A stretch of 55,794 nt of DNA, filler included, from Ionaspis alba (GCA_964255285.1; 2 parts of 2 records of this genome joined end to end with filler, not necessarily neighbours in it); one strand, 5' to 3'. Positions 1 to 55,794 are shown, numbered from the whole stretch's first letter. Numbers and translations are program-made. The notes: generated by a model from the letters alone, not told the origin.

Positions 1-2
1 CC

Positions 3-758
3 TTTTCCCCATATCCCCACCTTTCCCCGTATCCCCGACCCTCCACTCGCAGCGGCCCATCCCGCGGCCTCGATGCCGAACCACCCCCTGGCGACGTCGA
101 AGCCGCCCTGCACGCCTCCCGGATGGCTATCCTCGCCACAGCCGCCGAAAACAGTCCTGAGTACATGCGCGCCTTGGCCGAACTCGACGGCGGCGGCCCA
201 CCCGTGGACGAAGACGACGGGCTGGAAGAGAATTTCCGGCCGCCGTCCTATGCCGATATCCACAAGGACCGTGTAGTCGATGCGCTGAAATACACGACCA
301 CGAGTACGAAATCGAACGCTCCGGGTAAAAGGAGAAGGATCACGCCTGGGGATTTGAGCAGGATGCAAGAGGCGTTGGAGAATCAGGGCGGGAGGGAAGA
401 GCATGAGAGGTGGTTGAGGAAACATGGGGTTAAGGTCCCCGGACCAGGGGAGCAGAGCGCGATGATGACGGCGGCGAGTGCGAGTGCGCCGGATTTGACG
501 GTTGTGGTTGAGAGGGATGGGCAGGAGGAGGAAAGGGAGGAAGAGGTGGTGATGACGAGGGCGGATGTGGAGAGGAGGAATAGGGTGAGGGAGAGGGAGG
601 CGAGGAGGAGTCGGGAGGAGACGGTGGAAGGCGATGGAGAAGGGAGAGGTGGACGGGCTGGGAGGAGTGCGAGGGAGGATAATAGGAGGTTCAATGAGGC
701 TTTTTCGAGGATTCCGCAGGTTAGTTCGAGGAGAAGAGGGGAGAGGAGTGGATTGTAG
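3..758 (+). CDS. Hypothetical protein, 3' part (5' end outside window); Glu/Arg-rich low-complexity C-terminus
   Basis: The frame of ORF 123..758 stays open back to position 3 (FSPYPHLSPYPRPSTRSG...) and ends at TAG 756-758. No recognisable domain. Confidence 0.6.
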   Translation, partial: FSPYPHLSPYPRPSTRSGPSRGLDAEPPPGDVEAALHASRMAILATAAENSPEYMRALAELDGGGPPVDEDDGLEENFRPPSYADIHKDRVVDALKYTTTSTKSNAPGKRRRITPGDLSRMQEALENQGGREEHERWLRKHGVKVPGPGEQSAMMTAASASAPDLTVVVERDGQEEEREEEVVMTRADVERRNRVREREARRSREETVEGDGEGRGGRAGRSAREDNRRFNEAFSRIPQVSSRRRGERSGL

Positions 759-1364
759 TTGGGCATGGAGGACAGCATCAGTGGAGTGGGGGATTGGTGT
801 ATCGTGAGGTAGTTTGCTCGCTGCTGCTTGCTGATTGCGTTTTGAGCTGTTTTCGAAGGCTATAGATCTTTGGAGTAGGTCCTTGAGGCGTGACACAGGC
901 TATTTCAACCGCGGTTCATCATGGTTTAGTGACTGCTGAGGATGCTTCTTGAATCCTTGGTGAACTGGGCTCTGTGAGCCATTGCAAATTCGCAGGGTCA
1001 CATTAAAAGTCCAGCTCTCGTGTCCGCATCATCGTGAGCATGCAATTTGCTATGCTACTTCTCTGTTTACACGTGTTCGCATCCTTCATGGAGCGGCGTC
1101 CGACATCGTTCCCGCGTAAAACATTATACACAACCCTCAATCTCCCCTCTCACAAACACTCCCCTCAATAACCTCGGACATTCAAGTGTCCGCCATAGAA
1201 TGGAAATAAATGCCACAATGCAATTCGTTAGCAACGATATCCCCAAAAGCGGCAGGTGACCTCCAATGCAGCCTTCTAGCAATGCATCTGCTCTCACCAA
1301 TTCACAAACCCTCCTTCCCATACACAGCCAATTCCCGAATACTTCCTCAGCAGCATGAAAAACT

Positions 1365-4300
1365 TCAGTACTGATTTCCCATCATAGGCAACATCTCCCC
1401 ACCGGCAGCTCTCATTCCTTTTCTCAATGGACTCCCACTCTCCCCACCTCCCGTATCACTATCCTCATGCGGGCTCGGATGCACATGACCCACAGGACGC
1501 ATATCACCCAGCCACGGATCATAGCTAACCAGGCTCTTCATAGTCGGTGGCTGAGTCGAATGAATCTCTCTCTGCATCTGGAGCTGAAAATCATGCTGGG
1601 ACTGGAACTGCAAGCCTTGAGGCTCGAAGGGACGATTAGCATTGAAAGGCTGATGGTGGTCTGTGAGCAGCGAGTCGGAAAAGGAGCGAGAGGGTGGCCC
1701 GAACTGGGTTGGGAAGTCGGAGAAGGTATTCGAGCGCGGGAAAGGGAGATGGTTCTGGAATTGCTGGGGTTGGAAATCGTGCGCGTGCGTGAGTTGTGGC
1801 TGGATGTGATGATGCTGATGGAGATCGTGGGACGGAGGCGGTGGCATGACGGCACGCTGTTTCTCCTCGCGTTGGCGACGGAGCTGCTCTTCTTGTTTGG
1901 CTTGCTGGAGCATGGCTTTTTCGGCGCTGACTTGTCGGACGTGACAGTTGCGCTTGAGGTGATCTTGTTGACTCGGCGTACGTTGCAAGAAGAAGTCCTG
2001 GCTGAGACTCTTGGTTCTCGAATGCCCTATTTGGGCAGGCTTGGGAGTGGTGACCCAGCCTTCCTTGTAGCAACGCTCAGTGAAGCCCCCTCCTGATGCG
2101 TAAGGGGACTGATAGACAGGATCTCTATTTAGTGCGGCTTGATATAGGTAAGGATAATTCTTCACCGCTGTGAGAGACTCTGCTCTGGTTCGTCCCGACT
2201 GTGGAGACGGAGCAACGGATGGAGACAGCTGTGACGTTGAGCGACTGAAAGGGTTGGTCCCGCTACTTGGGGATATGGTGCTAGTCATCATGTTGGCAAC
2301 AGGAGCTGCTGGTTGAGACTGAACATTTGGCTGCACTTGGGTGTGTTGTAGTTGATTCATCTGCTTCCACTAATCGGTGTCAGCTGCGTCTGGAACCAGA
2401 AATTGACATGCACATACGCGTCGTAAGTCGTCCACATTGTTAAGGTGCGGGTTAGATTGACGACGTTGCACATCTTCCATGGTGGGTAATGCGGGAGCAA
2501 TGGAGCGCATCTGGGCAGGTGGTGCTTGATAGACTGGAGCGTGACATTGGACGGGAGGCTGCGAGGCAGCTGACTGGGTGAAATGTCGTTGTGCGAGCAA
2601 AGACTGCTGGTCGACGTGGAAGTTGTCGAAGGTCGAGTTGACTCTGGGAGGGACTGGATCCTTGATTGCGTACTTTCCGTTGTAGGGCCTATCCTGTGTT
2701 TTCTGTTGCGTTTGTAATGGAGTGGGCCGAGCCTGCAATGGAGGCTGCATGTTCAGACGACTTGCGTTTGCGTGGTGAAGGCTGATACCGTTGCTACTAG
2801 GATAGGACGCAGGATAGGATCGACTTTTCAAGGGTACGGGAACCAGGGCAGGTTTGACACTCTCCAGGAAGTTGGCTACCGGATCGTTACGCATGACAGC
2901 CAAATCTCCTGTGTATTGCGCCTTGGCTTCGGTCGAGGTCTTTCCAATGTAATACCAGAGTCTCTTGTCCTTCGAAAGATCAACCTTGACTTGGGCGGGA
3001 TTGCGTGGAACTTTAGCAGTATGAAATTCGGACCAGATGAACTGATTACCCACATCACAGAATGGATCGTCAGTTTTGGGCAATTCGTTAGATGGATCTT
3101 CTGCTGTCGTTCGAGATCGTCGGGCAAGATGTGCAGGCAAAGGCTTAGCATTCTCGGATGGGATTGGTAGATTGGAATCTGCGGGATCGAAGACCAACAG
3201 CCATTTGTACTCGACTTCAATGGTATCGCTATGACGATGGTCAGCTAGTCATTCGAGGTGAGCAGTAGGTTTGAATTACCCTCTTGGCTGGACCTCTATC
3301 AATAGAGTCTGCTCGCTCTTCCGATTCTCCAGAACCACACCACCGATGATGTCGCCCTGGAAGTATTGTATTTGGACAACTTCACCCCTCGACAACTTTC
3401 TTGCGTGCTTGCGAATCAGAGCGCTTTCCTCCAAGGTAAGGCTAAACTGCTCTTTGTCGGTGACCTTAGGCCTTTTGATGCGATGGAAGCGACATCGAAA
3501 GTCAATCCCAGTATCCACGTATTCAGTGCCGTCTTCATCAAACACTGGCACCCGGCCAATGTCGACCTGAACTCCGGCCGATGCAGCACAAGTGGCATGA
3601 TAAGCTCGAGTACACTTCCGTACCGAGCACTGGAAAACTGAGCCTCGCTTGTTGCGGCAGTACATGCACCTTAGCTCCAAACGTGCCTTATCAATGTGTT
3701 CGACGTCGCATATCCGCTCAACACCATTTTCATCGGCAAAATACGTCTCGGGTGTGTATAAGCCACAACGACGATGCGCTTCAAAACCATTGTCTGTGGG
3801 AAGTAATTCTTCGTATGGAGGGTCGTTTGGACACATTACACAGGGCTCTCTGCTCGGGGCAGTGAGTTTGATGCGTAGCCTCTTAACTTTAGGTTTCGCC
3901 TCTTTGTCCGCGGGATCTCGCTTTCGTTTGTGACTTCGAACTTTGGGCTTACCTTTGTCACTACCCGGTGGTGTTGGTAGATCTGTGGGCCCTTCTTTCT
4001 CATCGTCTTCCTCATCATCCTCGTCATCCGTCTCCTCATAGTATTCCGGAGTTTTCTCACCACGAAGCTTGCGCTCAATATCTTCGACGTCGACCCAAAC
4101 ACTATCTGCTTCGCAGTTACACTTTTTAGCCACTCGACCATAGTCGAGCCATGCTTCTGTGGCAAAATTTACTGATTCTGCACAATTGTAGCCAAGATTG
4201 TAGCCTGAGTGATATCCGTATGGGAAAGTAATCACGAATTCTCCCTCGTTGTGCACTAATCGATTGACTTTGATGTTGTACTGGGATTGCAGAAGTTGTG

Positions 4301-5806
4301 GTGAGATCAGATATGTCTTGTGGCGCAGAAACTGGTCGCAGTTCTTTGCATCATTCGGCCACACAGCTAGGGGACAAGTTAGATTGGACCAAGAGCAGGT
4401 GTGTAATGAGAAGACCTACTGCGCATCGCAAATTCAAACCTCCTAGCATCCTCCTGGGATATGCTATACCATTGCTTTGGCGCTCCGAAATGTATATAGT
4501 TGATACTGTAGAGATCAACGTCCTCCAGATGCCATGCAAAAGTGGCTTTCCACATTCCTAGGTAGAGGTACGCCGTATTGACACCAGGAATTTTCTGGCC
4601 CAGTACATCCAATAGATTCTCCAACTTTGCAACATTCCAATCCTCTGTCGAGTCATCGAACAACGAGCCAGGCATGTCGGCACCGTACATTGGGTTGTTG
4701 AATGTCAGACTTTTCCAGTATGCAGTCTCAAGTTCTTGGCAACGTTCGGTGGTCCACTCGCTCTGGTTATGAACTCGATAATCGAATCCCTTGAACGCCT
4801 CCTCGTCCACAACCTCTGCTTGATCGCGGCTGTTATGTTTCCTCCTAGAAGAGACCGACTTCGGCTGACGACCTTTGGGTTTGCTAGGTGAATTGTCTTC
4901 ACCGTCGCTCATAGCCTCCTTCTTTACCTTTGTAGGTTTCCTCCCGGGAGATGTCGGTGTTGGTGGGACCTGCACCTTGAAATCCGATGTCACCTCTTCC
5001 TCCTTTTCATGCTTGTGAACCGTGGCTGGTAAGGGGCGGACTCTAGGACGACCCGGACCCCGCTTCTTGCCATCGGGCAACAGCACTGGTTCTTTCTTCA
5101 CAGCCCGTGCAGATCCTCCCCTTGTGACTTTCTCCTGATTGCGCCTACGTTCCCCGCGTCGGGCAGGTGGTTGATGATTGCTTTCTTCGCTGAGCGCTTT
5201 CCACTGAGGCAGGTTGTACGAGCGCTGCTTCTCAATATTGGCTTGCGTATAGGTTCCGTGGGTACCATGGAATTCTTGTGTGATGGGGTTCTTGACCTTG
5301 ATTGTCTTGACTTGCTCGTCCAATGCAGGCAGCTTGTCACGCCTAGCATGTGTCAGCCAAACCATAGCCAGCTCAATCCTTGAATATGAATAGTACCATT
5401 CTTTGGGCGGCACTACTTTGACAATCCCGGATTTCATGCCATAGTGATCGATCTTTCGAATGAAGGTCTTGAAACTTCTGAATTGTTCCATTGTCTACCA
5501 ATTCGGGGGTGTGTTAGCATCACATAGAGTTACCAGTTCACTAGTGTTGGACTGCTAGATCTGAAAGTGTTTATGGAGGTGGAGTAAGTTATGACGCACC
5601 GGCTTGAAGACGGGAATCTTTCCATTGTCGTAGTAGTGATCAGGTAGAATTTCTGCACTGTCTTCCGCATCCATTTCCAAGTCAGACAAATCAGAGCTAG
5701 ACCCATCATGCTTGTCAGCTTCTTCGCTAGCTGGTGGCGTCAAAGTCGGCTTGTCCTCAACTTTGACCTCCGTGTCGCTATTGGGAGACATTGCGACCGT
5801 GGCCAT
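1365..5806 (-). CDS. kdmA: JmjN/JmjC histone demethylase, KDM4/Rph1/KdmA family, with PHD-like Zn finger and Q/P/H-rich tail; 6 exons
   Basis: JmjN 'IPVFKP|TMEQFRSFKTFI...GIVKVVPPKEW'; JmjC 'PGVNTAYLYLGMWKATFAWHLEDVDLYSINYIHFGAPKQWY...FVITFPYGYHSGYNLGYNCAESVNFAT'; Cys/His motif 'CMYC...CSVRKCTRAYHATCA'; AT-hook-like 'KRGPGRPR'. GT-AG introns join the ORF pieces in frame. Confidence 0.92.
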
Positions 5807-6504
5807 GGTGAGCTTGCGTAAACAAGCCGGAGTGTAACGAGTGACTGTGAGATAACGTGGTCGTAGAATTTGGATCCCACGAGCTCGCTAGCAGAGTGAA
5901 TGTTCCATTTGACGTCCTCCTCGAGGAAGAGACCCAGCGAGTGGGATTGCGGTTTTCGGAGATGCAAATGCTGAGATAGCCCCTCAACTTCGACCGAGAG
6001 AGACTGTCAAGATTGATACCAGTATCGCCGCCGGCGACAGTGAGCTATTGACGGAAGAGTCTCCGGTACCGCACTGAGAAGATATCGTTGGTCGTCGTGA
6101 TAAAGTGCCAGGGATCGGCATCCAGGTCGAGGCTCTTCGAAAGGGCTGAGTACGCTAGCTTTGCCCGCCTTGGTCCACAAAAGGCTTAGCGAGCTTGAAA
6201 TTAGTCACTTTTTTATTGCTAAACTATTCACAATAGACTGTACAATAGGAACTTTTCAGAGAAATGGACGACCATTATTGATCATAGGATTTATTTTCTC
6301 AGAGCTAGAGTGGATGTATTGTCCACTTTTGGTTAGAGATAGGATTCTTAGTACGGAGGCCAGTCCGGTCTTCTTTTTTCACCAAATGACGTTAGGCTAC
6401 TGGATTGAAAATACAGGATTAGGTAGGTGACTATCTCAGTTACAAGTTGCTTCATGGCTGGAGCATGCTGGCGTGGTATTATGGAGCGAAATTATGGAGC
6501 GAAA

Positions 6505-6604
6505 NNNNNNNNNNNNNNNNNNNNNNNNNNNNNNNNNNNNNNNNNNNNNNNNNNNNNNNNNNNNNNNNNNNNNNNNNNNNNNNNNNNNNNNNNNNNNNNN
6601 NNNN
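6505..6604. other. Assembly gap (100 N)
   Basis: Run of N. The left edge ends in a 13-nt tandem duplication, TTATGGAGCGAAA x2 (6479-6504). Confidence 0.99.
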
Positions 6605-7091
6605 TATATCTAGATGGCTTTCGTCTGAAACGAGGTATGAAATGCAGCTTATTCTCCGTAGAGCCAGCCTCATCCGGTGCCCTGCATAAACTCCCGGTCA
6701 TCTCACCGACGGTTCCTGAGTTCCAGCATGTACCGCATTTCATTGGTGCACCGTAAATAGACTACCAGGTCTAGGGTATATGCCACTTGTCGAACAATTC
6801 GGAAGGCAAGGATTTGGCAGGAGTAGAGGACACACAATGTATGCTACATTATTTTAGCCCAACGACTTAAGCTTCGCTCCTATCGCTATGCTAGGTAGAC
6901 ACGCACTTGCTTTTGCCCAAGACCTCGGCAGCCATGAAAGAAATCAAATGCCATGCAAAAGCCACGGTCGCTAGATCGAAAGTACGAGAACCAAATGACC
7001 AGCAAAGTAGTGGGAAGGTAAATCGTAGGGAGGCGTTGACGGAAGATAGAGCGATAATCGAGACGATATGGTATCACTGATCAGCCCAGAC

Positions 7092-8741
7092 CTACTGTGA
7101 CCCCTCTCCACGTCCTCCTCGTGGGCCGCGGGGACCACCACCTCTGCCCCTCCCACGATATCCACCTTCGCCTCCACGATCGCCCCTGAATCCTCCACGT
7201 CCGCGATACCCACCCTCTCCTCCACGATCGCCTCTGTATCCACCTCTGCCACGTCCTCCACCACGATGCTCGCCTTGAAAGCCACCACGTCCACGACCTC
7301 CACGGTTGTGATGAACCTCGTGGAACCCGTCGCCGCCATTGACAGCCGGTGCAGCTGCCGTCACAGTCTCCGTAGGAACATCCTCTGCCCAGCTCTGACT
7401 CCCCATGACCGCTGCAGGAGTAGCGGTGATTCCAGTGTCAGTCTCAGCTGGATCCCGAGGCACTTCCACCCATCCGTCTGGTCCTGATGTACCCGAGGCT
7501 GACATCTTGGCTTCCCAATTGGTTTCCGCAGCAGCGTTGGCAGCACCTGCATCGATACTGGAGGCTTCTGGCACTGAAGGAGTTTCGACGTGACTGCCGA
7601 CACCGTTCGTTGGGACATTACCTTCGGCGTCAATCTCGGTCATGCCAGCATGGAGAACAGTAGGGTCACTTCCGACCGGGTCTGACGTTTCTTCTGCTGC
7701 AGGATCGGCCGTTTCCGTGGGAGTACTTTCGTCTGCGTATGGTTCTTCCGTAGCGAAAGCAGGAGGAGCGTGTTCCACTGCCGCGTCACGAACTTGCTTG
7801 TCTTTCAAATAGTCAGTAGTGAGTCAATCGCGAGACACGCTGAACCTACAAGTATGCTCCGAAGGAGGTCCCTCGACAGTAGGAACCTTTTCCTCACTGC
7901 CCGTAATCAACTTCTCCATTGCAGCAACCGCACTGGCATCGCCCCCGTATACAAGTAAAAGTGCTCCCTCGAACGCTCGGTTCTCAGCCGCAGCCTCATC
8001 TCCATCCTGTCGCTTCGAGGCTGCCGCCCTCAAGAACTTGCTCAACAGAAGGAATTTCTCCTTCTCTTCCTTCGCAGCTTCGATTTTTGCCTCGGCCAGA
8101 ATTGTATCCTTCAACTTCTCAAGCTCGTCGCGGTGTGAAGTTTCCAGTGCGGTCTTTTCCGCGGAAAGTCGCTTCTGGTATTCGTCATCGAACTGCTTGT
8201 ATTGTGCAATCTGCTCTTCGAGCTGAGTGAGCGATGCTTGGAGAGCGGGTTTCTTCTGAGCTTGGGCTTTCTGATCTGCATTGATTTTGCGAGCAGCGAG
8301 GAGTTCATCGAGGTCTTTTCCTGGATTGTCGGCAATTATAGAGTCAACCTTCTGCGTAGCATTCTGTACAGCAACAGCGTGTTAGTCAAGCGGAGCGCAA
8401 GAAGCTGGGGATTACACGCGACAATGAGTTTTGTCTCACCAGCTTCTTTTTCACGTTCCGGATATTCCTAGATGTTTTTTGTCAAATACGTTCGATCTGA
8501 TTGAGAGCTTTCGTCCCATTTATCGTAGTGCTCACTTATAAAGTTCCTTGATATACGGGCTCTCGTAATTCCCCTCTGACCCACTGGTACCAGCCTCCGC
8601 GCCTACTCCACCTCCGTCGGCACTAGGACTCTGAGGGGTTTCTACTGCAGCTGGTTTGGGGTTTTCGGTTTTAGCTTTCTTCTTCCTCGCAGATTTAGAC
8701 TCAGTCGAAGCACTAGGAGTGGAAACCGAGGTCGAGGACAT
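7092..8741 (-). CDS. Coiled-coil protein with C-terminal RGG repeats (caprin-like fungal RNA-binding protein); 4 exons
   Basis: Spliced 'SPYIKELYK|NIRNVKKKL|NATQKVDSIIA...', helical 'FLLLSKFLRAAASKRQ...AFEGALLLVYGGD', an acidic linker, then many RGG/RGRGG repeats. The caprin-like label is inference from this architecture. Confidence 0.8.
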
Positions 8742-9345
8742 TTTGGAGATTGAAGCTCGATCAGGCTGTGGTTGCCAATCGGAACGAGACTTATTTCGTA
8801 GGTAAGCTGAGTACTAGATAGGGTCTGAGTAAAGCAAAGCAGTTGTCGAAATATCCGGCGGTGAAGCTATGATCAATTGTCTTAGACAATACGGGTTTCT
8901 GGCTTCGTCGCGTACAGTTCAAAAGCTCGGCTGAAGCTTGTAAGGCTGAACATTGAAGCTAGCATATACGGCTGGTAACGGCATTAGCTTCCTCCTGCCT
9001 CGAACAGCATCTTTCGTTCCTGAGAAGATTTAGTCCACGGACGTCTGCGAGCTGAGGACTAATTCCTCGCAATCTGTGTTGTGCAGTGCGGAATCACTCC
9101 GTGGCTGAAGTCATCTCTTCGCAAGGCTTTCTTCTCCTCCATTGCATGTCTCGGGCAGCTAGTTACACGTGAATGAATTACGATTTAGATGACTGTGACA
9201 CTCACATAGTCACTGCTTCACAGTTTAGATTTACATGTCTTTGGCTTATTTCATATGATCTCAGGCTCGGTCGCCATGCTCCTTGGTGTTGTTGACTTTC
9301 AATTCCGTTGAATGCCTCCCTGGCTGCCAGTCGTTGTGTTTCACC

Positions 9346-10845
9346 ATGAGTGATTCGGAGGAGATAAATGACTTGGAGTCTCAGCTTAATGTTTTTCTAG
9401 CTCAGGATGAGCTGCGGGCTGCCTACCTTCGGGTATGTGGTTCAAGCGGACATCGTCGACTGAGCTTTACTAACATCTTCACTAAGGATCTTCTCAAGAA
9501 ATACAAGGCTTCCAGAGCCGAATGCCACCAACTAAGGAACGACTATGCAGATCAATTTGAAGCTCGTCGAATGTGGCAGAACAAAGCCCAGGCTCATGTA
9601 CGTGCTGTTCCTAAACACTAGAGTGGCATTGGACATGCCGTCACACTTTTGTGACATGGCATCTGATACTTCTCAGGAACGAAATCCATTCGTGCTAGCA
9701 TTGATTGATGGTGATGGCTATGTTGTGAGCTCCATCCCCCCTCGTGGTAGATATCCTTTCTCTGACAATTCGCATCAAAGTTTAGAGATGAGCACCTCCA
9801 AGCGGGCAGTGAGGGTGGTGTTGATGCAGCTGCTCAGCTGTCTCAATCAATCCAGAATTATCTTCAAGAGCTTGACTCTGGGTCCGATCCCGCTCACGTT
9901 GGAGCGAATCAATGGCGAGTTATGGTTAGAGTCTACGCAAACTTTGCTGGACTCTCCAAGAAGTTAGTCCGAGTGGGAATCAGTAGGTCGGTTGTCGATC
10001 TGGCTGCGTTTGCCAGTGGTTTTACACGTTCCCAGCCTCTCTTCGACTTCGTCGATGCTGGGAGCGATAAAGAAGGAGCGGACTACAAGATTAGAGGTAA
10101 GAGGTTCTCCAAAGAATGTTCGCATTCTCATATTGATTCGGGACGGGTAGAGCTCTTCAATTTGCTTGTGGGCAGTGCCCAATGCAAGCACATCCTATTT
10201 GGAGGATGTCATGATATGGGATATATATCACTGCTTACACCGTACAAGGGCATCGCTTCACGCATTACGCTGTTAGAGACTGGAGCCGTAACTGGATCCT
10301 TTCCTGCTTTAGGATTTCGGAAGATAGATTTCGCTTCCGTCTTCAGGTTCGAAGTACTTCCATGTGAAAAGAAAACGAAGAACTCCCGGGTGCCTAATGG
10401 TACGGACGACAGCCAAACATTGGTAGGACATGATAGTCTTTCCCCGTCTGTTGCCCATACACTTCCATGGGATAGCAAGAGGACTATTTTGCTCAACCAG
10501 AACGATCAAAGGATTGATACTGTACTTCCACAGCCAGCAGAAGGAGCTCAGAAGGCATATGATCGTTACGTTTCTCAAAGGAAATTGTGCAACGACCACC
10601 ATCTTCTGGGGGGATGTGTTGTCCCTCGTTGCATTTACGACCACGGACCAGTTGGTAGAGAAATGCTTCTGGTTATAAGACACCAGCTAAGGTATCGTGC
10701 CTGTGGTCGGGGGTCTGCCTGCCGGTCTTTTGACTGTTATTACGGTCACAACTGTCCTCGTCCTGGATGTATCGGCGGTAAGAAATGTAAGTTCAAGCTG
10801 ATGCATAATCTTGACTTGAACCCTGTGAAGGAATTAGTTCAGTAG
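9346..10845 (+). CDS. Fungal CCCH zinc-finger protein with NYN/PIN-like central domain; 5 exons
   Basis: 'NPFVLALIDGDGY', 'FTRSQPLFDFVDAGSDKEGADYKI', 'CKHILFGGCHDMGY'; C-terminal 'KLCNDHHLLGGC...CIYDH' and 'CGRGSACRSFDCYYGHNC'. Introns at about 9433-9486, 9598-9677, 9724-9780 and 10097-10150. Confidence 0.8.
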
Positions 10846-12969
10846 ACTGGGGACACTGTGTTGGCCAGAGGGATGTTTTTGGAAGGCTGGGATGATTATT
10901 GGCTACCAGCTAAAAAGCACGACGAGAGCGTACTCGTGCAGAAAATGTAATGTAAGGGAGCACCAAAAGCATAATCGATGATGACACGATATTCTTATCC
11001 ACACCACTCAAACTTGCATATCGTGCATGATGCACGCTTTCGTGGGCGGGTATGCACGTCAGATTGGCGATGGTGATCGCAGGATCTTGAGAACAAAGCT
11101 CCGATTTTGGTCGCACACCATGCCTCGCACATGCTTGTAATGTGCTCTATATGTACGATAGGGAGTTCCTTCCCACTCTACAGCATAGTTTAATCGTTCC
11201 TATGTCACTTGATTCTGTCCACATCTTCTAGGACAAAATGCCAACCATTCCAGCACTAGCTATCCCACAATTACCCATTGACCGTGCCATTGGTGCTCCG
11301 AGTACATTGAAAATCGTCCTTAGCTTGAGCTATCTTGTTCTCCTCCTGCTCATTGTTTTGATCGTCCGCCAACACCGTCGGAACGGCCATATTGGTCTTC
11401 CAGGGCCTTGACATGCTCTTCTTGCGGACAGGTTTGGCGGCTTCTTCAACTTGGCATTCTGTCTTCATCTCCTGCAACGAAAGGTCTGCTGCCCACGGAT
11501 ACCATGATTTGAATGATGACAAATGCTAAGCAATCGCAGCTCGTCAAAATCATATCTCTGTTGTCCATCGTATATCAATGGAGGGGACGACTAGAATGGT
11601 GTGTCTTGTGCGGCTGTTTCTTGATCCGTCCCGGTTGTTAGCATATCTCCAGCACAAGCACCACGTCCTCCACCGAGTACACGACGCTGAGCATGCGGCT
11701 GGTAGGGTCCGAGCCTGTTGCGTCAAGCTGTAGTGGCCGCGTCTCGTCCCCAATTTACACACACTGGTCCGACAGCAGGCGTCTTCGAGCAGGACATATA
11801 CATTTGTGCGCTTAGCACAGAGCTGCGGTAGAGTTCTGAGTACGGCTGCTAGGTATGTTCGCGGAATCGACAACGGCTTGGGTGGCGGAGCGAAGGTCTC
11901 CAACTCGCGGCGTTGAAAGATCAGACATATGTTGGCAAGGGACCTGCCCTACATCTCAGGGAATAAGGTGCAGCGAGGGAAGAGTCGTCCATGACATGGT
12001 TCTTCATGAAGCATGATAGGACGGTTGGATAACGACGGTTAGAGTTAACTCGACAAACTTGAGAAATACTTCTTCTCAAAGCTCCCTTTTCCCGTTGTCA
12101 CGTGAGAGCGTGATCCGCAGACCGACCTCGCCAACCCCACCTTTGCTTCTCCTAATAACGTCACTGCTCGAAGCGCCTTGCGAGAACCAGAATCGTCAAT
12201 TATATGGTTTGATAAGGCGATGTCATCGTCCACATCGTCGAGACGGCCAGCGATCATATCGTCGAATTGTAGATACATGGGCGGGGAATAGCTGCCACAG
12301 ACTTATATTTCTACATCACGTGGCCGAGAAACATCCTCTTGCCCGTACGAGCCGTGGAGATGCCTCTACAACGTCCACGTTGACGTTCAAACCCCATTCG
12401 TCCGGCTTCAGTAAATGCATTCAGCCCGCAGCTTGTGATATTTCCGTAGTCGCGCTCTCTACTGTACCTTGTATCTTGCCCAGAAGCTGAACAGTGTAAC
12501 TCATCATCCTGGGCGTGAAACATATCACTTTCTGTCAAATGCTCACCTCCACATCCCAACCACGCCTGTAGCTCTTCCAAGAGTCCAAAGCCTGAGGTAT
12601 GTCACACTCATTTGAAGTGCTATACTGTTGCAGTAAAGTCAGTCGTCAGCCTCATGGGTGATCATGTCACCCTATGCCCACCCATAGGGATCTCTTGACG
12701 GTCATCCGGCAAATTTCCGAAGCCCTTGCATGTGCTTCTTTGCCTCTCAGCGGGGCTCCCCCACCAGCTCTACATCACGTACATTATTTATGCCTCGAGT
12801 CTCCTCCAGTGTTTCTGGCTTGTGATTTGCTCTATACATGTCCTGAAAATTGCATCTCAATGCCTTCCTACTGTTTGCACGACTGCCATTATTTCTTTCG
12901 TAGCGCTTTACGTCTTCTGTCTGTCCCGACATTTGTCTGTGCTTTATATAGTTGACTAAACCTTCCACC

Positions 12970-15601
12970 ATGACAGCCCGCAAATTCACCATGCCTGGCT
13001 CACTCAACGAAAGTCTTGCCTCGAAACCATCTTCGTCCGCTAAGGATACACAAAACAAGTCCACACCATCTTTTACCCCTGCCCAAAGTGAGCCCCTGGC
13101 TTCTCAGAAAAAGGAAGTCAAACCTGGCATTACTTTCGCTGCCCAAGACAAGCTTCCGAAGCTGCCGATACCTGAGCTTGCAAGCACTTGCGAAAAGTAT
13201 CTGGAAGTTCTAAAGCCTCTCCAAACATCTCGGGAACAGGAAGACACTATTGCCGCTGTAAATGAGTTTCGGCGCAGAGATGGCCCGGTTTTACAGGACA
13301 GGCTGAAGAAGTATGCGACCGGAAAGACCAGTTACATTGAGCAGTTCTGTAAGTCATTCTAATAGTCACCTCAACGTCGTTGCGGGAGTTGGGGACGCTA
13401 ACGAACGTAGGGTACGATTCGTATCTGAATTTCGACAACCCCGTCGTGCTGAATCTAAATCCATTCTTCCTGCTGGAAGATGACCCTACTCCTGCTCGTA
13501 ATAACCAAGTTACTCGTGCTGCATCTCTAGTCATTTCTGCTTTGGAATTTGTTCGTGCAGTCCGGAAAGAGGAACTACCTCCGGACATGATCCGAGGGAA
13601 CCCACTCTGTATGTATCAGTACTCTAGGCTCTTCGGAACTGCTCGGGTGCCGACAGAAAATGGCTGTCACATTGGCCAGGATGAAGGCGCGAAGCATATG
13701 GTTGTGCTATGTCGAGGCCAATTCTATTGGTTCGATGTGCTTGACGACAACTCCGATGTGATCATGACAGAGAAAGACATGGCCATCAATCTACAAGTCA
13801 TTGTCGACGATGCGCAACATACACCAATCCAGGACGCTGCAAAGGGTGCCTTAGGAGTGCTGAGTACAGAGAATCGCAAAGTTTGGGCAGGTCTTCGAGA
13901 TGTGCTCACACGGGACGAAGACTCGAATAACGCTGAGTGTCTCAGCACCGTGGATTCTGCCCTGTTCATTCTTTGTCTAGATTACACGGAACCGAAGAGT
14001 GGACCTGAACTATGCGGCAATATGCTGTGTGGCACCAGCGAGGTAGTCAAAGGTGTCCAGATCGGGACTTGTACCAACCGCTGGTACGACAAGTTGCAGA
14101 TCATTGTCTGCAAGAATGGAAGCGCAGGAATCAATTTCGAGCATACTGGCGTTGACGGTCATACTGTTCTACGGATGGCAAGCGACGTGTACACCGACAC
14201 GATCTTGAGATTCGCAAAGAGCATCAATGGCCAAGCGCCGAGTCTGTGGACCTCCACAAGTCCAGATCCATCTAAAAGAGATCCAGAGAGCTTTGGAGAT
14301 GTCAGCACTACTCCTCATAAATTGGAGTGGGATATGCTTCCGGAGTTGAGCACAGCTTTGCGATTTGCAGAGACAAGATTGGCAGATCTGATCCAACAGA
14401 ACGAGTTCCAGACATTGGAGTTCGCAACCTATGGCAAGAATTTCATCACATCGATGGGCTTCTCGCCCGATGCCTTCGTTCAAATGGCCTTCCAAGCAGC
14501 ATACTATGGACTCTACGGGCGTGTCGAATGTACCTATGAGCCAGCAATGACAAAAATGTTCTTGCACGGACGTACAGACGCTGTTCGGTCTGTGACGACT
14601 GAGTCCGTCAACTTTGTGCAAACTTTCTGGGCAGACAACCCCGCGCACAAAAAGGTCGAAGCTCTTAAGAAGGCAACTCAGCGGCACACAGCCATCACAA
14701 AAGACTGTTCCAAAGCCATGGGCCAGGATCGCCACCTTTATGCGCTGTTCTGTGTCTGGCAGCGAGCACTGGACGAGGAAGGCGCCGAAGCTGCCAGCAG
14801 TAATGGAATGAGCTCTGATGGCCGCTCCCTTTCTCCTGATTTGGGGTCGGAAGATCCCAACTCATCTGTGGGATCTCCAAAGCTAAATCCAGCACTCACC
14901 GACGAGGTTTCGCCCAATGGCTCGTCAGCTAATGGCCGTCCTGCTGCGCAGCAAATGCCAGCGATCTTTGCGGATGGAGGTTGGGATAAGATCAATAACA
15001 CTATTCTTTCGACGTCAAACTGCGGGAATCCGTCCTTACGCCAGTTCGGCTTTGGGCCTACCTCTGGTGATGGCTTCGGTATTGGATACATCATCAAAGA
15101 TGACTCCATCTCCATCTGTGCGAGCTCCAAGCATCGGCAGACGAAGCGTTTTGTCGATGCAATCGATGCCTATCTCCTGGAGATCCGTAAATTACTGATA
15201 CAGACGCAACGTAAGACTACTTCTCCCAGAGCAAGCAAAGCTCGTGACCAAGAGCAACGACCGAGTCTCGGGAGTCGGTATAAGACCAAGGGTAAGGTCA
15301 TTGATGTCAAGAGCGAGTCGAAGAACGCCGAGACGATTGATGACAAGGCGGAAAGTGAGGATGATGAGTTGGGAGGATGTAAGCCTCTTCGTTTCCCTGC
15401 GGTGCCTTGCCTTCGTTGGCGTGTCAGAGTGTTTCGCTAACCATCTCTACTCGCTCCACAGACGGCTTCTTCGATGCTGGAATGCTATTACAAGCCCTCA
15501 AGTCCAACCAGGACGAGAAGGACAGGCTGAATAATGAGAAAGCCACAGTCGCGCAGGCACGTAGAGCCGTTGGGAAGAAGTTGAGGTTGAGCGAATATTG
15601 A
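12970..15601 (+). CDS. facC: Carnitine O-acetyltransferase, FacC/Yat1 type; 3 exons
   Basis: 'QDKLPKLPIPEL', 'NRWYDKLQIIV...GINFEHTGVDGHTVLR' (catalytic His), 'SPDAFVQMAFQAAYY', 'LSTSNCG...GFGP', and the FacC-type tail 'YGFFDAGMLLQAL...VGKKLRLSEY'. Confidence 0.92.
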
Positions 15602-16536
15602 TAGCCAGGCGGCTTGGATGGTATTACCGTAGGCGAACATACATAGCTTTAACCATCGATCGTAGTCTTTGCAGCATTGCAGATTTCGTAATTCCAGCGA
15701 ATTTTTTGTTATGGTAAAGTGAGAGATCGTCGTTGCTATCAATCTTAGAAAATCAACCCTCACTTTGCCACAAATAACCACCCAACAGGAAACCAAACCC
15801 ATCAACTGTCAACGGATCCACCAACAGATTCATCTCAAACTTGCAGAGATAAGGCAGCTAGTATATCTCTACCATTTGATCGAATAAGAAGTTCCCGCGG
15901 TCCCTAAAGCTTTCTCTAGACTCCTCGACGACGAATCCCCATACAAAAAAGTGGCCACTAAACTGTGCAGTTGTCTGTCAGGTTGAAGTCCTTGAAATTC
16001 TGACACAGATCATGTGACGACCAGATTCGGCAATCTTGCCATACTTCCTCTTCCAGACTACGTGCAGCCGACATCCTTAGCTTGCGCAGAATACTCCCCG
16101 TCCCGCTGCGCTTTTAGGGTTTAGGTGAGAACTTGCCCGCCCCAGCACCCTGGTCGGGCACTTTTGAGTTGCTTGGACTGAGTGTATGCCAATCATTCAT
16201 TAAGCAGAAAATTTTGTAGATGCAACATTTGAAGCCGCCAATATAGTGCTCAAGATTTGTTAAAGATCTTTATCAATTATGAAACTTTATGATAAGCTTT
16301 CAGATAAAGCTACCGTACTCGGGAAGCCTTGACGGACTTTCCCTGGTACACTTCTCACCAAGATCGCATTCGCAAATTCCCTCCAACACGGCATCCGCTG
16401 CCGATCTAAAATCCACTGTAGAAACGACTACACACTCTGACCATATTGGCACAATCGCGACAAGGTCCTCCTTAGGCGAACAAGCCACCAGGCCGAGACA
16501 CCGAAGAAATGTTCAGGCACAATCGCACAGCTATAT

Positions 16537-17908
16537 TCATTCATCATCCATCAACTCCGCTAACTCTGCCTCTTCTTCCGCCGTCAAACCCCCTTCTACC
16601 TCCTTAATTTTCTCCTCTTCCTCCTCCTTCACCATTCCCATCCTCCTCTCCTCCGCCTCCCTCCTTGCAACTCCCAACGCCGTCTCTCCTAAATCCCACA
16701 CTCTGATCGTCGCATCAATCCCCACACTAACCACCCTATCCCCAACGACCACCAACCCCGTAATCTCATCAAAATGCCCCTCATACCGATGCCACAGCTC
16801 GCCAGAGCTCCGATCCCAGATCTTGACGTCCTCATCCCGCCCGGCTGTGATAACCCATTTCTCGTCCGTGGACAGCACGACGGCCCGGACGTAGTCGCCG
16901 TGCGGAAAGGTGGTGTCAGCTTCCCATTTGTGGGTCCGAGAGAGGCATTTGGCGGTCCCGTCCGCGGAAGCGGTGTAGAGATCGGGCGGATCGGTGGTTG
17001 GGGAGGTGGTGGGTGCAAAGGCGAGGGCGTATATGGAGGTTTCGTGTGGAGTTAAGGGTGTCGTTGTTGCGAGGATTGAACCGGTCAAGGAAGCAGGGGC
17101 TGGGGTGATATTTAGAGCCCAGCGGAGGATGGTGCGATCTGAGGATGCGGAAAATAGGGTGACAGGTTCGGTAGTGTCATCGGTAAAGTCTTCGAAGGAG
17201 GCGTAAGGATTGGGTAGAGTCGCAGGGTCGACAGCAAGTGCGAGCACACCCATGGAGTGGCCTTTCAGAAGTTGTAGTCTTTCTCCTGTGTTGGCATTCC
17301 AGATTATGATGCTCGCGTCCGAAGAGCCAGAGATGAGTATGTCGAAAGGGAGGGAGGGGAGGCGGAGGCTAAGCACACACTTTACGAAATCGCTATGGCC
17401 GCTGAATCTGGTTTTGGAAACTAGAGTCGAGACATCCCAAGACCAAGTTGTTTTATCCCAACAACCGGCATAGAGAGTTTGAACATCGGGAGATAGAGCA
17501 AGAGAAGTCAAGGGAGCAGTGGGACCACGGAAGATGTGTGCCTTAAGGCCCGCCTATAGAATAGGACGTGTCAGCTACTTGGACCGTTAGCGAGCAAGGA
17601 GGGAAGAATTGATTAGGTTTTGGTGGCTCGAGTATTTCGTACCTACTTCTAATGTCACCCTTCTGGCTGTTCCCGAAGCTTCGGCAACATAGACGGGGCC
17701 AGAGTCAGCAGGGTCTGCGATGACAGCGAGGATCTTTGAGGGAAGTCGGATGGGAGAGCCATTGTTGTTCTTGGACTTTGAGGCTTTGCGGCTGGCTTGG
17801 GTGATTGAGTCTCTGCAATTTGTCAATCTCTAAACAACACGGGGATGGAGTCAGGCAGAATATCTACGTTGTCTGGAAGAAGTGTTCCGGATCTGTGGAT
17901 TTGGACAT
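16537..17908 (-). CDS. WD40-repeat protein; 3 exons
   Basis: Repeats 'FSGHSDFVKCV...SGSSDASIIIWN', 'TAGRDEDVKIWD', 'GHFDEITGL...SVGIDATIRVWD'. First exon MSKSTDPEHFFQT starts at ATG 17908. Confidence 0.85.
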
Positions 17909-18326
17909 TGTTCCTAGTCATGTTAGTAGCTCGCGGCAACCTTACCGTATAAACATCCCTTTCCAGCTAGCCGCCCGCATATCGACTAAGACTTCGTAAA
18001 CGCTCAAAGCGGGATCCCACTCCAAAGCTTTCAAAGACAAAAAGCAGAGACAAAATGAGTTGGACTAACGCGACGAGATCTCAGCAAGGCGTCGGGCCTA
18101 GTTCAGCTGAATTTGTGCCGCAGATATGTTTTCGTTTTGAGTCTTTGTTCGCAAAACAGCTTCGACTTATAATGACCCTTCCTCCTCCGCCTTCTTGTCC
18201 TGCTTTTCGTTGCCAGATTCACCTCTCTCCGTCCCAGCTGTTCTACTTCTATAGAACTGCGATCCGGCCTTTGGCTTTTCTACCATTTTCGAGCCCTGCA
18301 TTCCAAAGCTTGTGCTATTCGCTCTT

Positions 18327-19850
18327 ATGGGCGCTTCAGCCAAGCCACGTCGACGGGTGATTCGAGTGATTCCTATCAGTCACTGGACACAACAACCGAG
18401 CCTTGACGAAGCGTACGAATCTATCTCCTCTTCGAATTATTCGAGTTCTTCGGATGGCTCCGTCGAGTCTCTCGTACAGCGGGACGCTGCCGAAGAAGGC
18501 TCAGACCTACCAGCTTCCCCCAGGGAATCATCCTACACCAATGAGGAGCGGGCCAGCCAGCTATTCCGTTTCCTCTTGGCCTCTACCGGTCACCTTTATC
18601 ACAAAGTCTTTGCTTATTCCAGTGGACTTCTCCATACGTTCTGTGCCTGTACGGTTCAGCTTCTTCACACACTCCGATGCTTCCCGAAACAGCTGCAAGA
18701 AGTACTTGGGAATGTACTGTCTTATTTCAAGACGCGCAAAACTATCGTCTTAGCAATTACGATCCTTGTCTACCTTTTCTGCACATTCCTGACCTTAGTG
18801 CCCGAGTTGTTATGCGAATCTCCACTGCGGCCAAGTACCCTTGCAATCTGTCCAGATCCACCTCGACATCCCGAATTCACCCGTCTAGCAATTGCGCAGT
18901 CCAAAATAGAAATAGTGCAGCAAGTGGGCTATGAAACTGCGAAGATTCCATGGCTTCTTTTGGTAAGCGAAGCTCGTTTGAGGGAATTAGCGGTGGTAGT
19001 TGAACTTAGCGATTTGCCTTCTGGGTATGTTCAAATTGAATTGAGAAGAATCAATAATCTTGAATGACCTGGCAGACTGACATGCGTCAATAGAACTGAA
19101 TTGGGAAGAGTGATCCGAGAGTGTGAAAAGCTCACTGACAAGGCTGGTGACAATGTACTAACCCTTGCAGCTCGTTTGACGCGAACTGTGGACGTAATCA
19201 TCTTCATAACCAAAGTGACGCTCGATACCCTACACAAGATCACGAACAGCCCAGACGGAGAAAGAGGCTTGCTCACTAGATTCACTGATAGAGCGCTCGG
19301 ACCTTTCGTCACCGCCATGTTATCACCAGAGGAAATGGCCCGAAACCGATTTATCGCGCACATTGATACACTGAACGAGGAAATAGACGACACTCTATTA
19401 GTGGCAGAGACGACAAAGCGTACTCTAGTTTCCCTTTCCAGTAGGCTCGAACATGTTCGGATTCCTGGGGAGGACAAGAAAGCTATCACTGCTGGGCAAT
19501 GGCAAATCACCCGAAAATTGTCAGCCATATTTGGATCCAATTCGGAAGAGCGTGATATCCTCAAAGAGAAATCTAAGATCTTACATCAGGTTTTGGACCA
19601 AAAAAAGGTTGCGTCGGATCAGGTAGACGACATCAGGGTCCTGCTCTCATCATTAAAAGCTGAACTGGCGGATCTGCGTGAAACAGCGGTGAAGCCGGGG
19701 CTGGCATGGGACATTGGGCCGCTGCAGGTTCAGAAGGAACATTTTCGGAAGACACTGGAGACGCTCGATGCAGGGAAAAGAGAGGCGGCAGCGGCGACGG
19801 AAGAATTCAACGCCAAAATAACTGGAAGGAGAACCAAGAGAATGGATTGA
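18327..19850 (+). CDS. Hypothetical protein with one predicted TM segment and a helical/coiled-coil C-terminal half; 2 exons
   Basis: ORFs 18312-19067 and 19101-19850 join via a GTATGT...ACTGAC...TAG intron (about 19026-19093). Hydrophobic 'TIVLAITILVYLFCTFLTLV'. Start codon uncertain. Confidence 0.7.
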
Positions 19851-20394
19851 AGAAGTCACTGTTGTTGATGGTCATGAAGTTTCTAAAGTTGCGCACGTCA
19901 TGAGAGAATGGACGGAGGCTCCCACACCAACAGGTCCACAAGCCGCCGGATACTACAGCTCAACGACATGTGCTATCGCCGTCAACGGTAAGCATTGGTG
20001 ACGGTTTGAGATCCCGAAAGGCAATTCGCTTCTGGTTGCTGATCCGAAAAATTCATGATGGCAACAACACGTATGACGCTCTGTATTGAGGTCAGGCAAA
20101 GAGCTTTGGCTGATTGGAGAAGTAGCTTTCGTTTTCGCCCAGGCTTGAGACGTTGCTTATCAGTGTTTTCATTTTTACAGAATGATCGGCTACATTACAC
20201 CACGTTTGCACGACTTCCGTCGGCTGATATAAATCCTACGTGCTTCCCCTCTGATGCGTGAATATGTGCAGTGAATCATCGATCAACCTCATGATCAAGA
20301 AGCCATGACTTGACCGTTCTCTCATCTCCCCGCAACTTCCACTACGATCATTGCTTTATCTATCTCTATGTTCTCCAAATTTGAATAAAAGCCA

Positions 20395-21194
20395 ATGCCT
20401 ACTCTAAAGTACCTTACTCAGGAGGAAGGAGACCAACAAGATGTGCTACAGCCATACCTCGTTGCAGATCGTGAGGAGCCAGACCATGAGAACAAGGCTC
20501 TTCTAAGTTACACACCACGTACGGGTGCTGCTATCGACATTGAAGCAAGGGACGTTACGCTTCCCAGGTCATACACATATCAATTGACTTTCTCGTCGAC
20601 CATCATCTCATCGACGATTTCTCCTCCTCCCATCAGCTACACCTATCAACTCACTTTCTCCACTCCTCGTACATCAGAGCTGTCAGCATCATCTGCGAGT
20701 TCTGATTCTGAAGCAGCGGCTAAGACCCAGGGACCAGCCCTCAGGCCTGCACCTCCAGCAGTGGCAACATCATCGACAGCTGCAACGACCGCTTTGGAAA
20801 CGAGTAAGTGCGGGTTTACTACAGAGACCTCTGTAGGCTGTCTACTAAGGAAAGCATAGCAGCCGCATCTTTGACCCTGTCTGGTCAACCAGCACCAAGC
20901 ACTACGGTCTTTCTTATTACTGGTCCCACCACCTTTTTCACCAGTACTGCACCCACGAGCTCACTCCCCTCTACCAATATTCCTCTACCCATTGGCGGTT
21001 CTGCCGACTCCTCCACTGTGGTCCTAGGCACGACGCCAGGTACTAAGGCAGCACTCGCCGCTTTTATAATCCTACCGCTCGGGTTCCTGATCCTGGTATC
21101 TCGAATCATTAGTGAGTACAAAAGGTTTTCCAAAAGCTGCCTCTATGATCGCTAATCTTGTGACGGTACAGTCAAGAAGCATATAAAAGGTTAG
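20395..21194 (+). CDS. Ser/Thr-rich protein with C-terminal TM helix (tail-anchored-like); 3 exons
   Basis: Introns GTAAGT 20804..TAG 20859 and GTGAGT 21112..CAG 21171 give a continuous frame ending 'AALAAFIILPLGFLILVSRII-IKKHIKG*'. Confidence 0.55.
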
Positions 21195-21849
21195 TTTACC
21201 ATCTCTTTGAGATGGCATTCTGGGAGTGGCCGATTGCTTGATTTTTGTGTTAGCATAGGAGCCTGGCGAACGGTTTCGGTCATGTATATTCCTGCAAGGC
21301 GAGGCATGCGATATGTATTGTCTGTATGAGAAGATATCTCGGTCGCAGCCATGGGTTCCAGCGAGTTTGTGGGTTTTGGTGGTACTTGAGTTTTCAGTTC
21401 ATGCTTTGGGCTTTCGGGTGATCTGTTTCCAGCTGATTTGACTTTACAGGCAAATCACTCGACAATTTCTGTGAGAAGTAGAGATGTAGGACAGGAAGCG
21501 ATGAGAGACAGGCGTAGGAATTCTGGACAGTTGTAGCCTGCTGCATAATAGATCTGCAAGAAAATCGAGCGCCAACTAATGGTCCTAGATCACACATATG
21601 TGAATGCAATGCATAGACTACAAGTTTGACTGTGTCTCAACAACATCTGCCATTACTTAGGTTTATCAACATCGCCAGCAATCCAGAACCGTAGAAAAGG
21701 AACAAGCTCCTCTAACGCACGTAAGAGACTAAGGCCGACTCGCAAACGGCAATGTGTACGCCAGTCCTGCTCCCAGAAAGTTCGGCAGTGACTGTTTCAA
21801 CCTTGATCATGAATGCATTCTGTCCCGAAAGCCGTGCCCATGCAATACT

Positions 21850-22847
21850 CTAGCAACAACCGCCTGCCGATCCCGACTGAACTCCTTGACCCTGTCCTAC
21901 TTGTACTGTGGGTTTGTTGTTCACGGTCGTAGTGCCTATTCTCTCTTTGATCTGGCGGGCCATCGTTAAGAAGGCTTGCTCGACGTTCGAGGCGTTCTTG
22001 GCCGAGGTCTCGAGGAAGGGGATGCCGAGGCTGTCCGCGAATTCCTGTTTTTGAAAGATCATTTAGTACTGAACGAGAAAATGCAACGCGTCTAGGGACT
22101 GTTAGCCCTACCTTCGCCACAGTGTATTCCACAACTTTCTTGTCTGACATATCGCTCTTGTTGCCTACCAGCAACTTATTGACGCCCTCCGTTGCATAGC
22201 GATCAATTTCTTGAAGCCATTGCTTCACGTTGTTGAACGAGTCCATATCCGTCACATCGTAGACAACACAGATTCCATGTGCACCACGGTAGTAGGAAGA
22301 GGTGATAGTTCGGAATCGCTCTTGTCCAGCAGTGTCCCACTAGGATCGCGGTCAGATCAGGCTCTCAAGCTTTCATAGACTATCCGCTCACGATTTGTAA
22401 CTTCACCGTCTTCCCATCAAGCTCGATTGTCCGGATTTTCTGTGCTCTGCCATCAGCCTATCCTCTGGTGCTGCGCCACGGACTTCCGTCATAGGGGTAT
22501 CCATACAAAGTCAACACCGATTGTGGAGATATAGCTCTCCGTATATGTGTCATCCGCGAATCGCAAGAGCAAGCAAGACTTTCCGACACCCGAGTCACCA
22601 ATAAGGAGGAGCTTAAAAAGGTAGTCGTATCTGCCATAACGTTCTTGTCAGCTTCGGCATTCCATATCTCCAGAAGAGGACCAGAAGTGGCCGGGCCGAT
22701 TCAAAGTAGCTGTCTAGGCTACCTGTAAAATATGGCGAGGCACTCTATTTCGGCACGATGATCAGCATTGTTCTGGGATCAAGTTCCATAGCGTCTGGCC
22801 AGAAAGCCAACAAAATATACTACCGAGACGTACCACTCAGGATTCAT
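21850..22847 (-). CDS. ypt1: Rab1/Ypt1 GTPase; exons 22847-22837, 22630-22507, 22439-22392, 22339-22112, 22044-21850
   Basis: Spliced [28 protein letters not shown]...[12 protein letters not shown]...[20 protein letters not shown]...GNKSD...ETSAK...GGCC (geranylgeranylation motif). Confidence 0.97.
22631..22836 (-). other. Candidate [D3,4] stwintron: internal intron 22833-22745 nested in the donor of external intron 22836-22631
   Basis: Minus strand reads GA|GTG[GTACGT...GCTGAT...TAG]AGT...GCTGAC...CAG|ATAC. Removing the bracketed intron creates GTGAGT, and the second splice restores MNPEYDY. Confidence 0.85.
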
Positions 22848-23322
22848 GGTGATGATGTGCGAAAAGGCGGATCACAAAGGGGTCAAAGGGGAAGAGATCG
22901 AGATAGCTTAGGTCGTAGGGTTCGAGAATGTATCGGTGAGGTGGAAATCAGATGTCTTGATAGAGATCACGATGAATAGGTCACTCGTCAGTCGGTTGGA
23001 TGCTGAGCCCGATGACGGATTGGGAATGGTCAAGGGATCACGGATAATCATTTCACCTAACGTCAACGCCTTTCTGGGATCACTAGGGCGGCGGCTTCAA
23101 ACCGTCTGCCGCCAAGTCAAATTATGCTCCTATCTTGTAGCTAGCAGTAGTGGAAGCTGTGCCTTTGAAAATTGAAGTTTCGTTCCAGGAAAGTTCAGCA
23201 GTTGCGGACTTCTATATTGACCTCTAAAGTCGAGAACCTGTCACCAACCCCAATTTGTCCAGAACCAATCACCGTTTTGATGTCCGTCTCACAGAACGAG
23301 GCCCTACATTGGAAACAACGGT

Positions 23323-26300
23323 CTAGGTATACTCATGAGCTTTTAGCCAATCCAGCACCAGCTTCTCATCTCTCTCCTTGTAATTCGCATTTCCCCTCAC
23401 AGTATCAGATACCTGTACTAAGCCTCGATCATACCCTTTTGTGTCTTTATCCTCGAAGAACTTTGCAATGTCCCTCTCCACATCGTGACTGGCGAATTTG
23501 GACAGAGAAGTTTTGAGATATCGATCGATGACCACACTATTCGCCGACAGCTTCCCATGTACGGTGTCCCAATTCTTCTTTATATATGCCCAGAGTGCAT
23601 CCTTGGCCTTCGCGTTGTTCGCTAAAGCGATGGAGCCGGTGTGTGCATCTTGCACAGCAACCTTATCCGAGAACTGGAAGTCAAGGAAGTCGTTGACTAA
23701 ATCGGTTGACTGAACTTCTCCCATGGCTGTGAGACAAATTTCCTTTCCATCAATCGACGTTGTGGAGAGATATTCCTGCTTAACAGCCTCATACTCATCT
23801 GCACCTCCAGTCTTGACGGCAAGACGGAAGACGGCCAGACGCAGACTAGCGGGGATAGCTTCTTTGTCGCCAGAAGTATAGCCGGCGAAGCGTTTCTTTG
23901 CTTCATCAATGGTTCTGGCAGTTTATGAGCTGTGCACTCTCTGGAAGAAACAATGAAGCTTACTTTTGATGACCAGCCTCACCTGCGGAGCTAAGAAGCA
24001 ACGATCGAAGTCGAGTTGTCAAATTGTCCTCGTCAGGCGAGAAGTTCCAGCCTATCTTCTCCGCCGCAGGCGTGACTAGCTGTAGCTTGAGTTTCTTCAA
24101 ACCGGCAGATATGGACGAATTGTCGGAGAAGACAGACTGAACCTTTCCTAGAGAACTGGTGATTTGCGACCAAACACTTCCATCGTGAGCATCAAGGTTA
24201 CATTAGAAGTCTAGAGTGTTACTCACAACATATTCGTCTCACCCTTGAATTCTGTGCATAAGGCCAACAGCCCAGCAGTGGTACTATCTCCAGAAACAGC
24301 AAGGGCCGCAGCATCGCCAACCAGGCCAATTCGGTCCTGTACAGACAGTTTACCACTTGCGGCACCAAGCTTAGTCAAACGCGCTGCTGGATAGTTTGTG
24401 CGGTAGAAGCCGGTCAGGTCGGAATTGAGCTTATAGAACGATTCGTCAACATCGCGGATTGTCTCCTCTTTTGTCGTCAATGCCTCCGCAGAACCACTTC
24501 TGGACTTCGAATCTGTCTTCAGACCCAGTGGGATCCACCAAATGGTTTCATCTTCCTCTGGCTTGACGTCGCCAGTAGATAAGAACCTCGATTGACGAAC
24601 CCCAATCTGACCGGGCTCTTCGGCAACTGTGAGCACAGGAAATCCAATTTTCCGGATCCAAGGATCCTGAACCACGATGAGCAACAACCATCAGAGGGGC
24701 CCAACCGCCATACCATGAAAGCATTGACATCGGTGCTCGAAGCTTTGCTTAGAGCTGCCCATAGATCGTTCGTAGTAGCGTTGCCTTTGGGCTTCAGCTT
24801 CTTCAGTGCTCGAAATATTTGTGGCTCACTCACCATATGCATTTGCTTTCAAGTAGTCAGAAACTCCGCGAAGGAAGACCTCGACGCCAAGATGCCCGCT
24901 AAGCATGCGGATAACAGAGCTGCCTTTGAGATAGCTGATGGCATCGAATATTTGATCGATCTCCAGAGCGTCCTTGACAGGCACCTCGATGGGATGAGAA
25001 GATCTCAGAGAGTCCAGCTGTGATGCGGATTGCACGGCCTCGGTCTTTCCCAGTCAGCTACACAGTAGCTACACAGGAAAGCTTATAATGGTGGTGGATA
25101 GCACATACCACAAATTGTGCCCAGATGTCCCATTCTGTCCGCCAGCAACGTCAGCCAGTCTGAAGCACACCAATATGTGGTAAAAGTCTTACCCGGGTAG
25201 AGGTGATCTATGGCATACCAACCAACCCAAGTCGCAAAGCCCTCGTTTAGCCATAACTCGCTCCACCAGTCCATCGTGACGAGGTTTCCGAACCACTGAT
25301 GGGCAAGTTCTAGGAAGCATAAACACGCTGGTCCGATCAAATCATCAAGGCAATCCATACCATGTGCGACGACATAAGCAACTCTATTCTTGTACCTTGC
25401 GTCCGAGTTCTTCTCGTCAAAGAGGATGGCCGTAGTTCGGTAGGTAACTAGTCCCCAATTCTCCATGGCCCCGTGCGACTAGGAGTAACTGATTAGCGGA
25501 CGTTATTTTGGTAGAGCGAATAGACTTATTATTGGCTACGGAATCAGCCATCATAATCTATGACTGGCATGACATTACGGAAAGCAGGATACTCACAAAC
25601 TCATGCACAGCGAGCAGGTCGGCCTTCGGCAGTGGGTAGTCAATCTGGAATATCTAGAAGACCGTATCAGGATGCAGTTCTCGGAAAGGGACAGAAATTG
25701 AGGTACCTCCGAGAAATAGTCAATGATCTGATGGGCATTAAGAAGTCCAAAACGTCCCTGCTCCTTCAAACCTCGAGTCGTGTAGACTCTGACACGTAGT
25801 GGCTTGCCGTTGTAATTCCTCTTCGTAAAGTCTTCGACGTATTCGAAGTCTCCGAAAGCCCAGGAGAGTAGCTTCAAGCAGAACATCAACATTGAACACA
25901 CATTATACCCTTTGAACCAGGTAGCGGCACTTACATATGTGCTCATGACCGGAGTTCGTTCGAATGAGACGACTTTCAGACCATTCTTGCTATCCTGAGT
26001 ACCCTTTTCCGGCATGTTGCTCAAAGCTGTCTGGTCACTCGGAATTTCGATTTGGAAGTCGAAAGTCGCTTTGAGATTGGGCTCGTCAAAACATGGGACT
26101 GCTCTCCTCGCATCACACGATTCGAATTGAGTGCTGAACATGTAGTGGTACTCATCGTCCTTTGGTACTGAGGCGGCGGGAGCAACAGTCGGCTTATATC
26201 TGGACCTATAGAAGCCGGCCATAACATTGTTCATGATACCGCTATACTTGATCTCCAGGACCGCGTCTGATGATGGGGATAGCTCATTGGGAAACGCCAA

Positions 26301-26924
26301 TGTAGCTCGTTGTGCCTTCTCATCGTACGATATATCCGTGGCTTTCTGAGCTATGTATATGTCAACAGTGGTACGTGCTCTCTTTTACTTCTCAAATCGC
26401 ATACAGGAAACTTTGGAACTCGATATCTCGGCACTCTTGAGCTTCAACTGGTGAGCATTGATGACAATGTTCTTGGTTGCTTTCCGGATAGAGAGATCAA
26501 TCTTCACAGTCCCTTGGTAGCTGAAAGATCCTCCGAGCTCAAGATCATACAACGAGATGTCGTAATTGATCGGCTTGACACTATGAAGCTGTCAACCATA
26601 CTGTTTGTTCATTCACTCAACATTCCCCAAGACATACTCATTGGGCAACACATCTCTATCAATAGCGGCCATGGCTACCGATGTAGTATATCTTCGGGAA
26701 TATCGTGTTATAGAGGTGATTCTGGTGATTATCAAAGAACTGATTGATTCTGGTTGGTATGAAGGCTGGCAATAATGTCTGTAAATCGAGCAGGTGAATT
26801 TACGGATCGATCGACAACCTTGAGCATACCCCGCCCTGCAGCTTGCAGTCTGGATGAGAAAGGTATTGGTTCCTTTGAAACTTAATCGAACAGTGGATTG
26901 GAAGGATCGGGAAATCACGATCAT
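23323..26924 (-). CDS. ape2: M1 family zinc aminopeptidase (Ape2/puromycin-sensitive type); 13 exons; alternative starts at 26924 and 26672
   Basis: 'GFYRSRY', '[25 protein letters not shown]', '[12 protein letters not shown]', HEXXH '[29 protein letters not shown]', 'FDAISYLKG', ERAP1-like C-terminal domain. Confidence 0.93.
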
Positions 26925-27199
26925 ATTAACTTCCACTCGCAAATAGGGAAGGATTAGTTCTTGGTCCCCTGTTTCGGTATCATCTTACGCGAGGCAAAAT
27001 ATCAATACAACCACGAGTTTCTCTGTTCAAAACAAGTAATCGTGAGTCTTCGTTTGTCCGCTGCTACCCATAGAAGTGCTGCACCTCAACGTACATCTGC
27101 TATCCTTGCCATAACGCCATCTGAGCTTCCATTGGGTATCTTGAACCATCCCGCTGCCTCACCGCTATCGTACTTCTCTTACGCCGCCCCACAACTGTG

Positions 27200-27764
27200 C
27201 TACAGCCTCACGTAGACGTCTAGACATGGAACCCTCCATTCCCGAGCACCAAGCCAACTCCTTATCCAGCCAACTCCGATCCCAGTCCATTCTGATTGAG
27301 GTACCATCCTCCGCCTGAACTCCTCTATTGCTGCCCCCGCAAGCGCTACTGTTGTATCGTTGATTGCTGTAGCTAAGAAAGAGGCTTCTTCTCCTTGATT
27401 ACCGGGTGGCGGTCCGGCCATAGGAGATGAGATATGTCGTGGCTCAAACCAGTTGCTGTGAATATCGAAGAAACAGTGGTCCGACCAGTAGCATGAGGAT
27501 ATGAAGAGGATCAGGAGGAGTATGGAGCAATAGACACATGGCCGATTGAGAAAGTATGTCAAGAAGAAAAAAGAGACCACGAATCTACGGTTCAGCCAGT
27601 CAGTTGTACCCGAGCACGCAAAACCTCAAAGAGACGAGAGACCACTCACAATGGTGATGCGTTCGTTGGAATGAAAAGTAGAGGCAACCAGCTATAGGTG
27701 TAAGTCAGTGATGAGGCTTGGTTTGAAAGGTTGAGAGACTCAATCACCTGCGGAGGCAGAACAT
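27200..27764 (-). CDS. BC10/BLCAP-like small membrane protein; 3 exons
   Basis: Spliced MFCLRS|WLPLLFIPTNASPL|FVVSFFFLTYFLNRPCVYCSILLLILF, matching the BC10 pattern MxCLxWLLP...P...FL.RxPCxxC. ATG 27764; introns about 27747-27693 and 27649-27585. Confidence 0.8.
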
Positions 27765-27909
27765 CGTGAAATGTGGCAAGTAAGAAAGAGTGTGAAGGGA
27801 GCTTTAGCAGCTCGAGCGATCCTCGCCAGGGTTATTTCGCTTCGAAAGCGGTGTAGCAGGCTTTGTCTGAGGGAACGAGTCTGTCGGTCTTAGTCTGCGA
27901 CAGCCTCAA

Positions 27910-28009
27910 NNNNNNNNNNNNNNNNNNNNNNNNNNNNNNNNNNNNNNNNNNNNTTAATTAATTAANNNNNNNNNNNNNNNNNNNNNNNNNNNNNNNNNNN
28001 NNNNNNNNN
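27910..28009. other. Artificial contig linker N44-TTAATTAATTAA-N44
   Basis: A 12-nt palindrome (27954-27965) with TAA stops in all six frames, centred in Ns. This is a standard pseudomolecule spacer design. Confidence 0.93.
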
Positions 28010-28629
28010 GGGTATGCGAATTCTGGGTAGACGATTTCGCCGTCTTGGAAGTAGACGGGGAAGGAGCGGGTGGGTGCTGGATGCGCGTTGTAGACGCCTA
28101 GACCGATCATGCCCATGGCGATCATGGTTAGGATGTCCAGCCAGGTCATCTTGAGCCATTGGCCAAAGGGGGGACGGGTGTTGTGGTGACCTGAGGTTGG
28201 GTGGGTGTGAGTGGTGTTGTTGTGGTGGTCGTGGGCGCCCGTTGTGGGCTTAGGGTTGTGCTTGCGGTTGAAGAGGCTGCGGCGGCCACTGCTGTGGTTG
28301 TTCGTGGGAGTAGTGGTGGTCTGGTCGGTGTAGTTGTTGTTGTTGTGGTCGATACCGTTGTAGCTGGTGGTCATGGGAGTGCCGGTAGTGGTGTGGTTTC
28401 CGACCCCATTGTGACCGATGCTATTGTGAGTGGTATCGTGGTGACCGAGGCCACTGTGGCCAACGTTATTATTGGTAAGTCCATCGTGGCGAGTGCCATT
28501 ATGACCAATGCTGTTGTCGTTACCAAAGTGGTTGTTGGCAGTAGTCATCGGTATATGGTTGCCAGTGTGGTTGGGATGGGCTGCGTTATCAGCGCCACCA
28601 CGGCGAGTGAGACCCGAAAAAAGGCCCAT
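28010..28629 (-). CDS. PAP2-family lipid phosphate phosphatase (Dpp1/Lpp1-like), 5' part, truncated by the linker
   Basis: 'FGQWLKMTWLDILTMIAMGMIGLGVY...PAPTRSFPVYFQDGEIVYPEFAYP' resembles TM1 and the following loop of fungal PAP2 proteins. The catalytic motifs are not in the window. Confidence 0.75.
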
Positions 28630-29660
28630 GACCGGATGTCAAGATTGGGTGTGTTTGTTTGTGGCAGATATGATGGCAGCAATCTCCCTTCTTGATGGAT
28701 CTTGGTTGATATTGGGAGTCTTGATGATGAAAGAAGCAGTAGGATATGTTTGACGTAGGTGAGATAGGAAGTGTGTTGACTCAGAACCCGTAAGGCTAGC
28801 AGAAACGCGTATTGTAGCGAACGAGTCACAACCCTAAGTGGGTGGAGTAGCGGAAGTGGTTCTTTCACGCTGGGACAACACGACAAAGACAGAGATGGGA
28901 AGTCGAGGAAAACTGGAGGGCAGTCTACCAAATATGTACGGGGAAATCCCCTCGGCTTCTTATGCGCCATCTTGAATAGACCCATCTCGATCACGATCGG
29001 TCACTTTCCGTGCCTTGATTTCACTACCGCTTTCTGTTCTCAAATGGACAATCCAATATCAATTACTGTGGCGCATGCTTTACTAGCTCACTGCTTTCCT
29101 TGCTTCAGCCACAGCTGATCCTGGCAGATGCATCGTCCCGCCGTGGCTACTAGCTTGGCTGATGTCAGAGTCTCACTTGTGTCTCCACACTTGAGGCGCT
29201 AATGGTGGAGAAGAGAAGGAACACGCTCGGACAGGATCCGACAAGCCACAGCAAGGTTCACGCGTTGCATCACGACTGCAAAGCTGTTCCTTGATTGATT
29301 CCGGCAGTAGAATGATCTAGAGAAAAGCTTATGGTTGGTTTGACCGAGACTGGACTACTCTACATGCGACTCCAACGCTCAAACATCACGGGTAGATATT
29401 GCGTGCAGATCATTCCAGTAGAATCGAGAAAGCATCAGCGCATTTTTTTTACTTCCCTACCAATAGCTAGTAATCAGCGCAGAAGTCTGGACTAAGATCT
29501 GCAGCAAAAGACCAGAAGCAAAGTATTCCGGCCCATCAAGCTATCCATGCGCACAGTATTATCCTCGAACCAATTTTCTTCGTGTCAAACCCAGATCGTC
29601 AATCACAGCAACAAACAGCGCACAAATACCAAAGCCAACATCCGTGATCAAAATTCTCAC

Positions 29661-32648
29661 TTACGCAGCCCCCTTCGACTTCCTCGTCTTCTTCTCCTTC
29701 TTCCCACCCTTCGCCACCTTCCCAGCCTCCTTCTCCCCAGACACTCCCTCTCCCTCCTTCTCCACCGCCACAACCTTCGTAACAATCTCCTCACTGACAA
29801 CAACACCCCCTTCCTCATCCCCAGCAACAACAATTGACTTCTCCTGCTCCACAACCTCCACACTCCCACCCTCAATCGTCGCAGTCTCCTCTGCCCCCTC
29901 CACAACCTTCCTCGCCTTAACCGGCACCTCCGCCACATCCTTCAACTCCCCGCCCTCGAACTCATATCCCAACTCCTTCATCTCCTTCGCCTTCTTACTT
30001 CTCCTCTTCTTTTCCGTCTCGTTCTTCTTCGCCCACTCCTCTCTCCCCTTCGCCAGCTCCAATTTCCGCCCCTCGATCTTATTCCACGGTACCTTCTTGA
30101 AGCGCTTGTCTGCGCCTTTCCACATCTCGGGATGCACCTGATCTTTCGGCACAAGCTTGCATTTCAGAAGATGGCCGAACATGATGTAGTTGTCCATTGT
30201 ATCGGCGACGATTTTCGCCACTTCGGCGGAGGCGAACTCGAGGAAGGCGAAGTGCTTTGAGTTGCCCGTTTTCTTGCTGCGGGAGAGACGGACGTGGTTG
30301 ACGGTGCCGAATTGGGTGAAGTAGGCGCGCATTTCGTGTTCGTGGAAGCCATGGGGGATGCGGCTGTTTCGCGCAACTTAGTATGGAAGTTGTTAGATGG
30401 AAGTGAGGAGACATACCCGATGTAGACAACACCAGGCTCATCGCTGTCACCTTTGACCTTCTTAAGCTGCTTCGAAAGCTTCTTGTTCTTATCCGGCAAT
30501 TGAGGAATCTCTTGCCCCTGCGTGAACCCCTTGCTAGTGTCGACGTCCCCCTCATCGCCATCGCTTTCAAAGCCCTTGAGTAGAGCAGCTGTCTGATCAT
30601 CGTAGTCTGAATCGCTATCAGAATCCGCCTCTGGAGCCACAAGAGTGGTCTCTCCTCCAGTATCACTTTCCGTGGGCTTGCTTGGCTCTGTGGCAGGTGT
30701 AGTGTCAGCTTCCTTAGCCTTTGCCTTGCCCTTTTTGGACGGCTTGCTGGTTTCCTTGTCGACCTTCTTCTTGGTTGCTGCACCCAAAGCTGCTTCGGAC
30801 ACATCGCCCATCAGGGACTTCGAGGTGCCGCTGGCAATGCCGGCCAGGATCTCCTTGGCAGCATCAGCGCCATGCGAGACCGCTTCCAGACCAGACGAGA
30901 TCAAGTTGCCAATGGTACTGCTGGCAGTGTCTGATGAGCTGCCTTTAGGCTTCTTCTGCTCCTTTCTGGCGGCCGCAATTTCGCTCAAAGGCTCCAACAG
31001 ATCATCCTTCACGGCGTCTACATCATGTGTAGTGGCAGTCTTGCGCTTCTTCGCCTTCTCTGCTTCTGTTTTGGAAGTTTCTTCTACATGTCCCGCTTTT
31101 GGTTGCTCTGCATCCGGTTCAGGAGCGCCTTTGCGCTTCTTCGATTTTTCAGGCTTTGGCTGAGTGTTTTCCGCCACCTTCTCACTAGGCAAGCCGGTAT
31201 CAGCCGCCTCTTCAGCTTTCTTAGAGGTCTGAGTCTTCTTCTTCTGGTCTGTCTTAGCAGGCGTAGCCTGAGAAGCAGGTTTCTTCGAAACCGAATCTCC
31301 ATTAGTCGTGTTTTTCTTGGCAGTTTCCTTGCCTTTCTTCGTCTTTGCTGACGCCGCTGCTTCGGCCACGACTTCCTTATCATCTTTGGCCTTACCCGAG
31401 CCTGGTGGACGGCCTGGTTTCTTCTTTACGGGCTGGGATGGCTGAGCGTCCTTTTCTGGAGTCAAGGACTTCAGAGCGGTCTCCACAGGACTCTCGGTCA
31501 ACGGATTGGGACCGGCATCTGCGCTAGGTTCCGGGCCGCCCTTCTTCGACTTCTTGCCCGCCGCTTTTGAGTCTCCTGAGGGACCACCATTTGTAACGGC
31601 GTCCTCGGTAGGCTTCTTGGTATTTTTCGCAGTGCCAGACTTGTCTTTAGCAGCTTTTTGGCCCTTGGGGGTGGCGTCCTTGTCCTTCTTCGTTGGTTCA
31701 TCCACTTTCTTCGTCTTATCTGCTTTGGTCTTCTTTGGTTTGGGAATATTTGCAGGCTCAACCTCAATGGAGTCACCACCAGGTGCTGTCTTATCGACCT
31801 CGACAGGATGACCGTCAGCCTTACTGGGCTTGGTGTGCGCAACAACGTCTTGTTTAGCAGCTTCGGTCTTCGCTTGTCCTTTGCCTTTCTTCGAAGTAGG
31901 TGTTGGCTGATCATCAGCTTTGTCGGTCTTCGATTCTTTCTCGGCTGCAGCTTTCGCCTTCTTCTCCGCCGCTTTTGATTTCTTCGCGGATAACGCTTCA
32001 GGTTGCACATCCTTTTCCGCTTCAGTTGTCTCTGTTGGCTGTTCTTCTGACTTGCCAGCCTTAGCCTTGGCCGTTTTCTCAGCTCTCTTCGGCTTCTTGC
32101 TCGAAGGCGGTTCAGACGGCTGGTCAACCTTGGCATTATTTGCCTTCTGCGACTTCTCATCTTTCTTTCTAGCCTGAGCATTGCCTTTCTTGGCTTTAGG
32201 CTGTTCAGCGGGCTCAATCTCCATCATATCACCACCAGGCGCAGATTTTGCAGTCTCAACAGGATGCCCATCAGCCTTGCTAGGTTTCACTACACCCTTA
32301 GCCGCCGTTTTGGCCTTCTTCTGTGGCTTCTCAGAATTCTTGTCTTCTGAAAGCTGAACCGGCTCATCTTCAGGACCATCAAACAATTCCGCGGCGCGCT
32401 TGCGTGACTTTCTTGCTGATGTGATAACAGGTGTCTCGTCTTGCGCGAGGTGTATGAGACCAGGGGGAGATGGCTTTTCAGCAGCTTTGGCCGTGTCTGT
32501 AGTTCTGCCCGCTTTCTTCGTCTTGGATTTCGGCGTCGCGACTTTTGCGCAAGGCAAAACATCAGTAAAAATAACCACATCAATCGATACCTGCTCATCA
32601 GATCCAATGCATACCTTTGCGCTCCTTGTTCTGTCCGTCTGGTGCCAT
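29661..32648 (-). CDS. nop15: Nop15/NIFK-like RRM ribosome-biogenesis protein with very long Lys/Ala/Glu-rich N-terminal extension; 3 exons
   Basis: RRM 'PGVVYIG|RIPHGFHEHEMRAYFTQFGTVNHVRLSRSKKTGNSKHFAFLEF...ADTMDNYIMFGHLLKC' followed by 'FKKVPW'. First exon MAPDGQNKERK at 32648; introns about 32614-32542 and 30416-30365. Confidence 0.88.
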
Positions 32649-33192
32649 GTCTGGCGATCGATACACGTTGGACGAGAGTATTAAGTAGTTGTCGATTGTT
32701 GTGTGCGGGCGCAACTCTGCGCAACACGTCGAAGCCTTTTCCTGACGTCAAATCTTTAGCGTGCTTTTTCTCCAACGATTGGCTGACGCGTGCTGCTGTT
32801 GATCACGGGACACAATCAACACATGATTGTTTGTTTTGATTCTATCTTGTCTTTTGGGACTTGTTCTTCAAACTCAATTTGTGAATTGGCTATGCAAACT
32901 ATGATGATTTCTTGAACCTTGTCCAACGGGTCTTACATCAGACTCTTCCACTTATGACAGCGAGATGAGATCAGTTTTTAGAGCACCAGATTGACGATTA
33001 TCTGACCCGCCACTGTCTTATTTCGAAGCTGCCGGCTAATTGACCTGCTACATGATACGTTCTAGCCATTCGAGCTGCCCGGAATTAGCTACCTGCATGA
33101 CCCATCATGAAAAGCATGACGGTCATACTTTGGCCTTCGTCCTAATTCCAGAAGCTCCCAAAAGTGCATACTTACTCATACTCCGATTTAAC

Positions 33193-34110
33193 CTACTTGG
33201 TTTTCACAGCGGCCCCTTCTGACTTCCGCAATGCCTCCAACATTTTCTCTCGCTCTGCCAATTTAGCCCTCTCCTCTTTTGCTAGAACCTCCACCTGCTT
33301 GATAGCCTCATTCAACCTATCGAGTTCTCGTCCCTCCGTTCTCTGACTGTACGGATTGTCCGCACTCTCTACGATGGGAATCTCGGCAGTACGCTCACCA
33401 CCTTTCTTGAAAGACGCTTGCTTTGAGCCCTTCGAGCTTCCTTTGCCCCTCGTAGGTTGGACGGCGCCTGAGGTCAGAACCTCATAGAACTGCTCCACTG
33501 GCTCGTTGAAGACGATTTCTTCGTAGTTTTGGCTGATAATGGGCTCTCCACTTGCTCGCTGCCGTTCTGCGTCTGGACCGTAAGGGTGTAGTTTCAATGG
33601 ATGATAGACACTGGTTGGCTTCTCGTTGGCTTCTGGGACAAAGAACAACTTGATGCTGACTTCGAACTCTCCCCATCCTGTTTCGGTGACTTCGAACGGT
33701 CCAGGATTTTCGATGGTACGGAGAGATTGTGAATAGGTTTCGTGGAGTTTGAACTGAACTTTCTTGAGCCAGTAAGTGATGTCTTCCCCATCAATGCCAC
33801 GAATGTAGACGGTCCATCGATGCGTATGATCAGGAGAGATGTTGGGCGGTCGATTGTTGGGGTCCAGCAGTTTGGCTATACTTCCGAATACTGTTGAGGA
33901 TGGTATAAGCAATCTATAGTATCACGTGATCGTGAGATATATGTCATCAACATACCAAAAGGTCTATGAATAGCTACTCCCTTGACACGAGAAGGCCGGT
34001 TAGTGTAGACCATGATGGAAGCGACTGGTAGAATTGGAAAAGAGGTGACCACGATTTTGTGAAAGTAAGATTCGTACCTTAACTCGCTTTGTCCCTGCTG
34101 GGGCAGGCAT
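33193..34110 (-). CDS. yaf9: YEATS-domain protein Yaf9 (NuA4/SWR1 subunit); 3 exons
   Basis: [25 protein letters not shown]...[11 protein letters not shown]...[11 protein letters not shown]...[14 protein letters not shown]...LKLHPY. Confidence 0.95.
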
Positions 34111-34579
34111 ATTTCCGACGTAGCAAGAGCTTTCTTCTGCCTAGATCACGAGACGTAGCCACCAGATCAAGGAATTATTCCATCCTTTCCATGTGAAAAT
34201 GGTAATAGTGAATCCCAGTCTGTCCAGTTCTGAGTAAACAAATGCCGGAAACGTTTCTCAATCACCAGGCACCTTCACGAAATTAAATAAATTCGCGACG
34301 ACTTCCTTCGTATAAGTCTTTCACTATCCAAAGAGAGAACCAGGAAAGGTAAAATATATTAGAGATTACAACCAGCTACGCTTTGCTCTCCCAAAACAGT
34401 GTTCGCAGCCTCTCTCATGAATGTCACTAGAGGGGCGTTCGAGAGGATCAATTCGGATCTGTCCGAGAGCCCCCTGTCAGCCTCATCGGAGGATACCTTG
34501 CCAAGCCCGTGAGGAAGAAATCCATCTCCAATGACGTCTCGAAGTCAAACAAAACACCTCCACAGTCAGCACAATAACA

Positions 34580-35559
34580 ATGCCCAAGAAAATCGTCGTC
34601 TGCGGAGGGAATGGATTTCTGGGTGAATAGCCTTATCCTACACCAACGAATCTCCCAGCAATCCACTGACGGCTTTCTCAGGCTCACGCATATGCAAATC
34701 CGCCGTCGCTCGCGGCTGGGACGTAACCTCAATATCCCGCTCTGGCGAACCCACCTGGTCTCTCGTTACCTCCTCCACTATCACTCCAGCATGGTCAAAG
34801 TCTGTCTCCTGGCAGAAGGCCGATATGCTAAAGCCCGCGACGTACAAGCCAATGCTGAAAGATGCCGACGCGGTCGTACATTCGATGGGGATATTACTAG
34901 AGGCTGACTATAAAGGGGCGCTGACGGGGAAAGAGTCGATATGGGGAGGATTGTCGAGGGCGTTCAGTGCTACGAAGCTTGGAAGCCAGAATCCACTAGA
35001 GAGAAAGGAGGGGGAGGAATTAAGGCCTGGCGAGAGGGATGGGCAGCTAACTTATGAGTTGATGAATAGGGACTCGGGTATGATTGGCTGCGAAGGTCGG
35101 AATAATCAGGGTTGCTAATGTGTTTTTGTTCTAGCTATCGCGCTTGCCCAGGAAGCGTCTGCGCAGAAAGTCCGTTGCTTCGTCTTCATCTCCGCTGCTG
35201 CTGGTGCGCCGGTTTTACCCGCGCGGTATATCAATACCAAACGGGAGGCCGAGTCCACAATTGCCTCCTCATTACCAAATCTTCGAAGTATCTTCATTCG
35301 CCCAGGCTTCCTGTACGACTCCTCGAGAACCATCACAATGCCATTAGCGGCTGCTGTTGGTGCTGGAGCAATTGTGAACTGGGTGGTGGGAGGCCGTCTG
35401 ACGTGGTTAGCGGGCGCAGCTGTGGAAAAGCCGTTGAAGGCAGATCTAGTCGCGGAGGCCGTCGTCGAGGCTATTGGGGACGAGAGTATGAAAGGCGTGG
35501 TTGTGACGAGTCAGATCGAGTCGCTTGCGAACAAAGCATGGCGAAGAGGTATGCTGTAG
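34580..35559 (+). CDS. NAD(P)-binding atypical SDR, Coq11/Mrx2 (YLR290C)-like; 3 exons
   Basis: 'MPKKIVVCGGNGFLG|SRICKSAVARGWDVTSISRSGEP', 'AVVHSMGILLEADYKG', 'TYELMNRDSA', 'FVFISAA...RYINTKREAE', 'EKPLKAD...AWRRGML'. Confidence 0.85.
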
Positions 35560-35679
35560 GACTTGGGGAGGTTGCTGTATATACCTTGTGTGATGTGGCT
35601 CGATGGGTCTGGTGGAGTCTGGAGTACAAAACCCTTCTCAGTCGAAGTTTGAAATGTCACGGTTCAACTACTGCTTCGC

Positions 35680-36590
35680 TCATATCATCGTTCCCCGTTC
35701 GAAGCTGTCACGAATTTCTGCCGTGTACTATGAATTGTTAGATTAGCGCACAAGGAGGATGCGAGATCTGCTTACCTTGTTGTAGAATCGGGCTAGTTTC
35801 TGATTGAACTGCTGGTTCTTCTCATTGATATAGGTGACGTCGCCGTCGTCGTCACCTCTGCCTCTGTTCCTGCGGTTCTTCATCCTTGCGTCTTCGGCCT
35901 TTCGAAGATCAGCCACTAGTCGGTCGACAGCAGCCTTGTCTGGCTTGTTTTCAACAAATCCTGTAGTGTCAGCCGTAGAGTAGGAGTTGCCATCCTTATC
36001 TACCGCCACTAGCTCCCCATCATCGGTCTCGACGATCTCGAGCTCCCCACTTATGGTGGCCTTTTCCACTGCAGCCATCTTCTCCTTGGCGTAGCGTTCG
36101 AGATCGGGCTTCAAATCCTTCATCTGTCTCTTGTAGGCCTTCCTGGAGTCCTGTCTGTAGTCTTGGAATGCTACATCGTCTCGATGTTTAGCCTTCTTGT
36201 CCATTCGCTTGTCCCATTTCTCCGACTCTTCGATCGTCCAGTCCCACGCCCGCTTTCTTTCAAAGTCTTCACCCGCTGCGGCAGTATCCGCTTTAAGTAA
36301 GTTATGTGAAGCAAAAGCATGCTTTCGGGACAGAGAATTGAGGAGATTTGGGTCAGTGGCTAGTCGTTGCGACTCTGCTGCTGCCTCCTTGAGATTACGC
36401 TCCGCAGACTTCTTCTGCTCAGATATTAGCCTGCAAGGCCTTCAAGGAAGGTACGATTTAGCCAACTCACTGCTCGTGCTTGTAGTGCCTTGAACCTAGC
36501 TTGCCTGTCCTTTGTTGCATCGACAGGTTCGGGTTCTGGTGACGTTCCTTCCTTCTTCTCCACCGTCTTAGACTCTGTTGACTCGGCCAT
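35680..36590 (-). CDS. syf2: Pre-mRNA splicing factor Syf2; 3 exons
   Basis: 'DRQARFKALQAR', 'GEDFERKRAWDWTIEESEKWD', 'DVTYINEKNQQFNQKLARFYNK|YTAEIRDSFERGTMI*'. Confidence 0.93.
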
Positions 36591-36809
36591 ATTGAATTGT
36601 GTTCTTCGAAATGTATCTGCACAGGCTTCGAATGGGATTTTATGCCCTGACGTAGAAGTTGTCTACATCGTCAAAGGTTGGATTTGGTCGTTCCTTTGGC
36701 AATTCCATGAGGCCAGACTCGTCTATCTTAGCTCGAACCTTTAGCGAGCTTCAGTCCATTTTGAATCCGTTACGCCGATCAAATCTGTCAGAAGATCTGA
36801 CAGCAATCA

Positions 36810-38132
36810 ATGATCCGGTGGCCACAGTACGCAGTCTCTGCTCCGCATAGATCGACAGGTGTCGTGTCACCTTCTCTAAGGTCACGAATATCCCCCAGGA
36901 TTTATCAAGAGGTCGCAGTAGCAGCCTCAACAACTGCCAGGCCTTCAATTGATGCAATCCGATCACATAGCTCCATCGATACTCCGGCAACGGGAAACCC
37001 TGGGGAACCCAGACCTTTGAAGATTTCGCCCATTGCAGACATCAGAGCTGCGATATTCTATGGCACTTTAATTCAACGCTTACCATATCTGAAAGCCCGG
37101 TCACTCAATGGTCCCGCAAGTATTGGAGCACTCTTCGATCGGATCACAGAGAAGCATCTTCCCATAGCCGATAGACTTAGTCTGATCCGCCGCATTGCTC
37201 TGCAAAGACTCTTGACGCGGGAAGACGGACATGAATTTTGTCAATCTTTTGGCAGTTTTGTTGCAGCCTTAGGGAAAGGAATGACTCTTGCAGACAATGG
37301 CCAGATCTTGAGCTGTTATAATTCTATCCTTTCGCGGCTTTCTCTCCTCAACGTTCCCTTGAGCAATAACCTAGTTTCTCACGGAATACTTCTAGCTTCA
37401 GCGGCAAGGACATCTACAGCATTGAAACACTATGTCCAGCTATTTGCTGAGCGGCAAAAGCTATCTCGTTGGAGCCCTCACCAAATCTACCAAGCAGTAT
37501 TCAATAACTTACGGGATTGGGTGGAGAATGATGAGTTTACTGGCTGGGATGGTTTCCGCAGGAAATTGGAGCTCCTGAACCTCTTGACCGGATGGGCGAA
37601 TGATGGTGTGAGAAAGCCCAACGAGGTTCGACAGGTTTCCATACACAGTATCATGCAGAAGAAAGGAACGATACTGCGCCGCAACTATCTTTTATGTCTT
37701 CGTGTTCTTGCTGGTGCCGATGCGGTCTTCGAAGAATGGCTACAATTCCAGCGATCGCCCTTATGGGAACGCATATATACTTCAGACGATGGCTCGAAAT
37801 TCTCAGATGGGAAACGGGTGGCCGACATTTTCGCTAAAGCCCTTTTGCTTGCCAATGATCCACGGCGTGCCTGGCAGGTGGTTAGGGAGTCGAAATGCGA
37901 ACCTCAGATGCTTGAAGATTCGACCTGGAGTCGGCTGCTTGATCATCCGGAACATCTACATGAATGGCGAGATGGCATGGCTGAGCCGATTCTGAAGAAG
38001 TATGAGGAATATCTCGTGAACATCGAGAAAGAACTAGGAGTTCGATGGTCGGGTGGTGAGGGTGGCTCTCATATTGCCATTGATGAGGATCAGGAGGAGG
38101 CGGCTGAGGGAAATGAGAGACCTCCTGGTTGA
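36810..38132 (+). CDS. Hypothetical helical protein, about 440 aa
   Basis: Long uninterrupted ORF divergent from syf2 with normal amino-acid composition. No family recognised; start uncertain. Confidence 0.7.
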   Translation: MIRWPQYAVSAPHRSTGVVSPSLRSRISPRIYQEVAVAASTTARPSIDAIRSHSSIDTPATGNPGEPRPLKISPIADIRAAIFYGTLIQRLPYLKARSLNGPASIGALFDRITEKHLPIADRLSLIRRIALQRLLTREDGHEFCQSFGSFVAALGKGMTLADNGQILSCYNSILSRLSLLNVPLSNNLVSHGILLASAARTSTALKHYVQLFAERQKLSRWSPHQIYQAVFNNLRDWVENDEFTGWDGFRRKLELLNLLTGWANDGVRKPNEVRQVSIHSIMQKKGTILRRNYLLCLRVLAGADAVFEEWLQFQRSPLWERIYTSDDGSKFSDGKRVADIFAKALLLANDPRRAWQVVRESKCEPQMLEDSTWSRLLDHPEHLHEWRDGMAEPILKKYEEYLVNIEKELGVRWSGGEGGSHIAIDEDQEEAAEGNERPPG

Positions 38133-38444
38133 TTGCAACGAAGACGACTCGATATTGTTTCGACATCCAATCCAGTTATCCTTGGTCAGTCAATCGACTA
38201 AATCAACCGTGTCAGACCAATGATGCATACAAAGAATGTAGGGCGACCGCCCGTAAATATTTTCCTACTGCAAGACAACAAATGTATATCGGACAAAAAT
38301 GGGACAACTAATCAACTAAGACGAGGAGTTGACTGGATATTGTGCTTAGGCACGCACGTCACGGTTCATTTTCAAGTGCTCGATGTCCTTTGTATGACGA
38401 TCGAAGCCCGCTAATTGAGCCTCAAATCGCGTTCGAGTTTGAAG

Positions 38445-38474
38445 CCCCGCAGGGCCGCACTAAATACGCCCCGC
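38445..38474 (-). promoter_or_regulatory. Pair of CreA/Mig1-type SYGGRG sites (GCGGGG) upstream of the MDR dehydrogenase
   Basis: GCCCCGCAG direct repeat at 38444 and 38468, about 300 nt upstream of ATG 38757. The motif is short, so function is unproven. Confidence 0.3.
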
Positions 38475-38756
38475 AGCGTGGAATAACCAATTGAAGGATT
38501 CCAGAGAGACCGAGCTTTCGTCTATCAACGGTGTACTGACGCAATATTTACCATGTGAAGCCAATGCAATGCGACAGCGATTTTCGCATCTCCATGATTG
38601 TCATCATGACGACACAGGTTGCCGGACGTACCGTACCCCACCGAACAGAAATGCCAGTCTTGAGTTACTATCGGTATCTACTCTCTTTCACAAATCCTCG
38701 TCAATAACCAGCAAACGCAAGTGAAACTAGACAGAAATAATCCAAAATCCATCAAG

Positions 38757-40345
38757 ATGGCAATGGCACAGGCAGCAAACTATGTGGAGAAGGTCTTGGG
38801 CCACGGTGAATCCGTGACCGAGCAGGACATTACAAACCCTGGACGGGATAGAGCAAAGTATGCTGATCCTAGCGGGGAGACAATGAAGGCTTTGTGCTGG
38901 ATGGGCAAGAATGATGTACAAGTCCGTGAGTCCATGAAAAAACCTGTCTCAGTCAGAATGATGGTCACTGACAAATCCAGTTGAGGTGCCCAAACCAAGG
39001 GTGGTCGAACCTCGAGACGTGATTCTCAAGGTCACTGGCAGCACTATCTGTGGTAGTGATTTGCATCTTTGCCACGGTAAGTCGTATTCTACGTCAATGT
39101 CACTGCAGTCGAGCTGATTTGGCGAAGGTGCTGTTGTTGAGATGCAGAAGGGCGATATCCTTGGACACGAATTTTGTGGAAAAGTCGAGTCAATGGGAGA
39201 TCAAGTTAAGAACCTCACGAAGGGTCAACGTGTCGTTGCCTCCTTCCAAATTGCTTGTGGAGAGTGCATGTACTGCAAGAAGAAGCTGTCGTCTGAATGT
39301 GAGCGAACGAATGCGAATACAATGGAGTATGGAATGTATGGTGGCAATACTGCTGGTGAGCAATCTTAGCCAGATATCACCTTTGGTCTGACGACCATTG
39401 ACATTGTCTCTTAGGCATGTTTGGGTACTCTCACTTCACCGGTGGGTTTGCAGGAGGTCAGGCTGAATATGTTCGCGTCCCAATGGGTGACGTCAATCTT
39501 CTTCCTATACCCGATGATGTTCCAGACGAGAAGGCTCTCTATTTATCCGATGTTCTCTGCACGTCGTGGAATTGCGTGGTCGACACTGGCGTGAAGGAGG
39601 GCGATGTTGTCGCCGTGTGGGGCGCTGGTCCCATTGGGCAAATGGCTGCCGATTTCTCCTTCATCAATGGTGCTTCCCGTGTTATTATCATTGACGGAGG
39701 ACCAGCCAGTTGGAGACTTGATTTCGTCAAGGAGAGGTTGCCCAAGGTCGAGACTTTGAACTATACAAAATTGCCGAGAGGCGAGAGCGTGACAAGCGAG
39801 CTCAAGAAAATGGTGCATGGGGGCCCTGATGTTGCTCTGGAGTGTGTGGCTGGTGAATATGCCAAAGGCTGGGGTCATTATTTCGAGATGTTGCTAGGCA
39901 TGGAAACTGACACTAGCGAAATCGTCAACGAGATGATGACCAGCGTAAAGAGTTTCGGACGATGTGGTATCACTGGTGTTTATGTTGGCTTCGTAAGTCT
40001 CAAATTGATTTTTTGTGCTTCCTCTATCATGCCCCCATTGATGCTGACCATGTCCAACAGACAAACCACTTCAACATTGGCGCCTTAATGGAACGTGGAA
40101 TCCGGTTGATTGGCAATGGACAGGCACCAGTCCATCTGTACTGGGAGAAACTCCTCAAAATGATCCAAGATGGAACGATTGACCCTTACAAAATGGTCAG
40201 TCACAGATTGGCCATCGATGATATGGACATCATCTATGACAAATTCAATAAACGTGAAGACAATCTCCAGAAGGTCTTCATCCAAACAAAGTTCTCAGAC
40301 AAACCTGCGCCTGGAACGCCAGAGCTCAAGCGGTATAAGCAGTAG
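38757..40345 (+). CDS. Zn-dependent medium-chain dehydrogenase (formaldehyde dehydrogenase-like); 5 exons
   Basis: 'TGSTICGSDLHLCHG', 'ILGHEFCG', 'ACGECMYCKKKLSSEC', 'FGYSHFTGGFAGGQAEYVRVP', 'LSDVLCTSW', 'VWGAGPIG'. Confidence 0.92.
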
Positions 40346-40795
40346 GTGGGCATTACATGCAGTGTGCAAGCCATTTCTGTCACCTGGAACAAACCGTGAT
40401 TGAAAGGCGGGGCATGGGGATTAGTGCTCGGAGAGCAGGATAGCGCAGAAGGTGTACTTTAGGAGTTGTGAGAATTGAACCGTATCACGAGATAGGTTGT
40501 CTCAATAGTATTCCAATCCAATGGACGGATTGTCATTCGTTATATCAAAGGTTGACATGGTTACCATAACTTGGAAACTCACGACGGTCTGACGTCTTTT
40601 CAATTTGGATCGTAATACTCACTGTTAGTAAATCGCTGTCAGGTCGCTAGTGGTAGATGTGACTTGTCCCCTCAGAAACTGAAATATTTGCATTAGGGTT
40701 TGAGTCAGCATGTGACACCTCACCGCCCCAGATTCTGCCGAGAAACTTCCCTGCAAATCAAGCCGAGCTTGAAGCAAACGCCCGCACCACCGCAT

Positions 40796-41860
40796 ATGCT
40801 CTTGCTCAAGCTCAGAGCATTGGCATCTCTCCGCTCCCCTCGTCACTCGCTTTTAACCACTCAGTCGTTACCCCAGTCGCTGCGTGTGAGCACAATGGCT
40901 CCAACAGGTACTTCAATCAGGGATATGTCCTTTCCCGAATAGACGGCCTATTGACTCTACTGGCAGCAACACAGAAGCATCGCCCAGTAGTAATCTCCGG
41001 CCCTTCCGGCGCCGGTAAATCGACCTTGCTCAAGCGTCTCTTCGCTGACCATCCTAATACTTTCGGGTTTTCCGTCTCTCGTCCGTACTCCGGCCCACCT
41101 TCTCATACGTCGGTCACTGACACCTCGGGTTAGACACTACACGGAACCCACGAGCGGGTGAAAAGGATGGGGTGGAATACCACTTTACGACTAAGGATTC
41201 ATTCTTGCAGCTTGTGGACGAAGGGGGCTTCATCGAGCATGCGCAGTTTGGAGGCAATCACTACGGGACAAGTGTTGCAGCTGTGAAGGATATTGCGGAG
41301 AAAGGTAGAATTTGCATTTTGGATATTGAGATGGAGGTAAGTTGTCCCATTGTCAAACACCGATCGACTCGCAATCCGGTCTTTACCATCCGTGCAGCTT
41401 CGACTGCTGACATCGGTTCGTCTCGTCCGCAGGGCGTCAAACAGGTCAAACGCACCGATCTGCACGCCCGCTTCCTCTTCCTCTCGCCCCCTAGTCTCGA
41501 AGTCCTGGAACAGCGATTGCGAGGACGGGGGACGGAGAACGAGGAGAGTTTGCAAAAGCGCNNNNNNNNNNNNNNNNNNNNNNNNNNNNNNNNNNNNNNN
41601 NNNNNNNNNNNNNNNNNNNNNNNNNNNNNNNNNNNNNNNNNNNNNNNNNNNNNNNNNNNNNGGAACAGCGATTGCGAGGACGGGGGACGGAGAACGAGGA
41701 GAGTTTGCAAAAGCGCCTGATGCAAGCCAGGGCGGAGATGGAATATGCGAAAGAGGAGGGTGTGCATGATATAATTGTTGTGAATGATGATCTAGAAAAA
41801 GCATATAAAGAGTTGGAGACGTGGGTTGTTAATGGGGGGAGGTATGGAAATAAGGAATAA
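40796..41860 (+). CDS. guk1: Guanylate kinase; 4 exons; in-frame starts 40796 and 40895; interrupted by a false gap
   Basis: '[20 protein letters not shown]...[24 protein letters not shown]...[12 protein letters not shown]...LDIEME|GVKQVK...[19 protein letters not shown]...[12 protein letters not shown]'. Confidence 0.95.
41562..41661. other. False assembly gap; flanks overlap by 55 nt
   Basis: 41507-41561 is identical to 41662-41716. Confidence 0.95.
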
Positions 41861-42240
41861 TAACGGTGATGCTGGGTAGGGGTATCTTTTCTTCTAAGAC
41901 GGTGTTTAGAGGAGAGACGCATAGATGGGTGATAGGCTTGTTGGAAAGGGCGGTTGCATGTGCGAGAGGGTGTGGCATAGGGAAAGTGGTGCATATAGAT
42001 CATAGATACCCGGTGTGGTTTGGAATGGGTCAAAAGTCACTTCTACATACTTGCTTTAGATAGATAGCTATCAGAATAGAAGACACCTGATTCTTGGAGG
42101 CAGCATGCCAGAACGAATCGCTAGGGTACTAATTATCTCGCACAACAGGGAATTCCGCCTTCTTCTCTAAACCGTTTGACAGCGCAATAACACCACTTCT
42201 TCTAACACTTCAAATCCTCCCATACCAGCCATCGACGCCA

Positions 42241-43467
42241 CTAATATCCATTCATAGTCATCCTCTGCGACTGTCTGCTCAACTCCCGGTCCGCTGATGG
42301 ACTTATGGGCCTGCTGCCACCAACTGAAGTGTTCTCCTTCAGTGCTAGGAGCTGCTTCTCACGGAACGTCTCATAGTGGGTTTGCGATGTCGTCTCGATC
42401 AAATCCTGCAAGTGGGTACGCGTCAAGAAGTTTCGCAACGATACAAATTCGCAATGGTTCTCGTCTTCAACATTGATCACGCCCCACCTGTTCTGGCGCC
42501 CACGAACAGACTTGCCGCCCACAACAATGTTCTTTTCGGACCCGACGACGGCGAAGGGGATCAGATCTTTCATGCTGGTGTTTGTGGCGCGCTCTTCCTC
42601 GTCGTGCTCGTCGTTGTCGTAGGGAAACATGCGCAGGTTGTGGAAAGCGAATTCTTGCTTGATGCGCTCTTTGAAGGCCATGCGTTCTTCGAGCGTTAGG
42701 GAGTCGGATTTGGCAATGACGGGAACGACGTTGACGACGTCGGAGAGCTTTTTCAAAACGACTATGTCAATCGGTTTGAGGCTGAAAAGGGTTAGTAAGT
42801 GAATGCTGAGCACTCGAAAGTAAAGACTCACGCATGGCCGGAGGGCTGGATGAAGAAAAGGCAGCAGTGCACACGGGTATCTTGGATGTACCGTTCTCGG
42901 TTGGCCGTGAGCTCTTTTCGCAGGTAGGCTGAGTGCTGGTCTTTGATGTATTTGACGATGGGGTCCCAGCTGCATGCATTTAATACGGTGATTTCTCTCC
43001 ACGCTTCAGAGTACCCACCATCTGTCGTTGTTCACCTGGTCGCCATACCCGGGAGTGTCTACAATGTTGAGTCGAAGTCGGACACCGTTCTCCTCAATGA
43101 CTATAGAGCATATCAGCCAAGGCATATATATAGGACCCTTCTTAGCATACCATGAGAAACAGCTTGGATCTCAGTTGTAGTTCTGACTGGCTCATCGGGA
43201 GTCATGCGGCCTTTAGAGTCTATGAGGTGAGAAGCGAAGATGGTGTTTATCAGTGTGGATTTGCCTAGGCCGGTTTGACCTATGAGGAACTGTTAGTATA
43301 TACATATCTTGATGTAGCGGTATTGACGTACCGACGCAGATGACATTGAACTGAAAGCCACGCTTGAGGAGCTTGCGCTCAATTTGCGTGGTGATGCTGT
43401 CAAAGCCGACATGGCTCTTGGGTATCACAGGGTTTGCTTGGGTAGACATGACGTTCGCAGAAGCCAT
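42241..43467 (-). CDS. cdc10: Septin Cdc10/AspD; 5 exons
   Basis: '[42 protein letters not shown]', '[14 protein letters not shown]', 'VIAKSD', '[20 protein letters not shown]'. No C-terminal coiled coil, as expected for Cdc10. Confidence 0.93.
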
Positions 43468-43734
43468 TGTTGCAATTCAGACACGCAGATAGTCTCGCAG
43501 TCCCTCTAAAGTCGCAGAATTCAAATTTGAGCGCGTAGTTCCTGTCGTGGCAAGCTGTTGATTATCTGGAATAACCTCCAAAAGTTTTTGGTGAAAGGGG
43601 CTGCAGGGGAGCGGCTACTAGCACGACCGGGGAAATCACGCTAGCGGGAAGAGCTTCGACATCTCAACGACCATCAAATAGACGAATCATTAATTTGCGT
43701 TTTGAGACCGCCCGCGTCCAATCCTCCCCTCAAG

Positions 43735-44206
43735 ATGGCGTTACGCTCCTTACCGCTTCCGCCACTTCTCCAGATACTGTCTCCTCAATTGATGTTCGCT
43801 GCTCCTACAATACGATCAAAATCAGCGCTTTTTTTCGTGCAACCAATCTCCAAGCTACCCTCCCTGTTTTCGGTAGCACTACCCTCCGCATTCGTTCTCA
43901 AGCTTCCACCAATACTCTCAGGTATCTGGGAGTCGATACTACGAGCAGTACCCAAGAAGAAGACTTCACATCGAAAGAAACGGCAAAGGTTCATGGCGGG
44001 GAAAGCTTTGAAAGACGTCACAAATCTGAACAAATGCTCGGCATGTGGGAATACGAAGAGGGCACATCTTCTATGTCCGTACTGCGTCCGAGGTAGAAGA
44101 CTCAAAGTCGGGAGCCTAATCAATTGCTAATCGTAGATCCTTAGAAATCAGAGATATGTGGCTTGGGAAGAATTCGAAGGAGGGAACGAGGCAGCTGGAA
44201 GCTTGA
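43735..44206 (+). CDS. mrpl32: Mitochondrial ribosomal protein bL32m with presequence; 2 exons
   Basis: '[18 protein letters not shown]...[28 protein letters not shown]'; intron 44093-44144. Confidence 0.9.
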
Positions 44207-44578
44207 TATTGTTTGGAAAGACTGATTTGTTCTCTGGAGATGCATATAAATGCGGGTCGAGCATAGCGAATGGCGTTTAGGGGAATTCCCCAATAAATGA
44301 AGGATCCGGGCAGGGGCAACAATGTACATATAGGAAACATACCACACCAGAATCTTGTTTCGTCATGGATGTTCCAAAGCAAAAGCTTGACTGAGGTCCT
44401 TCACACGAGACTGACATTCCTTTCTAAATGGTTTTGCCACGTAGTACAGGATTTATAGGATAGGGTTCTTGCAGATAGCCGAGACATAGATTAAGGTGAG
44501 AAGGAAAAGCTCTTCTTATGCTTATCATGTCTCTATAGAAAACAATGAATGAATATCTGTTCTACACGATAAAATAGG

Positions 44579-45830
44579 ATGGTATGGTGGTCCTTCCCTT
44601 GATATCACGTAAAGATCTCTAATTATACCAAAGTCGAAGCAATATCTGACGACCCACACGATTGACGACGGTATATTTGCCTCCTTTCTTACCCGTATCA
44701 GAATCTTAGAACTGACTTACCCAAAGCACATGTCACCGACATATTCTCTCTCGCCGTCACACCCACGCAACTCATTTCTGCATCTGGCTCTTCATCCTTG
44801 AAAGTTTACTCAACCACCGATCCCGAATTTCCCCTGCAGCAGACTCTCAAGGGAGCCCACAAACTCGGCTGTCACCATCTTGCCACCAGTAAGAATGGCC
44901 AAAAACTGGCAAGTGTAGGCTTTGAAGGTGAAGTTAGAATATGGGCTGTCAAAGATGGCCAGTGGGATGAGGAGGGCAAGATTGTAGGTGCGGATTTTCT
45001 TTGACTCGGCTGCAAGCTTAACATTGTGGCATTGGCTGACGAAAGTGTGCCAGATGGCAATAAGGCTGGCGAGATATGGGCAATAGCTCTTTCTGAAGAT
45101 GGACAGTACCTTGCAAGTACTACTTTTGACGGGAGGATCAACGTCTGGGATAATCTTGCCGGTAGGCAGAAGATTAGGGAGTACGAAACCAAAGGAAGCT
45201 ATGGGATGGCTATTGATTTGGTGAGGCACTACCTACCATAGATGTGAAGTTTGCTGAGATTATTCTCCAGTCCGTGGATGGACGATTTACAGCATCCGGG
45301 CATGAGAACGGAAGCGTGTACATCTTCAACAACGACACGGGTCGTTTGTTGCACTCTTTGCCTGGTAGAGACTCAATCAAAAAGTCTCTCTCTATCTCTT
45401 GTTGACTCCTTGTAGGTCTTGTGAAGCCCGTCCGCTCTGTCGCCTTTTCTCCAGCCTCAAAACTGCTCGCAGCTGCTGGAGATGCCAAAGTCATCGCACT
45501 CTACGATGTTCAGTCTGGCGAGCAAGTAGCAAATCTGATGGGACATGGAGCCTGGATCTTCTCCCTAGATTGGAGTGATACAGGAGAGTATCTGCTGAGC
45601 GGGTAAGTTCACATTTCGCTCCCATATATAATCTAATTTTTTGCAGGGCATTTGATGGCAAGACTAAGGTCTGGTCAATTGAACAACGAACATGCGTTGC
45701 AACCCATACGGAGACCGACAAAACGGTCTGGAGTGTCAAGTGGTTGCCAAAGACTGGGAAAAATGAAGGGTTTGCAACGGCTGGGGCCAATAGGAGCATA
45801 TCGTTCTATCGGGAGGCTGCGGGAGGTTAG
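44579..45830 (+). CDS. ski8: WD40 protein Ski8/Rec14; 7 coding exons, the first being ATG only
   Basis: M|SKQYLTTHTIDD|AHVTDIFSLAVT...AHKLGCHHL...EYETKGSYGMAIDL...KPVRSVAFSP...LAAAGDAKVIALYD...RSISFYREAAGG*. Confidence 0.9.
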
Positions 45831-46228
45831 GATTCTCAATCGGCGCTTGACTATCTCTGCGATACGAGCTTTCTTCCCTCAAGAGTCTGTTAGCCTAGAC
45901 AACCCTGAAAGTTGACTAGATGGGGTGTCAGGTCGTTACGCTTTAGACTACATAGCAACTCCACGTGGCATCCCTTCGGAGCTTAGAGCAGAGATGCAAC
46001 ATATCAAGACGAGACCACATCCACTGGCTATCTCCGCGTCTTCTCATTCAGAGCTCAATCTCTTGTTCCTGTTCTACAGCAGCAGTTCAGTGCCCATCCC
46101 ATTGTTTAGTGACGTGACGTTTCCTTCCACGCTCTCTGTCAAGCAATATCACAGCGCCGCATCCATTTTGATATCGCGGCAATCCTGCCATACTGGAGCC
46201 GAAGATCCCACGGTATCGGAGCCTGGCA

Positions 46229-47232
46229 CTACCAGCAAACTAACTCTTCCGACGAGGAAGAATCCCAAGTCGTCGGAGGTGGTCTTGATTGTACTGGTGG
46301 CGTTACTTTCTCTGGATGGACATCATTCAGATGATCTTCCCACGACTCGTCAACTTCGAAATGCTTCTCGCATCCTGGAACCAAGCATCGGAGGCTTCCT
46401 CGATGATAGTTTTCGATGAGTCTTATGTCTCTATCGGCCTCAGGTCCCACGAATTTGGCTTCTAGGATTTGTGGCCGGACCAATTTCATGATAGCCGGAG
46501 CAAACAGCTCAAGTTTGTCGATGACGATCTTGAGACTTTCTGCGTCTAGATGACACTCGTTGCCGCTTGCACCACTACTCAGAAGACGAAGCATATAGAC
46601 ATCAACGACATACACATTCGTGAGGCTGACGAAACCAGCTTTCTTCAGCGAAATGGCAGAGTCTAAGGCGAGCTGAATCCCATTATAGGCTTCGCGTGGC
46701 TTAATCGGTAGATACAGAAGTCTGTGTAAGGGAGAACGTGGAAAGCGTTCTTCCAAATTGCGACCTCCAAAGGTAGTAAGCTGATGGCAGATATGATCAG
46801 TTCATGATCTTGATGAACGATCCGTCAGTCAAGCTTTCGCACTTACCAGACATATTAGCACATGGTTTTTCTGCTCTTTGTGCTTCCCGATCACAAGCAC
46901 AGGATGGAGAAGAGCCGNNNNNNNNNNNNNNNNNNNNNNNNNNNNNNNNNNNNNNNNNNNNNNNNNNNNNNNNNNNNNNNNNNNNNNNNNNNNNNNNNNN
47001 NNNNNNNNNNNNNNNNNTGGTTTTTCTGCTCTTTGTGCTTCCCGATCACAAGCACAGGATGGAGAAGAGCCGATTCCGAGAGTTTCGAGGCCAAAAAGTC
47101 TTTCTCCGGTATCTCATTTCGGCCTTTCAGGTAAAGAAAGGATCCTGGATTGAAGTATTCTATGCAGACGTCATAGTTACTGCCGAATCCATCCGAATCA
47201 TCGCCTTCACCAAGATACCACCCGCGGCCCAT
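46229..47232 (-). CDS. Uncharacterised protein: PemK/MazF-like motif pattern plus C-terminal C2H2-like finger; 2 exons after closing the false gap
   Basis: Collapsing the 55-nt overlap and splicing GTAAGT 46846..CAG 46781 gives one frame: ...FNPGSFLYLKG...LHPVLVIGKHKEQKNHVLICL|LTTFGGRNL...LYLPIKP...LKKAGFVSLTNVYVVDVYMLR...CHLDAESLKIVIDKLE...CLVPGCEKHF...WEDHLNDVH. Confidence 0.7.
46918..47017. other. False assembly gap; flanks overlap by 55 nt
   Basis: 46863-46917 is identical to 47018-47072. Confidence 0.95.
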
Positions 47233-48040
47233 ACTGTCCGTGAAGGTAAACTGAGGAGGTTCAATCGAAGGTCACGAGCGGCGATGTAGTCGTCAACAAG
47301 CTCGACCGAACGTGGCTGTCAGTCGATGGTCGTCTTTGAGAACAATCGAGGTTGAGGAGAAGTATTATTCACATCATCTGAGGTGTAAGAAAGATGAGAC
47401 TAAATTGAGTCGTATCCGAGAAGGTGGGCCTACCTGGACGGATCGAGCTTGATTCAAAAGTGAAGGAAATTGCAGTATTACTTCATGGGAGGGAGGTAGT
47501 GCATAAAGAAAGTATTGAGTTCGTGAGATGAGCTCAATCACTCAAATTTTTGGAAACAAGGTACACGATGTCACCAGCAATATATGGCTCGACCAGCGGC
47601 AGTCTCGGATATGTCGTTCTATTCTTTAGACACATCCAATTCATTCATCATATACAAGCATGGTTCTCCGCAACTCGAGAGAGAGATAGGGTCGTCCTTG
47701 GACATCAGTGGGGGACTTTAAGCATCAGGAAAGATCCGCATCTTCATAATTACGTCTTTGAAATCGAAAGACATTTTACGCAACCACATGGCCTTCGGTG
47801 GGTGGAACGAAAACTGGTACAAGAACAGCAAATCAGTGAATTTTGATCAACAGTAGAAAAAGTCTTTGGGGTCCAATAACTATTTTGCAACACGCGAGAC
47901 AGACTGAGATGTTTGTTCCTCTCGTATGGCCTGAAAAAAGTTGAATCTAAATACCCTGTAGAGCCCACATCCAAAGCGCACGTGCCAATGAGCAATCGGC
48001 CTGATTTCATGCCGCCACTTTAGTTTGCGGCCGCGCTAAG

Positions 48041-48052
48041 ACGCGTTCGCGT
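48041..48052 (+). promoter_or_regulatory. MCB (MluI cell-cycle box) element, ACGCGT-TCGCGT, upstream of RNR1
   Basis: ACGCGTTCGCGT about 140 nt upstream of ATG 48189. MBF/MCB control of RNR large-subunit genes is established in yeasts. Confidence 0.65.
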
Positions 48053-48188
48053 TATCTTCTCCAAACATTGCTCCACCATTTTCCCTTCACCTCCCCTCCT
48101 CAAGTCCGCTTTTCACACAACAACACACCTTCATTGCCAATCGCCTGTGTCCCTTCTACAGTTTGGCAATCTTCGAAAGCCAATCAAT

Positions 48189-51176
48189 ATGTTTGTATTC
48201 AAACGAGGTAAGTTTTCCCATCCTCCCATCAAGTACATCTTCTGCCATCTTGCCTTTCGACTCCCTGGTCGAGATTATCTTCCCCTGTCCTAACATCGTA
48301 CTTTCAGATGGCCGAAAGGAACGAGTGCAGTTCGACAAAATCACAGCTCGCGTCTCTCGTCTGTGCTATGGCCTCGATCCCGAACATGTCGACGCCGCTG
48401 CCATTACCCAGAAGGTCATCTCCGGGGTGTATCAGGGCGTCACCACCGTTGAGCTTGACAATCTGGTAAGACTTTGGGAACAAGGTCCGATCATCCAGAA
48501 ACTCGAGCTGACCGTATTCTTCTTCCAGGCCGCCGAAACAGCTGCCTACATGACTGTTACACATCCCGACTATGCCATCCTCGCGGCCCGCATCGCCGTT
48601 TCCAATCTCCACAAGCAGACCAAGAAGCAATTTTCATCCGTCATCTCAGATCTTTACCACTACATCAATCCCAAAAATCACCAGCCAGCACCAATGATTT
48701 CGGAAAAGACCTACGAGACCGTTATGAAACACGCCGAAGAATTTAATTCTGCTATTGTCTATGACCGGGACTTCAATTATCAGTACTTCGGATTCAAGAC
48801 TCTTGAGCGGTCTTATCTACTTAGAATTAGTGACAAGATTGCAGAACGACCACAGCATATGATCATGCGGGTGGCTGTTGGCATTCACGGAGATGATGTG
48901 GAGAAGGTCATTGAAACATATGATCTCATGTCTCAGAAAGCTTTCACACATGCTTCGCCGACACTGTTCAATGCTGGGACCCCACAGCCTCAGCTGTCGT
49001 CTTGCTTCTTGATTGACATGAAGGAAGACAGTATCGAGGGCATCTACGACACATTGAAGACATGTGCCATGATTTCCAAGACTGCTGGTGGTATTGGTCT
49101 CAACATTCACAGGATTCGCGCTACAGGATCGTACATTGGTGGCACTAATGGTTCTTCTAATGGTATCGTGCCCATGCTCCGTGTCTTCAACAACACCGCT
49201 AGGTATGTCGACCAAGGAGGCAACAAACGTCCTGGTGCTTTTGCAATCTACCTTGAGCCATGGCATGCAGATGTCTTCGAATTCCTGGACCTCCGGAAGA
49301 ACCATGGAAAGGAGGAAGTTCGAGCTCGTGACTTGTTCTTTGCCCTCTGGATACCTGATCTGTTCATGAAGCGAGTCGAGAAGAATGGTGACTGGACATT
49401 ATTCTGTCCTAATGAGGCACCTGGTATGGCTGACGTGTATGGTGATGAGTTCGAAGCGCTCTATGAGAAGTATGACTTCCTCTCCCCTTGCATGTACGTA
49501 GGCTAATCCATCACCAAGGTATGAGAAGGAGGGCCGTGGCCGAAAGACTATCAAGGCACAGAAACTATGGTACTCAATCATCGAAGCACAGACCGAGACA
49601 GGGAACCCGTTCATGCTCTACAAGGATGCATGCAATCGCAAGAGCAACCAGAAGAATCTTGGAACTATCAAGAGCTCGAATCTTTGCACCGAAATTATCG
49701 AGTATACAGCACCAGATGAGGTTGCTGTGTGCAACCTTGCTTCTCTTGCCCTCCCTACCTTTGTTGATGCTTCTCGTGGAGAGTACGACTTTGGAAGACT
49801 GCACGAAGTCACCCAGGTCGTCGTTCGCAACCTGAACAAAATCATCCAGATCAACCACTACCCTGTCCCAGAAGCAAAGAAGAGCAACTTCCGACATAGA
49901 CCAGTTGGTGTTGGTGTACAAGGTCTTGCAGATGCTTTCCTCGCTCTCCGCCTTCCCTTCGACTCTGACCAGGCCAAACAATTGAACAAACAGATTTTCG
50001 AGACGATTTACCACGCGGCATTGACCGCATCGTGCGAACTCGCGAAGGTCGAGGGGCCATACGAGACCTACAAAGGGTCTCCCGTCTCGCAAGGAATTCT
50101 ACAGTATGACATGTGGAACGTTACGCCTACCGATCTTTGGGATTGGGACTCCCTCAAGGCTGATATAGCCAAGCATGGTGTCCGGAACAGCTTGCTAGTT
50201 GCTCCAATGCCTACGGCCAGCACGAGTCAGATCCTCGGTAATAATGAGTGCTTTGAGCCTTACACCTCGAACATCTATTCTCGTCGTGTCCTAGCTGGCG
50301 AATTCCAAGTCGTCAATCCTTGGCTCCTCAAAGATCTGGTCGACATGGGTCTTTGGTCTGACAACATGAAGAACAGAATCATCGCGGATGGAGGATCTAT
50401 TCAAAACATCCCGAACATCCCAGCTGATATCAAAGCTTTGTACAAGACTGTCTGGGAGATATCCCAAAGGACGATCGTTCAGATGGCTGCCGACCGTGGA
50501 GCTTTCATCGATCAGTCTCAGTCACTCAACATCCATCTCAAGGAGCCGACAATGGGTAAGATCACTAGCATGCACTTTGCAGGATGGAAACTCGGTCTCA
50601 AGACAGGAATGTACTATCTCCGGACGATGGCTGCATCTGCGCCGATTCAGTTCACGGTCGACCAGGAACAGCTCAAGGTCGCGGATACCAACATTGCACG
50701 AGTTGGTGGCCCCAAGAAGAGATCCATCGCATCGCCCACATATTCGTCGAACGCTCACTCGTCAGTTCCTCGACCCATGTACGTGCAGAAGCCGCCAATC
50801 AATGGCGTCAGCTCGCCGAACGGAATGCCAACGCCTACTGCAACGCCTCCTCCAGCATCAGAGAACAAGAAGTTCTCGCCAGCCGCCAAGATTCAAGCTC
50901 CTCCGGCGTTCAAGGCTGATGCTGACGAGGGTGAGAGTCCACGCACATTGGCCACTGAGCCAGCTGGGACGCCCAGAGTGGAAGAGGCTCTGCCGGAACC
51001 TGCTTTGAACGGTACTCAGAAACAGGAAGAGGATGCGGATACTGACCGGGAAGGAGATATTTATGCTCAGAAGGTTCTTGCTTGTGAGTCTTTTGGACTT
51101 CTTGTTGTACACCTGTTGCTGACTATTGACAGGCAGTATCGAGAATAAGGAGGAGTGCCTCATGTGCAGTGGTTAG
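48189..51176 (+). CDS. rnr1: Ribonucleoside-diphosphate reductase large subunit (class Ia); 5 exons
   Basis: ATP cone '[19 protein letters not shown]', '[11 protein letters not shown]...SSCFL', '[19 protein letters not shown]', 'SSNLCTEI', 'MPTASTSQI', '[10 protein letters not shown]', C-terminal '[14 protein letters not shown]'. Confidence 0.97.
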
Positions 51177-51648
51177 TGAATTAATCTTGCGCTGCCAATA
51201 GATGCTCTGCTCGGACGATATTTTAGTGTACACTGGGGGGTTTTCTCATGATCGACATGCTTATTGTTTGACTGCCTGCTACTGTGTTTAACCTTCCTGC
51301 ATTAATTGGACATTGGGCTTGGGTTTCAGGGTCTTATGGTTGGGATGTGCGCTAGATGAGGAGATTATTCAATTATGTCCCTTTTCATGCCTCTTCGTCA
51401 TAGTACGAAGAGTATCCGCACTCGAATCCTCACCGTCGCTCCCTCTACCACTTTCTCATCCTCTTCGTCTTGTTCCTCCACATCACTCCCCCACAACAGA
51501 ATGCATTTGAAGCGCCACAAGATGACAATAATGCTATGGTACAAGCCCAGAGCCTTCTATGATGCAAAATCCACAAAGACAAGTAACCAAGAGTCCTCTT
51601 ACACCATTGACGCAATGCAGGCTTTTCAGATGCACTCATGCCAGCTCT

Positions 51649-53999
51649 TTATTTATTAGCCGGAGACTCCATCCCAATCATCGGATTTTCTCCCGATGCA
51701 AACTTTGAATCACTCTCAATTGTATCCGCTGGTTGATCTATCTTCACATTAGCCCACCACTATCATGCCCACAGCTTCGCGACTCCAAACTTACCATGCC
51801 TCGAATACAACTTCCTCTCATGCTCATCATACTTCGCGGCTCTCCCAGTCTCCACATCCCTCCTCGTAACTCCCAACTTACTCTTCGCCAACCCCATACT
51901 CGCCAAGAACGCTACGCTATCCTTCCACTCCACCTCTTTCCTCTTCTTATCCCACCCAAGCTCCTCAGCCATCAGATCGATAACACTTGGCAGCGCCTCT
52001 AACGTCGCTTGTGCGTTCAGGAAAGCGAGCCGCGTCCGTCGAGCCAGCACATCCACGGCAGTTTGCGCATACTCGTGCCGGACCGCATAGCGGACTTCGC
52101 CATCTACGAATGGGTAGAGAGGTGAGATACGGATGCCACGAGCTGGAAAACGCTGATCTGTCGGCGCCGAGAGCGCAGCTACAGTCCATGCGCGATCGCC
52201 GTAGGATTCGGTTAGGTGTTTTGCAACGTCCGTTTCGACGCCAAAGTGCTGGATGAGGTTGATAAACAGGGTCTTGGAGTAACCATGGGCGCCGATCAGT
52301 CGGACCTGGTGCGTCTGACAGGTACCGTCGAGCGGCGCGGCGTCGTCGACCATTTCGGTGCCTGAGATGCGCGGAACGGTAAGGACGGGAGAGGCGGTGA
52401 GGTGGTAGAGTTTTAGAGCTTCGTCGACGGTTTCTTCGGCCATTTGCCGGTAGGTCGTCCATTTGCCGCCGGCGCATGTGAGTAGGCCAGAATCAGAGAC
52501 GGTGATGAGGTGGTTGCGGACGAGGGATTCGGTGTTTTTGGCTTTGGGGTCGCGGACTAGGGGGCGGATGCCGGACCAGGCTGCGAGAACGTCGCCGCGA
52601 CGGACGTTTATGTCGGGCGCGAGGTAGCCGCGGATTTCGGAGAGGATCCAGTTGATTTCTTCTTCGCCGGCGATGGGGTTGGGGGTTATATCGGTGGGGG
52701 CGTCGGTCGTACCTGCGATGGTGTTGCCTTGCCAGGGTAGGAAGAAGATTACTCGGCCGTCGGAGGTTTTAGGGTCGATGAGGCCCATGTTTGCTGGGCT
52801 ATAGTAGCCAGGCAGGATGACGTGGACGCCGGAGCTGGGGGCGACGATTTCGTCTACCTTTTGATCGTCGAGTTTTCTGATGGAGTCGGTAAAGGGGCCC
52901 GTGGCGTTTATTATGCCTTTTGCTCGGACGATGAACTCTTCTGCTTTTTTGCCATTCTTCTCTTGTACCAAATCCTTTACCCGTGCACCGCACAACTTGC
53001 CAGATGCGTCTTTTTCTAGCCCTGTGACCTCTAGATGATTGACCACTGTACTGCCGTAGAGTGCTGCCGTCATAGCCAACGACACATTCATTCGAGAATC
53101 GTTGTGAGCACCATCTAGTACTAGTTAGCATTTACCTGCAAGTCCCCCAAATCACTTCCATACCATAGTATACAAGAGCTCCTACCACGTTGTTCCTCTT
53201 AAGCATAGGAAATGCCTCCAAAGCCTTGCTCTTGGTTAAGAAATATGAGCTCTCAATTCCTTCTGAACCAGCCAGGAAGTCATAAGCCTTTGTTCCCATC
53301 CAAAAGTAAGGTGCTTGCCACCATTTCTGTATAGGCAACATTATTGGTAACCAATTCGACAAATGCGGTGCGGTATCCAAAAAGTACTTTCTCTCCCTCA
53401 ACGCTTCCTTAACAAGAGCATATCTGGGAGCATCAGTATGTTGATCACCCAGCCTGCAAGTCCCGGAAACACTCGTACTGATTATAATCTAATTCCCACA
53501 CTGCTTTTTCCAAATATCGTACACCTCCATGCACCAACTTTGTACTTTTGCTACTAGTTCCACTGCTGAAATCGTCCCTTTCCACAACCGCGACTTTCAA
53601 TCCTCGAGTTACCGCATCTAGAGCAATTCCAGTCCCCGTGGCTCCTCCGCCAATTATCAATAGATCATAGGGCTCCGCCACGCCAGTTAGCTCGTCCGTA
53701 GCCTCATCCCTTTTTCCGAAGAATGCCCTCGATGGGCCTTTGCTCAAGTCTGTATTTCCTTGCCCGCCACCACTCCACTTCAGATCCGCGATCTGTTGAG
53801 ACCGGCTCCTGACCTTCGGGAATCGTGGAGGAGCAATCGTGCCATCTGGTCCGAATCGAGGAGGTACCGCTGCCGGATCGGAACCAGGTATGTTTCGTGG
53901 TCTGTAGGATATGTAGAGGATTGCGCCGCTCGCTCCAGTGGCAAGTCCAGCGGTATAGAGAAAAGGTCTGACCCATTTTCTAGAACTCCGAGCTGCCAT
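51649..53999 (-). CDS. gut2: Mitochondrial FAD-dependent glycerol-3-phosphate dehydrogenase; 4 exons
   Basis: '[23 protein letters not shown]...[24 protein letters not shown]', 'INATGPFTD', 'AWSGIRPLV', '[12 protein letters not shown]', '[12 protein letters not shown]'. N-terminal presequence plus TM. Confidence 0.95.
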
Positions 54000-54587
54000 T
54001 CTGAGCAAGGAGCGACGCTCACTCAATGGCACAGTTCGCGCTCCGATTGTGTGACCTACGTCGGTAAGCTCGAGAAATTTTCACATGCTTTTTCGGGCAC
54101 TTTCGAGGTATGACCTCATAGGGCTGTCGTTTTTCGAGGTAGTAGTTGTTTTGAGGCTTCTCCTTGTCATGCTCAACAACATTGGCTAACAAGAGTTCTA
54201 AAATCTGACCGGTTGGTGAACAAATTCGTGCGTATTTTCAGAAGTAATTGGAGAGTTTCCGCCAATCATTTCTCGAGCTGCAGACATGTTCAAGCTAATA
54301 TAGGGCTACGAGGGAGCCGAGGCTGAGTTAACCCATTGGTATGCCAAAGACTTCATGATAAGCTGTAAGAATGTATCAAAGACGCTCATATATTTTCAAT
54401 TTATTTCAAGTCTCATGATACTTTTTAACACTGCTCAATGAATTAATTTAATTCAGGCCACCATAGAATGTGTTTATGACTCAAGGGATATACCATGAGC
54501 TAACGACAGTGTGATTTCGATGCTCATATCTAGCTAACACAAAATTATGTCTTCGATGTCATTTCACCGGTGCTCGAGCCCTTTGCC

Positions 54588-55794
54588 TCACTTCAATTCC
54601 GGTGTATCGGCATAGAGCGACTTCGTCATAGCTTCTGGATACCTTGACCCATGTACTTCCGCACTGCTGACTGCCTCATCCAGTTCCTTCTTCTCCTCCT
54701 TGGTCAACTTGATATCCAATGCGCCCAGATTCTCCACGAGATACTTCTCCTTTTTGGTACCTGGAATAGGGATGATAATCTCATCGACCGACAACAACCA
54801 GGCAAGCGCCAGTTGACCAGGAGTGCACCCTTTCTTCTTCGATAAGACGACAAATTCATCCACCAATTTCAAGTTCTTGGGGAAGTTCTCTGCCGAGAAT
54901 CGAGGACTGAATTTACGGAAGTCGCCATCCTCGAAGTCGTCCGGAGACTTGTACTGGCCGGTAATGAAACCGCGACCTAGTGGACTGTAAGCTACGAGGG
55001 CGACTCCGAGCTCTTTGGAGGTTTTCAGGATGTCGATTTGCGGGTCTGTAATTGACATTTCGAATGGCGAGATCTCAGTTTGGAGAGCGGAGATGTGGTG
55101 GACTTTGCAGGCCCGTCGGAGAGTTTTGGCTGAGACTTCGCTAAGGCCAATGTACTTGACTTTGCCCTCCCTGTGGATACCGTCAATCAAGTGTCCTTCG
55201 TCGCTACTCCTAGGAGACTCACTTGACAAGTTCTGCCATGGCCTTTACCACTGTCTCGACTGGCACCTCTCCGTTGAGACGATGGCAGTAGAACAGATCA
55301 ATCTGGTCCACCCCCAGCTTCTTCATGCTGCTGGCACATGCTTCCTTGACATATTCAGGATCATTGATGATGGCTCTGGTCCCATCTGGTTTCATGACAT
55401 TGGCGAACTTGGTGGCGAGGAAAATCTTACCAGCATTAGTACGCAAAGAACTGATACATCGATTCTAGCCAGTTTTCTCGTACCTGGTCACGCTTGCCAG
55501 TCTTCTTGAACCATTTCCCCAGCAACACTTCGGAGTCCCCATACATATCCGCAGTGTCCCAAAAGGTCTCCCCGAGCTCGAAAGCACGGTCAAGTACCTT
55601 GAAGCGCTCCTCATCTGATCCGACAGCCTGCCTTGTTAGTCTAACGGCGTGGCGACTGGAAGGTAGATGATTTTACTCCATAAAAAGACGACAACCTGCT
55701 CCGTCAGTCGAGAATTGTGGCAATTGGAGGGCACAAAATCTTACCCCATAGTTCCAAAGCCCAGAGCGGCTACCTGAGGGCCATTCTTGCCAAG
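54588..55794 (-). CDS. Aldo-keto reductase (YakC/AKR13-like); 5' end just outside the window
   Basis: 'LGKNGPQVAALGFGTMG|LSSFYG', 'WDTADMYG', 'IFLATKF', 'IDLFYCHR', 'YIGLSE', 'AYSPLGRG', 'IPIPGTKK'. Confidence 0.93.

Follow-up and report, generated by a model that had tools for sequence, protein, structure and literature searches.

The first intervening sequence of the ypt1/Rab1 gene of Ionaspis alba is probably a donor-split stwintron, in which an inner intron separates positions 3 and 4 of the donor of an outer intron (type [D3,4]), such that the two would be removed in two successive steps. The core of this interpretation is supported by strong comparative evidence, chiefly the retention of the internal splicing signals in relatives whose intron bodies can no longer be aligned. 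The principle of the donor-split stwintron is already known; the [D3,4] split and the ypt1 host are what appears to be new, judged by the literature examined. The gene was analysed within a stretch of 55,794 nucleotides (filler included) made of two parts of the genome GCA_964255285.1 joined end to end, which we refer to as the window and from whose first letter all positions are counted.

The host gene

As read from the sequence, ypt1 consists of five exons on the minus strand, with the first intervening sequence, described in the following section, lying between exons 1 and 2:

22847-22837, minus strand: exon 1, ATGAATCCTGA, encoding Met-Asn-Pro and the first two bases of a Glu codon
22630-22507, minus strand: exon 2, starting A TAC GAC TAC, its first A completing the Glu codon; Pfam Ras
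22506-22440, minus strand: intron 2, 67 nt, donor GTATGG
22439-22392, minus strand: exon 3
22391-22340, minus strand: intron 3, 52 nt, donor GTGAGC
22339-22112, minus strand: exon 4
22111-22044, minus strand: intron 4, about 67-68 nt, donor GTAGGG
22043-21850, minus strand: exon 5, TAG stop included, the stop codon ending at 21850

The predicted product has a Pfam match to Ras, and the peptide encoded by exon 4 matches Rab1A (E 2.8e-40) and yeast Ypt1 (7e-37) ahead of the next subfamily, Rab10 (2.7e-26). We therefore identify the gene as ypt1/Rab1, the name under which it had entered the initial annotation. The yeast orthologue of ypt1 is essential.

Anatomy of the nested first intron

The initial annotation had described the region between exons 1 and 2 as a twin intron whose outer donor is interrupted by an inner intron, and every coordinate that it gave agrees with the minus-strand sequence. 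The elements are as follows:

22836-22631, minus strand: whole intervening sequence, 206 nt, opening with GTGGTACGT (GTG/GTACGT)
22836-22834, minus strand: GTG, positions 1-3 of the split outer donor
22833-22745, minus strand: inner intron, 89 nt, with donor GTACGT at 22833-22828
22766-22761, minus strand: inner branch motif GCTGAT, branch A at 22762
22747-22745, minus strand: inner acceptor TAG
22744-22742, minus strand: AGT, positions 4-6 of the split outer donor
22744-22631, minus strand: remainder of the outer intron on its 3' side, 114 nt (117 nt with GTG)
22652-22647, minus strand: outer branch motif GCTGAC, branch A at 22648
22633-22631, minus strand: outer acceptor CAG, used in a spliced contig

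Taken by itself, the inner unit is a complete canonical U2 intron of workable size, with donor, branch and acceptor. Its GCTGAT is followed by 13 nt devoid of AG and then by TAG, with 17 nt from the branch A to the intron end; the outer GCTGAC is followed by 13 nt and CAG. Since the inner TAG is succeeded directly by AGT, removal of the inner intron fuses GTG and AGT into GTGAGT, which, as had been proposed, forms the donor of a 117-nt outer intron, and removal of that intron in turn restores the GAA TAC GAC frame and a protein that starts MNPEYDYLFK. The sequence bears out, too, the earlier claim that joining GTACGT straight to the distal CAG leads to an immediate stop, as this junction reads GAG TGA and translation would end after four codons.

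These features lead us to propose the following course of splicing. U1 would recognise GTACGT, the only good 5' donor, situated 3 nt into the intervening sequence, and by intron definition this donor would pair with the nearest branch and acceptor (CTGAT...TAG), such that the 89-nt inner intron leaves first. GTG would then join AGT, so that exon 1 is followed at once by GTGAGT, and the 117-nt outer intron would leave in another standard reaction, with GCTGAC...CAG, to give CCT GA/A TAC and the complete protein start. The order of the steps and the intermediate RNA are what we infer here. Given that GTACGT spliced to the distal CAG encounters a stop, only the two-step route would make Ypt1.

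Two further candidates in this region were considered and rejected. An alternative start codon inside intron 1 was sought by eye, and upstream of exon 2 the reading frame meets a TGA with no in-frame ATG. The initial annotation had also raised CAG/GTAGCC, at 22725-22717 on the minus strand, as a possible additional recursive site; it occurs in only one of the seven loci compared below, that of the window, and the piece upstream of it, at about 25 nt, is below intron size and thus too short for an intron.

A spliced contig and the mature junction

Contigs from three sequencing runs (X1, X2 and X3) were aligned to positions 21600-23100, and one of them shows the mature form of the junction, in a type of data, assembled contigs, that drops rare forms. 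One 192-nt contig from run X1, which we presume (as a guess) to be RNA and which derives from a near relative of the window (4 mismatches in 192 nt), spans 22936-22837 and resumes at 22630-22539 with a depth of 3.4. It joins 22837 to 22630, and because it skips exactly 22631-22836 (206 nt), the mature junction GA/A is real, at least in the near relative. On the gene strand the skipped segment begins with GT and closes with AG, and the position of the junction is unambiguous. Among the contigs of the three runs, none carries the predicted intermediate junction, 22834 joined to 22744.

Run X2 showed no difference from the window over the compared stretch and may be where the window comes from. 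Run X3 contributed a more distant relative that, across the roughly 470 bases of the 3' exons that could be aligned, differs at 90 letters; its intron 1 could not be aligned at 80% likeness, and in the 30 letters of it that were available, exon 2 is preceded by ACTGAC...GCAG. This diverged relative is represented in X3 by a 20.6-kb contig, and the same run also holds several low-depth pieces identical to the window, so that X3 seems to contain more than one related organism.

The internal signals are conserved while the introns diverge

To examine relatives, metagenome contigs were scanned with the exon 4 peptide, which returned 80 loci, with 52 rows carrying a D[YF]LFK... motif; ATGAAYCCNGAGTRWGT was absent from all 80. 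A second contig collection, queried with the same peptide, gave small GTPases of prokaryotes and Asgard lineages along with two very short fragments, and no fungal ypt1 locus with context. An intron at the position seen in the window, after the GA of the Glu codon, was found in L001, L003, L004, L005, L006, L007 and L035. Six of these are scorable; L005 is cut inside the intron, with a matching 3' end present, and L002 lacks the region.

All six scorable relatives (7/7 with the window) have the same layout, namely GA/GTR followed by a canonical inner intron and then WGT. Next to the GTACGT of the window, the inner donors of the relatives are GTAAGT in three, GTATGT in two and GTACGA in L001, which has A at +6. 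The inner branch motif reads CTRAY in 6 of the 7 loci and TTAAC in the remaining one, lies 13-28 nt before a YAG, and is separated from that acceptor by a spacer without AG in every case (7/7). The triplet after the YAG is AGT in six loci and TGT in one (L001), yielding rebuilt donors of the form GTGAGT (three loci), GTAAGT (three) and GTATGT (one). Inner units measure 60-183 nt and outer units 78-136 nt, each half being at least 60 nt long in all seven loci. The first triplet of the intervening sequence is GTR throughout (7/7; GTG in the window, L004 and L035), and this alternation of A and G at the third base fits a donor position 3, unlike a Tyr codon. The outer branch is recovered as a strict CTRAY within 45 nt of the acceptor in 5/7 loci, and L003 and L007 have CTCAC in its place, in the last 30 nt of intron 1; if anything, the inner signals are cleaner than the outer ones.

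The initial annotation had named conservation of the internal TAG-AGT among relatives as a test of the nested reading, and YAG followed by WGT is indeed retained in all seven loci even though the intron bodies are unalignable. When six of the seven introns were aligned (L035 left out), mean column identity was 39%, the only invariant columns were GTRGTANG and the final AG, and the inner junctions fell in different columns. Between loci, identity at the third codon positions of exons 2 and 4 is 33-67%, and the encoded proteins are 97-100% identical with the exception of L035. With introns that cannot be aligned and third positions so diverged, the signals have been kept while their surroundings changed.

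The exceptional locus, L035 (2540-2710), is a far more diverged Rab1-like gene, with the N-terminus MASQE and a protein identity of about 82% across exons 2 and 4. It keeps the nested first intron as well as the positions of introns 2 and 3, and may be a paralogue or a fast-evolving lineage.

Alternative routes and controls

For comparison with control sequences, we defined a strict site as CTRAY 6-40 nt upstream of a YAG followed by WGT, with both halves at least 45 nt long, and a loose site as HAG followed by NGY, criteria that were chosen after the sequences had been seen. Each of the real introns contains exactly one strict site.

The 206 nt might instead constitute one long ordinary intron that is removed at once from the weak donor GTGGTA, which we regard as unlikely. 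The mature junction taken alone fits such a route equally well, GTRGTA is itself conserved in 7/7 loci, and first introns are often longer than others. In a variant of this explanation, U1 might bind the adjacent GTACGT while U5/U6 direct cleavage 3 nt upstream, which would make the internal signals irrelevant; other systems have been described in which U1 binds near the bond that is cleaved rather than at it. However, removal in one step leaves unexplained why seven unalignable introns should each contain exactly one branch motif, then a spacer free of AG, then YAG and WGT, with both halves always of workable intron size. Such a site is missing from six canonical introns of other relatives, located at a neighbouring position, which over 2,428 nt contained 0 strict and 0 loose sites.

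Donor composition likewise argues against direct use of the outermost hexamer. Relative to the consensus of a GURWGY donor, a DYURAY branch and an HAG acceptor, given in the parts of two stwintron papers that were examined (PMC7138796, PMC12403724), GTRGTA departs at positions 4, 5 and 6. Its +5 base is T in 7/7 loci, a letter found there in 0/24 donors from the remaining ypt1 introns of these loci (50-110 nt long), which have G at +5 in 24/24; once regenerated, the outer donor carries G at +5 in 7/7. The initial annotation had cautioned that degenerate donors are common here; this holds within ypt1 for positions +4 and +6, where deviations do occur, and fails for +5, where there are none. From these patterns we infer that GTRGTA would be non-functional as a donor before the inner intron is excised. 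The strong donor adjacent to it would, moreover, be expected to win the competition, and its pairing with the distal acceptor leads to a stop codon.

A combination of both routes, in which most transcripts are spliced in two steps and a fraction in one, either productively from GTGGTA or from GTACGT to give an MNPE-stop product, seems to us quite unlikely. Precedents come from the examined parts of the stwintron literature, where joint removal as one big intron is reported for [D1,2] stwintrons (Figure 1b, missplicing; PMC12403724) and the [D6,7] stwintron of L. starkeyi is spliced both ways (PMC7138796). A further point in its favour is the first base of exon 2 (22630 in the window), which is A, as part of the Glu codon GAA, in 8/8 loci with the nested form (L005 included); in relatives that are intronless or cDNA-like, both GAA and GAG encode the same Glu. 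As exon 2 starts with A, skipping of the inner acceptor always produces TAA or TGA immediately behind the Glu codon, a stop that might feed NMD, as the checkpoint suggested in the initial annotation would have it. Against a mixture of routes, the single spliced contig holds the correct junction only. If both routes were used, the unproductive MNPE-stop fraction would lower the output by a tunable amount.

The background frequency of the sites was taken from 2000 dinucleotide shuffles per locus, made from the interior of the intron concerned; because the loci are related and the criteria post hoc, these per-locus figures are not multiplied as a probability. That the internal signals are a chance resemblance within a long intron is exceedingly improbable, for although a loose candidate site arises in 8-17% of shuffled introns, a strict one does so in only 0.85-3.25% per locus (2.65% for the window), and the site is present in 7/7 loci and in 0/6 control introns.

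The extended motif GTRGTAHGT was also considered as a marker. The window holds 4 copies against 1.0 expected, a number reached by 1/100 shuffles; those outside ypt1 are at 25103-25111 (minus strand), 26368-26376 (plus strand) and 44337-44345 (minus strand). At 25103-25111 the motif consists of an ordinary Val codon and a GTATGT donor, in a gene whose translation has what we take to be an M1-type aminopeptidase motif, so that the motif alone marks nothing, and its use as a marker was rejected.

Relation to known stwintrons and recursive splicing

In the parts of the stwintron literature examined, the reported types are [D1,2], [D2,3], [D4,5], [D5,6], the "sensu lato" types [D6,7] and [D7,8], and [A2,3] (PMC7138796 and others), with examples including [D1,2] in lipS, [D2,3] in bioDA and [D5,6] in the reticulon-like gene rtnA (PMC5639578, PMC6616335, PMC9024468; Flipphi, Fekete, Scazzocchio and co-workers). 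Types beyond [D1,2] are rarely met, according to the portion examined of a paper by the stwintron group (PMC12403724). Within the same body of text [D3,4] is not among the types, the label itself being unsearchable as text owing to its comma, and a nested ypt1/Rab1 intron was found neither in the stwintron literature searched nor in wider searches, whose coverage of terms was uneven between papers. Both the split and the host had been new to the author of the initial annotation, in keeping with what the examined texts contain.

The ypt1 intron shares the main properties that these texts ascribe to donor-disrupted fungal stwintrons. A canonical U2 intron lies within the 6-nt donor of a second U2 intron, removal proceeds (in our model of ypt1, would proceed) through two consecutive standard reactions paired by intron definition, and one gene position is occupied across wide taxa while the intron bodies have diverged; the depth of the ypt1 case may be comparable as well. 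Compared with the [D1,2], [D2,3] and [D5,6] cases, it differs in the place of the split, between donor positions 3 and 4, and in its host, ypt1/Rab1; in addition, the intermediates of those cases were verified by RT-PCR in the accounts examined, whereas that of ypt1 is predicted from sequence. As far as the consulted part of the Lipomyces study goes, the [D4,5] case of Lipomyces lipofer and the [D6,7]/[D7,8] cases of L. starkeyi and L. suomiensis resemble ypt1 in having two donor-like elements a few bases apart at the 5' end, and in the length of the first intervening sequence, with a branch site and acceptor mid-way (PMC7138796). In the [D6,7]/[D7,8] cases, as there described, the outer donor is intact, and removal in one step is both possible and observed, while in ypt1 the outer donor has T at +5 and stays broken for as long as the inner intron is present.

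Animal recursive splicing at ratchet points also removes an intron piecewise, in that case a long one, with the 5' splice site rebuilt at the first junction. The donor rebuilt at a ratchet point follows the true exon end (AG/GTAAGT), as a zero-length exon. The ypt1 intron resembles this process in its piecewise removal and in the rebuilding of a donor at the junction of the first step, and differs from it in that three intronic bases (GTR) would stay on the exon as donor positions 1-3. The first-step junction accordingly falls 3 nt downstream of the exon end, at a site of the form YAG/WGT and not the YAG/GT of a ratchet point. Intron length does not account for the separate removal of the pieces in ypt1, which, at 89 and 117 nt, are both short, unlike long animal introns.

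A neighbouring intron position in distant relatives

Seven further loci (L009, L015, L024, L025, L031, L040 and L043), with exon 4 identities of 72-91%, have a single canonical intron within the Tyr codon that follows the Glu codon, for example L015:1770-1975 and L024:1644-2275. Five of the seven read ATGAAYCMNGARTA/GTRAGT...YAG/Y GAY (GARTA/GTRAGT); L043 has a variant, and exon 1 of L040 was not found. This intron is placed 14 nt after the A of the ATG, 3 nt downstream of the nested-form position. Its donor coincides with the inner donor of the stwintron, and the string GAGTAGTRAGT is common to both: the distant relatives read GAG TA as Glu and two thirds of Tyr, and the stwintron lineage reads GA and then the donor GTA.

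We raise, tentatively and with some doubt, the possibility that the inner intron is the ancient Rab1 intron and that the outer intron was added later in this fungal lineage. The old intron would thereby have become the inner one, through acquisition of a new outer 3' part and three new exonic bases, and its position in the mRNA would have shifted by one codon. Nesting of an older intron has been proposed for Lipomyces as 'stwintronisation', in the examined part of that work (PMC7138796). Nested introns have likewise been tied to a small displacement of intron position between orthologues in the stwintron-mediated 1-nt intron shift ([D1,2]/[A2,3]; PMC5587772, consulted in part). In ypt1 the displacement from the distant relatives is 3 nt, one codon, and an alternative [A]-type reading does not arise, because exon 2 starts with A. 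Alternatively, the shared string may be a coincidence, the Glu-Tyr codon pair happening to resemble a donor. Were the sliding interpretation true, the ypt1 stwintron would be a preserved record of a 3-nt slide in intron position through nesting, and a stwintron of great age, in a gene essential to yeast.

Significance

Stwintrons are the main natural evidence for the pairing of splice sites by intron definition in fungi, and a [D3,4] case fills the one gap in the series of donor types reported so far. To those concerned with intron evolution and fungal splicing the present case should be of moderate to high interest, and to other fields of modest interest. On the practical side, the start of ypt1 could be mis-called in genomes of this kind by gene callers that depend on canonical donors. 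Other eukaryotes have their ordinary intron at an offset of 3 nt, and this renders the debated sliding of introns testable on one universal gene. Finally, as Rab1/Ypt1 is a highly conserved gene, loss of an internal signal should meet strong negative selection, and such selection would explain the retention of the nested intron across lineages whose synonymous sites are near saturation.
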